Virus record (IMG/VR): IMGVR_UViG_3300036831_000148
Coordinates: 1-64,000 of that record
From: a virus
Reading direction: 5' to 3' (one strand)
DNA: 64,000 nt
The notes under the pieces are model-generated. The model saw only the letters and a list, made by a program, of their open reading frames with translations, ran no database searches and was not told the DNA's origin. Positions 1 to 64,000 of this stretch are shown here, piece after piece. The position numbers and the translations under genes are program-made. The first letter of the stretch is position 1. Every line of letters begins with the position of its first letter.

Positions 1-88
1 CCTACACCGAGTTCATCCTGCCGCCCGGCCAGGTGGTGGAGGCCGACATCGAGCCGTAAGCTGGCAGTGCCTCGTCTTGGGGACGAAG

Positions 89-129
89 AGAGCCCGCGCC
101 TCCTAGGAGGCGCGGGCTCTTTTATTTTT
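89..129 (+). terminator. Intrinsic terminator after a + strand gene ending at 59
   Basis: 32-bp perfect palindrome AGAGCCCGCGCCTCCT/AGGAGGCGCGGGCTCT (89-120) followed by TTTATTTTT. Confidence 0.8.
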
Positions 130-383
130 CCCCGGGACGGGTTACAACTTGAGAGGGACACGTCACCCTCCGAGAGCCCCGTGCTAGGCAGAGCGCGGGG
201 CTCTGCCCTTCCGGGGCCAGGTGACCTCCTGCTCTGGCTCGCAAGGGGCACCGCCCTGCCACCGGCGGCGGCACGCCGTCACCCGCAGCGGGCTGCGGCG
301 GAACAACAGCTTGTACGTCGCCCGCAGGCCCTCGTTCCGGTAGACCCTCAGCTCCAGCGTGTGCCAGGCCGCCGGGTGGCCCG

Positions 384-986
384 TCAGCACTCCGGCGAGT
401 CGCGCGGCGGCCGCGGGTCGATGAACGAGACCGCGGTGACGTAACGGGCCATCACCGAGTCGGAGCCCGGCCGCAGCACCAGGAACGCGGCGGTGAAGGC
501 GGCCGCCCCGGCGGTGCCGGCGGCCAGCCCGAAGAAGTGCGCGAGCACCACCTCGGCGCAGGCCGAGTACACCGCCCGGATCACCAGCCCGCGCCAGAAC
601 AAGAAGCTGCGCGGGCCCTGCCGCCACCAGGGCGCGGGCACCTCGCGGGCGCGCAGCCGGTCCAGGGCGGCGAGCTGGCGCTCGCCCTCCGCCAAGTGCC
701 CCGCCTCGGACCTGCGCTTCGCGCGGGCGCGCAGGTACCCGCCCCAGGTGAAGTACGCCTCCGCCGCGATGAAGACGGCGAGCAGGTCCGATGTCCACCA
801 GGCTGTCAGCGGCAGCGCCATCACCCCGAACACGTACTCGGCCGCCACCAGGGACATCAGCGTCGCGGCCACCGCGAGCACCCCCGCAGTCCGGAAGCGC
901 AGGATGCGCTTGAACGCGCGCACCGCCTCGTCCTCCGCGGTACCGTCCGGGTCGAATCCCCGGGGGTCGTCACTTGCAGCTGTCAT
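384..986 (-). CDS. Hypothetical membrane protein
   Basis: 200 aa with about four hydrophobic segments; GGAGG RBS upstream. Confidence 0.65.
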   Translation of the reverse strand: MTAASDDPRGFDPDGTAEDEAVRAFKRILRFRTAGVLAVAATLMSLVAAEYVFGVMALPLTAWWTSDLLAVFIAAEAYFTWGGYLRARAKRRSEAGHLAEGERQLAALDRLRAREVPAPWWRQGPRSFLFWRGLVIRAVYSACAEVVLAHFFGLAAGTAGAAAFTAAFLVLRPGSDSVMARYVTAVSFIDPRPPRDSPEC

Positions 987-1016
987 GCCCGGCCTCCGTA
1001 ATTTTCTTGGCTCACG

Positions 1017-1253
1017 TCAAGTATTACGCGCGGGGCCGTCCGGCCTGAACTCCTCTGCCGACACCGGGAAGTAAGCGGCGAGGCCCCACGGCACGGAACT
1101 CCAGTAGGTCATCGCCGCGGCGAGCGACGCGAACCGCATCGCCTCCTCCGGCGCCGGCGTCCAGTGAGCGTCTACCGACCCGACGTCCTTCAGGTACCAG
1201 CCGGGGTAGGGCGCCGACTGCGAAGCCCTTATGACGAAAGCCAAGAGAGTCAC
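1017..1253 (-). CDS. Hypothetical protein
   Basis: 78 aa; GGAG RBS; start overlaps the upstream stop (GTGA). Confidence 0.55.
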   Translation of the reverse strand: MTLLAFVIRASQSAPYPGWYLKDVGSVDAHWTPAPEEAMRFASLAAAMTYWSSVPWGLAAYFPVSAEEFRPDGPARNT

Positions 1254-1438
1254 CTCCGGACGCTGACGTTACCCCGGCCGGCCTTCTTCGGGACGTAGCC
1301 GGCCGCGTCGCTCTCCGCCTGGCGAGAGCGCTCGGCTTCCAGCCGTTCAAGTTCACGGGCAGTAGCTGCCGACGCGTTTAGCTCAGGGCTGGAGGTGAGC
1401 TCGCCCGGCGGCCGGCAGGGCCTGCGGCTCCTCTTCAC
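1250..1438 (-). CDS. Hypothetical small protein
   Basis: 62-aa ORF translationally coupled to the next gene. Confidence 0.35.
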   Translation of the reverse strand: MKRSRRPCRPPGELTSSPELNASAATARELERLEAERSRQAESDAAGYVPKKAGRGNVSVRR

Positions 1439-1826
1439 GCAAACTGATACGCGCGGCGGCCCCCCTGCCCCTCGCGCGCGTAATTGTTATGCCGGGGCAT
1501 GGCTCGCCCCCTACCCCCGGATTCGAAAAAAAGATCCGGGAGCGGTGGCCCGTGCCCCGGCGAGCTAGCGCCGTCCGCATGGGGAGAGGTGCCCCAAGCC
1601 TTCTCCACCTGTAACGATGCCGAACGACCGACGGCCTGCCCGTCCAAAAAGCGAAAAGCGGCTGTGTCAATGTTCAGCGAAACTGTTACTGGTCTCAAGG
1701 CGGAGCATAGCAAAGGCCCCCGGGTTGAGACCAGTAACAGTTGCTTGAACGACACAACCGCACTGACCCGGGGGCCTTCAGCCAAGAATAGGTGATGGCG
1801 GTGACAGCCGGCAACCGCAATCACCG

Positions 1827-2456
1827 CTACAGGAGCGTCACCTGCGTGCGGAACACCCACGCCACCCCCGGTTCCTTCACCCCGTACCCGCCGGGCGCGG
1901 CCTTGCGGTTGAGCATCACCGGGACCAGCCCGCCGTAGGCCCCGCGCAGCGAGTGGTGCGCCATCGGCCCCGGTGCCCCGGTGCCCCAGCACCACTCCCG
2001 CCAGTCAAAGCAGGCCTCGGCCTCGCTGAAGGTGGCCTGCCCCTCTACCATCCCCGGGGCTACCCGCGGGTAGCTGGCATCCATCGGCCGGTAGAAGCTG
2101 GTGCCCGGTTCCTCGCCAGTGGCATTTGCCAGGTGCACGTGCCCGCTGTCGAACCCGGCCGGGTCGGTGCCCACCCCGAACACCATGCGGCCCTCCGCCA
2201 GCGGGTGCCCGCCGGTGCTGGTGAGCAGCGCCACCAGGTTGGCGCGCCCGGCGTCGGTCACCTTGTTGCCCTCGTCGCGGACGGTACCGCACTCCGGCCC
2301 GGAGCCGATGAACAGCCCGCGCAGGGCGTCGCCGCTGAGGTAGCCGCTGAAGTAGCGGCGGGCGAAGCTCACCTGGTCGGGGCTGTACTTCTCGATCAGG
2401 CAGACCGGGTGCCAGTTAAAGCCGTCGCGGCGGCCAGGAGGCGGAAAGGCGTTCAC
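1827..2456 (-). CDS. Minor tail/structural protein, paralog of 10043..10696
   Basis: Shares motifs with 10043..10696 (GVGT...Y...ATF....A.FxWxE...NR...G.K..G..W); GTG start lies 8 nt after the CGATA motif. Confidence 0.6.
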   Translation of the reverse strand: MNAFPPPGRRDGFNWHPVCLIEKYSPDQVSFARRYFSGYLSGDALRGLFIGSGPECGTVRDEGNKVTDAGRANLVALLTSTGGHPLAEGRMVFGVGTDPAGFDSGHVHLANATGEEPGTSFYRPMDASYPRVAPGMVEGQATFSEAEACFDWREWCWGTGAPGPMAHHSLRGAYGGLVPVMLNRKAAPGGYGVKEPGVAWVFRTQVTLL

Positions 2457-2637
2457 GCCCGGCTTATCGTCGCCCGGCCCGGGTCCCGGGGCCGGCTTGC
2501 GTTCGGGCAAGCAACTGCCGGCCACCCAGCCTGGTGTTAAGCTCCGCCTTGTGCCCGGGCGGGGAAGTGCCCGGTCGCGACGCACGCACAGGGCCCCGGG
2601 CGGTGCTGGCTGCTGTCCCGGGGCAGGGAGGGACACC

Positions 2638-3306
2638 ATGACTAGCACAGCCCTGCTCGGCGCGCCCCGGTTCACCGGCGAGAGCGCGCGGCGGGCGCAG
2701 TTCGCGGCCCAGATGCTGGGCGGCTACCGGGTCGCGGACGTGGAGGCATTCCGCACCGCCGCGGCTACCGCGCTTGACCAGTTGGCCCGGGAGCTGGCGC
2801 AGCACGCTGACGCCAACGCCGAGCTCGTCCGGGAGGTGCAGCGGCTAGGCGCGCCGCGGCGGCCTACCCCCGGCCAGGGCATGCCCGCGGCGCCACCGCG
2901 CCAGGACATCGCCCGCTCGGCGGCGGGCATCCTGGCCAACGCCCAGGCCACGGCGGACGACGCGGTAGGGCGCGCCCGCGCGGAGGCTGAGCGCATCATG
3001 GCTGCCGCGCGGCACGACGCGGGCCAGTTGACGGAGCACGCGCGGGCGCAGGCGGGGGAGCTGCTGGACCGCGCCCGGTCCGATGCCGAGGAGCACACCA
3101 GGCAGGCCGCCGAGGAGACCGCCGCCGAGCGGGCCAAGATCATCGCCGAGGCCTCCGGCGAGGCCGAGCGCCGGGTGGACTTCCTGACCTCGCTCGCGAA
3201 AGTGATGCAGGCCGGCCTGGAGGGCAGCGTGGAGGCCCTGCTGAAAAGGCTCGGCGAGTGGGAGCAGCAGGCGCGCGACGGGCACATGGCCCCGGTCACG
3301 GGGTAA
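2638..3306 (+). CDS. DivIVA/Wag31-like coiled-coil protein
   Basis: N-terminus FTGESARRAQF...GGYRVADVEAF resembles the DivIVA motif (F...GY...EVDAF); AAGILANAQATAD...ARAEAERI coiled coil; GGGAGGGA RBS. Confidence 0.7.
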   Translation: MTSTALLGAPRFTGESARRAQFAAQMLGGYRVADVEAFRTAAATALDQLARELAQHADANAELVREVQRLGAPRRPTPGQGMPAAPPRQDIARSAAGILANAQATADDAVGRARAEAERIMAAARHDAGQLTEHARAQAGELLDRARSDAEEHTRQAAEETAAERAKIIAEASGEAERRVDFLTSLAKVMQAGLEGSVEALLKRLGEWEQQARDGHMAPVTG

Positions 3307-3511
3307 CGGCCTGGGAGGCTTCCCCCCTTACCAGGGACTGGGCCCGCTCGCGCTCCTGCGACTCTGCCAGCGCGACCTCAAGCATCACGACCTTGGTGAT
3401 TTCCTCCGCCAGCCGCAGCTTGAGCCCGGCGATTACCCGGCCCACGTCAACGCGCAGGTCAGGGGACATTGCAGGGGCGGCAACAGGGGCGGGCGGGCCG
3501 GGCGTAGTCAT
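3296..3511 (-). CDS. Small coiled-coil protein downstream of the tail fibre gene
   Basis: ORF following the fibre gene; CGATC motif upstream. Confidence 0.5.
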   Translation of the reverse strand: MTTPGPPAPVAAPAMSPDLRVDVGRVIAGLKLRLAEEITKVVMLEVALAESQERERAQSLVRGEASQAVTP

Positions 3512-3531
3512 GCCCGGCATGATCGGCCCGG

Positions 3532-6500
3532 CTAGTCCATCGGGATGAGCACGTGGAAGAAGACCTCGATGTTAGACAGTTGGAGGCCCACTACCGTGAT
3601 GTTCCCGGCGACGTCCACGAACAGCCACGGCGCGTTAGGCGCCGGGTTGGAGAACTGGCCCCAGCTCGCGGGCCGGTTGTGGTCCTGCGACGGGATGTAG
3701 CCGGACCCTAGCACCGCGCAGGTGCTGGTGCCGGTGGCCGAGGCGTTGATGATGTCCGCCTCGATCTCGATCCACCCGGCGCCCATGGGCAGCAGCCGGT
3801 ACCGCAGCGTGTTGATGCCGAACCCGCCGCCGCCCCAGCCGTTGATCAGCGTCGGGAACTGCCAGACTTCCGCCACCGCCGGGTTCGAGTTGGACGTGCC
3901 GGTGCCGGGGTGCACCCCGTCGATCCGGCTGGCTGCCTGCGTGGTGCCGTAGCAGCCGACGGTGAGCATGTTCCACGCCAGGTTGCTGGTGTCGATGTAG
4001 CGGTGGTCGGCGTGCGCCGGGGTGGACCCGCCCCCCTGGAACGAGTAGTAGATCGTCTGCACTGAGTCCGTGAAGCCCGTCGCCGCCAGGGCCGGGCCTG
4101 AGACGTCCAGTTGCCCGGTGCTGCTGGGGCTGGACGCGGCGATGTTGGGCGGGCTGAGGAAGAAGCTGAGCGGGAAGATCGGGAACTGCAGCTCGGCCGC
4201 GCTGCCGGGCCCGCCGGCCGACGGCACCAGGGCGATCTGCGGGCTGCCGGTGACGCCGACGGTCAGGCCCTTGGGTACCGTGTTGCCGAACGCGTCGGTG
4301 GTCGCGGCGGCAGATACCGTCATGATGAGGTTTCCGCTGCCCGGGGTGCCCGAGTACGTCAGGAACTCGCCGGCGGTTCCGGTGGCGACGAACGTCGCGC
4401 CGGTAATGGTGGTGGCGTTGACGATGCCGGCGACCACGATGCCGGCGGCCAGCTTCGCGGCGGTGATGGTGTTGGCGGCGATCTGGGTGGCGGTGATGGT
4501 CGCGGCCGCAATCTGCGCCGCGGTGATGGTGTTGGCGGCGATCTGGGAGGCCGTGATCGTATTGGCGGCGATCTGGCCTGCAGTGATGGTGTTAGCGGCG
4601 ATCTGGTTGGCCGCCACCGAGCCCGCCGCCAGCAACTGCCCGGGAACCTGCCCGGCCGCGACCGCGCCGGTGACGTAGACGGTCACCCCGGAGGCGACCG
4701 GGCCGACCACCTGGTCCGCAGTGGTCACGCCGCCCGGGCAGGTTCCCACCACGGTCACCGGAGTCCAGGCGGTGGGCGCGCAGGAGACGGTGGACGTGCC
4801 GCCGCTCCAGTTGAACCCGGCCGCCACCGTCACCGCCGAGCCGGACGGGTTGTAGACCCAGGCGGTCATCGCGTACGGCTCGCCCGGGGTGACCTGGAAC
4901 GGGGCAGGCGAGCCGGTCATCAGGCAGTTGGCCGCAGTGGAGGTGAGAACTGCGGCGTACTGCGGGTGCCCCGGCGCCCCGGCCGGGGGCGACGCCGTGG
5001 CGGACAGCGTGCCGTTGACCACCGCCCAGCCGGTGAGGTCGCCGCCGTTGAAGAACGGGTTCGGGTTGAGCGCGGTGGCGCCGGCGCTGGCGCCCAGCAG
5101 GCTGGCCGGGAGCTGCCCGGTCAGGTCGGTGGTGGGCAGCCCGGCCACCGCCACGCTGACGGCCGTGGTGGGGGGCGACGCGACGCCGGCGGTGGTCAGC
5201 GCCACCAGCTTCACGTAGTAGGTGGCGCTCACCGTCAGGCCGCTGATCGACAGCGTGCCCGCCGTCGCCAGCGTTCCCACCAGCGTGGCGACAGACGGCG
5301 TGAAGCCGGCGGAGGTGCCGACGTGCACCTGCACGTACTGGAAGTTGGCCAGCGGGGCCACCCCGCCGAGCAGGCCGTCCCAGGTCACCTGCAGGCCCTG
5401 CACGATGCCGATGGCCGCGGGCACGTCCGGGGTGGCGGGCGCCCCGCCGCCACTGTCCACCGTGGTCACCGTGCCGTCGCCCTGCAGGCCGATGACCGTG
5501 GTCCCGTTGCCGGTGTTCACCACCACGGAGGTGTCGCTGACCGAGGTGGACCCGGTAGGGGTCTGCACGGTGACCGGGACCATCGTGCCGGTGACCGGGT
5601 CGGTGCTGCCCGCGTGCTGGTACTGGCCGGTCCCCGGGTTGTAGACGAGCGGCGCGTTCGCCATGGTGGACCCGGCCGAGCCGCCGGCCACGTCGGCCAG
5701 GCTGTTCAGCGTGGCTGCCGGGGAGAAGTACGTGGGCACCTGGCCGGTGCCGTACTTGGAGGGCGCCACCGGGCTGGTGCCCAGCGCGTTGACGAACTTG
5801 CCGCCCAGCTTGTCGGCGATGTACTGGAGCTGCTCGGCCAGCCACTGGATGTAGGACAGGAACGTGAGCTCGTGCGTCTCGGCGCCGGTGGCGTCCACCT
5901 GCACCGCGATGCCGACGACGCGCACCGTGTCCACACCGGAGAAGTCCGGCCGCTCCAGCCCCACCCAGTCGCCGACATCGAAGTTATCGAAGACCGTCTT
6001 GCCGGGCAGGTTGGGTACCAGGGTGAACGTCCACGACACGATCTCGGTCTCGTTCTGCCCCAGCGCCGCGGCGCTGGCGTACGCCATGGACACCGGGTCA
6101 ACCTGCGCCGAGGCCTGGAACCAGGTTTCCCGCTGCCCCCACTCGGCAGCGAACGACGGGCTGAACGCGGAGATCTCGTGCCCGTCGGCGTTCTCCCCGC
6201 CGAGCAGGGTGGTGATCTGGTCCCGGGCCCGGACCCGCTGCCGGCTCATGACGTCCACGCCGTCGCGGAAGACGAGGTAACCCGAGCGGTCCACGCCGAT
6301 GCCGACCTCGCCGGGCGACGGCTGGCCGACCCGGAGCTGGAAGCCGGGGTCCATCACGTAGTCCGCGTTTACCACCGCCGCGGCGCTCTGCAGGAACGAG
6401 TACAGGTCGGTGCCGTTGGTGGCCTGCACGTTCTGGATGTCCGACCAGGGCCGGCCGTAGCTGTCGGCCGCCTCGGTCACGTTGGAGGTGACGAACGGGA

Positions 6501-8475
6501 TGGTGCCCCGGTCCTGGGCAGCGGTGAACTGGTCGTACCACACGCCCATCAGCGACTCGCCCAGGTAGATGGCCCCCTGGTAGCTGGGCGTGGTGACGTT
6601 CGAGTTCAGGTTGGTGATCTGCGCGAACTGGGTGGTGCTGTCCGGGCTGAAGTAGGCCGCCTCGAACACCAGCCGGGTGTTGGTGGCGTCCCACGGGTGC
6701 ACGCGCTGCCACTGCAGCGTCCAGGCCTGCCCGTCAGGGCTGGTCCACCAGTAGAACGTGCCCGGCCCGCCGCCCGAGCCTGCCTGCTCGGTGATCATCC
6801 AGTAAGCGTGCTGCTGGCTGTCGTAAGCGGGGAAGAACGTGGTGAACTGCCCGTCCGGCCCGCTGTACTGGCCGTAGAACGAGGTGCCGTCGATGGCGAT
6901 CATCACGTAGTAGCGCGAGCCGGCCGGGGCGGTGTTGGAGATCACGTACATCTGGGTGATCTGCGACCCGTCCAGCCCGGTGCCGAACGGCTGCGGGTTC
7001 CCCGAGTCGGTGGCCGTGGAGGCGGCGCCCACCGGGGTCATCTGCACCGACACCAGCGTGTCGGTGAAGTCCCAGGCCGTTGACTCAAGGAACGCCCCGC
7101 CGGTGGAGGCGATCATGGTCAGCGAGCCGGACGGCATCAGCGTGCCCAGGGCGTACCCGACGCCGCCCGGGTAGCTGTACAGGTTGGCGATCGGCGTGAT
7201 GTAGATCTGGTCAGCCGGGGAGACGGTGGTCCAGATGCTGGTGTCGATCACCGGGTTGCCGTTGACGTCTACCTCGTCAAAGCTGTCCAGCAGGCCGTCC
7301 ATCTTCAGGATGATGTCCGGGAAGCCCTGCGGCGCCACCATCGCCCACTTGAGGGTGGCGATGGTGCCCGGCCCGGTGACGGTCACTTGGCGCTGCTCAG
7401 ACGGGTCGGTTAGCTGCTCGGTGATGGTCTCGCCGAGGAAGTCAAACCGGCACACCCCGTCCTTCCAGACCTGCCACAGGCACTCCTCGTCCAGCAGGGT
7501 GGACGTGGGCAGCCCGCCGGGCAGCGTCACCTCCTCCCACCACGGGTCATCCTGGGACAGCGTCACCGTGCCCGAGCCGATGTCGTCCAGTTGGCGGACG
7601 AACTGCCAGTTCATCAGCATCGAGCCCGGGATGACGGCCAGCACCGTGACGTAGTCGGCCCCGGAGATGACCACGATCTCCCAGCTGTTCCCGAGCGCCG
7701 ACGGGGTGACCGAGCCGGCCCCGGACGGCCCGCCCTGGTACCCGGGCGGCAGGGTGTACCGCCCGCCGCCGCCCGGGAACGGGCTGACGAACGTGCCGCC
7801 GGCGCCCTTGACGATGGCCATCGAGTCGGTCGCGCCGGCGGCGTCTGCGGCCGGGGCGGTGATGGGCACCGGGAACGACATCGCCTCCCGTGCGCCCGCG
7901 ACGTCGGCCGAGGGGGCGGCGGCGTGGACGGAGATGGCGTCCGTTGCGCCCGCGGTGTCCGGGACAGCCGGGGCCGATGTCACCGTCAGCTTGTCGGTCA
8001 CGCCCGCGATGTCGGCCGAGGGGGCGGTGACGGTGATGGCCATGTCCTCGCGGGCACCTGCGATGTCGGCCGAGGGGGCCACCGCCGTGATGGCCATCGT
8101 GTCGGTGGCCCCCGCGTTGTCGGGCGTGGCCGGGCCGACGGTGATGGCCATCGTGTCGGCCGCGCCCGCGGTGTCGGCGGAGGCGCTGGTGGCCGTGACG
8201 GCCATCGAGTCAACGGCGGCGGCCTTGTCGGTGGCCGGTGCCGCCACGCTTGACGTCAGGCTGTCCAGGGCCCCGGCGACGTCGGCCCCGGCGACGGCGA
8301 TGACGATCGAGTCAACGGCGCCCGCGACGTCGGCCTGCGGCGCGACGACGGCAACGGACTGCGCGTCGGCCGCCGCGCCCTCGTCGGCCTGGGACACCGG
8401 GACCGGGGCGAGGATGGTCACCGGCCGGACGAGTACGTACGCCTTAGCGGGCTGGCTGCGGCCTAGCCGGGACAC
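3532..8475 (-). CDS. Large minor tail protein (central tail spike/fibre; hub + Fn3 + carbohydrate-binding-like domains)
   Basis: 1647 aa; N-terminal ADxAGAxDxMAI repeats; hub-like GSGTVTL...CLWQVWKDG region; Fn3-like YYVKLVA; IAANTITA repeats; located in the tail module. Confidence 0.8.
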   Translation of the reverse strand: MSRLGRSQPAKAYVLVRPVTILAPVPVSQADEGAAADAQSVAVVAPQADVAGAVDSIVIAVAGADVAGALDSLTSSVAAPATDKAAAVDSMAVTATSASADTAGAADTMAITVGPATPDNAGATDTMAITAVAPSADIAGAREDMAITVTAPSADIAGVTDKLTVTSAPAVPDTAGATDAISVHAAAPSADVAGAREAMSFPVPITAPAADAAGATDSMAIVKGAGGTFVSPFPGGGGRYTLPPGYQGGPSGAGSVTPSALGNSWEIVVISGADYVTVLAVIPGSMLMNWQFVRQLDDIGSGTVTLSQDDPWWEEVTLPGGLPTSTLLDEECLWQVWKDGVCRFDFLGETITEQLTDPSEQRQVTVTGPGTIATLKWAMVAPQGFPDIILKMDGLLDSFDEVDVNGNPVIDTSIWTTVSPADQIYITPIANLYSYPGGVGYALGTLMPSGSLTMIASTGGAFLESTAWDFTDTLVSVQMTPVGAASTATDSGNPQPFGTGLDGSQITQMYVISNTAPAGSRYYVMIAIDGTSFYGQYSGPDGQFTTFFPAYDSQQHAYWMITEQAGSGGGPGTFYWWTSPDGQAWTLQWQRVHPWDATNTRLVFEAAYFSPDSTTQFAQITNLNSNVTTPSYQGAIYLGESLMGVWYDQFTAAQDRGTIPFVTSNVTEAADSYGRPWSDIQNVQATNGTDLYSFLQSAAAVVNADYVMDPGFQLRVGQPSPGEVGIGVDRSGYLVFRDGVDVMSRQRVRARDQITTLLGGENADGHEISAFSPSFAAEWGQRETWFQASAQVDPVSMAYASAAALGQNETEIVSWTFTLVPNLPGKTVFDNFDVGDWVGLERPDFSGVDTVRVVGIAVQVDATGAETHELTFLSYIQWLAEQLQYIADKLGGKFVNALGTSPVAPSKYGTGQVPTYFSPAATLNSLADVAGGSAGSTMANAPLVYNPGTGQYQHAGSTDPVTGTMVPVTVQTPTGSTSVSDTSVVVNTGNGTTVIGLQGDGTVTTVDSGGGAPATPDVPAAIGIVQGLQVTWDGLLGGVAPLANFQYVQVHVGTSAGFTPSVATLVGTLATAGTLSISGLTVSATYYVKLVALTTAGVASPPTTAVSVAVAGLPTTDLTGQLPASLLGASAGATALNPNPFFNGGDLTGWAVVNGTLSATASPPAGAPGHPQYAAVLTSTAANCLMTGSPAPFQVTPGEPYAMTAWVYNPSGSAVTVAAGFNWSGGTSTVSCAPTAWTPVTVVGTCPGGVTTADQVVGPVASGVTVYVTGAVAAGQVPGQLLAAGSVAANQIAANTITAGQIAANTITASQIAANTITAAQIAAATITATQIAANTITAAKLAAGIVVAGIVNATTITGATFVATGTAGEFLTYSGTPGSGNLIMTVSAAATTDAFGNTVPKGLTVGVTGSPQIALVPSAGGPGSAAELQFPIFPLSFFLSPPNIAASSPSSTGQLDVSGPALAATGFTDSVQTIYYSFQGGGSTPAHADHRYIDTSNLAWNMLTVGCYGTTQAASRIDGVHPGTGTSNSNPAVAEVWQFPTLINGWGGGGFGINTLRYRLLPMGAGWIEIEADIINASATGTSTCAVLGSGYIPSQDHNRPASWGQFSNPAPNAPWLFVDVAGNITVVGLQLSNIEVFFHVLIPMD

Positions 8476-8507
8476 TGCTCACCTCCTTCCGGCGCCTGCC
8501 GGGCCTG

Positions 8508-9008
8508 CTACTCCTGCCAGATGACGTACGTGTACGCGTTCACCGCCGCCGCCGCGGTCACCCGGACGCGCAGGAAGTGCGAGGCGGCGACATAGAACTC
8601 CCGCCCGAGCGGCCACTGCTTCACGTACTGGTTGGTCGGCGCGATGAGCTGCAGGTCGCCGTACCGGGTGGAGGTGACGCTGCCCTCGGTGGACGAGCCG
8701 GTGTTGAACCCGGTGGCGCTGGTGCCGCCGACGCACAGCGAGGCCAGTTGCGCGTCGGCGCTGTAAATCTCTGGGGTGAGCGCGGTAAGCGTGCTGGCGC
8801 CCACCGAGCCGGTGTCCACCAGCTCGCACTCGACCGGGGTCGCGGCGGCGGAGCCGTCAAAGCTGATGCCCCACTCCACCACGTGGATGTCCTGGTTGGA
8901 CGGGGTGGCGACCTGCATCAGCGTCTTGAGCGACGTGCCGGTGGTCATCTTCACCGGGGCTGCCGTGGTGGGGAAGGCCGCGTTCATGGCCATGTAGAGA
9001 CCGGACAC
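8508..9008 (-). CDS. Minor tail protein
   Basis: Beta-rich, T/S/A-rich protein in the tail module; GGAG RBS before GTG. Confidence 0.6.
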   Translation of the reverse strand: MSGLYMAMNAAFPTTAAPVKMTTGTSLKTLMQVATPSNQDIHVVEWGISFDGSAAATPVECELVDTGSVGASTLTALTPEIYSADAQLASLCVGGTSATGFNTGSSTEGSVTSTRYGDLQLIAPTNQYVKQWPLGREFYVAASHFLRVRVTAAAAVNAYTYVIWQE

Positions 9009-9016
9009 TGCGGCTC

Positions 9017-9280
9017 CTAAGCGGACGCGCCCCACACCAGCAGGTAAGCCGCGTCATTCGACAGCCCTGCCGGCATGGTGACGATGTTGGGTGAGGTGAC
9101 GGAGGCAGTCGCTGAGCCGTCCACGGTCGCGCCGAGCATGACGGCCTGCTTGACGAACGAGAACTCCGCGAGGGTCGCGGTGTCGCCGGAGCTGACGCCC
9201 TTGAGCGCGTAGAGCACGGCCTTGTCGGCGACCCCGTTCTGCCACTGCAACTGGATCTGGGAGCCGGTGAGAGCTGACAT
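9017..9280 (-). CDS. Small minor tail protein
   Basis: 87 aa; in the tail operon. Confidence 0.55.
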   Translation of the reverse strand: MSALTGSQIQLQWQNGVADKAVLYALKGVSSGDTATLAEFSFVKQAVMLGATVDGSATASVTSPNIVTMPAGLSNDAAYLLVWGASA

Positions 9281-9290
9281 CGGGCCTTCC

Positions 9291-10010
9291 TTAGTAGAGA
9301 CTTGACCGCTTGACTGCCTGGGGGACGAGCAGGGGCACGTCGGCTTCCGGGCCGGTCACGGCCGGCGAGTAGACCGCGATGGCGCCCGAGTAGGTGGCGC
9401 TGGTGGCGACCGACCAGGTGCAGGAGTCGGCCGAGGTGCCCGCTTTGATCTGGTCCGCGAACCCGTACACCTGGCCGGCGGTGCCGCTCGGCTGGGTGAG
9501 CTGCGAGGTGAAGTTCGCGTTGGTGACCGACGGGTTGTCGGCGGTGCCTGAGCTGTTGTCCTGGAAGGTGCCGATGAGCAGGCTGCCGCCTGCGGTGGGC
9601 GTGGCCGAGCCGGTGGCCGGGGCGGCGCTGGTGGCGGTGGCCCCGTTAGTCGCCGCCGGCCCGCCGGCCAGCTTGCCCAGGTAGCTGGCCGCGCCCGCCG
9701 AGTAGCCCGCGCCCGAGCCGCCCAGGGTGACGGTGAGCGTGTAAGACCCGCTGCCGGGCAGGCTGATGCCGTCAGCGCGGTAGATGTAGGAGACGTGGCT
9801 GGCGCTGCCGGTTTCCGACTTGTCAAGCGTGAACGTGGACTGGCTGGTGCCGTTGTCCTTGACGCTGGTCACGCCGCCGCTGAGGTTGACGCCGAGCGCT
9901 GCGATCACCGACGACCCGGCCACCGGCAGCGTCGGGAAGGTGATGGTGAAGGTGGTGCCCGCGCCGGTGCCCTTGGCGAGGGTGCTGAGCTGGTCTCGCG
10001 TGATCGCCAA
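9291..10010 (-). CDS. Minor tail protein
   Basis: G/S/T-rich beta protein; GGAGG RBS; TTG start. Confidence 0.6.
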   Translation of the reverse strand: MAITRDQLSTLAKGTGAGTTFTITFPTLPVAGSSVIAALGVNLSGGVTSVKDNGTSQSTFTLDKSETGSASHVSYIYRADGISLPGSGSYTLTVTLGGSGAGYSAGAASYLGKLAGGPAATNGATATSAAPATGSATPTAGGSLLIGTFQDNSSGTADNPSVTNANFTSQLTQPSGTAGQVYGFADQIKAGTSADSCTWSVATSATYSGAIAVYSPAVTGPEADVPLLVPQAVKRSSLY

Positions 10011-10042
10011 GGCAGCCTCCCGCCCGTGTCACGGCGGGCGGC

Positions 10043-10696
10043 CTAGACGACCGTGCCGGCGCCGCTGGGGAAGCCGAAGCTGATGGTCTCGGTGGCCGTC
10101 CAGGTCTGGCCGGAGGCCTTGGTGCCCATGCCGCCGCCGGGGACCCCGCGGTTGAAGAAGACGCCGGTGGTGGTGACGGTGGAGGACGCCCCGTTGTCGG
10201 TGCCGAACTCGTTCCACGCGAAGTTGGCCACGCCGGTGCCGAATGCGGCGACGAACGTCAGCGTCGCCGGGGAGGAGCCGGTGGCGATGGCGGGCGCCGA
10301 GGACACCAGCTGGTAGTAGCTGGTGGTGGAGGAGCCGCCGGTGTCGCCCACCAGCGCGGTCTGGGTGTAGCTGGGCGCGATGGCGGAGGTGCCCACCCCG
10401 ATGCGCCCGGCGGCGGCGCTGAACTTGGTGGTGATCGACGTGCCGGCGACGCCGCCGAGCAGCGCCACCCAGCCCGCCTGCAGGACGTTGTTGACGTTGT
10501 CCCGCTGCCAGGTCTCATACGGCTCGATCTTGTGCCGGGCGAACGTCTCCGGGTGAATAGTGACGTTCTCGCGGCGGGTGAGCGCCGCCGTGTCGCGGCC
10601 CTCATGACGCAGCACGTAGCGGACCGCGTCCTCGTCCCACTTGCGGATGAGCAGCGAGGTGGAGACGGCTGCGAACTCGACGTGAGCATCGCTCAC
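10043..10696 (-). CDS. Minor tail protein
   Basis: RIGVGT...ANFAWNEFG...FFNR motif typical of tail fibre/collar proteins; GAGGAGG RBS. Confidence 0.65.
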   Translation of the reverse strand: MSDAHVEFAAVSTSLLIRKWDEDAVRYVLRHEGRDTAALTRRENVTIHPETFARHKIEPYETWQRDNVNNVLQAGWVALLGGVAGTSITTKFSAAAGRIGVGTSAIAPSYTQTALVGDTGGSSTTSYYQLVSSAPAIATGSSPATLTFVAAFGTGVANFAWNEFGTDNGASSTVTTTGVFFNRGVPGGGMGTKASGQTWTATETISFGFPSGAGTVV

Positions 10697-10850
10697 TGGT
10701 CCTCCTCAAGGGACTCTGCGTGCCCCGGCCGCAACTGCGACCACGGCCCTGGGGCCGACGGGTAGGGGGCGAAGCCGCGTCCCTGCAACTGCAGCTCAGT
10801 GCCCTCGTGCACCTGGCACTCGTCGTAATCGGTCACCGTCACGGGATCGC

Positions 10851-11081
10851 TCACCAGTCGTCCAGCCCGAGCACGATCAGCAGGTCGGTCAGGTCCGAGA
10901 GGGTCAGGAACGTGCGCGGGCCGGGCTTCTCGCGCACCCGGCGGCGCAGCCGGGAGAGCGCGAGCTGCTGGCGCTGCACCGCTGCCGACTCGGCGACGAA
11001 AGCGCTCTCCGGCAGCGGCCCTTCGTAGGCAAAGTCGGCGTACCGCTGGTTCGCCAGGTCAATGACGCGCTCGGTGGCCAT
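10851..11081 (-). CDS. Hypothetical protein (MATERVIDL...)
   Basis: ATG overlaps the stop of the upstream gene. Confidence 0.5.
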   Translation of the reverse strand: MATERVIDLANQRYADFAYEGPLPESAFVAESAAVQRQQLALSRLRRRVREKPGPRTFLTLSDLTDLLIVLGLDDW

Positions 11082-11989
11082 CAGCCCACCCCGTACAGGC
11101 AGAACTGGGAGCCGATCAGGAAGTTGGACCCGCCCGGCGCGGTCAGCGAGACAGCGGTCACCGCGGCCTGCGACGCGGGGTTCCAGAAGCCGAAGCGCAC
11201 CCGGCCGTCCACCATGGACGACGTGCCGTTGCCGGCCCCGGACACCGAGTAGGCCGCCTTGTTGAAGGCGGACTGCGCGTAGTTGGGGACCAGCGCGAAG
11301 CCGCCGCCGGCGTTGGCCGGGGCACCGCCCTGACTGGCCGCCACCCGGAACGCCGGGATGCCCGCCACCGCGTAGGCAGTGGTGGCCGCCGGGCCGACCA
11401 GCGAGCCGGAGATGTTGGTGGCCGACATGGTCAGGCTGGAGTAGTGCGCGCCGGTGTCGCCGTTGAAGGTCAGCGTGATGTCGTCGGTGAGCGCCGTCGT
11501 CTCGGTCAGCCGGGCCTGCACCATCACGAGCAGGTGCTGGTAGGTGGCCGGGATGCCCGACCAGGTGACCACGTTGGTAGTGGAGTTGGCCAGCGTCGTC
11601 TCGTTGATGGCGGAGCACGCGTTGCCGTTCCACGCTGAGGCGGGCAGGCCGTGCACCCCTGACCCGGACCCCATCAGGTAGTGCTGGGCCGCCTCGGTGA
11701 AGTCCCCGGCGCTGAACGTGTGCTCAATCGGGATGCCCGCGCTGTGCGCGTGGGCCAGGGTCCCGTCAGCTGCCCGGGTGACCGTCCACGGGGTAGCCGA
11801 GGTGCCCGCGCCCGCAGTCACCAGCACGAGCTCGAAGCTGGGAGTCAGCGGCTCCAGGGCCAGGATGAACGGGAAGCTGGTCGGGTAGCCCTGCGGCGCG
11901 CCGGACCCGGCGACGATCGAGGTGGCCGAGTTGGAGATGGTGCTGGCCAGGGTGTCCGCTGCCGCCGTGTTGCTAAGTAGTAACGCCAT
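11081..11989 (-). CDS. Minor tail protein
   Basis: 302 aa; T/S/A-rich; FELVLVT...WTVTR..DGT motif of actinophage tail proteins. Confidence 0.7.
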   Translation of the reverse strand: MALLLSNTAAADTLASTISNSATSIVAGSGAPQGYPTSFPFILALEPLTPSFELVLVTAGAGTSATPWTVTRAADGTLAHAHSAGIPIEHTFSAGDFTEAAQHYLMGSGSGVHGLPASAWNGNACSAINETTLANSTTNVVTWSGIPATYQHLLVMVQARLTETTALTDDITLTFNGDTGAHYSSLTMSATNISGSLVGPAATTAYAVAGIPAFRVAASQGGAPANAGGGFALVPNYAQSAFNKAAYSVSGAGNGTSSMVDGRVRFGFWNPASQAAVTAVSLTAPGGSNFLIGSQFCLYGVG

Positions 11990-12057
11990 TGGGTCATGAC
12001 GGTGGCTTCCCCCCTCGGTCCTCTCGGGGACTCTTCGGGGGAGCTAATCGGTAGCTG

Positions 12058-12702
12058 TCAGGCGGCTACCGCGAACGGCCGACGCAGCAGGTAAATCGTG
12101 ATCTTCTCGAAGGGAACTCCGCACTCCTCGATCCGTCCGAGCATGAGGTTGCACGACCGGCACAGCCGACCGCGTACACATTGTCCGCAGCTCCTACTGC
12201 TAGCCGGACAGCACGCGTGGTCGTGGTCTATGTCCAAGTCACAGCCGTTTACCTGCTGGGTCTTACCGCACAGCGCACAAATCTCACCGTCAAGCGCTAT
12301 GAGCAGGGCTAGTTTTTCCTCGTCAAGTCCGTAGCGCTTCAGCTTGTGCTTGAGGCTGTTCCGCCGGGCGGCTGCCGGGTCATGGCACTCAGTGCACCGG
12401 CTCACATGGTGCTTACCCCGGCCGTACTTCAGCGAAGTCTTCCAGAACTGATCCCAGAGCTTGTACTTCCCGCAGCTCATGCACTCGCGACCCTTGTCAT
12501 CAATCCGTGTCGCCGTCGGCTGGAACCCGGGTGGGCGCCGGGGAATGCCGAACCGCCGGAGTCGGTAACAAACCGATGTTTCAGTGCACCCCAGTTCCCG
12601 GGCGATATTCGCTGATGATCGTCCATTGGTGACGTACTGCTCGTACAGCCACTCTTTGTCAGCCAGCTTGCCGCCGAGCTTGCGGCCTCGCGTTTCTGTC
12701 AT
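12058..12702 (-). CDS. Endonuclease VII-family (HNH-like) homing endonuclease with N-terminal HTH
   Basis: CALCG...LDIDHDH...CVRGRLCRSCNLMLG motif; lower GC than its neighbours. Confidence 0.85.
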   Translation of the reverse strand: MTETRGRKLGGKLADKEWLYEQYVTNGRSSANIARELGCTETSVCYRLRRFGIPRRPPGFQPTATRIDDKGRECMSCGKYKLWDQFWKTSLKYGRGKHHVSRCTECHDPAAARRNSLKHKLKRYGLDEEKLALLIALDGEICALCGKTQQVNGCDLDIDHDHACCPASSRSCGQCVRGRLCRSCNLMLGRIEECGVPFEKITIYLLRRPFAVAA

Positions 12703-12734
12703 GCCTGTTACTACGCGCGAGCAATGCCGCTACA

Positions 12735-13598
12735 TCAGACGTAGGCGTCGCACCAGGTGAACACCGCGCTACCTGCTGAAACGGTAATGCTGTTCGCCCC
12801 GGGCAGCAGGCACATCCACATCCGGCTGCCGGCGTGGCTCATGCCGCCGATCACGTTGTTGCCGACGTTGTCGGTCGCGGTGGAGCGCAGCACGTCCACG
12901 GTGACCGGCCAGGACGCCACGCCCGCGCCGCTGTGCGTGAACGAGACCCCGGCCGTGTTGTTGGTGACCGTGCACGGCCCGGAGATGGCGACGGTGAAGG
13001 CGTTGACCGCCGAGGCGAACCCCTCGCCCACGATCCCCTCGCCCAGCGCGCTGATGCTGCCGGTGCCGGAGACCGTCTGCGCGCGGATCGGCGCGTAGAA
13101 GTACGGGTCGCTGAGCAGCAGGTCAACGGAGAACGCGGCGCTCAGCCGGCCGTTCATCGTCGGGTCCATCGAGCCGGCGATCTCGGCCATGGCGGTGCTC
13201 TGCACCAGCGACGGCGTGCCGGTGCCGGTCAGGTACCAGTTGCGCTGCAACTGCCCCTGCACGCTGCCCTGCGGGCCGCGGGTGAAGAACAACTGGCGCA
13301 GCGCCTGCCAGTTGTCGTTGAACGCCCGGCGCGGGTCGCCTGCCGGGTAGGACTGGTTAGTCGACAACTGGCTGTCGGTCCACATGCTCAGGGTGACGGT
13401 GCGCTCGTCCGGGTACTTGGCCCGCCAGAGCTGCCCGGCCCGGTAGGGCACCTGGTAGTCCTGGCCGCGGTAGGTGGGCAGGCCGAAGCGGGACCCGCCG
13501 AAGGTGGCGATGTTGTAGTAGCCGGTCTGCAGCGGGGTGCCGTTCCAGTACCACAGCTCAGCCGGGCCGTAGAGGTAGGCGGGCGGCTGGATGGGCAT
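12735..13598 (-). CDS. Distal tail protein (Dit)
   Basis: Directly after the tape measure; RG.D..VPYRAG, DPYFY and L.PG.N.I motifs. Confidence 0.75.
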   Translation of the reverse strand: MPIQPPAYLYGPAELWYWNGTPLQTGYYNIATFGGSRFGLPTYRGQDYQVPYRAGQLWRAKYPDERTVTLSMWTDSQLSTNQSYPAGDPRRAFNDNWQALRQLFFTRGPQGSVQGQLQRNWYLTGTGTPSLVQSTAMAEIAGSMDPTMNGRLSAAFSVDLLLSDPYFYAPIRAQTVSGTGSISALGEGIVGEGFASAVNAFTVAISGPCTVTNNTAGVSFTHSGAGVASWPVTVDVLRSTATDNVGNNVIGGMSHAGSRMWMCLLPGANSITVSAGSAVFTWCDAYV

Positions 13599-16500
13599 CA
13601 GATCACTCCCCTGCCGGCCAGGAACGCGAGGCGGTTGGACGACCGGGTAATCGAGTCGGACGGCTTCTCGGCCACCGGGTTGTTGATCGTCAGGCTGTCC
13701 ACCTGCAGGCCCACCCGGTTGCCGGCCGCGGTGGACAGGGTGCGCGGCAACTGCCCCGCCGTGGCGGCCGAGAGCTGGCGGGACAGGTTGGGCGACAGGC
13801 CGGGCACGAACAGGTTGGCCACCAGGCCGCCCGCCGCCATCCCGCCGCCGAACATCCCGGCCACGTCGGACAGGCCGGGCATGACCGCCCCGCCCCCGGC
13901 GACCGCGCCGTAGGCCCCCATCCCCCGCTTCTGGCTGGCCTGGTTGCCGCGCGAGCCGGCCCCCAGCCAGACATCGGCCATGTTCAGCCAGTCCAGGAAC
14001 TGCGGGCCGTAGGCAGCCTGCAGCGCCATCCGCGCGGACTTGCGGATCATGAACTCGCCGCCCATGGCGACGATGCGCGTGCCGTCCTCGTCGCCGGTGC
14101 CCGGGACCGACCCGGAGCCCATCCGCATCGCGGTGCCCGCGGCCATCCGCACCCAGCCGCCGGCCGCCATGCCCACCGGCCCGCCTGCGGCCAGACCGGG
14201 GATGAAACTGAGGGCCGACTTGACGGCGGACAGCGCGCTGTTGATGGGCCCGGCCAGGGAGCTGAGGGCGTTGGCGATCCCGCCGGTGATGGCGTTGGGC
14301 AGCGTGACGGTGAAGAAGTTGACGATCGGGTCAATCAGGTCGCGGACGAACCCGTTCCAGGTGTCGGTCCACGCCTTGGCGCCGAACGAGGTGAAGTCGC
14401 TCCACCACTTGGGCACGGTGCCGGTGAAGAACGTGGTCAGCGGGCCGAGCACGCTCTTGCTGAACCCGGACCACACCGAGTCCCAGGCCTTGCCGCCGCC
14501 GGAGACCAGGTCGTCCCACCAGCCGGGGATGTCGCCGGTGAAGAAGTGCTCCAGCGGCGCGAGGATGGTGGAGTTGAACGACTTGACGTTGGCTGCCCAG
14601 GTGTTGTCCCACCAGCTGCGGACCGAGTCAAACCAGCCGGGCACCGTGCTGGTGAAGAAGTGGGTGAGCGGCGCCCCGACGCTGGCGTAGAACGAGGCCC
14701 AGGCCGGCGCGAACCAGATGTGCCACAACTGGACGGCCAGCGCGGCGATGGCGTGGAACGTGGTGGCGAAGAACTGGCCCAGGGTGTTCCACACCTGGAG
14801 TCCCCACGCCTGCACGTCCAGCCACATCTGGTGCCAGTGGCCTGCCAGCCCGTCGATGATCACGTTGATGATCAGGACCAGGGTGTCCCAGGCGAGCTTG
14901 CCGATCGCGACCACCGTCGCCCAGGCGCCCTTGAAGGCGACAGCCAGCACGTCAGCGGCAGTTTTCGAAATGTTTTCGATAAACGTGAAGAGGACCTTGG
15001 CCGCTGCCTCGATCGTCTGCCAGATGCCGACGCCCGCCGTCTTCAGCCACTGCCAGGCCTGGGCCCCGGCCTCCCGGGTGCCCTTCCAGACGAGGGAGCC
15101 GAAGGAGGTCGCGACGCTGACCAGCCCGTTCCACATCTGGGTGAAGCCGGCCCTGGTCAGCGCCCATGCCTGGCTCGCCTGGGCAGCGAAAAAGTGCCAG
15201 ATCTGCTTCATCGGGCCACTGGTGAAGATCCCGACCAGGCTTTCCCAGAACACCTTGCTGACATCAAGGACAAACCTGTAGGTGTCCTGGGCGGTCGCCT
15301 TCAGGAAGCCCCACAGGTTGTTCCACAGCTTCTCCAGGGCCGCGCCGTGGGTCGCCCACCAGGGATCGAAATTGCGCGCTACCCAGGCGGTCACGTCGCT
15401 CAGCGCGTGCGACACCGGGGTCACCGCGTCCCGCCAGGTGTAGGCCCAGGCAGTCTGGAAAGCGTGCGGCACCGACTGGGTGAACCAGCTGGTCATCCCG
15501 CCCCAGGCGCCCTTCATCGCCCCGGAGACGGTGGCCCAGGCCACGCCCAGCCCGTGCGGCACCGACTGGGTGAACCAGTTGACCGCCCCGTCCCAGGCTG
15601 CCTCGAAGGCGTGCGCGGTCGCCTGCGCCGCCACCGGGAGGTCGTGCACGAAGAACTGGCCGATGTCGTGGTTCATGATGTTGAGGCCGCGCTGCACCTG
15701 GGGGATCCACGCCAGGAAGGTGGCCTCGTAGAACGTGCCGTCCTTGAAGGACTTGAGCATCGTGTCGGTCTCGCCCGGCTTGACCAGGTCGGCCTGCTGG
15801 GTGGCGTTGGCGGCCATGCTGCTGCGGACCTGGCCGAGGTTGGCCGTGATGTTCTTGCCGGCGACCGACCACAGGGTGTCCGACTGCTTGGCGCTCAGCC
15901 CCATCGCCTCGGTGAACCCGATGAACTGGGACTTCGCCGAGCTGCTGGACCCGGTGATGGCCTTCAGCTGGGTGATGATGTTGGACGCCGCGAAGACGGT
16001 GTCCTTGGAGGTCGGGCCCAGCTTCTTCAGGGTGTCGGCGAAGGTGTTGAACAACTGCTGGCCGCCGTCGGCGTTGAAGATCGCCTGGGCCATGGCCGGG
16101 TTGAGCAGGCCCTGCAGCGTGTTGGTCAGCCGGGCGGCGTCCTGGGACAGGTTGGACGCGCCGATCGCCGCGTTCTGGCTGGCCGTGTACATGGCCTGCA
16201 GCGGGTTCTTGATGTTGCCGACCCACTGCTGCAGCGTCTTGATGCTGTCGGTGGCCGGCCCGCCCGCCTCCTGGGCAAGGGCGGAGATCTGGGCCGCGGC
16301 TTCCTTGCTGCCGCCCGCCATCGGGATCAGGCTGGCCACTGCGTCCTTGACGAACGCCGTGAAGTCGCCCTGCCCGGTGAGCGCCTGGTCGTTGCGGAAC
16401 GCGTCAAAGAACTGCTCGACGTTGTTGTAGTTGGTCTGGAAGTCGTTCTGCAGGGTGAGGCTGGCCCCGGACAGCCCGGTCATGGTGGCCCCGGCCGCCT

Positions 16501-19500
16501 TGGCGTCCGTGTCGAACTGGGTAAAGCCCTGGGCCATGGTGATGAACGCCGACGGGGCGGCGCCCACGGTCTTGGTGAACGCGTCGTAGGCCGAGTTGAG
16601 CTGGGCCATGGACGAGACCTGCTTGGAGTTCTGCAGGTTGAGCACGTTCAGGTCGGAGCCGACCGTCCCGAGCTGCTGGCCCATCGCCGCGTAGCCGTCA
16701 ACCAGCCCCCTGACCATCTGCATGGCGACGGCCCAGGTCTTGTTCTGGTCGCTGAACAACTGGGTCGTGCTGACCCCCGCAGCCTGCAGCAGGTTCAGCG
16801 AGCCGACGAAGTCCGTCCCGTAGGCCTTGGACACGTCGCCGACGTGAGTCAGTTCCTCCTGCAGCTTGCCGGACAGGTCGGACTGGCTGGCGGCCAGCTC
16901 GGAGGCGTTGCCCACCCCGGTCTTCTGCGCGGTGCCGAGGGCGGTGGTGACCTCGGCCAGGTTGTTCATGGTGGTCCCCACCACCGTGAGCAGCGAGGCC
17001 TTCTGTACCGCCTGCCCGATCGCGTCGGTGAACTGCTTGGTCTGGTCGGCCCGGGTGCCCAGGTAGGCGTACACCCCGGCCAGCGCCACGGCCAGCAGCC
17101 CCAGGTCCACGTAGGCGTTGCTCAGGAACGGCACCAGCTTGCCGAGGGTGGCCATGAAGCCGCCCCCGCTGCTGCCGACCGCGACGGCGGCCTCCTCGCC
17201 GTCGGCTGCCACCCCGCTCAGCTTGGCGCTCAGCCCGGCCAGCTGGCCGTCGGTGGCGCCGGCGGCGATGCCCAGCGCCACCGTCTCCCGGCCCGCGTTG
17301 TCCAGCCCGCCGGCGAACTGCTCCAGCCGCGCGGCGGAGGTCGGCCCGGCCGAGGTGACGAACTCCTCCAGCGTCTTGCCGGTGTTCTGGATGGCGACCG
17401 AGAGCTGGCCCAGCTCCGCCTCGCTGGTCTTAGCTCCCAGGACGTCGGACACGGCGCCGACCGCGGCACTGCTCTTGGCGATGTTGGCCAGTTGCTCGTC
17501 GGTGGCGTTCAGGCTGCGGGCGACGATCTGGGCCACGTCATTGAGCGCGGAGAACTTGCCCGCCAGGGTGGCAACGGCGATGACCACCTTGCCGACCACG
17601 TCAAAGGCGAGGCCGCCCCACAGCACGAAGGCGTGCAGCCCCAGCACCACGGCCAGCACCGGCGCCGGGACCAGGGACACGAGGTCGGCGACGACCTTCA
17701 GGATCAGGTCGCCGACAGTGGCCAGGTCCTCGGCCACGTGGCTGATGGCGGTCGCCTGGAGGAACTTGGCGAAGATGACGCCCAGGGAGTCAAACCCCTG
17801 GCCGATGAGCGTCAGGTCCTTGATCCCGGAGTCAAAGAAGTTCTTCAGCCCGTTGCCGCCGGACTCCATGTCCACGACGATCTTGGCCGCGAACCTGTCC
17901 AGGTAGTTACCCGTCTGCAGGATGAGCTGGGTAAACGCCCCGGTCTTGCCGCCTGCCACGTCCAGGTAGTCGCCGAGCAACTGGTAAACCTGGGGGCGGA
18001 CCGCGTCCTGCAGCTTCTGGAAGTTGTCGGCCAGCGGCGGGATGGTGGTGTTGAGCGCCTTGCTGACCGTGTTGAGGCTCTCCCACTGCTGGTAGACCTC
18101 CTTGCCCGACTGGTAAGCGGCGGCGGCCCACCCGGCCAGCCCGGCCCCGGCGGTCACCAGGGCGGGCACCCACAGGGCCAGGATCTCGACGATGCCGTCA
18201 AGCAGGATGTGCCACAGTTGGACCTGGCCGATCAGGTGCGTGTCGCCCATCACGCCCGACCAGAGGGTGACCTGCTTGGTCAGCAGGCCCCACCACCCGT
18301 ACGCCCGGGACGCGGACGCGGTGGTCAGCTCCAGGTTGGCCGCGGCCTTGGCGGCCGGGTCGTCGATCCCCTCGAACCCGGAGGAGAGCAGCTTCTGCGC
18401 GGTGTAGGCGGCCCTGGAGGAGTCGCCCACCTTGTCCGCGGAGGCAGCCAGCTCCGCTAGCTGGGCCACGTCGTCGGCTGCGGCGGTGCCCTGCGCCTTC
18501 AGCGCGGCGGCCTGCAGGGTTGCGGCGGCCCACGCGTACTTGGCGGCGTCGGCTGCCTTGCCGGCCGCAGCCGCGGCCTGGGCCATCTGCTGCAACTGGC
18601 TAACCGCGTCGGCGGCCCGCAGGCCCGCGTCGCGCTCGGCGCCGGCCAGTTCCTCCCAGGCCTCGGCGTCGTCCGGGTGCGGCAGCGCGTTGCCGATGCC
18701 GCGGGCGTCGTCCTCGAAGGCGCGCAGCTTGCCGTCCGTGTCGTGGATGGCGTCGCCGAGCGCCTTCCAGAACTCCGCGTCCTCCTCGTCACCGCCGTCA
18801 CCCGGGGGCGCGGAGGGGGGAACCGGCGGGCCTCCGCCGCCACCGCCGCCCGACGCGCCGCCCATGCCCGCGGTAACGGCGCGCTCCGCCGCCTGGGCGG
18901 CCTCCAGGTCGCGCATCCAGGAGGCCAGCTCCTCCTGGGCGGCGGTGTCGTCAAGGCCGACGTAGAAGTCGTAGCGCCGCGCGATGGCCTCCATCAGGGC
19001 GCTCAGGTACCGGGACAGCCCGGTCTCGGCGTCGTCGTCCTCGAAGTCGGCGCGGGTGCCCACCTCCCGCTCGATGTCCTGGATGTCCCGGGTGTAGTCG
19101 CGGATCTCGCTGGCGGCCCCGCTGGACTCCACCACGATGACGGTGTCCACCTCGTCGGGGACGCCGTAGAGCTCCTCGGTCATGGCGCGGATCTCGTCGT
19201 CGGCGCGCGAGATTCCCTGGACGTCCACCTCCGGGTCGGCCCGCTCGTAGCTCAGCCCGATGAGCACGCCGTCCAGGTGGTAGGCGTCCTCGGTAGCCGC
19301 CTCGATCTCGGAGGGGTCCACCTCCGGGCGGACGTGCAGGTCGCCGAACTCGTGCATCATCTCGGCGAACAGCTCGCCGTCGTCAAGCGCCTCCTGCGCG
19401 CCGTCCAGTTCCAGGTGCGGGTGCGCGGTCAGGCCGTCCAGGTACTCCTCGTCGCTGATCACCCGGCCGAGAAGCGCCTCTGCCTGGTCACCGTCCTGCA

Positions 19501-20815
19501 CGTGCAGGCGGACAGTGACGTCCTGCAGCTCCCCCATCCCCGGGGCGGCCCGCGGGTACCCGGTCGCGGCGCTGGAGATGTCCCTGTTCTGCACCGCCCT
19601 GCTGATGCTGAACAACTGGAACCAGTCGTCGGAGCGGGGCTTGACCTCCCGCATCATCTGCCAGGCGGCGTCCAGCCGGCCGACGCCCTGCTCCAGCGCG
19701 CGGGCGTCCACCGCGGCGAGCATCGCCGAGTTGCCGAACTCCCGGAGGGAGTCGATCGAGATGGCCGAGCGCGCGTGCAGCAGGGACATCGCCTCGCCGA
19801 GCGCGTCGGTCTCCTCCGCCGCCTCCGCGATGTCGCCGGGCAGCCGGACCTGGCCGGCGGCCCCGGCGTCAGCCCCGGGGAAGCGCAGCGGCTCGGACGG
19901 CCCGGCCACCGTGGACGTCACCGTCACCGGGACGCGCTCGTGCAGGCCCCGCAGGCTGTCCAGGTTACTGAACCTGGGCACGGCCTCGATCGCCAGCGGC
20001 TGGCGCTGCGTCAGCGGCACCCCGCCCAGCCTCGTGGCCGCGGCCACGATGTCGGTGGACTCCGCGTGCGGCAGGCTGAGCAGTGCCGCCCGGTAGGCGG
20101 CCAGTTCCGCCATCGCCGCGGCGTCGGCGAACACCACGTGCGTGGTCGCCGTGCTGGGGATGCCGCTGACCGCCGCCGCGAACGCGGTCGCCGTGGTCAG
20201 TTGCTCGCCCAGTTGCCCGGCGCTCTGGTGCGTGCCCTGCAGCGCGTTCGAGTGCGCGAGCAGCGCGCCTGTCTCGCCGAGGACGGCGGCGGTGCGGGTG
20301 CGGATGACCGCGCTGAGCGCCGCGGTGTCGGAGATCTCGCGCTGCAGGAAGCCCAGGTACTGGTCGGCGGTCTGGTAGCCGGCGAAGTGCGCCCGGTTCT
20401 CCAGGAGCTGCAGGTTGTACATCTGCTGGCGGTAGCTCATGGCCTGCTGGACGGAGGAGAACCCGAGCCACTTCTGCCGGTTGAGCAGGGTGGTGTAGTT
20501 CAGTTCCTGGGCCAGGTCGCTCAGGTGCGCGGTCTCGTCGTTGCGCCCGCCGTACAGGAGCTGGGTGTTGGTCTGCTTCGCGGCGTTGGCCAGTTGCTGC
20601 AGCCCCTGGACCTGCTGCTGGATCGCCTGGGTGTCCTTGGCCCGCGCGGCGGCCGCCTGGGTGGAGCCGGCCACCTCGGCGGCGGTCTCCGACTTGACCG
20701 CGTCGGACATGCCCTGCAGCGCGGCCTTCGCCTCGGCCGCGTCCCGCATCAGGCCGCCGAAGTCACCGATCGCCTTGTAAATGACGTACCAGTACTCCGG
20801 GCCCTCGTAAGCCAC
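13598..20815 (-). CDS. Tape measure protein
   Basis: 2405 aa; Ala-rich helical; hydrophobic segments; Trp/Phe periodic repeats; C-terminal AAGG.V...G...D motif; follows the tail chaperone. Confidence 0.92.
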   Translation of the reverse strand: MAYEGPEYWYVIYKAIGDFGGLMRDAAEAKAALQGMSDAVKSETAAEVAGSTQAAAARAKDTQAIQQQVQGLQQLANAAKQTNTQLLYGGRNDETAHLSDLAQELNYTTLLNRQKWLGFSSVQQAMSYRQQMYNLQLLENRAHFAGYQTADQYLGFLQREISDTAALSAVIRTRTAAVLGETGALLAHSNALQGTHQSAGQLGEQLTTATAFAAAVSGIPSTATTHVVFADAAAMAELAAYRAALLSLPHAESTDIVAAATRLGGVPLTQRQPLAIEAVPRFSNLDSLRGLHERVPVTVTSTVAGPSEPLRFPGADAGAAGQVRLPGDIAEAAEETDALGEAMSLLHARSAISIDSLREFGNSAMLAAVDARALEQGVGRLDAAWQMMREVKPRSDDWFQLFSISRAVQNRDISSAATGYPRAAPGMGELQDVTVRLHVQDGDQAEALLGRVISDEEYLDGLTAHPHLELDGAQEALDDGELFAEMMHEFGDLHVRPEVDPSEIEAATEDAYHLDGVLIGLSYERADPEVDVQGISRADDEIRAMTEELYGVPDEVDTVIVVESSGAASEIRDYTRDIQDIEREVGTRADFEDDDAETGLSRYLSALMEAIARRYDFYVGLDDTAAQEELASWMRDLEAAQAAERAVTAGMGGASGGGGGGGPPVPPSAPPGDGGDEEDAEFWKALGDAIHDTDGKLRAFEDDARGIGNALPHPDDAEAWEELAGAERDAGLRAADAVSQLQQMAQAAAAAGKAADAAKYAWAAATLQAAALKAQGTAAADDVAQLAELAASADKVGDSSRAAYTAQKLLSSGFEGIDDPAAKAAANLELTTASASRAYGWWGLLTKQVTLWSGVMGDTHLIGQVQLWHILLDGIVEILALWVPALVTAGAGLAGWAAAAYQSGKEVYQQWESLNTVSKALNTTIPPLADNFQKLQDAVRPQVYQLLGDYLDVAGGKTGAFTQLILQTGNYLDRFAAKIVVDMESGGNGLKNFFDSGIKDLTLIGQGFDSLGVIFAKFLQATAISHVAEDLATVGDLILKVVADLVSLVPAPVLAVVLGLHAFVLWGGLAFDVVGKVVIAVATLAGKFSALNDVAQIVARSLNATDEQLANIAKSSAAVGAVSDVLGAKTSEAELGQLSVAIQNTGKTLEEFVTSAGPTSAARLEQFAGGLDNAGRETVALGIAAGATDGQLAGLSAKLSGVAADGEEAAVAVGSSGGGFMATLGKLVPFLSNAYVDLGLLAVALAGVYAYLGTRADQTKQFTDAIGQAVQKASLLTVVGTTMNNLAEVTTALGTAQKTGVGNASELAASQSDLSGKLQEELTHVGDVSKAYGTDFVGSLNLLQAAGVSTTQLFSDQNKTWAVAMQMVRGLVDGYAAMGQQLGTVGSDLNVLNLQNSKQVSSMAQLNSAYDAFTKTVGAAPSAFITMAQGFTQFDTDAKAAGATMTGLSGASLTLQNDFQTNYNNVEQFFDAFRNDQALTGQGDFTAFVKDAVASLIPMAGGSKEAAAQISALAQEAGGPATDSIKTLQQWVGNIKNPLQAMYTASQNAAIGASNLSQDAARLTNTLQGLLNPAMAQAIFNADGGQQLFNTFADTLKKLGPTSKDTVFAASNIITQLKAITGSSSSAKSQFIGFTEAMGLSAKQSDTLWSVAGKNITANLGQVRSSMAANATQQADLVKPGETDTMLKSFKDGTFYEATFLAWIPQVQRGLNIMNHDIGQFFVHDLPVAAQATAHAFEAAWDGAVNWFTQSVPHGLGVAWATVSGAMKGAWGGMTSWFTQSVPHAFQTAWAYTWRDAVTPVSHALSDVTAWVARNFDPWWATHGAALEKLWNNLWGFLKATAQDTYRFVLDVSKVFWESLVGIFTSGPMKQIWHFFAAQASQAWALTRAGFTQMWNGLVSVATSFGSLVWKGTREAGAQAWQWLKTAGVGIWQTIEAAAKVLFTFIENISKTAADVLAVAFKGAWATVVAIGKLAWDTLVLIINVIIDGLAGHWHQMWLDVQAWGLQVWNTLGQFFATTFHAIAALAVQLWHIWFAPAWASFYASVGAPLTHFFTSTVPGWFDSVRSWWDNTWAANVKSFNSTILAPLEHFFTGDIPGWWDDLVSGGGKAWDSVWSGFSKSVLGPLTTFFTGTVPKWWSDFTSFGAKAWTDTWNGFVRDLIDPIVNFFTVTLPNAITGGIANALSSLAGPINSALSAVKSALSFIPGLAAGGPVGMAAGGWVRMAAGTAMRMGSGSVPGTGDEDGTRIVAMGGEFMIRKSARMALQAAYGPQFLDWLNMADVWLGAGSRGNQASQKRGMGAYGAVAGGGAVMPGLSDVAGMFGGGMAAGGLVANLFVPGLSPNLSRQLSAATAGQLPRTLSTAAGNRVGLQVDSLTINNPVAEKPSDSITRSSNRLAFLAGRGVI

Positions 20816-20996
20816 GAGGCGTCACCTCCCCCGTGGCCGCAGCGCGCATCAGGCCTAGTTCGGCCACGGCGGTGTCGTAAGCCTCGCGCCAGGTCTCCCG
20901 TTCGCCGGTTGACCGCAGGCCCGGCGAGCGCACGTCCCAGCGCCAGTAGCCGCCTGTCTTGTAGACCTGAGCGTGCCAGGGCTTGTCCGGCGTCAT
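20763..20996 (-). CDS. Hypothetical small protein (MTPDKPWHAQ...)
   Basis: ATG coupled to the stop of the upstream small ORF; overlaps the TMP start. Confidence 0.35.
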   Translation of the reverse strand: MTPDKPWHAQVYKTGGYWRWDVRSPGLRSTGERETWREAYDTAVAELGLMRAAATGEVTPRGLRGPGVLVRHLQGDR

Positions 20997-21148
20997 CAGT
21001 TCTCGCCTGCTTCGATGCCGTCGGCCGCGTTCTGCAGCATTTTCACGAGGGCCATGCACCATAGGCCGTCTGGCCTGGTTGAGTACTCCCTCACGACCTC
21101 TGCGGCGTCCCGCAGCGTCTGGGCGTCAGCCGGCCGGTTACGTTCCAT
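20996..21148 (-). CDS. Hypothetical 50-aa protein (MERNRPADAQ...)
   Basis: Hand translation; ATG overlaps the stop of the chaperone extension. Confidence 0.4.
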   Translation of the reverse strand: MERNRPADAQTLRDAAEVVREYSTRPDGLWCMALVKMLQNAADGIEAGEN

Positions 21149-22157
21149 CACTCACGCCCCGGCATCGGCGGCGGGCCGCCCATCCTCGCCATGAACGCCT
21201 CGTACGACCCGGCCGCGTTGGAGGCCTCCACCCCGGCTTCCGGGTCCGCCGCCACCTTGCCGAACCGCGGGTCGTCCTCGATCGAGTCGGCGACCTTCGG
21301 GCCGCGGATGCGGTCCAGTTCCTGCTCCTCGGGGGACTTGGCGCCGAAGATGTCAATGGCGTGGGCCATCTCGACCAGCGGGTTCTTCCCGCCGGTCTTG
21401 CTGGTGTCAATCCACGCCTGCGCGCCGATGAAGCTGCAGACCACCTTCACCTGCCATTCGGCCAGCCGCAGCCGGCCTAGCTGCTCTCTCTCCCGCCGCC
21501 CCCGGACGGCCTCCAGGCACTGCCGCAGCCGGCAGACCGGGAGGTCTAGGACGTACTCGTCTGTCCACCCGTACTCGTGGCTGAGGACGTCGAACGCGCT
21601 CGCGAACGCGCCGGCGAGCTGAGCTCCTGCGGAGTCATCTCCGGGACCGGGGCGTCCTTGTCCTGCCCGGTCGCCTGGAAGACCTTGAACGTCCGCTGGA
21701 GCTTTTTTCCCAGGGCCTGCAGCTCCGGGGCCTCGATCCGGACGATGACCTCAATCAGGTCAAGGGTGTCGTCCATGTCCGGGTTGTGCAGGTCCTCGTT
21801 GAACCGGGTCCACAGTTCGTCGTTGCCCTCCTTCTCCTGCTTGGTGAGCTGGGAGGCGGGCTTGTCGGTGATGCCCAGCGGGCGGCACATGGAGGCGAGG
21901 AAGCCGATCGCCTCCTGCTCGGCGTCGGGGATCGACATCACCACGAGCATGAGCAGCTTCTGGCCGAACTCCTCGCCCCCGGCGGCGAAGTCAAGCCCGC
22001 TCTGGGTGAGCGCCGGGCCGGCCCCGTGGGTGAGGACCCTCAGCAGCCGGAAGAACTGACGGGTGCGCATCCGGACCACCTCTACCTCAAGGCCGGTTGA
22101 CAGCTTGCAGGTTTCCGCCTGCGGGTCAATGCGGTCCAGCTCGCTGTTGTCCGGCAT
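21148..22157 (-). CDS. Tail assembly chaperone, long (-1 frameshift, G-T) form
   Basis: The -1 frame after the slippery site is open to 21148 and encodes FDVLSHEYGWTDEYVLDLP, typical of the T portion. Confidence 0.8.
21546..22157 (-). CDS. Tail assembly chaperone (G form)
   Basis: Between major tail and TMP; GGAGG RBS before MPDNSEL. Confidence 0.8.
   Translation of the reverse strand: MPDNSELDRIDPQAETCKLSTGLEVEVVRMRTRQFFRLLRVLTHGAGPALTQSGLDFAAGGEEFGQKLLMLVVMSIPDAEQEAIGFLASMCRPLGITDKPASQLTKQEKEGNDELWTRFNEDLHNPDMDDTLDLIEVIVRIEAPELQALGKKLQRTFKVFQATGQDKDAPVPEMTPQELSSPARSRARSTSSATSTGGQTSTS
21702..21711 (-). other. Programmed -1 frameshift slippery site G GGA AAA AAG
   Basis: In-frame X XXY YYZ heptamer; frame arithmetic links it to the 21148..21450 ORF. 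Confidence 0.85.
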
Positions 22158-22586
22158 CGGGCCTCCCGGGCCTCTCGGGGTCAGATGCCGGGACAATCGG
22201 CGGGCACGCGAAAGGCGGCGGGCACCAGGGAGAGGCCAAGCTCCCGGGGCAACGCGCCCGCCGCCTTCAACCGCAGACCCCTCGCCCGGACCACGAGCCG
22301 TAAGGAGCGACAAGCCCACTGTACGGGCGTCCAAGGTTGTCCAGCCGGGCGCCGGACAGTACCGGACGTTCCCGGACGAAAGCCCGGACAACGCAAAGAG
22401 GGCCTGCCCTCCGGGGGAAAAGGCAGGCCCTGCGGGCACGGCCGGCACCCAGTTGCCTTTGCCGAACAAGCCCCGGTGGGCCGCGCCGCAGTCACTGTAC
22501 CGCAGTCAAGCAGAACGGCGCTCCCTCACCCTGAAGAGAGAGCGCCGCCCTGTTAGAGCCAATGTGGCCATTCCGCCGGACCCAGT

Positions 22587-22808
22587 CTACGGGTGAGCCC
22601 CGCTGGTGTCGTCCAGTTCGGGGTCCTGCTGCTGCGCCTCCAGCGCCTCGCCGCCGGTCACCACGTTGTCCGCCTGCTCGGGCTTGTCCTCGTCGGGCGC
22701 GTCCACCCCGGCCCCTGGCTGGCCCTGGCCCATGGCCGCGGTGCCGGGCAGCGGCTCCTCCGCAGGCTCGCCGTGCTTGCCCTTCTTCGGCTTCTCGTGG
22801 CGCCCCAC
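22587..22808 (-). CDS. Small charged low-complexity protein
   Basis: GTG 2 nt after the major tail stop. Confidence 0.4.
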   Translation of the reverse strand: MGRHEKPKKGKHGEPAEEPLPGTAAMGQGQPGAGVDAPDEDKPEQADNVVTGGEALEAQQQDPELDDTSGAHP

Positions 22809-22810
22809 GG

Positions 22811-23470
22811 CTAGACCACCGTCCCGCCGCCGGCCCCGAACGGCTCGGGCACGAACGCGCCCGTCTCGGTGCCGGGCAGGGACACCAGGCGGCCAATGGC
22901 GGTACCCGCCGAGCCGGAGGTGCCGCCGTAGGCGGAGGGCAGGCTCTGGCCGATCTCGTTCACCGTGCTGAACAGCGCGCGGCCCGCGATGCTGCAGCTC
23001 AGGCCGGTCTTGTAGCTGGGCCCGGTGAAGTTGAAAGGCTGGAACTGTACCCTGTACAGGATGAAGTCCAGCGTCCGGATCTGCCCGCCGGCGTCCTTGG
23101 ACGGCACCCGGATGGCCAGCGGCTGGGTGACCTGGTTCATGCTCGCCAGGGTCCACAGCGGGATCGCGTAGTAGTCCGCGCCAGCCGCACCGGACGAGGT
23201 GACGCTCGTGCCGGTGATGTAGGCGATGGTGCTGAAGGGGATGTAGCCCTCTTCAATGGTGACGTTCGCGAAGTTGATCCAGAAGTGCTCCGAGAGAACG
23301 ACATCATCGCCAGTGTTCTCGAAGTTTCCCTGGTCCGTGCTGATGGTGCCGTTGCGGACACCGTAAACGGTCGCGCCCTCGGCGCCGGTGGACCCGTTCA
23401 GGATGGCGGCGTGGCTAAGGCTGAAGCCCTCGAACGGGGTGCCGGCATAACTGTTGCTGGCGGTAGGCAT
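22811..23470 (-). CDS. Major tail protein
   Basis: 219 aa; FSLSHAAI...VYGVR...ENTGDD motif; AGGAGG RBS; upstream of the chaperone and TMP. Confidence 0.8.
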   Translation of the reverse strand: MPTASNSYAGTPFEGFSLSHAAILNGSTGAEGATVYGVRNGTISTDQGNFENTGDDVVLSEHFWINFANVTIEEGYIPFSTIAYITGTSVTSSGAAGADYYAIPLWTLASMNQVTQPLAIRVPSKDAGGQIRTLDFILYRVQFQPFNFTGPSYKTGLSCSIAGRALFSTVNEIGQSLPSAYGGTSGSAGTAIGRLVSLPGTETGAFVPEPFGAGGGTVV

Positions 23471-23523
23471 CGGTCGTTCGCCCTCCTGCGGTGGCCATCG
23501 GACTCGCAGGCTTAATCGGCGGG

Positions 23524-23967
23524 CTAGCTGTGGTAGACCTTCGCGCAGTCCACCGGCGCGAACGTGCTGTCCACGAAGCTGAGGAACTTCTGCTCCTGGG
23601 CCTTCTGGACCGCGGTCCTCGGCGGGCCGGAAAGCTGGAAGAGGTACTGCCAGAGCTGGCGCTGCTCGGCCCGGGTGTCGTTGCTGGAGGCGCAACTGGC
23701 CAGTTGCGAGGCGTGCAGGGTGGAGTTCTGGCTGAGCGCGCTGACGGTCAGCAGGGCGACCACCACGGTCAGCACCACGTCCAGCACGATGGAGACGGCC
23801 AGCCCGATGGCCAGGTGCCTGGTACGGCGGCTGGCGGCCCGGTCCCGCGCCTGGGCCGTGCTGACTTCCTGCAGGCGCACGGACACCTTGTCTAGCAGGT
23901 CCGCCAGTTCGGTGATCCGCCCCCACAGGTCTGCCGGGTAAGTCGCCCCGTCACCTGCCGTCGTCAT
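23524..23967 (-). CDS. Membrane protein (lysis accessory/spanin-like)
   Basis: One TM segment plus two Cys in the C-terminal domain; lies in the lysis region. Confidence 0.5.
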   Translation of the reverse strand: MTTAGDGATYPADLWGRITELADLLDKVSVRLQEVSTAQARDRAASRRTRHLAIGLAVSIVLDVVLTVVVALLTVSALSQNSTLHASQLASCASSNDTRAEQRQLWQYLFQLSGPPRTAVQKAQEQKFLSFVDSTFAPVDCAKVYHS

Positions 23968-24169
23968 CGCCCCTCTTCTCGTCAGCGGACTCCTGCAGGG
24001 CGGCCGATGCCCTGGCGAGCGACGCCCTGAGCTCGCCGACCAGCGTGTCGGCGTCAGTGAGGAGCTTGTCGATCTCGCGGTCTTTGTCCCTCAAATCGGT
24101 CATCGCGTCCGCGTGCTCACGAAGCGCCGGCGCCGGCGTCGGTGTCCTGGACTGCCACGGAAAGCGCAT
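23951..24169 (-). CDS. Coiled-coil hypothetical protein
   Basis: 72 aa; GGAGG RBS. Confidence 0.5.
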   Translation of the reverse strand: MRFPWQSRTPTPAPALREHADAMTDLRDKDREIDKLLTDADTLVGELRASLARASAALQESADEKRGDDDGR

Positions 24170-24512
24170 GCCCGCCTCCCTTCACCAGGGCGAGGATCTC
24201 GCGCGCCAGCCTGACGTCCTCGGCCACGGCCGCAGACAGGCTCATTACGGCGGTGTTGACCTCGGTCAGCACCGGGAACGTCTGCTGCGTGTAAGCCTCG
24301 ATGAGCCGGTCCCGCTGCTCCTCGGCCTTGTCCTTCTCGGCGAGCAGCATGGCGCGCATGTCCTGGGCCTGCGCCCACAGGACGGCGGCGTCCGACGTCG
24401 CGACCCGGCCACTGGAGGCCCGGCGGGCGACCCAGTGGCCAGCCAGCGCGCTGAGCACCCCGGACACGGCTACCGCGACCGAGATGTAGGCGGCCAGGGT
24501 CGTGACGTCCAC
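24117..24512 (-). CDS. Putative holin-like membrane protein
   Basis: N-terminal TM segment plus coiled coil; follows the peptidase gene. Confidence 0.5.
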   Translation of the reverse strand: MDVTTLAAYISVAVAVSGVLSALAGHWVARRASSGRVATSDAAVLWAQAQDMRAMLLAEKDKAEEQRDRLIEAYTQQTFPVLTEVNTAVMSLSAAVAEDVRLAREILALVKGGGHALSVAVQDTDAGAGAS

Positions 24513-24517
24513 GGCGG

Positions 24518-25315
24518 CTACAGGTGCTGCATGTCCGACAGGAGCTGCTGCAGGTCCAGGCCCTCCACCGAGGTCCCGTTGGCCCGCACCCAGTCCTGCG
24601 TGACCACCGCCCACGCCTCCTCCGCAGCGCCCGCCTGGAAGCCCGTGGTAGCTGCCTGCAGCGCCCCCCAGGTGACGTACTCCAGCGGCGCGCCGCCGCT
24701 GCCCTTGCGCCGCTGCAGGCAGATGGCGTGCCCGCCGATCTCCTCCGCGCCCGGGTCCCACGTCCACGGCTGGCCGCCGCCGAACTCGTCCTCCATCTGC
24801 TGCTGCACGTTGATGCCGACGTACACCGAGCCGAACACGTCCAGCACCTGGCCGAGCAGGCCCTCGTCAGCCGGGTTGCCGAGCGCCGCGTACCCGGCCA
24901 CCTTGTGCAGCCTGCCGCTGGTGTCGGTGATGCCGTGCGAGCGCTGGTCGGCGAGCACGTCGGCCATGACGCAGCCCTGGTCGGTGGACGGGTCACCGGG
25001 CACGTAGCCGCCGACGCGCGAGTACACCGCCTGGACCGCGTCGTCGGGGAACAGCGCCTCGGAGCCCGCCGCGTAGCGGGTCCACGCGCCGTACATGTGG
25101 CCGATCGCGGCGATGGTGCAGTCGCCCAACTGGTCGTTGAGGTACATGGGCCAGGAGGTGACCTCGCTGGCGTAGTCCACGTCCTGGGTAAGCGGGACTG
25201 CGGGCAGCCCGCCGCGGCGCATCGGCGCGCGCGGGTCCAGGTAGCGCTCCAGGGTCAGCCTGGGGCGGCTGCGGTCCATGGGCCTGCGCCCGTACTTGCC
25301 GGCCTGGCGGGACAT
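24518..25315 (-). CDS. Papain-like cysteine peptidase (candidate endolysin)
   Basis: NDQLGDCTIAA, GGHAI and TWG motifs; AGGAGG RBS; next to membrane proteins. Confidence 0.65.
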   Translation of the reverse strand: MSRQAGKYGRRPMDRSRPRLTLERYLDPRAPMRRGGLPAVPLTQDVDYASEVTSWPMYLNDQLGDCTIAAIGHMYGAWTRYAAGSEALFPDDAVQAVYSRVGGYVPGDPSTDQGCVMADVLADQRSHGITDTSGRLHKVAGYAALGNPADEGLLGQVLDVFGSVYVGINVQQQMEDEFGGGQPWTWDPGAEEIGGHAICLQRRKGSGGAPLEYVTWGALQAATTGFQAGAAEEAWAVVTQDWVRANGTSVEGLDLQQLLSDMQHL

Positions 25316-25384
25316 GCGGCCTCCTGATACGGCGAAAGGCGAGCCGGAGGAAACCGGCTCGCCTTTCCGAATCGGAGGCAGTGA

Positions 25385-25891
25385 CTAACGGCGCATTCGA
25401 GGGCGTCGGTTACGCGCCTGCGTTAGCCAGTCCACCCAGCGAAGGTTTCCTGGCTCGTAGTCCCCTTCGTTGTCTTCCCGGTCAAGCGACATCCCTGGAG
25501 GACATGACCCTAGCTCCCTCTCTACGTATTCGATGAAGAACCTCGGGTCGTGGAATGCCTCGTGCACGCGGATACCCCTGGCTCCGTACCAGCGGTAATT
25601 AGTGGCGGCCGGGTTGTAACAGCGGTTCATCATTCCCGACCAGTGGCTGAACAGCGGGTTCTTGGTTGCCCCGCCCCACCGGGCCGTCGCCTTGTTCCGC
25701 TCGGCAAGCTGCTCGCGCCTGATGCATCCGCACGATTGAGTGCGCCCGTGAACAAGATGCTTGACCAGTGCTGTTTTCGTGCCGCCACACGAGCAACTGC
25801 ACAGCGCAGCCCTCGCACCGTGCAGTTGCTCGCTGGGGTTTATGACGGTCAGCCTGCCAAACTGCTGACCTGCTTGCACTGTGAGCTTCAC
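25385..25891 (-). CDS. HNH homing endonuclease
   Basis: FGRLTV, CSCG, SCGC, RCYNP...YGARGI and SLDREDNEGDYEPGNLRW motifs. Confidence 0.85.
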   Translation of the reverse strand: MKLTVQAGQQFGRLTVINPSEQLHGARAALCSCSCGGTKTALVKHLVHGRTQSCGCIRREQLAERNKATARWGGATKNPLFSHWSGMMNRCYNPAATNYRWYGARGIRVHEAFHDPRFFIEYVERELGSCPPGMSLDREDNEGDYEPGNLRWVDWLTQARNRRPRMRR

Positions 25892-25895
25892 AGCT

Positions 25896-26708
25896 TCAAG
25901 TATAGGGCACTACGGCGTCAAAACCCCGTAAGCACCCGTCGTAGGGCGCCCATGCGCTGTACCCTCCCTGAGCAACCTCCTGAGCAAACGCCTGGTTCTG
26001 CTCGGCCACGGAGGCGTTTTCCGGCAAGCCACTGTGCCCGAGAGCGTGCCAGGTTGACGGCAGAAACTGGTAGAGGCCGCCCGCGCCCGAGGCCGGGTTC
26101 ACCACCTGGCTGTTGCCGCCGGACTCGCGGGCGATGATGCACGCCTGCATAGAGCCAGGCGGGCCGGACACGGCGGCTGCGGCCAGGCGGGGCGCGGCGG
26201 GGCGCAGCCGTGCCGGGGCCGGGCGGGCGGGCTGCTGCGCGGCCTGCGGGCGCGCCGGGACCGCTGTGGCCCGCATGACGGGCGCGGGCGGCGCGGCGGG
26301 CTGGCCGGCCGGGGTCGGGTAGCGGTCAGCGACCGCCTGCGCCGCAGCCTGGCAGGCAAGCCGGAACACCTGCCCGGCGTAGATGAGGTCCGGGTCCCGG
26401 ACCTCGTTGTTGTAGGCCAGGGACAGGTAGTCGCCCGGGTCGCCGCAGAACCTCCCGGCGATCGAGGACAGCGTGTCGCCCGGCCGGACCAGGTAGCGGT
26501 CCAGGACCGCGAGCCTGTGCACGGTCACCGGGGACACCTGCTGGACGCTGGCGGAGTCCGCCGCCGGCTCCATCAGGGGCACGGCCCGGGGGGCGGCAGC
26601 CTGGGCGGGGGCGAGCGGGACGGCCACGGCGAGGGCTGCGGCGAGGGTGCCCGCGGCGGCCAGGAGCGGACGGCTGTTAGACGGGCGCGCGTGAAGCGGT
26701 GAGTACAT
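25896..26708 (-). CDS. Secreted LysM + Rpf-like lytic transglycosylase
   Basis: Signal peptide; LysM (YLVRPGDTLSSIA...NEVRDPDLIYAGQ); CIIARESGGN...GGLYQFLPSTW...EQ...W catalytic domain. Confidence 0.85.
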   Translation of the reverse strand: MYSPLHARPSNSRPLLAAAGTLAAALAVAVPLAPAQAAAPRAVPLMEPAADSASVQQVSPVTVHRLAVLDRYLVRPGDTLSSIAGRFCGDPGDYLSLAYNNEVRDPDLIYAGQVFRLACQAAAQAVADRYPTPAGQPAAPPAPVMRATAVPARPQAAQQPARPAPARLRPAAPRLAAAAVSGPPGSMQACIIARESGGNSQVVNPASGAGGLYQFLPSTWHALGHSGLPENASVAEQNQAFAQEVAQGGYSAWAPYDGCLRGFDAVVPYT

Positions 26709-26844
26709 GCGTTGTCTCCCCGCCAGGCGGGGGCGCCGTGCCGTTTCCCTGCTGGCGCGCGCCCCCGCCTGGCGGGAGACGCCGGCGCTCCCGCCAGGCT
26801 GACGGCGGTCTGGTGCGGTCGTGAGGGAGACGGTAACACCGCTA

Positions 26845-27456
26845 TCACCAGGGCCGCAGGGAAACAGGGCCAGACGGCTTCAGGAGCCGCGCCTGCAGGA
26901 GGCCGGCCAGGTCCCCCGGCTTGACGTAGCCCTCCCAGCGCCTGTCGTCAAAGAGCTGCACGCCGTTCAGCCGGCAGGCGGCGTCCACGTACTGGCTGCA
27001 GATCATGTGGCCGGTTGACTTGATGAACTCGCGCAGCCCCGGGAAGTTCAGGTGCGCCGCGTGCAGCACCAGCGCGCCGTAGTCGGCGAACGAGTAGCCG
27101 GTGTCCTGGTGAGCTGCCGCCCAGGAGACGATGCCGGTCCGCTGGGCGCCGGTCAGGTCGATGAGGCCGGACGACCAGAGGGAGCCCGGCAGTTCCCAGG
27201 CCGGGCAGGGCAGCGCCCGCTTGCCGTTCCCGGCCGGGTACGTGCTGACCGTGTAGCCGTACGGCCCGGCCGCGTCCGCCTTCCCGATGTAGACCTCAGC
27301 GTGGTCGTAGAACTGGAACCGGTCGCCGCCCAGCCACTGCCCCACGGTGATGCCGAGCCCGACCGGCCCGGAGACCGGCACGCAGCAGAAGTCGCCGGGC
27401 CTGGGCCGGGTGACGGCGACGGGGGCGGGCCACGCGGGCACGGCTCGGTAGTGCAC
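26845..27456 (-). CDS. Permuted NlpC/P60 (YiiX/YaeF-like) enzyme
   Basis: PGDF...YDHAEVYIG...YSF...ICSQYV (His precedes Cys). Confidence 0.7.
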   Translation of the reverse strand: MHYRAVPAWPAPVAVTRPRPGDFCCVPVSGPVGLGITVGQWLGGDRFQFYDHAEVYIGKADAAGPYGYTVSTYPAGNGKRALPCPAWELPGSLWSSGLIDLTGAQRTGIVSWAAAHQDTGYSFADYGALVLHAAHLNFPGLREFIKSTGHMICSQYVDAACRLNGVQLFDDRRWEGYVKPGDLAGLLQARLLKPSGPVSLRPW

Positions 27457-27462
27457 GCGCGG

Positions 27463-27705
27463 CTAATCGGACCGCGCCCCGTGCACCTTCAGCAGCCACT
27501 CGACGCCGGCCACGTGGCCCTTGATGTCCTCGCACGCCCCGCCTGACTCGGGGAAGCAGCGGTGGTACAGGTGACGGCGCAGCCGCCTGGTCCGCCCTAT
27601 TACCACACTGCCCTCCGCCCGCGGGCGGCCAAGCCAGATGACGTACCAGTCAGGGCCCTGCCTCTCGCGGTGCACGCCAGGCGGCATGAACCGCATGCCC
27701 GGCAA
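27463..27705 (-). CDS. Hypothetical protein
   Basis: 80-aa ORF in the operon. Confidence 0.4.
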   Translation of the reverse strand: MPGMRFMPPGVHRERQGPDWYVIWLGRPRAEGSVVIGRTRRLRRHLYHRCFPESGGACEDIKGHVAGVEWLLKVHGARSD

Positions 27706-28131
27706 CTAGGACACCTGGCTGAGCATGATGCCGGCCGTCCTCTCCATCAGGTGGTTCTGGTAGTCCCGCTCCAGGGCGTACGCATAGGTGTAGTTGACCT
27801 TCCTCCCGGTCCGGTGCTCGTGAACTTCACCGCCGCGGCCCTGGTCCGCTGCCCACGCGCGCAGCCCGGCCCGCCACTTGCGCGCCTCCGACGACCCTGG
27901 CAGGAAGCCGTGCGGCATTGCCGGGGAATCCTCGCCCTCCCTGGGCAGCCTCGTCGCTACGGCCAGCCAGGGCTCCAGGTCGGCGTCCAGCAGCCGCGCG
28001 TTCTCTGCGGTCAGGTCAATGCGGTACCGCCTGCCGCGGTGCTCGATCACCAGCCGCTCGGCTGCCTCGACCCGCTCGCCCCGCTCGCCCTTGATGCGGT
28101 CGTCCCATACCCTGACCAGAACCTCTTCCAT
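27706..28131 (-). CDS. lsr2: Lsr2-like nucleoid-associated protein
   Basis: V.WDD...YRIDLTAENARLLDADLEPWL oligomerisation domain; LRAWAADQG C-terminal domain. Confidence 0.7.
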   Translation of the reverse strand: MEEVLVRVWDDRIKGERGERVEAAERLVIEHRGRRYRIDLTAENARLLDADLEPWLAVATRLPREGEDSPAMPHGFLPGSSEARKWRAGLRAWAADQGRGGEVHEHRTGRKVNYTYAYALERDYQNHLMERTAGIMLSQVS

Positions 28132-28598
28132 CAGGCACCGCTGAAGTGGACGGGCGCGACCACCGGGCGGGGCTCCTCCTCGGCGTACTCGTCGGCCAGG
28201 CTGGTGATCGCCCGGCCCATGAACTCGCGCAGTTGCGCTTCCCCGCGGCGGTACTGCACGCCGCGCATCAGCCGCCGCCCGCGCGGCTCTCCCGCCGGCA
28301 GCCGCACCCACTCCTGGCCGTAGACGATGCTCCGCTTCAGGTGCCCGTCCACCGCGCCGCCCGGGTGGGTGTAGGTGACCCCGGTCACCGCCATGCAGGC
28401 CAGGCACGGCTCCATCAGCTTGTACCGGCCCTCGCTCGCGAACATGACGCTCACCCCGCGCGGGATGGGCTTCGGCGGCTCCCACTCGTCCAGCGCGAAC
28501 CTGTGGTGACCTGCCCGGCACCGGATCTGCCTGGTGGGGATGTCCTCCGGGTGCGTGCCCTCGGAGGGCCCGGCTACCCTCAGCCTTCGGTCGTTCAT
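28131..28598 (-). CDS. Hypothetical Cys/His protein
   Basis: 155 aa; CxxxxH and CxxC motifs; GGAGGTGAGG RBS. Confidence 0.55.
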   Translation of the reverse strand: MNDRRLRVAGPSEGTHPEDIPTRQIRCRAGHHRFALDEWEPPKPIPRGVSVMFASEGRYKLMEPCLACMAVTGVTYTHPGGAVDGHLKRSIVYGQEWVRLPAGEPRGRRLMRGVQYRRGEAQLREFMGRAITSLADEYAEEEPRPVVAPVHFSGA

Positions 28599-28649
28599 TA
28601 AAACCTCACCTCCGGTGGTGAGGCTACAGCGTTATCACAGCGCTGTCTT

Positions 28650-28925
28650 TCAGACCGGCTCCCCGTTCACCAGCGTCTCCACCAGGTTGCCGGCCAGGTC
28701 AAAACGGTGCAGCACCCGCGTCACGCTGCGGCGCTGCCTGCGCAACCGCAGCCGGCAGTCCTCGCACGGCAGCTCGATCAGGTTGTCGGGGTGCACGTAG
28801 CTGGGGATCTCCCCGGAGATGCGCAGCTTGAACAGCAGCCGGCCCGGCCTGCAGTAGCCGTCCGGCAACTCCGTCGGCACCGGGCAGCGGACCTCCACCT
28901 CCTCCGCGGTCACTGCCGGGGCCAC
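28650..28925 (-). CDS. Small zinc-ribbon protein (Com-like)
   Basis: VRCP...C...RLLFK...IELPCEDC. Confidence 0.5.
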   Translation of the reverse strand: MAPAVTAEEVEVRCPVPTELPDGYCRPGRLLFKLRISGEIPSYVHPDNLIELPCEDCRLRLRRQRRSVTRVLHRFDLAGNLVETLVNGEPV

Positions 28926-30124
28926 CCGGGCGGGGCCGACTCGGGCTCGGCCTCCCGGCGGCAGGCGAACGCCTGGGCGGCTACCTCCGGGCCCGGCCCG
29001 GTCACCTGGTCACCGATCCGCCGGAACAGGCGCTCCGTCACCACTGACCAGTCGCACATCTGCGGGATGATCCGGCTGGCCAGGTCGCCCTTCATCTTCG
29101 CCTCGGCCCGGTTCGTCCAGATGTGCCAGATCACGTCCTTCAGGTGGGCGACGCTCACCCGCGCGTCGTGCGCCCCCCAGGGCTTGCCCTCGAACGTGGG
29201 GGCCAGGTCGTAGTCCAGCGGGTAGGCGTACTCGCCGTTCATCCACTGGGTGTGGCCGCCGAAGTTGGTGCCGGCCACCACCCCGCCGGTGGCCATGAAC
29301 TCCAGGGCCGGCAGGTTCTTGCCCTCGCCGCGGGAGGGGGCGAGCAGGCAGTGGCCAGCTGCGTAGAACTCGTCCAGCGTGCGCCGGTCGAACGCCTCCA
29401 CGAACACCCGGATCTTCTGCGGCTCGAACGGCGCGTTCAGTTCGGGGAACAGCTTGCCGGCCTGGCTGGTGTGCAGCGCCAGGGTGGCGCCCTCGAACTC
29501 GCTGCCCGCCTCGAACTTCAGCTCGTTGAACGCCTGGATCGAGGTCCACGGGCACTTCCGGTCGTTGAGGGCGCCGTGCATGATGAAGCCGAACCGGTCG
29601 CCGAACCAGTCGCGCTCCGCCGGCTTCCACTCGGCGGCGTCGAACCCGCCCTGCAGCACCCCGGAGTGCACCTTAGCCGGGATGTAGGGGGCAAGGGCGT
29701 CCAGGGACACCTGGTCGTAGCCCAGCACCAGGTCGTACCAGCGCAGCCGCTGCCTCAGCGTGCTGCGCTTCGGGCAGTGCGGCACCAGCCCGGACACGCC
29801 GAGCCCGTCCTTGCCGGGGCCTCCGGCGAACTCCCACATGGTCCAGGCGACCGCTACCCGCGAGCACTGCCGGGCCTCCGGCGTGATGCCCAGGTGCTCC
29901 GGGTCCCAGTGGTTGATGAGCAGGTCAAACGGCGCCCGCAGCTCCTTCGCGAGCAGCGGCAGCAGGTCGGGCGGCGCTGGCACGTCCACCCACATCGGCT
30001 GCAGGTACACGTCGCAGCCCCAGCGCATCAGCGCCCGGGCGAGTCCCCAGCCGTCGCGCCCGTACCCGCTGTACTCGCTGAACGGGCTCTTGATCAGTAC
30101 CTTGAGTGGTCGCGCTGCAGTCAC
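28910..30124 (-). CDS. Glycosyltransferase family 4 (GT-B)
   Basis: SGYGR, TMWE and PSRGEGKNLPALEFMATG motifs. Confidence 0.85.
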   Translation of the reverse strand: MTAARPLKVLIKSPFSEYSGYGRDGWGLARALMRWGCDVYLQPMWVDVPAPPDLLPLLAKELRAPFDLLINHWDPEHLGITPEARQCSRVAVAWTMWEFAGGPGKDGLGVSGLVPHCPKRSTLRQRLRWYDLVLGYDQVSLDALAPYIPAKVHSGVLQGGFDAAEWKPAERDWFGDRFGFIMHGALNDRKCPWTSIQAFNELKFEAGSEFEGATLALHTSQAGKLFPELNAPFEPQKIRVFVEAFDRRTLDEFYAAGHCLLAPSRGEGKNLPALEFMATGGVVAGTNFGGHTQWMNGEYAYPLDYDLAPTFEGKPWGAHDARVSVAHLKDVIWHIWTNRAEAKMKGDLASRIIPQMCDWSVVTERLFRRIGDQVTGPGPEVAAQAFACRREAEPESAPPGWPRQ

Positions 30125-30199
30125 CGGGAACCCCGCTTCCTTGTTGGCCGGCAGACACTGCACCCGGCCGGGCCGCACCGGTGACGCGGGCGCGGGTAA

Positions 30200-30724
30200 C
30201 TATTCGGTCGCATCTGACCAGCCCGTGAAGCCGACCCCGTAGTAGGCGGTGCCGCGCAGCAGCCAGTCGCCGTCGGTGACCGGCAGGAACTGGATGTCGG
30301 TGAGGAGCTGGCAGCCGATGGTGCACATGTCGCCCCAGAACACGGCGTCCGGGTCGGTGCGCTGCAAGTGGAAGTGAAGCGCGCTGAACACCGCCATGCC
30401 GCGGTTGGCGGTCAGCTCCGAGGTCTCCAGCGCGTTGGCGGAGGAATCGCGCACCGGGTCCACCCAGATGTCCACCCGCAGCCGGCGGAACCGGGCGGTG
30501 GCCATCGGTGCCGGGGAGTCCCAGCCGCCGAAGTCGGAGCACACCACGGCGGCGGCCGAGCTGCCCTCCATCACCTGCAGCACGCCCTGGCTGCTGTCGC
30601 TGAACAGCCACGGCTTGCCGGCGAACCCGGGATTCGGGTCGGTAACCGGGTAACCGCCCAGCAGGCTGGTGACGTCGCTGAACCCGGACAGGTACCTGAC
30701 CGCCCCGCTCGCGATGTCGTCCAC
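30200..30724 (-). CDS. Tail terminator protein
   Basis: Position in the neck module; RLRVDIWVD motif. Confidence 0.55.
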   Translation of the reverse strand: MDDIASGAVRYLSGFSDVTSLLGGYPVTDPNPGFAGKPWLFSDSSQGVLQVMEGSSAAAVVCSDFGGWDSPAPMATARFRRLRVDIWVDPVRDSSANALETSELTANRGMAVFSALHFHLQRTDPDAVFWGDMCTIGCQLLTDIQFLPVTDGDWLLRGTAYYGVGFTGWSDATE

Positions 30725-30730
30725 GCACGG

Positions 30731-31156
30731 CTAATCGCCACCGGAGGCGGGGCCGAGGCCGCCTGACGGCGCCAGCCCGCCCTTGTAGTCGGTCACCCAG
30801 TCCCAGAACGCCTGCCGGACCTTGCGCAGGAACAGCGGCCCGCCCGGGTCGAAGAAGTAGTGCCGGCCGGGGGCCGGGTGGTACCGGGTGGGCCGGTCGC
30901 CGCGGGCGAGCTCGTAGATGCCGGGGACCCGGGAGAAGTCAATCTCCCCCGACCAGGTGAACTTATCGAAGTTCGACTGCGGGTGGCCAGAGGCGAGCAG
31001 CGCGCCGGTGATGACGTGAACCCGCTCCTCGGTGATGCCGAAGCCCTCCAGCAGCGCCGCCTCCATCGCGGCGATCGTCCGCCCGTCCGGGCCTGCGGCC
31101 AGCCGGTCCAGCTCCCCGCCCGCGCCGTTCAGGTAGACGACGAAGTGCTCAGGCAC
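30731..31156 (-). CDS. Neck/tail completion protein (HK97 gp10-like)
   Basis: VHVITGALLASG...YELARG motif; position. Confidence 0.55.
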   Translation of the reverse strand: MPEHFVVYLNGAGGELDRLAAGPDGRTIAAMEAALLEGFGITEERVHVITGALLASGHPQSNFDKFTWSGEIDFSRVPGIYELARGDRPTRYHPAPGRHYFFDPGGPLFLRKVRQAFWDWVTDYKGGLAPSGGLGPASGGD

Positions 31157-31219
31157 GGGACCCCCCGAGTGCCCACGCGCAGGCCGGCTGGTCGTGGTGC
31201 AGGTGCCGCCACGGCGCGC

Positions 31220-31387
31220 TCACGGGCGCCACGGCTTCATGACCCGCAGCCGCCAGCGCCCTGCGGCTACGTACAGCGAGTCGTGCCCCCGGAACATGAA
31301 CCGGCGACGTGGCCTGGCCGCCAGCCAGATCCCGTTCTCCTTGCCGCGGCCCCAGTGCACGCCCCAGCGCAGGTCCGGCCTCTTCAC
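31220..31387 (-). CDS. Small basic hypothetical protein
   Basis: GTG coupled to the upstream stop. Confidence 0.35.
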   Translation of the reverse strand: MKRPDLRWGVHWGRGKENGIWLAARPRRRFMFRGHDSLYVAAGRWRLRVMKPWRP

Positions 31388-31881
31388 GGCGCCTTGCCCG
31401 GGTACGGGGTGGGAGAGCCGTGCCTCAGCATCTGGCTGACCTCGATCACCTGGGTCTCCACGTGGTGCGCGCCGGTCAGGTCCTGCGCCACCTCGGGGAT
31501 CAGCCGGACCTCGAAGGTGCCGAACACCGGCCCGGCCACGCACTTGAGCCGGTCCCCGGCCAGCACTAGCGGGACGCCCTCGCCATCGGTGGCCAGGTCA
31601 AAGTAGCAAACCCCGGTCCGGTCAGGCGCGCGCCCGGCGACGATCGGCGCGGGCTGGTCCTTGCCGGGCCGCAGGAACGTCAGGTCCAGCCGACACTTCA
31701 GCAGGCCCGGCTCACTGACCACCGGGTCCACCACCGTCGTCACCGGGTTCCAGGCGAACGTCATCGCCCCGGCCGGGCCGAGCGACGGGTCCAGCCGGAG
31801 CACCTGGCAGGTGGAGGTGTAGAACATCCGGATCCCTGCCTGGCCCGGCGCGAACGGGACGTAGGGCTGCGGGGTGGTCAC
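31384..31881 (-). CDS. Head-to-tail stopper/closure protein
   Basis: AGDRLKC...HHVETQVIE motif; position. Confidence 0.6.
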   Translation of the reverse strand: MTTPQPYVPFAPGQAGIRMFYTSTCQVLRLDPSLGPAGAMTFAWNPVTTVVDPVVSEPGLLKCRLDLTFLRPGKDQPAPIVAGRAPDRTGVCYFDLATDGEGVPLVLAGDRLKCVAGPVFGTFEVRLIPEVAQDLTGAHHVETQVIEVSQMLRHGSPTPYPGKAP

Positions 31882-31884
31882 GCC

Positions 31885-32175
31885 CTAGTGATCGGAGCCG
31901 TCCCCCAGGGGCGGGACCGGCGGGCGCCTCGTCATCGTGAGCGGGGCGCGGCCAGGCCGGGCCTGCAGGTGAATGACCAGGCTCATTTCCCGGGTCGGCC
32001 TCAGTTCGACCTCGGGTACCACCTGAACGTCCACCAGGTGACCGCCCCAGTCCACCTCGGCGTCAACCCGCAGCTCCGCGCCCTCGGCCACGACAGAAGA
32101 CCCGTCCGGGTAGTACAGGTAGACCGCTACCCGGGTAACCATCTGGCGGAGGCCAGGGTCAAGCGGGAACGTCAC
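31885..32175 (-). CDS. Hypothetical protein
   Basis: ORF coupled to the upstream membrane ORF; start uncertain. Confidence 0.35.
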   Translation of the reverse strand: MTFPLDPGLRQMVTRVAVYLYYPDGSSVVAEGAELRVDAEVDWGGHLVDVQVVPEVELRPTREMSLVIHLQARPGRAPLTMTRRPPVPPLGDGSDH

Positions 32176-32312
32176 CAGTTGACCGTACCGTGCAGGGCCA
32201 GGCTGAAGAGGATGAACAGCGCCGTGAAAACCCCAGCCAGTACGAGCAGGCACAGCAGGTCGCGGCCGAGCCGCCACCACGGGCCGTGCTCAGGGAAACC
32301 CCGGTGAGCCAT
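32172..32312 (-). CDS. Small membrane protein
   Basis: Single TM helix LLCLLVLAGVFTALFILFSLAL. Confidence 0.4.
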   Translation of the reverse strand: MAHRGFPEHGPWWRLGRDLLCLLVLAGVFTALFILFSLALHGTVNW

Positions 32313-32427
32313 AAAACCACCTGCCAGCCGCGCCCGTGAAAGAGGTTCCACACCTTGCCGTGCACGCCCTCGGGCCAGTACCACTGGGTCGCCCAGCCCG
32401 CCGGCGCGATGAACTCCCAGAAATCCC

Positions 32428-32880
32428 TCACGACACGGGAATCGGAGTGTACCTCTTCACCGGGATGCCCAGGGCCTTCGCGAGCCGGGAGCAGTGCTTC
32501 GTCCCGTGCGTGACGTGAAACGGCCAGCCGGGGTCGGCCGGCTTGCCCCGGCACTCCGCCCGCTCGCAGGGCAGGCCGAACGCCACGCAGCCCCACGCGC
32601 CCAGACGGGCCATCTCCTCGTTGCGCCGGATGCCCGCCATGCCGTCGAACCGGCCGCCCGGGTACCAGTCCGCCGGGTGGCGCTCCACCCCGCCGCCCAG
32701 GTACTCGTCCCAGAACGTCTCGCACAGCAGGTCGGCGCCGCGCGGGCAGGCCCCGCTGACCAGGAGGATGTCCGGGTCAAAGTCCCATGCCCTCTTGAGC
32801 GGGCGCCGGATGATCCCGAAGTCGTCCCAGTCCTGCGACCCGGTAACCAGCAGGCGCCGCCGGGGCTCAGCCATTCCCAT
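32428..32880 (-). CDS. DUF2493/YspA-like SLOG family protein
   Basis: LLVTGSQDW...VSGACPRGAD...HPADW...GIRRNEEM. Confidence 0.75.
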   Translation of the reverse strand: MGMAEPRRRLLVTGSQDWDDFGIIRRPLKRAWDFDPDILLVSGACPRGADLLCETFWDEYLGGGVERHPADWYPGGRFDGMAGIRRNEEMARLGAWGCVAFGLPCERAECRGKPADPGWPFHVTHGTKHCSRLAKALGIPVKRYTPIPVS

Positions 32881-32894
32881 GCCCGTTACTACGC

Positions 32895-33473
32895 CTAGCC
32901 CGGGTCCGCCGGGAACATCTCCGAGCTGATGCTGAAGAACTGCATGTCGATCTTGTCGTGGTCAGCCGGCCCGACCAGCACCATCCGCTGCTCGCGCGGG
33001 TCCCACTTGACGTAGGCGAGGTCATCGCGCCCGTAGTGCTCAAAGCCGGTGAGCTGGCCGAAGAACACGCCGGTCATCTGCTGGCGCCGGGCAAGCCGCC
33101 GGATCGCCAGGTCGAACATGGGCACGCCGGTCTGCTCGGACGTGACCTCGATCGCCTGCGCGTTGCGGGCCATCTCCTGCACCGGCTTGCTGTAGGAGTA
33201 GGAGCCGATCTCCTCGTTCTGCAGCGGCGACGCAATCACCTGCTGGTACGGGAACCGCAGGTAGAGCCAGTCCGCCATTGACATGACGCCCATCTTGGCG
33301 AGCAACTGGAGGTCTGCCTGCATCCCGGGGTAGTCGTCGGCCCCCAGTTCCGCCAGGATCGTGAACATCATGGTCGCCTGCAGCAGCGCGCTGTTCACGT
33401 AGCCGGTGTAGCTGCCCACCGGGCGCCCGGTGAACTCGGCGAGCTCAGCCGGGGTGGGGACGGGCCAGGTCAC
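32895..33473 (-). CDS. Head-to-tail adaptor protein
   Basis: ELAEFTGR...EEIGSYSYSK motif; first gene of the neck module. Confidence 0.65.
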   Translation of the reverse strand: MTWPVPTPAELAEFTGRPVGSYTGYVNSALLQATMMFTILAELGADDYPGMQADLQLLAKMGVMSMADWLYLRFPYQQVIASPLQNEEIGSYSYSKPVQEMARNAQAIEVTSEQTGVPMFDLAIRRLARRQQMTGVFFGQLTGFEHYGRDDLAYVKWDPREQRMVLVGPADHDKIDMQFFSISSEMFPADPG

Positions 33474-33670
33474 GGCTCCTCCAGCCCGAGCAGCCGCCTG
33501 ACCTCCGTGACGAACCGCTGCGCCGCCTCGGTAAGCCGGCCCTCGGCCCAGGTAACGTCCAGGTCGCCGTCCTGCCGCGTGATGCGCAGCAGGTGCGTCC
33601 CGTCGTCGTCCATGATGACGACCGACGGCAGCGGGGGCGGCTCGAAGTCAGCCCAGGTGTACGCGGTCAC
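33470..33670 (-). CDS. Hypothetical small protein
   Basis: Coupled GTGA overlaps on both sides. Confidence 0.45.
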   Translation of the reverse strand: MTAYTWADFEPPPLPSVVIMDDDGTHLLRITRQDGDLDVTWAEGRLTEAAQRFVTEVRRLLGLEEP

Positions 33671-34395
33671 CGCTGCCCCGCGAACGCCAACTGGGCGAGC
33701 TCGTGGCCCGCGTCCAGCACCAGGGCCTGCCCGCTGCCCTGCGCGGACAAGTGCATGGCGTGCACCCGGCTGCCGGTGCTGGCCCACAGCACCTGCACCC
33801 GGCCGTCGCCGGACCCGCGCGGCGCCACCGGGACCACGGCGGCCTGGTGGCCCTCGGAATCAGTGACGAACAGGTTGAAGTCGGCGTGCTTGAACGTCTC
33901 TATGTCCGTGATCGGGGCCGGGTAATGGTGCACCCCGCCGCCGTGCGGCAGGACCCCGGTGTGCGCCGCCGCGGGCAGCGGCACGCTGGCGTTGCAGATG
34001 CTGTCGGTCCACCGCGCCACCCCGGCCGCGTCGGTGACCGGCGCGTCCAGCAGGTCCCGGATGCCCAGTTCCTCAGCCGACCCGGGGAACGCCGCGTACA
34101 GCCGGCGCGCGTTGGCGCGGAGCAGGTCCACCCGCGCCGGGTCGGCGCAGAACTGCGCGCTCCACTCGATGCCCGCCAGGTTGCGGACCAGGAACCAGCC
34201 GTCCGCGTCCTTCACCCACAGCCCGCCGCCGTGGTGGTCCTGGACCGGCTCCGGGCCGTAGAAGGTCCCCCCGGCGGCCAGGTGGTGCATCTCCGCCCGC
34301 GCGGCCCGGTACTCGCCGGAGTCGCGCCGCGGCGGGTGGTCGGGGATCTCCACGTCCCAGCCGTGGTCCTCGTGCTCGACGTGCTCGCCGCTCAT
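33667..34395 (-). CDS. DUF6424-like actinobacterial protein
   Basis: DHHGGGLWV...GIEWSAQFCADP...WTDSICNASVPL motifs; family name from recall only. Confidence 0.55.
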   Translation of the reverse strand: MSGEHVEHEDHGWDVEIPDHPPRRDSGEYRAARAEMHHLAAGGTFYGPEPVQDHHGGGLWVKDADGWFLVRNLAGIEWSAQFCADPARVDLLRANARRLYAAFPGSAEELGIRDLLDAPVTDAAGVARWTDSICNASVPLPAAAHTGVLPHGGGVHHYPAPITDIETFKHADFNLFVTDSEGHQAAVVPVAPRGSGDGRVQVLWASTGSRVHAMHLSAQGSGQALVLDAGHELAQLAFAGQR

Positions 34396-34548
34396 GGCGG
34401 GGCAATCGGCGGGGGAGCCTTAACTCAGCCGGACCCGGCAGCAGGCCCCCGTGGTTACCAGAGCGCGGCCCCGGCCCGCAGTGACGGCCGGGCCCAGGCG
34501 TTTGTCAGGCCCGGAGCCGGAAGCTGGTCCGGGCTCCCCCGCTTCCAG

Positions 34549-35799
34549 TCAGGGTACCCCGGCCGCCATCAGCAGGCCGGACCCTGGCAGGGCAAGCTGA
34601 ACCTCCAGGTCCACCCAGTCGTTTTCGGGAGCATCCCAGTTGCCGGGGAACGCCCATGCCGTGTTCGGGCCCTCGAAAGCGCCCTGCAGCGGCGTGCCGC
34701 CCACGGTAGACGGCGCTGACAGCGGGCCGTTGCCCAGCCCGTTCGCCCCGAGGGCCAGCGCGCTGCCGCTGATCCCGCCCGAGCCCCAGAACGGGATGCT
34801 GTAGCTGCGCCAGAGGCTTCCCCCGGCGGTCCACACGGCCGGAATCAGGTTGCGGCCGGCGGGGAGCGTCACGCCGCTCGCCGAGTAGTCGGCGTACACC
34901 CACCCGCTGCCCGCGGACGCCGTGCCGCCGCCCTCGGCCTTCCAGGCCGGCGATGTCTTGTCCGTCCCGGCCACCACCGCCTGCGTGGTCGTGTCCCAGA
35001 CGGCGCAGCGGCTCGGCAGGACCTGCGCGCCCTGGCCGGACAGGAACCACAGCCGCACCGGGCTGCACGGCGCCGACAGCGAGACCGTGTTGCCCACCGC
35101 GTAGCCGTCGTCGTCCTGCACCGCGTTGAAGTCCAGCGAGTTCCCCAGCCCCCAGCCCTCAAGGCTCGGGAACAGGCGGTAGGTCGCCCCGGCCGGCGCC
35201 TGGTCGGTGACCTGCACGTCCAGCCACGACAGGAACGCGCCGTCGTCGCTGGCGGGGAACGCCACGGTCGGGTCGGAGCCGGCGATGGAGAAGCAGCTCT
35301 GCACGCTGCCGAACGGGTCCGGGCGGCTGCCGCTGGTGTGGCTGAACGCGGTGAGCAGCCCGTTGACGATGCCCGCCGAGTAGGGGTCGCCGCTGCCCCA
35401 CTGGGCGTTGGAGAGGGGGAACCCGGCACCGGTTGACGTCATGCCGGTCGCGGCGATGTACGACCAGCCGCGGGTGAGCGGGATGGGCGACGGCAGCGGG
35501 ACGAAGTTCATGCCGGCCGCCAGCGTCCCCGAGGTGACCACCGATGAGGGGATCACGCTGGCCGAGTGGCCTGCCCCGTCGATGTTCTCCGACCAGATGC
35601 AGAACTTCTGCGCGGCCGTGGCCTGCCCGCTCGCCACCCACCACCAGTAGCCCTGCAGCCAGGCGGTGCCGGTGACCTTGTACGCGGTCCCGGCGACGTA
35701 GCCGCCGGTGAAGGACGTCGGCGTCGCCGGCGGCTGGGTGCCTGACGAGCCGACCCCGGGCCGGCCGGCGACGCCGTCAAGCAGGCGGTAGGTGGTCAC
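34549..35799 (-). CDS. Virion accessory protein with two DUF4082-like beta-sandwich repeats
   Basis: Two repeats each beginning YRL(L/F); G..F.PLP.PI.L..G..Y and WxD.xV motifs. Confidence 0.55.
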   Translation of the reverse strand: MTTYRLLDGVAGRPGVGSSGTQPPATPTSFTGGYVAGTAYKVTGTAWLQGYWWWVASGQATAAQKFCIWSENIDGAGHSASVIPSSVVTSGTLAAGMNFVPLPSPIPLTRGWSYIAATGMTSTGAGFPLSNAQWGSGDPYSAGIVNGLLTAFSHTSGSRPDPFGSVQSCFSIAGSDPTVAFPASDDGAFLSWLDVQVTDQAPAGATYRLFPSLEGWGLGNSLDFNAVQDDDGYAVGNTVSLSAPCSPVRLWFLSGQGAQVLPSRCAVWDTTTQAVVAGTDKTSPAWKAEGGGTASAGSGWVYADYSASGVTLPAGRNLIPAVWTAGGSLWRSYSIPFWGSGGISGSALALGANGLGNGPLSAPSTVGGTPLQGAFEGPNTAWAFPGNWDAPENDWVDLEVQLALPGSGLLMAAGVP

Positions 35800-36786
35800 C
35801 TAGAAGCCCGTCGCCGAGCCGAGGTACATCCACTGGCTCTTGGCGCTGTCGTAGTCGAACGCCGCCAGGTCGCAGGCGCTCGCCGCCGAGGACAGCACGG
35901 GGGCCGAGCCGCCGCCGAAGTTGTAGCCGCCGGCGCCGGAGGCCCAGGTGAGCGTGAACGGGCCGCCGCTGGACGGCTGGCGCACCCGGAAGGTGAGCCG
36001 CTGCGCGTTCACCGGGTTGGACGGCGCGCCCATCGCCCGGTTGCCGCCGAGCGTGACATCAGCCTCGTTGCCGAGCGCGGCGTTGACCAGGATGGTCGCC
36101 GCGTCGGTGAGGCCGAACACCCGCGGGGACAGCTCCGCGCCGAGCGTCCCGCCGCCAGACGCCAGCAGGTCCGCCAGCAGGGCGGCGAGCGAGGAGGCCG
36201 AGGTCCCGGTGCCGCCGTCCAGCGTGCTGACCGGGCTGCCGGACGTCGGCTGCAGGCTGGCAGCATAGGCCTCCGCCGCCGTCTGCGCGCTGGCTGCCGC
36301 GCCCGACTGGTCAGCGCCCACCTGGGCGTAGGTGTAGTCGCCGGACTGCGCCGTCACCGCGCCGCTGCGCCCGAACACGCTGGCCACCGCGCCGCCTCCG
36401 GCCGCCGCCGCAGTGTTGGCCAGGGCGTACAGGTCCACCGTGCCGTCGTACGGGGACGCGCCGTACACCGACCAGGGCAGGAAGAACTCCCACTCGTCAG
36501 CGTCGGCGCCGGCCAGGCTGACCGACACCTCCCAGCACCAGAACCCGGTGCGGGACTCCAGCACCAGGCCGGCGTTGTCGGTGGCCAGCAGCCGTAGCGC
36601 CGCGCCCGCCGAGGTCACAAGCTGCCCGCCGGAGATCGCCGCCGTGACCGGCACGCCCGGGGTGACCAGCGGGACCCCGGAAGAGTACACCGGCTGGCTG
36701 GGGGTGAAGGTGGCCGTGCCCGTCAGCGGGGCGCCGGTGCCGTCGGCGAACGTCCCGGTTACCGTGACGTAGTTCAGCGTGGTCAC
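35800..36786 (-). CDS. Head/tail fibre-like structural protein
   Basis: VASVFGRSGAV repeat; C-terminal LGGNR.MGAP.N...QR.TF.V.Q motif. Confidence 0.6.
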   Translation of the reverse strand: MTTLNYVTVTGTFADGTGAPLTGTATFTPSQPVYSSGVPLVTPGVPVTAAISGGQLVTSAGAALRLLATDNAGLVLESRTGFWCWEVSVSLAGADADEWEFFLPWSVYGASPYDGTVDLYALANTAAAAGGGAVASVFGRSGAVTAQSGDYTYAQVGADQSGAAASAQTAAEAYAASLQPTSGSPVSTLDGGTGTSASSLAALLADLLASGGGTLGAELSPRVFGLTDAATILVNAALGNEADVTLGGNRAMGAPSNPVNAQRLTFRVRQPSSGGPFTLTWASGAGGYNFGGGSAPVLSSAASACDLAAFDYDSAKSQWMYLGSATGF

Positions 36787-36807
36787 GACAGGTTAATCGC
36801 CCCGGGG

Positions 36808-37503
36808 TCAGCCGAACGCGGGGGCGGGGACTGCCCGGCCGCGGCGCGCCTCGGCCTGGTCGGCCGCGCGCAGCTCCGCCTCCGTCGGCCCGGAGAACCG
36901 GGTCTTGGCCCCGTCCGGGCCGGTGACGGTGATCTGCTCGAACGACCCGAGGGCGTCGGCGTAGGACCGCCGGCCGGGCCACGGCCCGAAGTCGAACTTC
37001 TGCTCTCCCCAGCGGTCCACTTGCTGGTACCGGTCCAGGGTGATCCAGCCGAGCGCCTCGGCCCAGCGCGGGTGATCCGGGCCGATCGCCAGCTCCTGGC
37101 CGCGGTACCAGACCTGGCCGAACGCGGTCAGCCCGTCAGCCACGAAGTGGATCAGCACCGCCTCGCCCTCAGCCGGGACGAACTGCTGGGGGGCGCGCTC
37201 GAACCGCGCGGCGGCCGCCACCGCCTCGGCGTGCGCCCGCTCGCGCTCTGCCTTCTCCGCCGGGGAGAGCTCCGTCGCCGGGCGCGGGCGCATCGGCTCG
37301 CCGGCCACCGGGAGCTGCGCGCCCATCGGCACGCCGCACGCGGCGCAGAACCGGGAGTCCCGGTGGTTCTCGTGCCCGAGGGCACAGCGGGTGAGCTCGC
37401 CAGCCGGGGCGGTAATCTCACCCGGGCCGGCGGCACTGGGCCGCAGCCTCTCGGAAGCCGCCACCACGTCAACGACGGCCTGCGGGCCGCTGAGTCCTGC
37501 CAT
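36808..37503 (-). CDS. Zinc-ribbon-containing hypothetical protein
   Basis: CxxGH...FCxxCG; ATG lies 8 nt after the CGATT motif. Confidence 0.6.
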   Translation of the reverse strand: MAGLSGPQAVVDVVAASERLRPSAAGPGEITAPAGELTRCALGHENHRDSRFCAACGVPMGAQLPVAGEPMRPRPATELSPAEKAERERAHAEAVAAAARFERAPQQFVPAEGEAVLIHFVADGLTAFGQVWYRGQELAIGPDHPRWAEALGWITLDRYQQVDRWGEQKFDFGPWPGRRSYADALGSFEQITVTGPDGAKTRFSGPTEAELRAADQAEARRGRAVPAPAFG

Positions 37504-37773
37504 GCGGGGGGAATCGGCGGACGCAAAAGGGACCGCGCCCGAAGCACGGTCCCCCTGCGGCACAAACACGGCAGATCCTGGCGGGATCCGGTACTCACGT
37601 TACCCGGAAATCGGGAGGGACGGCTAGCGGCTCTGCCCGAAGATCCTCGTCGCGGCCTGAGACCGCGTATCCCGTTCCGGGCCAGCTTTGGCCTCCGCCC
37701 CTCCCTCATTCCCGGTGCCGGGTCCGGGTGGGTGGTCCCGTGCCGCGGCACACCTGTTACTACGCCCGGGCGC

Positions 37774-37811
37774 GGAGAAGCCCCCGGGCTACCGTTCCGG
37801 GGGCTTCTCCA
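37774..37811 (-). terminator. Hairpin terminator after the major capsid gene
   Basis: GGAGAAGCCCC...GGGGCTTCTCC inverted repeat. Confidence 0.6.
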
Positions 37812-37835
37812 GGCTCAGCGAGAGCTACCTGCAGG

Positions 37836-39038
37836 CTAGTCGATGTTGCCGCTTCCCGCAGCGTTGCCGACCGATCCGGCCCAGTAGCCGGCCGGGACGG
37901 AGCTGCCGTTGGAGACGATGTTGGTGGCGACCAGCATCTGCTCCGGGCGGGTGATGATCGGGAGAAGGTGCCACTCAAGCAGGTACTGACGGGCGCTCGG
38001 GTCCTTCTCCTTCCACGTCTTCGCGTACTTCCCGGTGAAGCCGGACGGCGCCTCGTCGTCGGCGGTAGGGCCGATCAGGACTTCCACCGGCCGCTGGTCG
38101 GTGTAGTTCCCGAGGTAAAGCTGCCCGTCCGGCACGAAGAAGGTCAGGTACCCGAGGTCAGATTCGAACACCTGCTCCACGGTCGTCCAGGTGAGGCCCA
38201 TGAAGCCGGTCATGATGCCGGTCGAGTAGAACTCGTCCTTCATCCGGTCGGACAGCATGGTCGCCGGGATGGACACGGTGGACGCCTGGGTGGCCGACAC
38301 CCACGCCTCCATCAGCGCCATCATCGTCACCGAGGTAGCGAAGACCTCCTTCGCCGGCACCCGGCCGTGCACCTGCAGCAGCCGCTTCCAGGACCGCACG
38401 TCCTCCAGGATGGAGACCGGGGTCGCGTAGGTGATGGTGCCGCCGGTGGCGTTCAGCCGGGTGTTGGCCTGGCCGAGGGTGGCCGCGTTGCCCGGGGTGC
38501 CGGAGCCGGCCCCGCCGGTGGTGTAGTAGGCGAGGGCGGTGTTGGTCACCCACGCGGTCGCCGGCGTCACGAAGTGGCTGGCCGGGAACTTGTAGTCCAC
38601 CACGGCCTGGACGTCGGAGTAGTTGTAGGTGATGCCGCCGCCCAGCGCCTGCCAGATCGACCACTCCGCGAAATTATCGAACCTCTGGTTGAGGTCGTTG
38701 ATCTCGCGCAGCACCGCCTGCTCGGCGTTGATCCGGGCGATCTCGCCCGGGGTGCGCAGCCAGTGCAGGGTGGTCGGCTCGAAGACCTTCTTCTCGCGCA
38801 GGTAGATGAAGGCCGCGGACTCCTGGCTCCGGCCGAGGCGCGAGATGATGTGCGCCTCGGAGTTGGGCACGTTCGGCTTGGCGACCGCGCGAGAGCCCTT
38901 CACCACGTCCCAGGTGGCGCTCGGGAACGGCCACGGGGTCTGGTCTAGCCGGTTGAGCATCAGGAGGGTCTCGGGGGTGACGAACTTCTCTACCACCCCG
39001 CGCAGGACCACGGGCTCAAGGAGGCTGATGTCTGGCAC
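37836..39038 (-). CDS. Major capsid protein (lambda E-like family)
   Basis: About 400 aa; follows protease and decoration genes; AEW...QAL.G, KTW.EKDPS and LP motifs; AGAGG RBS. Confidence 0.85.
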   Translation of the reverse strand: MPDISLLEPVVLRGVVEKFVTPETLLMLNRLDQTPWPFPSATWDVVKGSRAVAKPNVPNSEAHIISRLGRSQESAAFIYLREKKVFEPTTLHWLRTPGEIARINAEQAVLREINDLNQRFDNFAEWSIWQALGGGITYNYSDVQAVVDYKFPASHFVTPATAWVTNTALAYYTTGGAGSGTPGNAATLGQANTRLNATGGTITYATPVSILEDVRSWKRLLQVHGRVPAKEVFATSVTMMALMEAWVSATQASTVSIPATMLSDRMKDEFYSTGIMTGFMGLTWTTVEQVFESDLGYLTFFVPDGQLYLGNYTDQRPVEVLIGPTADDEAPSGFTGKYAKTWKEKDPSARQYLLEWHLLPIITRPEQMLVATNIVSNGSSVPAGYWAGSVGNAAGSGNID

Positions 39039-39161
39039 GGGAATGCCTCTCGCATCCGGGTTCGCTCGGTTAGTCAGCGACACCCGAGCGGGTGCCCGGC
39101 CTGCGCCGCCCCCAGAGAGGGCCACATGGCTGGCCTGACCGCCGTGAGGCGGTTACCGTGC

Positions 39162-39542
39162 CTAATCGGCAAGCATGCGCAGCAGGCGCCTCCAGCGCGC
39201 CCGCAGCCGGTACAGCGGCCACACCACCCTGCGCTTCACCTGGCGGCGCAGCCGCTGGGCCGGCGTGTACTTCCCGTGCCCGATGTGAACGTGCGGCTCG
39301 GCGGTCCGGCCCGCGCTCCAGTCCGGGCCCCAGCGGCAGGTGTACGGCTGCAGGGAGTCCGCCCGGCGCTCGCGCAGCCAGATGCGGGCGATCACCAGCC
39401 ACGCGCGCCAGCGCGAGTGGTAGCGCCGCTTGCCGCAGTGTGCCGCCCGCCAGTCTCCGTACCGGTGGTGCCTCACACCCAGAATGTACGGGGGAGGTAT
39501 CACAGGGCTGAGGCCCCCGGCAGGCGGAGCCGGGGGCCTCAC
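39162..39542 (-). CDS. Arg-rich hypothetical protein
   Basis: CGKRRY...Y.C...H.HIGH motif; start uncertain. Confidence 0.4.
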   Translation of the reverse strand: MRPPAPPAGGLSPVIPPPYILGVRHHRYGDWRAAHCGKRRYHSRWRAWLVIARIWLRERRADSLQPYTCRWGPDWSAGRTAEPHVHIGHGKYTPAQRLRRQVKRRVVWPLYRLRARWRRLLRMLAD

Positions 39543-39567
39543 TGGCGGCGCGGGCCGCCAGTTCGCA

Positions 39568-40251
39568 CTAGAAGATGAACGCGTTCACCCCGACGCCGGT
39601 CGGCACGACGCCCGCGTTCGACGGCGGGACGCCGTCCATCGGGCCGCCGGGGAAGGCGTCCGGCACGGCGGACACCCCGCCGCCGTACGGCACGTAGCGC
39701 GCGCCCAGCAGGCTGATGACCTGGCCGGCGCCGGAGCCGAGGCCCTGGCCGTTGATGATGTTGGTGGCGTCGGTGCCGGACACCACGTTGCCGTTGAGGA
39801 TCCCGCGCACCACCATGTTGCCCAGGCAGTCGGTGGCCACCTTGCCCGCCGGGGACGCCGGGAACACGATGGAGCCGCCGGCGAGGGTGATGGCGTCCGG
39901 GTTCACCCCGTTGGTGCCGGAGTTGTAGGCGCTCAGCGAGGCCGCCCCCGCCCCGCCGGTGTCGCGCGCGTCGCGCAGCACGCCCACCGGGATCTGCCGC
40001 CCGTCGGTGGCCCCCGCCTGGTAGGAGAAGTACCGCCCGGACGCCACGTGCCGGGCGATGACGCACCCAGTGGGCAGCAGGCCCTGGCCCGCCGCGAGGG
40101 TGACCCCCCGCTGGGTGAAGCCGGCGTAGCTGAGCAGCAGCTCCTGTACGGCTTCAGCGTGGAACTCGTCGCCGAACCCGGAGCCGTACTCGTGGGTCGG
40201 CTTGACGTACCCGGGGACGTAATCAAACTCGCTAGAGTCGCCGCTAGGCAT
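39568..40251 (-). CDS. Head decoration protein
   Basis: GVTLAAGQG.L..G.VIA...Y...ATDGRQ..VGVL (lambda D/HDPD-like); position. Confidence 0.75.
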   Translation of the reverse strand: MPSGDSSEFDYVPGYVKPTHEYGSGFGDEFHAEAVQELLLSYAGFTQRGVTLAAGQGLLPTGCVIARHVASGRYFSYQAGATDGRQIPVGVLRDARDTGGAGAASLSAYNSGTNGVNPDAITLAGGSIVFPASPAGKVATDCLGNMVVRGILNGNVVSGTDATNIINGQGLGSGAGQVISLLGARYVPYGGGVSAVPDAFPGGPMDGVPPSNAGVVPTGVGVNAFIF

Positions 40252-40281
40252 CTGCCGTGCTCCTCGCTCTGCCTACCCCGG

Positions 40282-41403
40282 TTACTTCCGGGACCCGTCG
40301 GGGGTGAAGAACTCCGCGTGCTGCGCGGTGAGCCGCGCCACCTCGGCGTCGATGTCCTCTTCCTGGCGCTGCTCGCCATCGGGCCCGCCGACGCCCTTCT
40401 GCGCGGCCAGTTGGACGTAAGGGCGGTCGGCCGGGGCGACGATCGCGTCCAGGCCCGGCCGGTTGGTGAGCGCCATCTGGACGGCGACCTCGCGCGCCTT
40501 GGGCAGCAGCCGCCCGGTGCCGATGTAGCCGTCCACCTCGGTCTCGGCGGCGGCCAGCTTCAGCTCGTCCACCTCGCCGCGCAGGCTGGTGTTGGACTGC
40601 GCGAGCTCTACCACGGCGGCGGTCACGTCGGACAGCGACACCTGGCCGGGGTCGTCGCTGGCGGCGAGGCGGACCGCGCCCGCCTCCTGCAGCGCGGAGA
40701 CGATCGCGGCTGAAAGCGCGGCGCTGTCGGCCGCGGGCGGCACGGCGGCAGCCTGCAGGGCCGTGACGTCGATGCCGTGCTCGTCCTTCAGAGCGGCGAG
40801 CAGCTCGTCCTTGGTCATCTGCACGGTTTCCTCCGGCGCGGCGGTGAGTACGACCACTTCGCCGGGGTTATCGGCCGAGGCGGCGAGGACTTCCCTGTAG
40901 TCCTCCAGCCCGGTCACGTACGGCCGGTTGGTGACCGCGACGTGAAGCAGCGTCGGCCCTACCTTGGTGTTGGTCGCGCTGTCGGTGTAGTTGGTCGACA
41001 GGTACGCGCTGGCGCCCAGGTAGGTCTTGCCGAACTTCTCCGCGTCCGCGCGGGCGTCGATCAGCGCGTAGACCTTGCCGGCCCGCTCGCGGATGCCGAC
41101 CACCTCGCCCAGGTTCGCGCCGGGGCTCTCCACGTGCTCGTTCTTGTCGTTGGCGAGCGGGACCTGCACGATGTCGCAGTAGCCCTTGGTGAAGTTGTCC
41201 TGCATCGCGGCGACGAACGCGTCGTCGATGCGGATCTTCTCGCCGGTCTTCGGGTGCAGCAGCACGCCCTTGTTCAGGATGTGCTTCTCGTACAGCTTCC
41301 CCTGGACCCGGCGCGAGCGGGCGAGGGCCACCGGGATGTCGGCGACCGGCGCGAACGTGTCGCCGTCCGGGGCCGGCACGATGTAGCGCAGGTCATCGGC
41401 CAT
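40282..41403 (-). CDS. Capsid maturation protease/scaffold (Mu I-like)
   Basis: H...GEV...Y.S...GPTLLHVAVTNRPYV.GL followed by a coiled-coil scaffold region. Confidence 0.8.
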   Translation of the reverse strand: MADDLRYIVPAPDGDTFAPVADIPVALARSRRVQGKLYEKHILNKGVLLHPKTGEKIRIDDAFVAAMQDNFTKGYCDIVQVPLANDKNEHVESPGANLGEVVGIRERAGKVYALIDARADAEKFGKTYLGASAYLSTNYTDSATNTKVGPTLLHVAVTNRPYVTGLEDYREVLAASADNPGEVVVLTAAPEETVQMTKDELLAALKDEHGIDVTALQAAAVPPAADSAALSAAIVSALQEAGAVRLAASDDPGQVSLSDVTAAVVELAQSNTSLRGEVDELKLAAAETEVDGYIGTGRLLPKAREVAVQMALTNRPGLDAIVAPADRPYVQLAAQKGVGGPDGEQRQEEDIDAEVARLTAQHAEFFTPDGSRK

Positions 41404-41409
41404 GCGCTC

Positions 41410-41634
41410 CTAATCGGACCGCCGGGCACTGCGGCTGTAGGCGGGCACCTGGGCCATCAGGGCCTCTGCGGCGGCGCCCATCATCTGCGCCGCGCGCTCC
41501 GGGTCGCGGGCCGCCTCGGCGGCCGCCTCGTCCACCTGCGCCGCGGCGTCGTCCAGCCCGGCGGCACGCAGGCGCGCGGCCATCTCGGCGGCCAGCGCGA
41601 GCGCGCCGGGGTCCGGGGGGCTGGGCTTCGGCAT
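41410..41634 (-). CDS. Small Ala-rich protein
   Basis: GAGGAGG RBS. Confidence 0.5.
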   Translation of the reverse strand: MPKPSPPDPGALALAAEMAARLRAAGLDDAAAQVDEAAAEAARDPERAAQMMGAAAEALMAQVPAYSRSARRSD

Positions 41635-41714
41635 GCGGCCTCCTCGCTTGACTTGAGTCTAGAGACTAGGGCAAGATAGCTGGCGTTGCACTTTTCATCG
41701 ACTACGGCAGGAGA

Positions 41715-41927
41715 ATGTGCATGACAGCAAAGCCGGCATGGGTCAAGTCGTCCCTGAGCTTCGCGAACGGCAACTGCGTGGAGGTATCCGACCTCCCCGG
41801 CGGGGTCGTGGGCGTGCGCAACAGCCGCGACCCCGATGGCGCGGTCCTCCGCTTCACGCCGGACGAGTGGCACGCGTTCATCGGCGGCGTCCGCGGCGGC
41901 GAGTTCAGCGGGTTCGGCAACGGCTAG
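41715..41927 (+). CDS. DUF397 (BldB/Scr-family) protein
   Basis: WVKSS.S...GNCVEV...VGVRNSRDP.G.VL.F...EW.AF..GV..GEF signature. Confidence 0.9.
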   Translation: MCMTAKPAWVKSSLSFANGNCVEVSDLPGGVVGVRNSRDPDGAVLRFTPDEWHAFIGGVRGGEFSGFGNG

Positions 41928-42006
41928 CCCGCCCCGCCCTCTTCAGGAAGACCGCTGTCAGCCTCCTGGCCAGTGCCGGCCGGGGGGCTTTCCTGTTCCT
42001 GCGGCG

Positions 42007-42058
42007 CGGGGTCCTCCTCGCGTACCGCCCAGCCGGGGTCCTCCTCGCGTACCGCCCA
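42007..42058. repeat. 25-bp direct repeat, 2 copies (period 27)
   Basis: CGGGGTCCTCCTCGCGTACCGCCCA at 42007 and 42034; encodes WAVREEDP twice on the minus strand. Confidence 0.85.
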
Positions 42059-42074
42059 CTCGCTCACGCAAGGG

Positions 42075-42308
42075 CTAATCGGGCAGGTACAGCACCAGGC
42101 CCGGGATCTCCTGCAGCACCCTGGACGCCTGGTCCAGGTCAGACGGCGCGCCGGACACCACGAGCCCGCCGTCGGTCATCGACGCCGTGTCCAGCGGCCC
42201 GAACTGGTAGCGGACGCGGTGCTCCCGCGCGTACTCGAACAGCCGGAGGACAGCCAGCGCGTAGGGGACAGTGCTGTCTGCGTACCACCGGCGCGTCTCG
42301 TCAGCCAC
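42075..42308 (-). CDS. Hypothetical protein
   Basis: 77 aa; coupled to the MuF gene. Confidence 0.5.
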   Translation of the reverse strand: MADETRRWYADSTVPYALAVLRLFEYAREHRVRYQFGPLDTASMTDGGLVVSGAPSDLDQASRVLQEIPGLVLYLPD

Positions 42309-43305
42309 CGCCCCCTGCCAGCCTTTTCAGTACCTGGTCAAGCTCGTGCACCGCCGCCTCCAGGAAGGCGCGGTCTGCCTCGTACTCGTCATCGGGCATG
42401 CCCCTGACCCCGGCCGCAGACACGAACGCCGGGCGCGCGGCAGCGGCGGGGCCCGGGGATACTTCGGCAGGCTGGCCCGCCCTGACGATCTCCAGGCGGC
42501 ACCGGCAGAACGGGTGCAGCAGCGGCCCCTGAAGCCTACCGTGGTAGGGGCGGGGCGGGTGCGTGTAGACGACCCGCTCGCCCGCTGGCAGGCCGTAGCG
42601 CCGCTCTCCCTGCGGCGTCCGCACGTGCATCTCCCGGTCCTGCGGCATCGCGGCCGGGCCGCCCAGGTAGGGAGTGAACGACTCGCGCAGCCCGATCGTC
42701 ACCCCGTTCAGCTTCCGGCACCAGTGGCAGCACGACGGGCTGTCCGCGTGCGCCCGCCAGCGCTTGCGCAGATCCTCCCCGGCCGCCTCGCGCTGCAGCG
42801 CCCGCGCGAGCACCGCGGCGGCGGCCCCGGATCCCTCCGCGGTGTGCAGCGCCATCCGGGAGCGGAGCGCGACCTGGCGCCCCCAGTCCAGCAGCGCGCG
42901 GCGCACCGCGCCGGCCCGCTGCTCGGCGGCGCGCTGGGCCGGGTGCTCGCCCGGCGGGGTGACCCCGGGGACGAACCGGCGCGGGGGCACCGAGGCGTGC
43001 GCGTGCCGCACCAGGCCGCGCAGGTGGCCTATATCGCCGAAGATCCTGCCGATGTCGTCCAGCAGGTGGCCCAGCACCTCGTCGTCGCCGGTCAGGTCAT
43101 CCCCGGCGTACCAGGCCGAGCGGACTAGTTCCTCTGCCTGCTGGCGCGACTCGTCCAGGGCCTCCCGCAGCACCGCGTCGGTGTCCGGGCGGCGCAGCAG
43201 GTCGTCGGCGCTGCCCTGCGGGTTGTTGCGCGTCACCAGCGCGAGGTAGCCGGCTGCCTCGGCAACTGACTGGCGGACGGCGGCAGCCAGGTCTTCCCCG
43301 GCCAC
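42301..43305 (-). CDS. MuF-like head morphogenesis/minor capsid protein
   Basis: K.W...CCHWCRKLNG...LHPFCRCRL; downstream of the portal. Confidence 0.75.
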   Translation of the reverse strand: MAGEDLAAAVRQSVAEAAGYLALVTRNNPQGSADDLLRRPDTDAVLREALDESRQQAEELVRSAWYAGDDLTGDDEVLGHLLDDIGRIFGDIGHLRGLVRHAHASVPPRRFVPGVTPPGEHPAQRAAEQRAGAVRRALLDWGRQVALRSRMALHTAEGSGAAAAVLARALQREAAGEDLRKRWRAHADSPSCCHWCRKLNGVTIGLRESFTPYLGGPAAMPQDREMHVRTPQGERRYGLPAGERVVYTHPPRPYHGRLQGPLLHPFCRCRLEIVRAGQPAEVSPGPAAAARPAFVSAAGVRGMPDDEYEADRAFLEAAVHELDQVLKRLAGGGG

Positions 43306-43792
43306 TGGCTAACTCCGGGCTGACGTCGCCGCGGAACGAGGTGCGCCGCGCCGTCAGGGTGGTGACCTCGGTAACCCGGTAGGGGTCCTCGCCAGGGCCG
43401 TGGTTGGGGGCGTACGGGCGCACCCACTCGCGCGGCCCGGCGTCGCCGTCGGCCGCGAACGCGAACTCCTCCATCCGCTCGTGCAGGTCCACGTCGCCCA
43501 GCCGGTCGAACAGCCACCGCGTCCACGACGCCTCGTTGAAGGTGGCAGGCGGCACCGGGAAGTAGTGGTTGACCGCCATCGGCTGCGCCGGGTCGTAGGT
43601 GTTGGTGCCGGACCGCTGGACGACCAGCGTCAGCCCGCGTGACTCCCCGGCGTGGCGGCCGGGCTTGTCCCGCTGGCAGTCATCCTCCAGCCACACCTGC
43701 CAGCCCAGGTAATCCCGGTACCGCAGGCGGCTCACCAGGCCGGCCAGGGTCTCGGGGTACGGGGCGGTCTGCTGCATCTGGCGCTCGGTCAC
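43097..43792 (-). CDS. Conserved actinophage hypothetical protein
   Basis: H.FPVPPAT...W.RWLFD...HE..E.F motif; GTG lies 8 nt after CGATT; 3' end uncertain. Confidence 0.55.
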   Translation of the reverse strand: MTERQMQQTAPYPETLAGLVSRLRYRDYLGWQVWLEDDCQRDKPGRHAGESRGLTLVVQRSGTNTYDPAQPMAVNHYFPVPPATFNEASWTRWLFDRLGDVDLHERMEEFAFAADGDAGPREWVRPYAPNHGPGEDPYRVTEVTTLTARRTSFRGDVSPELASGRGRPGCRRPPVSCRGSRLPRAGDAQQPAGQRRRPAAPPGHRRGAAGGPGRVAPAGRGTSPLGLVRRG

Positions 43793-44100
43793 TGCCCGGC
43801 AATCGGCCCCTGGCCGGGGGGCTGGCCGGGCATGCCCGGCGGCGGGGTCGGGGCCAGGTGCGCGTAGGCGAGCCCGGAGATGGTGTCCCCCGGGCGGCAC
43901 ACCAGGGCTTGGCCGAGCTGCGGGTGGACGGCAGCGGCGCCCTTGGGCGCGGTCTTCGGCAGCATCGCCGGGTCAGGCGCGGCCGGGCCGGGCTGCCCTC
44001 CGGGCGGCGACACGCCCGCCGCGAGCTCGACCGCGCGCCCGGCGGCGATCTCCTCCACCAGGTCGCGGGCGAGCGCCATCATGGCGTCGTGCGCGCTCAC
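43789..44100 (-). CDS. Pro-rich hypothetical protein
   Basis: Coupled to the portal stop. Confidence 0.45.
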   Translation of the reverse strand: MSAHDAMMALARDLVEEIAAGRAVELAAGVSPPGGQPGPAAPDPAMLPKTAPKGAAAVHPQLGQALVCRPGDTISGLAYAHLAPTPPPGMPGQPPGQGPIAGQ

Positions 44101-45701
44101 GACCCGCCCAGCCCGTTCCCCTTGCCGCCCTGGCCGATGGCGCTGCCGCCCGCGGCCGACGTGCCGGTAGCCGAGGTCTGCGAGCCGACCGGCACCTTGA
44201 TGTGCACCACCGGCTGCTGCGGCGAGCCGCCCTTGCCTGCCTGGACCGGGTTCTGCGCCTGCTCCTGAGCCTGCTGAGCCTGCTGCCGCTGCTGGGTGAG
44301 CATCTGCTTCTGCTGCTTCTCGCGGTCGGCCTTGATCTTGTCGTAGTCAATGTCAAAGCCGAAGTCGCCCGCCAGCCGCTGCTCCAGTTCCAGCATGAAC
44401 TCGGGCGTGACGTTAGCCTGCTGTCCTGCTGTGGCGAGCTTATCGAAAGTATCCTGGATAGCCGCCTTGGCTTCCTCGGTAAGCGGGCCCCACTTGAACA
44501 GCGGGTACTTCCCGGAACCGAAGTTCCAGTCAACGAACCGCGGGAAGATGTGGTCGTTGATGACCTGCGCCATTTCCTCCAGGACGCCTTCCAGCATGAG
44601 GAAATAGGTGACATCGTCCTGCTTCCCGAAGTCGACTAGTGTGCTATCCCCCTGGCCCCCGCCCTGCTCGTTATCGAACCACTGAGCGAGAACGCTCTTT
44701 GACATCTGCGAATTGTGGTGGTTGATCAATCCCAGGAAGTCAAAGCGCGCCGCGGCCTCGTTGAGGGTCTGCACCGTCCAGTCGGCGGTGGGCAGCGCGA
44801 TGTACTGCGCGAGGCCCAACTGGGCGAGCGCCCGGATGAAGTTGTCCTTGTCCGCCTTCGGCGCATTCGGCACCATCGTGCCCACGCGCAGGCCCACGGC
44901 CGCCCTTTGCGCAGCCAGGTGGGCAATGTAGTACAGCTTTTCCTTCTTGTCGTAGTGGTAAAAAGCAGACTCGAACATGGAGACGCCGTAGAACGGGCGT
45001 TCGGCTTCCTCGTGCGCGTAGTACAGCCCGGTTTCTTTCGGGATCTTGACATCGATCGTCCGGCCCTGGAAGAAGGTCCGCTGCCGGAAGCCGTTCCACT
45101 CGCCCTGGCCGTCAACCAGGAAAGTCAGCGTCTCCGAGGGGCGCCAGTCGATCTTCCGCAGCGTCCACTTGCCCTTGTGCGGCCCGGTCTTCGGCTGCCA
45201 GTAGACCATCTCCCAGGCGCTGAACCCGTTGAAGAGGGCGAGCAGCATCTGCTTCACGAAACGGTCAAAGGAGTGGGTCATCCCGCCCTGCGCCCGCGGC
45301 GCGAACAGCAGGTCCTTGCAGAACTGGGCTTCCTCCACCCCGCCCACCACGCCGTCGGCGGGCACCACGTCCGCGTTCTTCATCGCGCTCAGCAGCGGCT
45401 TGGTGAGCAGCCGGTACAGCGCGCGGGCCTGGCCGTCGCGGCGCCGCATGGTGACCAGTTGCCGCACGGTCACCGGGTCGTCGCGGAAGATCTCCCACGA
45501 ATCGCGGTAGGGCGTGGAGAACGGGAGGAAGTACGGGACGCCGACCGCGAAGTTCTGCGCCTCCTCGGGCGGCTGCACCAGTTGCTGGTCGTCAGCGAGC
45601 TGGTAGCCCTCCTGGCCGTAGCCCTGGGAGGTGACGCCCATGCCGCCCGGGGGCTGCACCGTAGACGTGTACGAGCCCTGGCCGCCGCCTGGAGTGGTCA
45701 T
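44097..45701 (-). CDS. Portal protein (DUF935/Mu gp29-like)
   Basis: M.R.D.Q...ALFNGFSAWE.V...YG.SM...HHNSQMSK.VL.Q motifs; 534 aa. Confidence 0.85.
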   Translation of the reverse strand: MTTPGGGQGSYTSTVQPPGGMGVTSQGYGQEGYQLADDQQLVQPPEEAQNFAVGVPYFLPFSTPYRDSWEIFRDDPVTVRQLVTMRRRDGQARALYRLLTKPLLSAMKNADVVPADGVVGGVEEAQFCKDLLFAPRAQGGMTHSFDRFVKQMLLALFNGFSAWEMVYWQPKTGPHKGKWTLRKIDWRPSETLTFLVDGQGEWNGFRQRTFFQGRTIDVKIPKETGLYYAHEEAERPFYGVSMFESAFYHYDKKEKLYYIAHLAAQRAAVGLRVGTMVPNAPKADKDNFIRALAQLGLAQYIALPTADWTVQTLNEAAARFDFLGLINHHNSQMSKSVLAQWFDNEQGGGQGDSTLVDFGKQDDVTYFLMLEGVLEEMAQVINDHIFPRFVDWNFGSGKYPLFKWGPLTEEAKAAIQDTFDKLATAGQQANVTPEFMLELEQRLAGDFGFDIDYDKIKADREKQQKQMLTQQRQQAQQAQEQAQNPVQAGKGGSPQQPVVHIKVPVGSQTSATGTSAAGGSAIGQGGKGNGLGGS

Positions 45702-45717
45702 GCAGGGCTAATCGGGG

Positions 45718-46221
45718 TTACCTGCCAGCGCGGCGCGCCTGGGCGGCCTGGGGGCGCGTGCCCTTGCCGCGGGGCGTCTCCTCCGGCTGGTCGTCCTCCT
45801 TTTCCTCCTGCTCAGCGCGGCGCTCCCGCTCGGCCTCGTCGGCCTCGCGCTCCTGTTCGCCGCGCTCCGCGTCCGGCCGGTCCTGCGTGCCCTGGCCGGG
45901 CTGGACCTCCGGGCGGGGGCCGCCGGTGCCGGGCTCGCCCTCGTGCCGGTGCGCGCGCACGTCCTTGCCGAGGGGCGCGTCCACGATGCCCGCCAAGTTG
46001 GCCGCGCTGACGAACAGGCGGCGCCCGTCGCCCAGGAGGAGCTGCACGCCGATCAGGTTGCCGGCCTCGGCGGCGATCGACACGTCGTTGCTCGGGAGGG
46101 TCACCTCGCTGACGCCGCCCACCGGCTGCATCAGGGTAACCACGACTTCGCCCTGCTGGGCGCCGGGGACATTGCCCTGCTGGGCGCTGAACTCGTGCCA
46201 CATCGTCTGAAGGTGAACCAT
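45718..46221 (-). CDS. Hypothetical protein with a charged C-terminal tail
   Basis: ATG lies 8 nt after the CGATT motif. Confidence 0.55.
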   Translation of the reverse strand: MVHLQTMWHEFSAQQGNVPGAQQGEVVVTLMQPVGGVSEVTLPSNDVSIAAEAGNLIGVQLLLGDGRRLFVSAANLAGIVDAPLGKDVRAHRHEGEPGTGGPRPEVQPGQGTQDRPDAERGEQEREADEAERERRAEQEEKEDDQPEETPRGKGTRPQAAQARRAGR

Positions 46222-46244
46222 GCCCGCGTAATCGTCCGGGCAGC

Positions 46245-46281
46245 GCAGAGCCCCCGGCCGGAGGGGAACGGGGGCTCTGCG
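46245..46281. terminator. Hairpin terminator
   Basis: GCAGAGCCCCC...GGGGGCTCTGC inverted repeat after the secreted-protein gene. Confidence 0.6.
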
Positions 46282-46298
46282 GTCAGGCTATCCGGTTG

Positions 46299-47591
46299 TC
46301 AGCTAACGGGCGCGCCGACCAGCTCCAGGAACCCGTCGTTAACGAACTGCGTCGGGCCGAGGTAGGTCTTCCCGTTGGCATCCGACGCCACCGGGAACGC
46401 GGTCCACGCCGGGTTGCTGTAGAAGGTGCCGTGCGTCTCGGTGCCGCCCGGCAGGACAGAGTTGCCGTCAGCCAGGGTGTGGCTGAAGCCCTCCAGCTCG
46501 CTCGGGTCGGTGTTGTGGCCGTTGTACGGGTACGGCGGGGTGCCGCTCAGCGGGATGACCGTCTGGGTGTCGGCGATGGCGCCGGCGTCGGCCTCGTTGA
46601 ACGTCTTGCCTGGAATGGACACGCCGTTCTGGTAGCTGACGCCGGGGGCGCCCAGGTCGGTCGCGGAGAAGATGATCGTGCCCTGGGCGTACACGTGCCC
46701 GTGGAAAGTCGGGTGCGGGTTGGCCGCGTCGTAGAGGATGTCCAGGTCAACGGAGTTGTTGTCCGGGATTCCCGCCTTCAGCACGTCAAAGGTCGCGCCG
46801 GGGGTGTGCGCGGCCTTGAGCCAGGAAACCGACGGCACGGTACCGGCGGGCGGCTGCGGGGTACCTGCCGGCACCGTGAGAACCGAATTGACGTTGGCGC
46901 TCGTGCCCAGTTCGAATGTCGTGACACCAGACTTCACCACAGTGAAGTGGAACGTCTGGTTAGACGGGCTCGGGTGGATCGTGAACGTCGGCGACAGCAT
47001 CACGCCACCTGCAGGAATGGCCCCGCCGGGGATCACAACCGTTACCACAGCGCCAAGCGGCGGAGTCGGGCCGCTCGTCACGGTCAGGTTCGGAGACCCG
47101 GCCGTGTACGAGAGATCCGTGACCTCGTGCGTGAAGCTGAACCCGCTCGCCGAGTTGAGGCCGCTCGGGTTGACGATGCCGCCCTGGCACAGGTCGCTGT
47201 TGTTGCCAGCGGCAAGGTAGCCGGTGGCGTCTACCACGTCCATCAGGCCGCCGCCGACGTATACCAGCCCGATCTGGGCGGCCTGGCCGGTTCCCTGGTT
47301 GCACAGCCCGATGCCCGCCGCGCCGCCGATGCTCACGGTGCCGGTCACGGACGACACCGGCAGTTGCTCGATTGAGTGCTGGCCGTCCCCGCCGACCCGG
47401 CTCGCCAGGTGCGTGAAGTTGATGCTGTCGTTCTCGGCGTGGGCGTAGTAGCCGGAGATCGAGTCAGCGCCCGCCGGCGTGTACTGGACGGGGCCAACGC
47501 TGGCGCTCGCGGAGGCCGCAGCAGCCAGGCCGGCGCCCGCCACCAGGACGGGTACCGCAATGGCGGCAGCAAGCCGCCTGCCAATCTTCAT
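46299..47591 (-). CDS. Secreted beta-rich protein of unknown function
   Basis: Sec signal peptide (MKIGRR...ASASA); G/S/T/P-rich; AGGAG RBS. Confidence 0.75.
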   Translation of the reverse strand: MKIGRRLAAAIAVPVLVAGAGLAAAASASASVGPVQYTPAGADSISGYYAHAENDSINFTHLASRVGGDGQHSIEQLPVSSVTGTVSIGGAAGIGLCNQGTGQAAQIGLVYVGGGLMDVVDATGYLAAGNNSDLCQGGIVNPSGLNSASGFSFTHEVTDLSYTAGSPNLTVTSGPTPPLGAVVTVVIPGGAIPAGGVMLSPTFTIHPSPSNQTFHFTVVKSGVTTFELGTSANVNSVLTVPAGTPQPPAGTVPSVSWLKAAHTPGATFDVLKAGIPDNNSVDLDILYDAANPHPTFHGHVYAQGTIIFSATDLGAPGVSYQNGVSIPGKTFNEADAGAIADTQTVIPLSGTPPYPYNGHNTDPSELEGFSHTLADGNSVLPGGTETHGTFYSNPAWTAFPVASDANGKTYLGPTQFVNDGFLELVGAPVS

Positions 47592-47692
47592 ATGCAGCTC
47601 CTAAACAGTTGCGCCCCGCTCTAGAAGCAGGGCAACGAACCACTATGCCGCAGCCGTCACGCTCTTGCCACGAGTTAACCGAACTGTGACGC

Positions 47693-47727
47693 AAAAAGCC
47701 CCGCCAGTCCCGGAGGACGGCGGGGAA
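47693..47727 (-). terminator. Intrinsic terminator ending the tRNA array
   Basis: CCCCGCC-GTCC...GGAC-T-GGCGGGG-CTTTTT on the minus strand. Confidence 0.75.
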
Positions 47728-47845
47728 CATTGGGGCAACTGTAGCATGATGTGGCGGGAGGCCGGTTCCGATCTCTACCCGCGAAGCCGAGTCTCGTACC
47801 CGGCCTCCCGCCTCCACACTCTCCGCAGCGCGAGCATCATGCAAG

Positions 47846-47917
47846 TGACCCGGGGAGGACTCGAACCTCCATCCTCCGCTTAGGAGACGGTAGCCCTATC
47901 CATTGGGCGACCGGGCC
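47846..47917 (-). tRNA. tRNA-Arg(CCT)
   Basis: Cloverleaf; anticodon loop CT CCT AA; TTCGA T-loop. Confidence 0.85.
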
Positions 47918-47918
47918 G

Positions 47919-47995
47919 TGGAGGGAGAGCCGGGAGTCGAACCCGGATGTCACGTTTTGCAGACGTGCGCCTTGACGCGCCTCGGCCACACTCCC
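47919..47995 (-). tRNA. tRNA-Cys(GCA)
   Basis: Loop CT GCA AA; U73; encoded CCA. Confidence 0.85.
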
Positions 47996-48085
47996 ATGGA
48001 CGGGGCTGCACCTGAGTGCGGCAGCCTGCCCCGCTTTACTGGCCCACCGCTACCCGCTGCCAGGTCGCGGCGGTGAACTCAGTCG

Positions 48086-48158
48086 TGCGCCCGAAGGGAC
48101 TCGAACCCCCGACACCCGGCTTCGGAAGCCGGCGCTCTGTCCACTGAGCTACGGGCAC
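48086..48158 (-). tRNA. tRNA-Arg(CCG)
   Basis: Loop TT CCG AA. Confidence 0.9.
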
Positions 48159-48163
48159 CTGAG

Positions 48164-48246
48164 AGGCGCGTGCAGGATTCGAACCTGCGTAGGGCAGAGC
48201 CGGCTGCTTTACAGGCAGCTCCCGTTATCCGCTTGGGTAACGCGCC
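48164..48246 (-). tRNA. tRNA-Tyr(GTA)
   Basis: Loop CT GTA AA; long variable arm; atypical U73. Confidence 0.85.
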
Positions 48247-48247
48247 G

Positions 48248-48322
48248 TGGGGTTGGTAACGAGAATCGAACTCGTATATCTGGAGCCACAGTCCAGCGCT
48301 CTGCCGTTGAGCTATACCGACC
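48248..48322 (-). tRNA. tRNA-His(GTG)
   Basis: G-1 and C73; loop CT GTG GC; encoded CCA. Confidence 0.9.
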
Positions 48323-48323
48323 G

Positions 48324-48397
48324 TGTCCAGTGAGGGATTCGAACCCCCGACGCCTGCCGTGTGGAGGCAGCGCTCTCCCGGGCTGAGCTAACCGGAC
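48324..48397 (-). tRNA. tRNA-Val(CAC)
   Basis: Loop TC CAC AC. Confidence 0.85.
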
Positions 48398-48457
48398 ATG
48401 AAGGACGGCAGGGGGCTGAGCTCGAAGGCGGTGTCAGCCTGCTCACCCGTCGTCCAG

Positions 48458-48530
48458 TACACGCGAGAGGACTCGAACCTCCAACGCACGGCTCCGTAGG
48501 CCGCTGCTCTATCCGTTGAGCTACGCGTGC
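48458..48530 (-). tRNA. tRNA-Arg(ACG)
   Basis: Loop CT ACG GA. Confidence 0.9.
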
Positions 48531-48531
48531 T

Positions 48532-48606
48532 TGGTGGGCGTACCTGGTGCCGACCCAGGGACCTCGTCTGCGTCAGAGACGCGCTCTCCCGCTGAGCTAT
48601 ACGCCC
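48532..48606 (-). tRNA. tRNA-Val(GAC)
   Basis: Loop CT GAC GC; variant T-loop GTCGGCA; encoded CCA. Confidence 0.8.
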
Positions 48607-48790
48607 TCGTTCTGTTGACCAGCGTCAAGAGGCGGGTACCGTTAGTTACGTGGCCTACCTCGTCGTCCTCGGCATCGGCATCTGGATTGGTGCCGTCGCC
48701 GGCCTCAAGTACGGTGCCCGCCGTGCCTTCACCCGGCTCGGCCGGGCCGAGCACGGCGAGCGCATGCGCCGCTCAGGGTTCGGCAGCTAG

Positions 48791-48863
48791 CGGTCCTGAC
48801 GGGATTTGAACCCGCGGCCCTCCGCTCGACAGGCGGACGCTCTACGCACTGAGCTACAAGACC
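48791..48863 (-). tRNA. tRNA-Asp(GTC)
   Basis: Loop CT GTC GA; G73. Confidence 0.9.
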
Positions 48864-48875
48864 ATGTGTACTGCG

Positions 48876-48948
48876 CTCTCCGACCAGGACTCGAACCTGG
48901 AACCTGCTGATTAACGGTCAGTCGCGCTGCCGATTGCGCCACCGGAGA
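48876..48948 (-). tRNA. tRNA-Asn(GTT)
   Basis: Loop CC GTT AA; G73. Confidence 0.88.
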
Positions 48949-49146
48949 TCGTAAACGCCGGGGTACCGTGCCGTTCCCGGCTCCTGGTGATACTCCGCCC
49001 GCTGGACCCGGGCCAGGCTGCAGTTCCCGGCTGTATCCGGCAGGCCCAGGCCCGCCCGAGTAAGGCCCCCGGTTGTTTAGCCCTTATCCAGCAGGGCCAG
49101 CCACGTGTTCCCCGGGGCTTTCGCCGGCCGCCAGTGCCGGGCCTCG

Positions 49147-49222
49147 TAGCGGGGGCAGGATTTGAACCTGCGTATATGCCAGGCTATGAACCTGGTGAGC
49201 GACCAAACTGCTCGACCCCGCG
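49147..49222 (-). tRNA. tRNA-fMet(CAT), initiator-like
   Basis: CGCGGGG 5' end with a 1:72 mismatch; loop TT CAT AG. Confidence 0.8.
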
Positions 49223-49303
49223 CCGCGCGGGGCTTAACCGGACGTGACCCGGAAGCGCACCCGCTGCTTGCGCCACGGCACCAGGGTAAGTCCGGCGCCG
49301 TCG

Positions 49304-49377
49304 TAACCCCAACCGGATTCGAACCGGTGTCGCCCTGCTTGAAGGGCAGGCGTCCTGAGCCGCTAGACGATGGGGCC
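49304..49377 (-). tRNA. tRNA-Glu(TTC)
   Basis: Loop CC TTC AA. Confidence 0.88.
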
Positions 49378-49469
49378 GTGCGTCCTGCCGAGCGGATTTC
49401 AGCCAGCTCCCGGCGCGGACCTCAGAATCCTGCTTTGGCGTGGCCGTCTCCCGCGTAGCAGGCTCTGCG

Positions 49470-49543
49470 TGGTCCTGGCGGGATTCGAACCCGCGCTTTC
49501 CTGCTTGAGGGGCAGACGGCTTAGACCGCTAGCCGACAGGACC
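49470..49543 (-). tRNA. tRNA-Glu(CTC)
   Basis: Loop CC CTC AA. Confidence 0.88.
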
Positions 49544-49548
49544 ATGTG

Positions 49549-49621
49549 TGCGCCGGGGAGGTCCCGAACCCCCGCCGCGCCGCTTAGAAAACGGCCGTTC
49601 TATCCGCTGAACTACCGGCGC
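49549..49621 (-). tRNA. tRNA-Arg(TCT)
   Basis: Loop TT TCT AA. Confidence 0.85.
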
Positions 49622-49625
49622 GCAG

Positions 49626-49698
49626 TGGGCCGCCCGGGACTTGAACCCGGAACACTCGGATTAAAGGTCCGCCGCTCTGCCATTTGCGCTAGCGGCCC
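49626..49698 (-). tRNA. tRNA-Lys(TTT)
   Basis: Loop CC TTT AA. Confidence 0.85.
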
Positions 49699-49699
49699 G

Positions 49700-49776
49700 T
49701 GGTAGCGGTAGCCGGGCTCGAACCGGCGGCCCTCCCATTATGAGTGGGACGCTCTGACCGACTGAGCTATACCGCC
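49700..49776 (-). tRNA. tRNA-Met(CAT), elongator
   Basis: Loop CT CAT AA; encoded CCA; Ile2 identity not excluded. Confidence 0.85.
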
Positions 49777-49777
49777 G

Positions 49778-49852
49778 TAGGCTGCCGTGGAGTCGAACCA
49801 CGCTGCTAACTGCGTATCAGGCAGTCCCCGTCAACCGGCTGGGTCGCAGCCC
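49778..49852 (-). tRNA. tRNA-Ile(GAT)
   Basis: Loop CT GAT AC; atypical D-arm. Confidence 0.75.
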
Positions 49853-50033
49853 TCGCTTGAAACTCGACAGCAACAGTTACCGTGTGTACGCTGTCGGATG
49901 CGAGCAGTAAAAGACGCTGCTCGTAAAGGCAAGGCACCGTCACCCTCCAGGGGCGCGGCCCGTCAGGCCTTTGGCTGCATTACGGAGGCGGCGCTCGTCG
50001 GCCCACTACAGGCGCCGCCTCACGCCAGCCTCG

Positions 50034-50119
50034 CAGAGGGTTGAGGTGCCGACCCCCACGGCCCTCCCGGGCCGCCGCCTGTTTTCTAGACAGGATGTCC
50101 CGCCGGGGACGAACCCTCC
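50034..50119 (-). tRNA. tRNA-Ser(AGA), 8/4 fold
   Basis: 8-bp acceptor GGAGGGTT/AACCCTCT; 4-bp T-stem; long variable arm; G73; loop CT AGA AA. Confidence 0.7.
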
Positions 50120-50189
50120 AGGTATCCGCGGTCACCCTCGGGCAGGTGCTCGGCCAGCCCCGACACCGGCCAGGATCGCGGCATCCAGG

Positions 50190-50273
50190 CAGAGAGCGGA
50201 CGACTCGAACGCCACGGCTTGCACCGCGAGCCCGCTAGCAACGGGTCCTGGCCGCCTGGCCAGTTCACTCTCC
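50190..50273 (-). tRNA. tRNA-Ser(GCT), 8/4 fold
   Basis: 8-bp acceptor; 6-bp D-stem CTGGCC/GGCCAG; 4-bp T-stem; G73; loop TT GCT AG. Confidence 0.75.
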
Positions 50274-50345
50274 AGGTGCAGGACTTTTTGAAACCGGGCG
50301 CAACCCGGGGGCGTCCTGCGTGCCCTCGCCGCCTGCGCGGCCGAG

Positions 50346-50430
50346 TGGGCGGGGAGGGATTCGAACCCTCACGTCCCTCCCGGGACACACGGTCCTGAGC
50401 CGTGCGTGGCTGCCGTTACACCACTCGCCC
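50346..50430 (-). tRNA. tRNA-Leu(CAG)
   Basis: Loop CT CAG GA; long variable arm. Confidence 0.88.
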
Positions 50431-50598
50431 ATGCTCCCCGGGCTGTTCTCCCTTGACTGGTCCGGGCCCGGGGGGCCGGCAGGGAGCCAGGTCGGCGCTC
50501 GCGCGCTGAGCTTCCCGGCCTCCTGCAGGAGGCCGGTCCGCCTGGAAGTGTCTGGGTGCTCCCCGGCTGCGCGTCCGCTAGCCGGCTTGCCCCCATAG

Positions 50599-50671
50599 AG
50601 CCGACGACGGGATTCGAACCCGCGGCCCTCACCTTGGCAAGGTGATGCGCTACCAACTGCGCCACGTCGAC
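50599..50671 (-). tRNA. tRNA-Gly(GCC)
   Basis: Loop TT GCC AA; U73. Confidence 0.9.
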
Positions 50672-50710
50672 AAGCCGGACGGCCAGCCGCCGTCCGGGGT
50701 TCACCGGGCG

Positions 50711-50929
50711 TTAGCCGCCCTCCACAATCTCCCTGACCGAGGTCCGGGACCGGCCGGGCACCTGGATGCCGGACACCTCGCCGTCCGCCGCGGCGAACGT
50801 GAGGTGCACGGTCGTGCCCCTGAACTTCAGGGTGCACCCCACCGCCTCCGGGTGCACGCGGACCGTCAGGTCCACGTTGACGTCGCCCACTCCTACTGCG
50901 GCGGCGCCGCGGTTGCTCGTGCTGGCCAT
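50711..50929 (-). CDS. Hypothetical beta-rich protein
   Basis: 72 aa; GGAGG RBS. Confidence 0.5.
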   Translation of the reverse strand: MASTSNRGAAAVGVGDVNVDLTVRVHPEAVGCTLKFRGTTVHLTFAAADGEVSGIQVPGRSRTSVREIVEGG

Positions 50930-51018
50930 CAGGTTGCCTCCTCCACCGTGACCGTGACCGACGCCTCAGCAGTGTTGCCTGCGGCGTCGGTCGCGGTGGC
51001 GGTAATGACCAGGTCCAC
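50929..51018 (-). CDS. 29-aa peptide duplicating an internal segment of the upstream Ig-like protein
   Basis: VDLVITATATDAAGNTAEASVTVTVEE versus VSLVISATATDADGNTAAASVNVTVVE; TAGTG coupling. Confidence 0.45.
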   Translation of the reverse strand: MDLVITATATDAAGNTAEASVTVTVEEAT

Positions 51019-51347
51019 TAGCTGGGCGGCGTCACGGTCGTGGTGAGGACCGCCGTGCCGGTGCCGTTGGACAGGGTGTTGGACTGCTCGGTGTAGGTGT
51101 CGCCGAAGGAGTCGCTCGCGGCGACGTCCATGGACTCGCTGGCCTGCTCCACCACGGTCACGTTCACCGAGGCCGCAGCCGTGTTGCCGTCGGCGTCGGT
51201 CGCGGTGGCGGAGATGACCAGGGAGACCGGGTTGGACGCGCTGTCGGCGTAGGCCGCCGTCAGGGTCAGCGTCTGGCCGGCCGTGTAGCTGTCAGCGTCA
51301 GTGGTCAGGGTCAGCGTCGGCGTGCCGGGGGCAGGGGGCGTGGTCAT
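51018..51347 (-). CDS. Ig-like (Big) domain protein, probable virion decoration
   Basis: ATATDADGNTAAASVNVTV Ig motif; AGGAGAGG RBS; CGATTAG motif upstream. Confidence 0.65.
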   Translation of the reverse strand: MTTPPAPGTPTLTLTTDADSYTAGQTLTLTAAYADSASNPVSLVISATATDADGNTAAASVNVTVVEQASESMDVAASDSFGDTYTEQSNTLSNGTGTAVLTTTVTPPS

Positions 51348-51419
51348 GGGGTTCCTCTCCTGGAAAACCTGGGTCCCCACGCTAATCGCCACCAGCCCGC
51401 CGTGTCCGGCGAACGCGAG

Positions 51420-51493
51420 AGCCTCCACCCGGAGCCGAACCGGGGACCTCGCCCGTACCAAGGGCGTGCTCGTTCCAACTGAGCTATAGAGGC
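51420..51493 (-). tRNA. tRNA-Thr(GGT)
   Basis: Loop TT GGT AC. Confidence 0.88.
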
Positions 51494-51535
51494 ATGCCAG
51501 GAACGCGCCTTCACGCGACAGGTGACTAATGAAGG

Positions 51536-51608
51536 CTCCGGGGGCCGGGCTCGAACCGGCGTGCCCTTGGTCCAAAGCCAAGGCGGGATGCCGTCAACCC
51601 ACCCCGGA
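51536..51608 (-). tRNA. tRNA-Gln(TTG)
   Basis: U1-A72; G73; loop CT TTG GA. Confidence 0.8.
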
Positions 51609-51613
51609 CCGAG

Positions 51614-51686
51614 CTGGGCGACAGGGACTTGAACCCTGACCCGCGGGACCATAACCCGCTGCTCTGCCGTTTTGAGCTAGCGCCCA
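51614..51686 (-). tRNA. tRNA with ATG anticodon (nominally His) on a Gln-like body
   Basis: Stem GCGGG/CCCGC with loop TT ATG GT; U1-A72, G2-C71, G3-C70, G73. Confidence 0.75.
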
Positions 51687-51689
51687 CTG

Positions 51690-51762
51690 AGCCGGTTACC
51701 GGACTCGAACCGGTCGCCCGCAGCTTACAAGGCTGCTGCTCTGCCAGGTGAGCTAAACCGGC
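51690..51762 (-). tRNA. tRNA-Thr(TGT)
   Basis: Loop CT TGT AA. Confidence 0.88.
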
Positions 51763-51766
51763 AAGG

Positions 51767-51852
51767 TGTCCGGGGCGGGACTTGAACCCGCAGCGCCCGT
51801 AGCGGGCACCAGCACCTCAAGCTGGCGCGTCTGCCTATTCCGCCACCCGGAC
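51767..51852 (-). tRNA. tRNA-Leu(GAG)
   Basis: Loop TT GAG GT; long variable arm. Confidence 0.9.
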
Positions 51853-51982
51853 AAAAGCGGGAGACCCGGTGACCGGACCCCGGCGCGCACCGGGGCGGCT
51901 GCCCTCGCTCCACCTGCGTGACCGCCTTGCGCGAGGCGGCTTCCGGTGGCGAGTCACCTGGGGATGCTGCACGTCTCCCTAG

Positions 51983-52050
51983 AGCCGCTGCCCGGTGCCG
52001 ACCCGGGTCGCCCGCCGTACGAAGGCGGGGCCGCAGCCGTGCGCGGCGGC
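51983..52050 (-). tRNA. tRNA-Thr(CGT), atypical with minimal D-arm
   Basis: Loop TT CGT AC; GCC/GGC acceptor; T-loop GTCGGCA. Confidence 0.6.
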
Positions 52051-52109
52051 AGGCCTCCGGGCGTTTGCCCCCGCGCAAGCGCTTACGGGGGTTATAGGCA
52101 CCGGAGGTT

Positions 52110-52187
52110 GCGGTTGCTCTGGGCCACTGAGCTACCGGACGCCCCTTCCAGGGAGACCGGGCGGGATTCGGACCCGCGACCTTCCGC
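52110..52187 (-). ncRNA. Circularly permuted tRNA-like element #3 (no anticodon loop)
   Basis: Order: GCGG, T-arm (GCGGG TCCGAAT CCCGC), closed acceptor stem, TA, D-arm (GCTC...GAGC), CCGC. Confidence 0.65.
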
Positions 52188-52189
52188 TG

Positions 52190-52261
52190 CTGGAGTACCT
52201 GGACTCGAACCAAGACCGGCGGGTCCAGGGCCCGTCGCGCTGCCAATTACGCCATACTCCA
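52190..52261 (-). tRNA. tRNA-Gln(CTG)
   Basis: U1-A72; G73; loop CC CTG GA. Confidence 0.85.
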
Positions 52262-52360
52262 AGGCGGGAGGGCTCTTTGCTGACCCTCCGACTAACGGCC
52301 TTGCTCCCCGGCTCCCGGGGGACCGGACAGGGATTTGCAGGACGGCCCTGTCAGCCGTTG

Positions 52361-52436
52361 TAGGCGAGACGGGAATCGAACCCGCAAGAAGACGCGGGTT
52401 TTGAAGCCGCCGCATATGCCGTTCTGCTACTCGCCC
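52361..52436 (-). tRNA. tRNA-Leu(CAA), short variable arm
   Basis: Loop TT CAA AA; C31:C39 mismatch; A73. Confidence 0.7.
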
Positions 52437-52440
52437 GAAG

Positions 52441-52512
52441 TACCCCGCCAGGGACTCGAACCCTGACCTCACGGATTAAGAGTCCGCTGCTCTGCCATTG
52501 AGCTAACGAGGC
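52441..52512 (-). tRNA. tRNA-Lys(CTT)
   Basis: Loop CT CTT AA. Confidence 0.9.
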
Positions 52513-52780
52513 TTGAAGCCCGGTGCCCAGCCCGCTCCCCCTGCCGTCCGGACTCGAACCGGGAGGTGCGCACCCTTGCTGGTAACCACTCGCCTGAGAC
52601 CGGGCCGCAGCCCCGCTGGCGGCCGCCAGCGGAGAGCAGGCCGGCCCCGTGCCAGCAGCAGAGGGGGCGGGCTGGGAACCGGGAAGAACAACCCGGACCT
52701 GTTCCGGCCTCACGGCACTTATGCGAGGTGCCGTAGTCTTTTGGCCAGCCGGTTTCCGGGGGCGGTATGCATCCCGCCAG

Positions 52781-52853
52781 AGCCCCACCGGGGAATTGAA
52801 CCCCGCTAACCAGCTTGGAAGGCTGGCACATCGCCACTGAATGCTTGTAGGGC
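52781..52853 (-). tRNA. tRNA-Gly(TCC)
   Basis: Loop CT TCC AA; U73; overlapped by the 3' end of the endonuclease ORF. Confidence 0.8.
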
Positions 52854-53264
52854 AAGATCTACTTCCGGCCATAGCTCTCGAATGCGTGCGCGCCGGCGCG
52901 CACCAAGCCAGGGCCACACTTTCAAGGTCAGCCACTCACGGTGAGGCCGAGCCGCAACCTGCCAAATCCAGGCCGTCTTATAGCCACGAACGCTCTCCTC
53001 GCGGGTGATGCGGCCGACACCAGTCACGCTGAACAATCGCTCAACGATGTCCTCGTCCGTCATTCGAACAGCTACTACCCACCGCCCCTGTCGGTTCGGA
53101 CCACCCGTCCAGCAGCCCTCACCCTCCAAGATGCCTGCAATCCAGGCAACCTCGGGAGCAGTGACCGCCTCACGGGGGCTGCCGATGTCGGTGTAACGGC
53201 ACTTTCGGCACCGTTCCGCCGTATACCTCTTACGAGTGCCACAAGCACAAAGGTTGTACCCCAT
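52806..53264 (-). CDS. LAGLIDADG homing endonuclease with N-terminal Cys motif
   Basis: WIAGILEGEG motif followed by V.MTD.D...G.G. Confidence 0.8.
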   Translation of the reverse strand: MGYNLCACGTRKRYTAERCRKCRYTDIGSPREAVTAPEVAWIAGILEGEGCWTGGPNRQGRWVVAVRMTDEDIVERLFSVTGVGRITREESVRGYKTAWIWQVAARPHREWLTLKVWPWLGARRRARIRELWPEVDLALQAFSGDVPAFQAG

Positions 53265-53282
53265 ACCTGTGTTACGTGCAGG

Positions 53283-53355
53283 TGGTCACGGGGGCGCCCG
53301 AATCCCCGGCATGCTGCTTTTCAGGCAGCCGCTCTACCATCTGAGCTACGCGACC
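53283..53355 (-). tRNA. tRNA-Phe(GAA)
   Basis: Loop CT GAA AA; atypical T-arm. Confidence 0.8.
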
Positions 53356-53475
53356 GTGGATGACAGCGCACCCAGCCCGCCCGGGGAACCCGGTACCCCG
53401 GCACGAACTCGGGACAGGCGTCCCTGCTTCGGCCGACCACCGGGTTATGCCGGCTCCTGCCTAGGCGCTGCCAAG

Positions 53476-53546
53476 TCGGGATACAGGGAGTCGAACCCCG
53501 GCTGACTGGCCCCAGACCAGGCGCGCTTCCGTTACGCAATATCCCG
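53476..53546 (-). tRNA. tRNA-Pro(TGG), atypical
   Basis: CGGG/CCCG A acceptor; loop TC TGG GG. Confidence 0.65.
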
Positions 53547-53548
53547 TC

Positions 53549-53615
53549 ACAGGCGTTCAGACCGCTGAACTACCAGGCCGAAGCCCTCGCCCGGAGTTGA
53601 ACCGGGATTTCCTGC
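53549..53615 (-). ncRNA. Circularly permuted tRNA-like element #2 (acceptor stem closed by a UUCG tetraloop)
   Basis: GCAGG AAAT CCCGG TTCAACT CCGGG CGAGGGC TTCG GCCTGG TA GTTC AGCGGTCT GAAC G CCTGT. Confidence 0.7.
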
Positions 53616-53620
53616 TTGCG

Positions 53621-53696
53621 TCGGGCTGGGCGGATTCGAACCGCCGTCCTCCCGGCCCCCAGCCGGGCGCGCTGAGCCAAACTGCGCTACAGCCCG
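53621..53696 (-). tRNA. tRNA-Pro(GGG)
   Basis: Loop CT GGG GG. Confidence 0.88.
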
Positions 53697-53818
53697 ATGT
53701 TTCGCGCGGGGTACCATCTCCCGCTCCCTGGGTCGCTAACCACTACCAGCCAGTGCCGTACGCTCACCAGCTGGCCCGGCCCGTCCGGCATGCGCCGTCA
53801 GGACCCCAGGCCCTTACG

Positions 53819-53893
53819 TCGGGGTGGGGAGATTCGAACTCCCGACCTCTACGTCCCGAACGTAGCGCGCTAGCCAAGCTGCGCCACACCCCG
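53819..53893 (-). tRNA. tRNA-Pro(CGG)
   Basis: Loop TT CGG GA. Confidence 0.9.
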
Positions 53894-54005
53894 ATGGAGC
53901 CGCATGTTTTACCCAGTCCGGGCGGTTGGAGGCCCGCCGGCTCGTCAGGTTACCTTTTGCCCGGTGATCAACTCCGGAATAGGATGCCTTGCCTGGCATG
54001 CGACG

Positions 54006-54079
54006 TGGAGCTTGCGGGAATCGAACCCGCGGCCTCTGCATTGCGAGTGCAGCGCACTACCAAGCTGTGCTAAAGCCCC
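54006..54079 (-). tRNA. tRNA-Ala(CGC)
   Basis: G3-U70; loop CT CGC AA. Confidence 0.9.
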
Positions 54080-54080
54080 A

Positions 54081-54220
54081 GATGCGGCGCTCTGCCATTG
54101 AGCTACCCGGATCAGTCAGCAGGCCGGCTGCCGGGGCGTTCCGCTACGCGTACTAGCCCGGCGCTCGGCGCCCGCTGCCTTCGCATCTCCGGGACGGGGG
54201 TCGAACCCGCGTCTCCCGCC
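54081..54220 (-). ncRNA. Circularly permuted tRNA-like element #1
   Basis: 3' half GGCGG GAGAC GCGGG TTCGACC CCCGT CCCGGA, then a ~70-nt insert, then 5' half TCCGGG TA GCTC AATGGCA GAGC G CCGC. Confidence 0.65.
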
Positions 54221-54221
54221 G

Positions 54222-54294
54222 TGGAGCCTAGGGGAGTCGAACCCCTGACCTTTTGCATGCCATGCAAACGCGCTACCTGCTGCGCCAAGGCCCC
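54222..54294 (-). tRNA. tRNA-Ala(GGC)
   Basis: G3-U70; loop AT GGC AT. Confidence 0.9.
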
Positions 54295-54483
54295 AGGGCG
54301 CGACAGCGGGACCGCGGTGTGAACACGGTCCCGCTGCCACGTCAGACCCCGCCGCCCGCCGAAGCGGGCAACGGGAGAACTCGCGGCGGGCTGGCAACCC
54401 GCCGCCTTACGATGCTCACGCTGTGGAGATGTCAAGGTTCGTTGACATTCACCCGCTCGGGCTCTCGCCGTCGCCGGTGGTCG

Positions 54484-54555
54484 CAAGGACGGGAGGGGTC
54501 GAACCTCCGCCACTGGTTTTGGAGACCAGCGCTCTGCCTGTTGAGCTACGTCCCT
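54484..54555 (-). tRNA. tRNA-Trp(CCA), first gene of the array
   Basis: Loop CT CCA AA; G73. Confidence 0.9.
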
Positions 54556-54564
54556 ATGAAACTG

Positions 54565-54599
54565 AAAAACCGCCCTGTCCGGAGCTTCCGGGGGCGGTT
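54565..54599 (-). terminator. Attenuator terminator immediately upstream of the tRNA array
   Basis: AACCGCCC CCGGA AGC TCCGG ACA GGGCGGTT TTT; ends about 10 nt before tRNA-Trp. Confidence 0.8.
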
Positions 54600-54620
54600 C
54601 CTGCTGGTCAGGACTAGTCC

Positions 54621-54731
54621 TTAGCCAGGAACCACCTCGCCGGGGATGAAGTTGTGCTCAGGCAGGAGCATGCTTGCGCACGGGCTGGCGTACCACCCTC
54701 GCGACTGCTGCTTTGACTGCCTGGCCATCAT
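54621..54731 (-). CDS. Putative leader peptide MMARQSKQQSRGWYASPCASMLLPEHNFIPGEVVPG
   Basis: 36 codons; AGGGAG RBS; stop about 20 nt before the terminator; 3' end complementary to the terminator 5' arm. Confidence 0.65.
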   Translation of the reverse strand: MMARQSKQQSRGWYASPCASMLLPEHNFIPGEVVPG

Positions 54732-54774
54732 GCTCCCTAACGTATCCGCTGCGGCCCGCCCGGGCCACTCTTTA

Positions 54775-54805
54775 AAGGTACTACCTTGCTTGACTGTTGT
54801 CAAGC
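54775..54805 (-). promoter_or_regulatory. Sigma70/HrdB-type promoter P2 with palindromic operator
   Basis: TTGACA-N17-TACCTT; GCTTGAC-N4-GTCAAGC overlaps the -35. Confidence 0.75.
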
Positions 54806-54872
54806 TATTTACCGGGGAAGTTCGCGGGACCCGGCCCTACCGGGTCCCGCGACCCCTCTTCCGACAGGCACC

Positions 54873-54901
54873 ACCGTACTACCCCTCTTGACTGCTGTCA
54901 A
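54873..54901 (-). promoter_or_regulatory. Sigma70/HrdB-type promoter P1 with palindromic operator
   Basis: TTGACA-N17-TACGGT; TTGAC-N4-GTCAA; near-duplicate of P2. Confidence 0.7.
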
Positions 54902-55364
54902 ACATACTGCCCAGCCCGCCGGAGGCCACGCCGCCGCGGTCGGCGTCCACCGCCCGGCGGACCAGCGGGTGCATGACCGCCAGGATCTCCACCGGCCCGG
55001 CCCGGCACACCCGGACTGCCGCCTGCGCGTCGGCGAACCGCCCCGCCGGCTCCCCGACCCGGGCGGCGAGCTCGGCCAGCGACCGCTCCCAGTCCGCCTC
55101 ACCCAGCCCGGCCACGTGCGCCATCAGCTTCTCGAACGGCATCGCCGGGCGGGTCACCCGGACGAAGGTACCCGCCCCCTGGCGGGCCTCGGCCAGCCCC
55201 TCGCGGACGATCACGTCCAGCGCCTTGCGGGCGGTCGCCCGGGCGACCCCGTACGACATCATCAGGTCGTTCTCGCCGGGCAGCCGGCTCCCGGGCGGGA
55301 AGGTGCCCGCGGCGATGCCGGTACGCAGGTCGGCGGCGATCAGGGGGTACCTGGGGCGCTCCAC
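54879..55364 (-). CDS. GntR-family transcriptional regulator
   Basis: Y..IA..LR..I..G.F.PG.RLP.E..L...YGVAR.TARKAL..I..EGL...QG.GTFV winged helix. Confidence 0.88.
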   Translation of the reverse strand: MERPRYPLIAADLRTGIAAGTFPPGSRLPGENDLMMSYGVARATARKALDVIVREGLAEARQGAGTFVRVTRPAMPFEKLMAHVAGLGEADWERSLAELAARVGEPAGRFADAQAAVRVCRAGPVEILAVMHPLVRRAVDADRGGVASGGLGSMFDSSQEG

Positions 55365-55524
55365 GTCCGGAAGCGTACACCGGCGTTCACGGCTGTTCAC
55401 AGTCGTTCGGAACCGTGCTGCCTGGTGACAGCGGGCGGCAGGCCGTGCACACTGGAGGTGCCTTCCGGTTGCGCGGACGGGCGAGACTGATGGCGCTGGG
55501 GGAGCCGCATGCGGCGCGGCTCCC

Positions 55525-57489
55525 TCACTGCGCGTAGTCCCCGCTGACGCTGCCCCAGTCGTCCAGGTAGCTGGACCCGTACTCGAAGCCCGGCCGGTCA
55601 CCGGGCAGGAACTGGTCGGGACCGAGCATCACCAGCGTCCCCGGCATTCCCGCGGGCGAGGGGATGTCCGCCTCCGGCCCGTAGAACGAGACCTGGCCGG
55701 GATAGGCGCGCTTGCCGTTCGGGTCCTCCTGGCCCCCGGCCTCCAGCGCGCCGCAGGCCGCGCCGGCGAGGGAGTCGGCCTCGTCCTTGGACGAGTCGCC
55801 CAGGTGGTCGATCTTGCCGTTCGGCAGCCGGGACAGGCCGAGCAGCTCCACCACGGTCAGCTCCCGGGCCGGCATCTGCAGCCTGCCCTCGTACATGAGG
55901 TCGCGCAGGGTGCGCCAGCCCTCCTCCGACACGTCGGTGGAGAACCGGTCGGTCTCGATGCCGTGGCTCTCCAGGATCTGCATGCTGTCCTTGGACTGCC
56001 ACTGGTCAAAGGTGAAGCGGACCACCGGGAAACCCATCCGGCGCAGCTCCAGGCACAGCATCCGCGCCCAGCGGATCTGGATCTCCATCGGCGGCACCGC
56101 GCCGGGGCTGGACTCGTAGCTGATGGTGAAGTCCACCTTCACCACCGGGCGGCGCTCCTGGACCTGGATCTCCAGGCCGTCCTCGTCGTAGCCGGTCAGG
56201 GCGTGATCCTGCCAGCGCTTGACGTGGGCCATCGACACGCCGGCCCGGTCGCCGGTGGCCGCCAGGTCGGCGTGCATCGCGTACAGCGCGCCCTTCACCG
56301 GGAACAGCTCAGGGCTGAAGGTGTACTGCGGCTTCCAGGTGGCGCCCTCGCGCACGTAGGAGACGCTCACCGGCGGCATGACGTACTCGGTCAGGCAGTC
56401 GCGGATCGCCGCCTCGTTGGCGAAGTACGGGTTGATGGCGCGCCGCGGGCGGCACTCGTACTTGGCCTCCGCCAGCGCCGGGTCCTTCTCGTAGTCCTCG
56501 GCGAACGACTCCTTGCCCTTGATCCGCGGGTTCGCCTCCCAGGTGGCGAGCGGCCCGGACACGTAGTAGCGGCTGGCCTCGCCCTTGGCCTCGTTGTCGG
56601 CCTTGCCCTTCGCCACCAGTTGCTGGATGGTGCTGCCCAGGTAGCGCGGGTAGGAGATGTGGACGTTCTTGAACGTCTCCGGGAACCGCGTAGTGGCGCT
56701 GGTCCGGATCATGTCCAGGATCGCCTCGGCCGAACTGGAGGACTCGCGCTGCTTGGCCCCGCCTGACTTGGCGAGCTCGGCGGCCGAGCGGAACGCGTCG
56801 ATCTCGTCGGCGATCCCCAGGATCAGGTTCAGCCCCTCCTGGCTGTCGGCGTCGCTGTGCCCGGAGACCGCCTCGATGTTGTGCTCGAACCGGATGGTGT
56901 CCAGCAGCGCGGTGGTCCGCTCGCCGCGGCTGCCCCGGCGCTGCCGCTCGGCGGCGTCCAGGATGTCCACGCCCTGGCGCTGGAACCAGCAGCCGGGCCG
57001 GCCGACGGCGCGGCGCATGGGGGCGAAGAACGCGCGCTGCGCCTGCTTCGAAGATGATGCGACGTTCAGGACGTGGATCGAATCCTGCTCGGGCATCCGG
57101 TAGTAAAGCTGCGGACTCTTCAGGCACAGCAGCAGGTAGCAGACCCGCATGGCGATCATCCGGCAGGTGTGGTCCTTGCCTCCGCCCTTGCCCCACTCCA
57201 GCTCCAGGAAGTTGACCATCCTGGTCGGCTGGCTCCAGTAGTCCCGGACCTTCCGCTCGGCGCTGCCCGCCAGCAGGGCGTAGGTGTCCAGGTAGTAGAC
57301 CCGCTCGGCGTGCCGCACCGCCTCGTACTGGACGTCGCTCAGCGGCGGGTTCGCCAGGTAGGCGCGGTCCTGCACGAACACGTCAAGCGGGACCGGCTCC
57401 TCCTCGAAGATGCTGGTCCCGCTTACGGAGGTGCCAGTGCCGCCGACCGCCCCGAGCAGGGCCGCCGCGGCAGCGCCGGCTGACGCCAC
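55525..57489 (-). CDS. terL: Terminase large subunit
   Basis: Walker A WGKGGGKD; Walker B ILGIADEIDAF; nuclease motifs HADLA..GD, FDQWQS and KDEADS. Confidence 0.9.
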   Translation of the reverse strand: MASAGAAAAALLGAVGGTGTSVSGTSIFEEEPVPLDVFVQDRAYLANPPLSDVQYEAVRHAERVYYLDTYALLAGSAERKVRDYWSQPTRMVNFLELEWGKGGGKDHTCRMIAMRVCYLLLCLKSPQLYYRMPEQDSIHVLNVASSSKQAQRAFFAPMRRAVGRPGCWFQRQGVDILDAAERQRRGSRGERTTALLDTIRFEHNIEAVSGHSDADSQEGLNLILGIADEIDAFRSAAELAKSGGAKQRESSSSAEAILDMIRTSATTRFPETFKNVHISYPRYLGSTIQQLVAKGKADNEAKGEASRYYVSGPLATWEANPRIKGKESFAEDYEKDPALAEAKYECRPRRAINPYFANEAAIRDCLTEYVMPPVSVSYVREGATWKPQYTFSPELFPVKGALYAMHADLAATGDRAGVSMAHVKRWQDHALTGYDEDGLEIQVQERRPVVKVDFTISYESSPGAVPPMEIQIRWARMLCLELRRMGFPVVRFTFDQWQSKDSMQILESHGIETDRFSTDVSEEGWRTLRDLMYEGRLQMPARELTVVELLGLSRLPNGKIDHLGDSSKDEADSLAGAACGALEAGGQEDPNGKRAYPGQVSFYGPEADIPSPAGMPGTLVMLGPDQFLPGDRPGFEYGSSYLDDWGSVSGDYAQ

Positions 57490-57492
57490 CCG

Positions 57493-57660
57493 CTACCAGC
57501 GCCGCGCGTCCGGCCACCACAGCCGGAACGCCAGGTGCCCGGCGATGAAAAGCAGGACCACGAAGGCGATGGCGAGCAGGTGCTGGACGGAGATCGTGTT
57601 GTCCGTCCAGGCGAGTACCGCGCCGATGACGGAGACAAGGCAGGCGATGACAGCGAGCAT
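57493..57660 (-). CDS. Small 2-TM membrane protein
   Basis: MLAVIACLVSVIGAVLAW...LLAIAFVVLLFIAGHLAF; AGGAGG RBS. Confidence 0.6.
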   Translation of the reverse strand: MLAVIACLVSVIGAVLAWTDNTISVQHLLAIAFVVLLFIAGHLAFRLWWPDARRW

Positions 57661-57662
57661 GG

Positions 57663-58466
57663 TTACCAGGCCCTCCTAGGCTCGGAGCCCGGCCGGTGCA
57701 GCGGGCCGCCGTCGTGGTTGTTGTCCCCGTAGTGCTGGTGCTCGTGCTCGTGGGTGGCGGTCATCGCGTGCGCGTGGCTGTGCGTGCCGGTCATGGACGC
57801 GTGGTGCATCGCCACCGCCGCCGGGCCCGCCATCCGGGCGGCGAGCGCCAGCATGGAGGCGGCGGCCTTCTCGCCGTCCTCCTCCCGGTCGCCGCCGAAG
57901 CCGGGCAGCGAGTTCACGTCCACGCCCATCTCCCGCGCCCGCTTGCGGATCAGCGCCTTCGCCGCGCCGGCGTTGCCGTGGCCGGAGGCAGCCAGCACGG
58001 CCGCGCTGTGCAGGTGCTTCCTGTCCTCGATCGGGAAGCTGCCGTCGGGCAGCGCGTGGCCGGCCTTCGCCGCCTTCTTGCGCCCGCCCGCGGTCTCGCT
58101 CTCCGGGGTAAGCGTCACCAGCGCCAGGTCCCGGCCCGGCTGGCCGGCCAGGATCTCGCCGAGCGCCGCAGCCAACTGGGAGGCCTTCACGCTCTTGTCC
58201 GAGCGGGCGCACATGGACGCGGCCCGCTTGGCCGGGACCTTCCGCTTCACCAGGGCCTTGAAGGTGGCGTGGGAGGAGTGCTCGCCGCCGCCTCCCCCGT
58301 CGTCGTCATCGTCGTCCTTGCCGCCGTCCTTCTCGTCGTCGTCAGCAGCGGCGAGCAGGGTCAGCAGCTCCCTGGTGGCGACCTGCGCGGCGAGCAGCAG
58401 ATCCGCGTCCAGGTCGGGAGACGGCGGGACGGCGCCCGACAGTTCGAGCAGCTTCTCCAGTGACAC
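57663..58466 (-). CDS. Hypothetical protein with DUF6582-like motif and His-rich C-terminus
   Basis: ALPDGSFPIED..HL..A...GH.N....KA.I.KRA; HSHAH...HEHEHQH tail. Confidence 0.6.
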   Translation of the reverse strand: MSLEKLLELSGAVPPSPDLDADLLLAAQVATRELLTLLAAADDDEKDGGKDDDDDDGGGGGEHSSHATFKALVKRKVPAKRAASMCARSDKSVKASQLAAALGEILAGQPGRDLALVTLTPESETAGGRKKAAKAGHALPDGSFPIEDRKHLHSAAVLAASGHGNAGAAKALIRKRAREMGVDVNSLPGFGGDREEDGEKAAASMLALAARMAGPAAVAMHHASMTGTHSHAHAMTATHEHEHQHYGDNNHDGGPLHRPGSEPRRAW

Positions 58467-58672
58467 CGTGCCTCCCAGGGGCGATCTGGCTCCGCCCGGG
58501 TTATCGGACTACTTCGCGGGGAGAGCGCCGGAGGGCTTCTTAACCGTCGCGGGGGGCTTCTTAGCGGCAGCTGGCGCCGGGTGGCTGGCCATGTGCTCCA
58601 CGTGCAGGTGGTGGAGGTGCTCCAGGTGGGCGACGTGCTCGGCGTGCAGCCTGTGCAGGTGCTCAACGTGCT

Positions 58673-60235
58673 CTACGTGAAGCTGGTGGGCGTCCGGGCG
58701 GGGCCGTTCGGGTTGTCGGTCGCCAGCGGCCGGTAGGTGACCGGGCTGACGCCCTTGCCCCCGGCCTGCATCCGGGCGGCATCGTCCGCCGAGTGGGTCA
58801 GGTTCTGGCCCATCGCCAGCGCCTGGACGTGGTGGTGGATGTGCCGGGCCAGGTCGTGCGCGCCGGACTCGCGGGCGACCACGCAGGCGCGGAGCGCGGA
58901 CTGGGCTGCCCCGCCCGGGTTGGTGGCGAGCATCCGGCGGGCCGAGTCCAGGTACGCGCTCACCTTCGCCTTGTCCAGCGCGGGCAGCGCGTTCAGTTGC
59001 CGGCGCGCGTCCGGGTCGGCGATGTCCAGCAGGTTCTCCAGCGGCTGGATCAGCGGGGTACGCATCGACGTGTCGGAGGTGACCGGCTCGGACACGTCCT
59101 TCCCCGTCACCGCGGCGAGCGCCAGCACCCGGTCAAGAGCGGTCATGTCGTCCTCCTGCGTCATCCGGGCCATCTGGCTCGGGCCGTTGTACACGCCGTG
59201 GAAGTAGCGCTTGCGGATCCGGTCGGTGAGCGCGCCCAGCGCCTGCTCGGCCTTGCGCCAGGCCAGCACCTTGTGCTGGCCCTGAAGCATCGCCGTAGTC
59301 GCCGAGGACTGCCCGGCGGGCGGGATGCGGGTGAACACGTTGGCGGTGTAGGCCGAGGGCAGCATGTTTCCCTGGTCGGCCTTGTGCGCCGCGTACATGG
59401 CCGCCTGGGCGCTGCGCATCACCGCCAGCGCTTCCAGGGGGTTGTCCTTGCTGAGCTTGTAGGCGGCCTGCTCCAGGAACTTGCGGGCGGTCGCCGACAG
59501 GCTGGCGTCCGAGCACTCGGGCACCAGCGGGATGACGGCGCGCACCTCTGCCGCCGTCGGCAGCTTCGCCGCGGGCGGCAGCGGCGGGCTGGGGGCGATG
59601 GCCTGCACCGGGTTCTGGTGCAGCCCGTACTGGGAATACCGCCCTCCGGGTGGCGGCGGCAGAGTAAAGGGGCGCGCGCCCGGGGCCGTCGCCACCGCCA
59701 GCTCCACCGCCGAGGCGGCGGCGCGGTCCCCGTGGCGCGCATGCGCCTCCGCCCGCTCCTGCTCCCACTGCGCCACGTTCCGCGCGGCGGCGGCCCGCAC
59801 GTCCGGGTGGGTGCGCTTGCCCTTGCCGCTCTTGGTCTTCCAGCCGCCCGGGTTCACCCCGGCCGCCCACTTCTTGACGATGCCGACCGCCACCCCGTAG
59901 GCGGCGTGCTTGCCGTAGCGCGCCACCAGGTGCGGGTACAGGTGCTCGATGTAGGGCGGCAGGTGGTGGCCCTTCATGTGGAACAGGCCCGGCCCGCCCG
60001 GCGGCACCGTCGGCTTCACCACCGTGGAGGCTTCCGGCGTGCGCGGGGTGAACTTGACCAGCGCGCCGCCCTCGCTCAGCCCGCGCGGCTCTCCCGTTGC
60101 GGGCCTGCAGTGCAGGTCAGGGTGCTCCCGGCCACCCTTGTCCACGTGTCGGTACCACGGGCACTCGCGCAGCAGGTGATCGTGCGCCTCGCGTTCATCG
60201 TGCGCCGCCTCCAGGAGATCCAGGGCACCGGCCAT
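58673..60235 (-). CDS. Large hypothetical protein (possibly extended to 58509 by a -1 shift)
   Basis: ATG overlaps the upstream stop; 520 aa. Confidence 0.6.
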   Translation of the reverse strand: MAGALDLLEAAHDEREAHDHLLRECPWYRHVDKGGREHPDLHCRPATGEPRGLSEGGALVKFTPRTPEASTVVKPTVPPGGPGLFHMKGHHLPPYIEHLYPHLVARYGKHAAYGVAVGIVKKWAAGVNPGGWKTKSGKGKRTHPDVRAAAARNVAQWEQERAEAHARHGDRAAASAVELAVATAPGARPFTLPPPPGGRYSQYGLHQNPVQAIAPSPPLPPAAKLPTAAEVRAVIPLVPECSDASLSATARKFLEQAAYKLSKDNPLEALAVMRSAQAAMYAAHKADQGNMLPSAYTANVFTRIPPAGQSSATTAMLQGQHKVLAWRKAEQALGALTDRIRKRYFHGVYNGPSQMARMTQEDDMTALDRVLALAAVTGKDVSEPVTSDTSMRTPLIQPLENLLDIADPDARRQLNALPALDKAKVSAYLDSARRMLATNPGGAAQSALRACVVARESGAHDLARHIHHHVQALAMGQNLTHSADDAARMQAGGKGVSPVTYRPLATDNPNGPARTPTSFT

Positions 60236-60678
60236 CAGGCACCTGCCAGCGCCTCGACGAACTTGTCCTGCAGCATCGCGCGCAGCCCCTTGTCGTCCAC
60301 CTCGCCGAGCACCCGCAGGAACACGTCGCGGACCTGCTCGGGGGTCAGCCCCCCGGTGGCCTGCGGCCGGCTCTTGGACCGCACGTCGTCCCAGGTACGG
60401 GCGATGGCCTCCCAGGCGAGCAGCGCGTCCTTCTCCTGGCCGGGGTGGGCGTAGCCGTCGTCGGTGCCGTAGCCGTGCCGGGAGGTCTGCTGGTGCTTGA
60501 AGTACCAGCCGAGCAGCACGCTGGTCCGCATGATCTGCGCGGCCGACATGTCCAGGCCCTCGCACTCGCGCCGGATCGTCGCGTAGAACTCCTCGTACCC
60601 GCGGCGCAGGTCGTCGTCGGTCACCGTCCCCGGGCAGGAGAACAGGCCGTCAATCTTGTCCCAGTCAGCGCTTGCCAC
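60235..60678 (-). CDS. Hypothetical helical protein, candidate terminase small subunit
   Basis: 147 aa; first gene after a CGATT-N8 motif upstream of terL; function inferred from position only. Confidence 0.35.
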   Translation of the reverse strand: MASADWDKIDGLFSCPGTVTDDDLRRGYEEFYATIRRECEGLDMSAAQIMRTSVLLGWYFKHQQTSRHGYGTDDGYAHPGQEKDALLAWEAIARTWDDVRSKSRPQATGGLTPEQVRDVFLRVLGEVDDKGLRAMLQDKFVEALAGA

Positions 60679-60711
60679 GCCCCTGTAATCGGGCGCCGCA
60701 GTCCCTCGCCC

Positions 60712-60999
60712 TCACGAACCCGCGCCAGCAGCCTCCCGCACCCGGCACGGCGACCACTGCTCGCAGGCCGGGCAGCGGTCGTAGCGCTCAGTCCGCAGGC
60801 CGTACCCGGCCGGGTGCTGCAGTTGCATCAGGGCCAACTGGGGGATCTTGCGGCCGAGTGAGTCCTCCCCGCGGCGGGCGAGCTCGGCGAACACCTGCTC
60901 GTCGGTCATGCCCTGAGTGCCGTTCAGCACCGGGGCGGACCGCGCGCAGGTGCCCTCCGCGAAGGCGTACTGCAGCGGGTGCTCCTCGTCCAGGCCCAC
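60712..60999 (-). CDS. Hypothetical protein with H...CxxC...C motif
   Basis: TAGTG coupling. Confidence 0.45.
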   Translation of the reverse strand: MGLDEEHPLQYAFAEGTCARSAPVLNGTQGMTDEQVFAELARRGEDSLGRKIPQLALMQLQHPAGYGLRTERYDRCPACEQWSPCRVREAAGAGS

Positions 61000-61175
61000 T
61001 AGAACCCCGTCACGATGAACGGGGACAGCGGCTTCTCCAGGCTCTCCCGGAGCATGTCCCGCGAGTACGCCGCCAGCAGCCACGCCGTCCCGAAGCTGTG
61101 CCCGTAGCTCACCTGCAGGGCGACCGCGCACTCCACCGTCCAGCGGTCCAGGGCCGCCTTCTCCTCCAGGCTCAC
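60999..61175 (-). CDS. Hypothetical small protein
   Basis: GTGA coupling to the GT17 stop. Confidence 0.4.
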   Translation of the reverse strand: MSLEEKAALDRWTVECAVALQVSYGHSFGTAWLLAAYSRDMLRESLEKPLSPFIVTGF

Positions 61176-61972
61176 CGCGGCCGGAACCACTCAGGGGGGC
61201 AGCGCCGCTCGCGGATGTAGCGCGGCCAGGACTGGTTCACGTCCACCGGGACCAGCCGGCCGGACCGGCGCGGCGGCGGGTACGGGGCGATGGCCGGCCC
61301 GTGCCAGGTGAAGCCCTGCTCGTACCACTCGCCTGCCTCGTTGCCGTCCAGGATCATCTCGCGCAGCTCCAGGTGGCAGAACTGGCCCGCCTTGCGGCGG
61401 ATCGCCTCCGGCCCGCCCAGCCAGGTGAAGTGCCAGCCGCAGCCCGGCGCCAGCGGCAGCCGGGCGCGCACCCCGTTGTCCCGCACGACGTGCAGCGGGA
61501 CCTCCGCCAGGGCCTTCGCCCGCCCGGCGACGGCGATCCGGGCCTGCTCCGGGTACACCCAGTCAACCGCGAACATGGACAGCCACATGCCCATCGCGAC
61601 CGGGCCGTCCGGCTGCATCGAGACCGCCGCGTCCGAGGGGATCTCGTCCACGTCGCAGACCAGCACCAGGTCCTCCGGCTCCGCGTCGCCCTCCAGGCCG
61701 CGCCAGACGGCCTGCCGCTGGGCGAACTCGCGGTCCCAGGGGTTGGCGGTCTCCGCCCGGGTGGGCAGGTCGGCGACCACGTGGGTGATCCGGTCCAGCC
61801 ACGGGCTGAACCGGTCCCGGTTCTCGCCGAAGTGCAGCGGCTTCGGGTTGCCCTGGTGGTCAACCGCGGCCTCCACCAGGACGTGCCGGTCCACCTTGCC
61901 GTCCAGTTCAATGAGGCGGCACTCCAGCATGTCCAGCTCGTCGCCGAACAGGAAGGTGTCGAAGACCTTCAC
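61172..61972 (-). CDS. Glycosyltransferase family 17-like
   Basis: FDTFLF..ELDMLE.R..EL...VD..VLVEA...G..KPL.F; W.RE..QR; DVDEIP; GWHFTW motifs. Confidence 0.85.
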   Translation of the reverse strand: MKVFDTFLFGDELDMLECRLIELDGKVDRHVLVEAAVDHQGNPKPLHFGENRDRFSPWLDRITHVVADLPTRAETANPWDREFAQRQAVWRGLEGDAEPEDLVLVCDVDEIPSDAAVSMQPDGPVAMGMWLSMFAVDWVYPEQARIAVAGRAKALAEVPLHVVRDNGVRARLPLAPGCGWHFTWLGGPEAIRRKAGQFCHLELREMILDGNEAGEWYEQGFTWHGPAIAPYPPPRRSGRLVPVDVNQSWPRYIRERRCPPEWFRPR

Positions 61973-61974
61973 CG

Positions 61975-62664
61975 CTAGCTGACCACGTTGCCGCGCCCGG
62001 TGCGCCGGTGGTCCCAGTGGTGCAGCGCCACCGCGCCCGGCAGGGCGTCCAGGTCCCAGTAGGCGTCCGCGGTCTCGCCGGGCGGGATCGCCGACCAGTG
62101 CACCGGGTTGAACACCTCGGCGCCGAACACCGTGAGGCTCTCCGGCAGGCGCTGGTACATCCCGGTGAGCAGCAGCGGGCCGGTCATGTGGTTCATGTGC
62201 AGGTCGCCGGCGTCGCGCAGCGCGAAGTAGCGCACCGGCAGCTCGGCCACCACCGCCAGCCAGAACGGGTGCCAGGGCGGCCCGCCGAAGACGGCGTTGA
62301 CCACGTGGTGCCGCTCGGCCTCCTCCCAGCTCGCCCACGCCCGCCCGTCGGTCATCTCCGGGCGCAGCGGGCGGACCGGCTGCAGGTCGCAGTTGGCGTA
62401 GATCCCGCCGAACTTGGCCACCAGGTCGTAGCCGATGACGTCGGCCAGCGCGGTGGGCAGCTCCACCGAGTTCCCGTTGGTGCACCGCGCGCGCAGGTCG
62501 TCCAGCACGGGCTCGTTGGCCAGGTCGGCGGGCAGGTCCTGCCACGACCAGTCGTGCACGACCCAGCCGGGGTTCAGCTCCCGCCACCGCTGGCCGTACT
62601 CGCGGAACCGCTGCGGCATCGGGCGCGGCCCCAGCCACAGCCGGTGAATGATCTCCGGAATCAC
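61975..62664 (-). CDS. Glycosyltransferase family 32 (OCH1-like)
   Basis: IP.IIH..W, NPGW, ADV..Y, GGIYAN.D, HPF, TGP and HHW motifs. Confidence 0.85.
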   Translation of the reverse strand: MIPEIIHRLWLGPRPMPQRFREYGQRWRELNPGWVVHDWSWQDLPADLANEPVLDDLRARCTNGNSVELPTALADVIGYDLVAKFGGIYANCDLQPVRPLRPEMTDGRAWASWEEAERHHVVNAVFGGPPWHPFWLAVVAELPVRYFALRDAGDLHMNHMTGPLLLTGMYQRLPESLTVFGAEVFNPVHWSAIPPGETADAYWDLDALPGAVALHHWDHRRTGRGNVVS

Positions 62665-63551
62665 GCGAACATCCTCCGGTAGTGGGCCGCGGCCTCGGCC
62701 ATGCCGTCCTCCAACTGGACGAACGAGAGCGGGTCCAGGCCCAGGCCGCGCACCTTGTCCGGGTCGGCGAGCACCTCCGAGCCCGGCGTCTCGCCTGGCC
62801 GCATCGGCAGGTGCTCGATGCCCGCCTGGATGCCCGCCTGCTCGCGGAGCACGGCCTGCGCGCACCGCGCGACCTCCAGGATGGTGGTGCGCCGCCCGGT
62901 GCCGGCCTCGTAGATCAGCCCCGGCTTGCCCTGCTCCAGCGCCTGCACCAGGCAGCGGGCCACGTCGGTGACGTAGATCATGTCCATCACCTGGCTGCCG
63001 TCGCCGTACACCTGGATGGTCTCGCCGTGCAGCGCCCGGGAGAGGAACGACGGCACCACCTTGCGCACCCGGCTGGTGCCGTACGGCTGGGCGACAGACT
63101 GGCCGGGGCCGTAGGCGTTGAACGCGCGGACGCTGCACGCGTGCAGGCCCCGGTGCCGGGCGTACATGACGGTGAACCGGTCAACGGTGGTCTTGGAGAT
63201 CGAGTAGGTGGAGAACTCGAACCAGTTGCCGACCGCGATGTTCACCAGCGGCGCCCCGTACTGGGCGCAGGCCTGCAGCACGTTGAGCCCGCCCAGGATG
63301 TTGGTCTCCGCGGCCGGGAGCGGGTTGGCGATCGTCTCCTGGGTGCCGAGCACGCCGGCCAGGTGAATCACGGCGTCCGCGTGGGCGACCGCCTCGGTGA
63401 CCGCGGTGGCGTCCCGGATGTCGCCGAGGATCAGGTTGCCGCTCACCTGCCGCTTGCGGTCAAAGATGACCGGCTCGTGGCCGCGCTGCCGCAGCTCCTG
63501 GCAGGTGGCCCGCCCGATGAAGCCGTCCCCGCCGGTGACCAGGACCTTCAC
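62661..63551 (-). CDS. NAD-dependent nucleotide-sugar epimerase/dehydratase
   Basis: VTGGDGFIG, HLAG, YSISK, NAYGPGQ and RPGE motifs. Confidence 0.92.
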   Translation of the reverse strand: MKVLVTGGDGFIGRATCQELRQRGHEPVIFDRKRQVSGNLILGDIRDATAVTEAVAHADAVIHLAGVLGTQETIANPLPAAETNILGGLNVLQACAQYGAPLVNIAVGNWFEFSTYSISKTTVDRFTVMYARHRGLHACSVRAFNAYGPGQSVAQPYGTSRVRKVVPSFLSRALHGETIQVYGDGSQVMDMIYVTDVARCLVQALEQGKPGLIYEAGTGRRTTILEVARCAQAVLREQAGIQAGIEHLPMRPGETPGSEVLADPDKVRGLGLDPLSFVQLEDGMAEAAAHYRRMFA

Positions 63552-63790
63552 AGTTGCTCGCCCTGGTCGGCGATGGCCTGGCGGACCGCGGCGTCCTTGG
63601 CGTCCACCAGGTGCCGCAGGGCGACGGTGAGCTCAGGGCCGTCGCCGACCAGTTCCAGCAGCTTGTCCCGGGTGTCGCGCATCACGGCGGCAACACTAGC
63701 GGGCGGGCCCTCCGGAAGGCGGGGGTTCGGGGTAAGCCACCGGGCGACCTGCTGGACAGACGGGTGGCGGTCGGCGAGGTTGACGGTCAT
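63548..63790 (-). CDS. Small helical-hairpin phage protein (Acb2/Tad1-like?)
   Basis: N..LP...VA...DGPELTVALRHLVDAKDAAVR motif; GGGAG RBS. Confidence 0.5.
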   Translation of the reverse strand: MTVNLADRHPSVQQVARWLTPNPRLPEGPPASVAAVMRDTRDKLLELVGDGPELTVALRHLVDAKDAAVRQAIADQGEQL

Positions 63791-63985
63791 TTATCTCCCC
63801 AGTGCGGTCCTCATGAAGTCCAGGGAGGCAGGCTGCCCTCCCCCCGCTGCGATCGGCGCGGGCACCGCAGGCGGCGGGCACAGCGCCTTGCCCACCTGCG
63901 ACAGGGCTAGCTGCAGGCAGGCCCGGCGGTCCTCAATCCGGACCCGGGCGTGCAGGTCCCACAGCACCGTCATGGCCCCCAGCAC
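63791..63985 (-). CDS. Hypothetical protein (probably truncated by the window end)
   Basis: ORF at the edge of the window. Confidence 0.35.
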   Translation of the reverse strand: MLGAMTVLWDLHARVRIEDRRACLQLALSQVGKALCPPPAVPAPIAAGGGQPASLDFMRTALGR

Positions 63986-64000
63986 CCGGGCCGGGCCCAG

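Follow-up and report, generated by a model that had tools for sequence, protein, structure and literature searches.

Classical leader-peptide attenuators such as trpL, hisL, thrL and ilvL contain a short ORF that overlaps an antiterminator competing with an intrinsic terminator, and a ribosome stalled at hungry codons allows read-through. In their leaders the regulatory codons stand in runs for one to three amino acids, and the genes under control encode biosynthetic enzymes. The trpL leader also has a protector helix that causes termination when the leader is untranslated. The uORF of whiB7/wblC has a broader range. Its full translation leads to termination and a stall leads to the antiterminator, its composition sets broad amino-acid sensing, and removal of its single Trp codon abolished the response to Trp (10.1101/2023.06.02.543512). 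In mycobacteria, ribosome stalling on a leaderless polycysteine sORF controls the downstream operon (10.1101/834739). The 26-tRNA array of the Anabaena trn operon is induced by translational stress through the repressor TrcR (PMC8421152, PMC10272220). Why phages carry tRNA genes has been an open question for more than 50 years, and phage tRNAs have been discussed as a counter to host anticodon nucleases (PMC10264068). Our literature search, with most subscription papers outside its reach, found no report on attenuation of phage or other tRNA arrays.

The locus described here lies in a stretch of 64,000 nt, hereafter the window, which is the first 64 kb of the virus record IMGVR_UViG_3300036831_000148 (146,268 nt, 144-nt end repeat, G+C ~70%). 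Among cultured phages, its terminase is closest to that of Microbacterium phage Magritte (46%) and then to those of Streptomyces phages (31%), and the host of this uncultured soil-type actinophage would thus be an actinobacterium. A tRNA array is located between the terminase and portal genes on the minus strand, with tRNA-Trp starting at 54555 (Table 1). An earlier note, made from the letters of the window, had proposed that a short ORF ahead of the array is a leader-peptide attenuator and had placed 37 further tRNAs behind tRNA-Trp; ARAGORN gives 37 in all, 36 of them after tRNA-Trp, and not 38. The attenuator reading itself is supported by the homologous leaders, by the completeness of their amino-acid sets, by a blind zone at the ORF end and by a search of the array in which no good sense-strand promoter was found. 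We consider it quite probable that the leader acts as a transcription attenuator coupled to the ribosome, through which overall decoding speed decides whether the array is expressed. The phage and its relatives would then probably make the array tRNAs mainly when ribosomes struggle to decode.

Table 1 Features of the leader region and its surroundings, with the two Magritte leaders. Positions refer to the window unless an accession is given.
Feature	Position	Strand	Basis or remark
Leader ORF, 36 codons, 18 amino-acid kinds	54621–54731	minus	Sequence, translation, homolog comparison
Predicted sensing zone, codons 2–29, 17 kinds (Asp, Thr, Val absent)	54645–54728	minus	Folding scan and placement of diversity
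Antiterminator 5' strand, last ORF codons	54626–54636	minus	Folding, RNAalifold, covariation, random-duplex tests
Strand shared by the antiterminator (3' strand) and the terminator (5' arm)	54593–54603	minus	Folding, RNAalifold, covariation
Intrinsic-terminator-like hairpin with bulge and five-U tail	54565–54599	minus	Folding
Promoter P1 (−35 TTGACA, 17 nt, −10 TACGGT)	54873–54901	minus	Carries phage-wide palindrome; overlaps end of GntR-domain ORF
Promoter P2 (−35 TTGACA, 17 nt, −10 TACCTT)	54775–54803	minus	Same palindrome as P1
Promoter P3 (A/T tract 54776–54771, 3 nt, −35 54767–54762, 17 nt, −10 54744–54739)	54739–54776	minus	WhiB7/WblC-type layout
7-nt spacer, also Shine-Dalgarno-like, spaced for codon 2	54732–54738	minus	Putative alternative initiation on P1/P2 transcripts
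Array of 37 tRNA genes for all 20 amino acids, first tRNA-Trp	47845–54555	minus	Regulated unit; ARAGORN
GntR winged-helix domain sharing its frame with a small conserved ORF	54879–55364	minus	Small ORF precedes leader promoter in most relatives
Terminase large subunit	55525–57489	minus	Context; used for finding syntenic relatives
Magritte leader A, 15 codons	OR553905 69383–69430 (L235:2884–2931)		Codon for 8/8 tRNAs behind it
Magritte leader B, 23 codons	OR553905 71140–71211 (L235:4641–4712)		Covers 11/15 tRNAs behind it

The predicted polarity of the phage leader is the same as that of the whiB7/wblC uORF. The distance from stop codon to terminator is 20–27 nt in the phage leaders and 25 nt (median) in host whiB7 leaders, and the promoters of both have an A-tract 3 nt before the −35 box. 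Because the whiB7/wblC uORF is a published broad attenuator of amino-acid and translation stress with the same polarity, the attenuator logic is not new. In contrast, the host whiB7 uORFs are Shine-Dalgarno (SD)-led and long (median of 99 codons, with 19.5 amino-acid kinds through their length), whereas the phage leader is predicted to be leaderless and has 17–20 kinds in 31–38 codons, with an Ala fraction of 0.11 versus 0.16. The terminator sequences differ as well, and the phage leader would control tRNA genes while the whiB7 uORF controls a transcription factor. Comparison with 68 host whiB7 leaders by nhmmer detected no homology (best E 0.57), and capture of the leader from a host whiB7 was rejected on this result. 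The genome has no WhiB gene. By this comparison, the best reading is that the phage leader works like the whiB7 uORF but is not homologous to it.

Relative to trpL, hisL, thrL and ilvL, the phage leader has approximately one codon per amino acid, no conserved protector helix, and tRNA as the product. Assignment to this classical type was rejected, as the defining codon runs are absent (the rare residues occur about once each) and the downstream genes are tRNAs. The polycysteine sORF is similar in being a leaderless short ORF in Actinobacteria, but it concerns one amino acid and acts through sequestration of a ribosome-binding site, which tRNA genes do not have. The Anabaena trn operon resembles the phage array in being long, held silent, and turned on under translational stress, but there a repressor protein acts at initiation; neither "attenuat" nor "leader" occurs in PMC8421152. 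The anticodon-nuclease idea of PMC10264068 supplies a motive, namely tRNA depletion during infection of Actinobacteria, but that paper deals with tRNA sequence and not with expression control, and "attenuat" is absent from it.

Sequence and translation confirmed the 36-codon leader ORF in the window, as well as its reported composition of 18 amino-acid kinds (no Asp and no Thr) in 27 different codons, with W, Y, C, H, N, F, I and K occurring once each. AGG, TCA, CGA, GCA, CCT and GTT, which had been called unusual, are used at 1.8–7.1 per 1000 in the long genes of the phage. The window alone is weak evidence, as 18 kinds in 36 codons is barely above chance (P about 0.04). Having 27 codons is ordinary for random DNA of the same GC (P 0.5) but not for phage genes (P 0.005), and the codon count was rejected as evidence in itself. 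A scan of both strands of the whole genome for an ORF of 20–50 codons encoding 17 or more kinds, together with a hairpin that has a T tail and pairs with the ORF end, with thresholds set after the site had been seen, returned the window leader as the only site with the full architecture. Blastn of the region against cultured phages gave matches to tRNA-Trp only. Rfam models searched over 54556–54905 with E up to 5 gave no T-box, riboswitch or other family. A T-box riboswitch or another Rfam cis-element was rejected on this result and on the lack of a conserved fold upstream of the antiterminator, and T-box-like and SRP-like words spotted by eye were dropped.

A total of 18 leaders were analyzed, consisting of the window leader and 17 homologs, and 12 of them (including that of the window) are clearly distinct. 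Relatives in IMG/VR with terminase identities of 76–88% have the same tRNA array in the same order. All eight distinct terminase relatives with the array have a promoter, an ORF of 31–38 codons and a hairpin before tRNA-Trp, and one relative (L021, terminase 85% identical) has neither the array nor the leader unit. Pattern scans added nine more leaders from metagenomes and one distant virus record (L102). Since the metagenome search pattern requires tandem start codons, a stop codon and part of the helix, only the nine leaders found by synteny are unbiased for these elements. Approximately two-thirds of the metagenome pattern matches were due to chance and were discarded for want of a matching ORF, promoter or array; the matches of two further DNA patterns were unrelated or were left out of the sample. 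Every true homolog has an ORF of 31–38 codons, a hairpin 20–27 nt past the stop codon and then a tRNA array. The short ORF between the promoter and the regulated genes is conserved in frame and length in all 18 leaders. The comparative test suggested in the earlier note was thereby carried out: the homologs keep the short ORF, a near-complete amino-acid set and the pairing between ORF end and terminator. Peptide identity to the window leader falls as low as 29%, and the peptide alignment is too variable to serve as a search query.

The 18 leaders contain 17–20 amino-acid kinds each, compared with 14–15 expected, and in six of them the set of 20 is complete (P about 0.001 each). Column permutation reduced the number of kinds from 18.9 to 16.9 ± 0.3 (0/5000), indicating that residues lost from one position are regained elsewhere. 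Because misalignment could inflate this result, evolution was also simulated on the leader tree from five starting sequences, which were real leaders with up to 20 kinds. The simulations gave 15.6–16.3 kinds against 18.8–19.0 observed (0/1500), with the same outcome in all ten settings. Exactly one Cys is present in each of the 12 distinct leaders, at four different alignment columns, while Phe occupies eight columns and Trp three; each of the rare residues is present about once. Completeness has been kept up in the face of drift. The diversity is packed upstream of the last eight codons (216 versus 199 ± 3.7, 0/5000).

The choice of codons is also conserved. Where the residue is the same, the codon is the same in 0.83 of cases in the leader (52% amino-acid identity), compared with 0.67 in the adjacent ORF (56%) and 0.74 in the terminase (85%), and this share rises to 0.87 within the sensing zone and drops to 64% over the last codons. 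TCA and AGG are present in 18/18 leaders and CGA in 17/18, with expected presence of 0.10, 0.32, and 0.04, respectively. Selection acts on the codons rather than on peptide function. The sensing zone has no conserved fold, and in the ORF body RNAalifold found no helix except that the Leu-Pro codons might form a 6-bp pairing with the 3' arm of the terminator; a nucleotide signal at codons 4–6 is possible.

These data bear on an alternative explanation, in which the product of the ORF is a small peptide with a function of its own and the terminator behind it is an ordinary one. Expression of the array would then depend on leak-through or on promoters elsewhere, and the pairing would be fortuitous. 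A GC3 of 0.74–0.84 does point to a real reading frame, and a few residues (Met1, Gly12 and Pro17 of the window) are kept; the terminator wins at equilibrium, as described below, and a conserved element just after tRNA-Trp contains a TTGACA-like word. This word, however, has no −10 box at 16–19 nt. The rare residues shift position among peptides of such low identity, synonymous sites are more conserved than in the neighbouring genes, and in 17/18 leaders a constant distance separates the ORF end from the terminator arm with which it pairs. No PHROG family matches the leader product, and no called gene with that product is on record. We therefore regard the functional-peptide explanation as very unlikely.

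Leader codons do not strictly follow the tRNAs of the array; the idea of a codon roster was considered and is not supported in this family. TCA, CTA and GCA are kept in the leaders, while the arrays have no Ser-UGA or Leu-UAG tRNAs and Ala-UGC is missing in 10/11 of them. In the L019 lineage, a 19-kind leader precedes only 15–16 tRNAs for eight amino acids. Retention of codons with no cognate array tRNA suggests that general decoding health is read and that some stalls would not be relieved by the phage tRNAs. These mismatches would also suit a switch tuned to general ribosome failure or to infection timing (antibiotics, shut-off, uncoupling), for which completeness is secondary; the array would then come on as a block late in infection and would not answer the loss of a particular tRNA. 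The resemblance of P3 to the WhiB7/WblC promoter, which responds to ribosome-targeting drugs, points in this direction, as does the predicted formation of the antiterminator in the absence of a ribosome, no conserved protector helix being seen. Yet a general stall sensor needs no completeness, and completeness is maintained here with positional turnover and is confined to the sensing zone; in addition, the first leader of phage Magritte matches all of its downstream tRNAs. Tuning to general failure or timing is in our view unlikely, and we retain the reading of an attenuator that responds to decoding speed across nearly all amino acids.

The 11-bp helix between the last ORF codons and the shared strand, and the hairpin with five T, fold as the earlier note had described. 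The last five or six ORF codons pair with the terminator 5' arm in 17 of the 18 leaders. This antiterminator is the RNAalifold consensus helix and the preferred nascent fold in 17/18, with energies of −20 to −30 kcal/mol compared with −23 to −30 kcal/mol for the terminator. In the folding scan, its nascent probability is near 1 and falls to near 0 once the A site is within approximately seven codons of the stop; the proposed blind zone of the last 7–8 codons is seen both in folding and in the placement of diversity. In the folding model, the antiterminator and terminator are mutually exclusive and a ribosome at the stop codon lies over the antiterminator. In 9/12 cases the duplex formed by the ORF end scores better than at least 99% of random genome 18-mers, and one lineage has a different ORF end together with a correspondingly different partner strand. 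Covariation is modest: 93% of the antiterminator cells are paired (8/500 shuffles), but changes on both sides occur in only two of ten pairs (190/500 shuffles), and most of the variation is G-U wobble. The ORF-end pairing is weak in one homolog (L017).

At equilibrium, the full RNA of most homologs prefers the terminator even without a ribosome (0.67 for the window), and the equilibrium folding scan gave no clean switch, the zeros for L013 and L017 in that scan being a register artefact. The switch must therefore be kinetic and rely on folding order.

The U-tail is absent in two lineages (L034/L072/L079/L091 and L019/L080), one of which has an RNase P RNA gene in its array, and the hairpin lies 10–30 nt from tRNA-Trp. 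Such features would be expected of a post-transcriptional switch, in which the position of the ribosome determines whether the hairpin protects the tRNA precursor from, or exposes it to, Rho, RNase E/J or RNase P. Against this, most homologs including the window have a G+C stem followed by 5–6 T. Furthermore, an HNH-like ORF is inserted between the hairpin and tRNA-Trp in one relative (L012:12519–12911); with the switch left intact, tRNA-Trp now lies ~400 nt farther from it, an arrangement more readily explained by transcriptional control than by local processing. Post-transcriptional switching is accordingly given a very small probability.

Two TTGACA promoters had been noticed upstream of the leader. 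Both are present and have TANNNT −10 boxes, but a third one, P3, had been overlooked. P1 and P2 belong to a phage-wide promoter family with the palindrome TTGAC-N4-GTCAA, of which the 146-kb genome contains 30 exact copies. The relatives have one palindrome promoter of this type before the leader and not two, and the counterpart of P2 is located 85–155 nt upstream of the ORF in all homologs checked except L102. At P3, a TANNNT or CANNNT hexamer with variable middle bases is found 6–7 nt before the first ATG in all 18 leaders, and L102 has a perfect TTGACA 17 nt upstream of it. An AAA tract just before the −35 box is present in 18/18 leaders, compared with 1/32 other phage promoters and 1% of genome 8-mers.

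Transcription start sites in Streptomyces are located 7–8 bp after the −10 box (PMC7157823), and on this spacing P3 is predicted to start at the A of the ATG, giving a leaderless transcript. WblC-activated promoters carry GAAAWY 3 bp before the −35 box (PMC7157823; layout also in PMC3905903). Promoters of this class are recognized by an A/T-rich motif 3 bp upstream of the −35 box, a spacer of 16–19 and a TANNNT −10 box; P3 follows this layout, and so do the host whiB7 promoters fetched for comparison. Its A/T tract agrees with GAAAWY at 2–6 of six positions; the match is exact in two homologs, and the window has 2/6 but is fully A/T. We give an even chance to regulation of P3 by WhiB7/WblC, the activator with which the host answers translation stress; the switch would then receive stress signals by a second path. 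An effect of the A-tract as such is just as possible. A phage-encoded WhiB was set aside, since the gene is absent from this genome and present in two of five relatives, and the one that was read (L231) has no AT-hook. Codon 2 is ATG or GTG in every homolog (RTG in 9/9 of those found by synteny alone), and together with the SD-like spacer this suggests that P2 transcripts could load ribosomes too.

A stock promoter/terminator scan of the window found neither the promoters nor the bulged terminator. Promoters downstream of the terminator, which would argue against attenuation, were sought on the sense strand inside the array: none of the phage family was present, and a relaxed scan gave a single match inside a tRNA gene, so that no good one was found.

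The proposed attenuator would work as follows. Host RNA polymerase would start at P3 and produce a leaderless RNA beginning at the ATG; starting from P2 or P1 instead, translation would initiate at codon 2. The ribosome would follow through the leader, reading about one codon for almost every amino acid as well as the slow codons AGG, TCA and CGA. On reaching the last ~7 codons in time, it would cover the antiterminator 5' strand, the terminator would fold, and transcription would stop 10 nt before tRNA-Trp. If the ribosome stalled in codons 2–29, or if no ribosome were loaded, the ORF end would capture the terminator 5' arm, and the polymerase would read on into the 37 tRNA genes. The newly made tRNAs would speed decoding and close the loop. 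The natural signal may be starvation, antibiotics or anticodon nucleases. Within this scheme, the conserved anatomy, the selection on completeness and on codon choice, the mutually exclusive helices and the geometry come from the comparison of leaders, and translation, termination and read-through upon a stall are predicted.

A cultured phage may have leaders of a similar kind. In Magritte (OR553905, host Microbacterium foliorum), each of two tRNA sub-arrays is preceded by a short ORF that is unannotated (leaders A and B in Table 1). Both begin 7 nt after a −10 box, apparently leaderless, and both are followed by competing helices and a T-tailed hairpin. The match of leader A to the tRNAs behind it has a null mean of 3.7 (P 0.0004), and for the other block it covers 4/15; the match of leader B has P 0.01, with 4/8 for the other block, and its antiterminator appears in the nascent fold only. 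Leader B is antisense to annotated gene 99. As these leaders were picked out by eye from three cultured phages, show no sequence similarity to the window leader and, in the case of leader A, were found in no second record, they are regarded as a lead only. In the tRNA regions of Streptomyces phage Peebs and Gordonia phage Forza, the architecture was not found at the 17-kind threshold.

We tentatively put forward, as a possibility short of an even chance, that the array is an inducible repair kit that counters anticodon-nuclease defence through two inputs derived from the host, a WhiB7/WblC-switched promoter and a leaderless checklist of 36 codons. Such a kit would open when almost any tRNA, including the initiator, is cut or uncharged, and the codon-matched leaders of the Microbacterium phage would be versions of it. 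The leader codons under selection would record which shortages the phage expects, making the question of tRNA purpose testable. If the attenuator reading is true, leader-peptide attenuation extends from enzymes and resistance genes to tRNA genes, and selection for amino-acid completeness is shown in an ORF of 30–38 codons. Magritte on M. foliorum offers a cultured system for bench work, and the leader element could be turned into a compact reporter with which decoding stress is followed in Actinobacteria.

Several other elements were observed around the leader and within the arrays. The small conserved ORF upstream of the leader stands alone in the relatives, and its GntR fusion or insertion is apparently specific to the window genome. 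An HNH endonuclease gene at 52806–53264 overlaps tRNA-Gly. The tRNAs called Ser(AGA) and His(ATG), at 50033–50119 and 51613–51686, have anticodons absent from ten related arrays and are possibly decayed or miscalled. In array spacers at 52092–52201, 54062–54230 and ~53540–53620, halves resembling tRNA occur in permuted order; they score weakly as YrlA (Y RNA), the best E being 9e-4 and short of the gathering score. The phage genome has no TROVE/Ro60 gene. The conserved non-tRNA element after tRNA-Trp (54480–54380) is present in all homologs examined and consists of a tetraloop hairpin, an invariant 15–18-nt word and a second hairpin. It has no Rfam match and could be a processing signal or a small RNA. 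The spacer after tRNA-Trp in two relatives (L014:12800–12950 and L018:12900–13050) has words that we take to resemble a twister ribozyme, with no twister among the Rfam matches listed. The RNase P RNA gene in the array of a related phage (L019:13548–13929) is of the bacterial type (RF00010, 113.9 bits, above the gathering score).

The TTGAC-N4-GTCAA palindrome overlaps the −35 box of about 30 promoters and is a likely operator for a phage regulator. Its promoter sites are located at 98,000–140,300 of the genome, outside the window, and at 54901, 54803 and 48615–48628 in the window. Downstream of many of these promoters, a repeated motif that ends in GGCAGGCA lies immediately ahead of start codons and resembles a ribosome-binding signal of an unusual kind. 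One palindrome-bearing promoter lies antisense inside the array (48615–48809, plus strand) and faces a short ORF with a hydrophobic start, and several relatives have the palindrome at a similar place.
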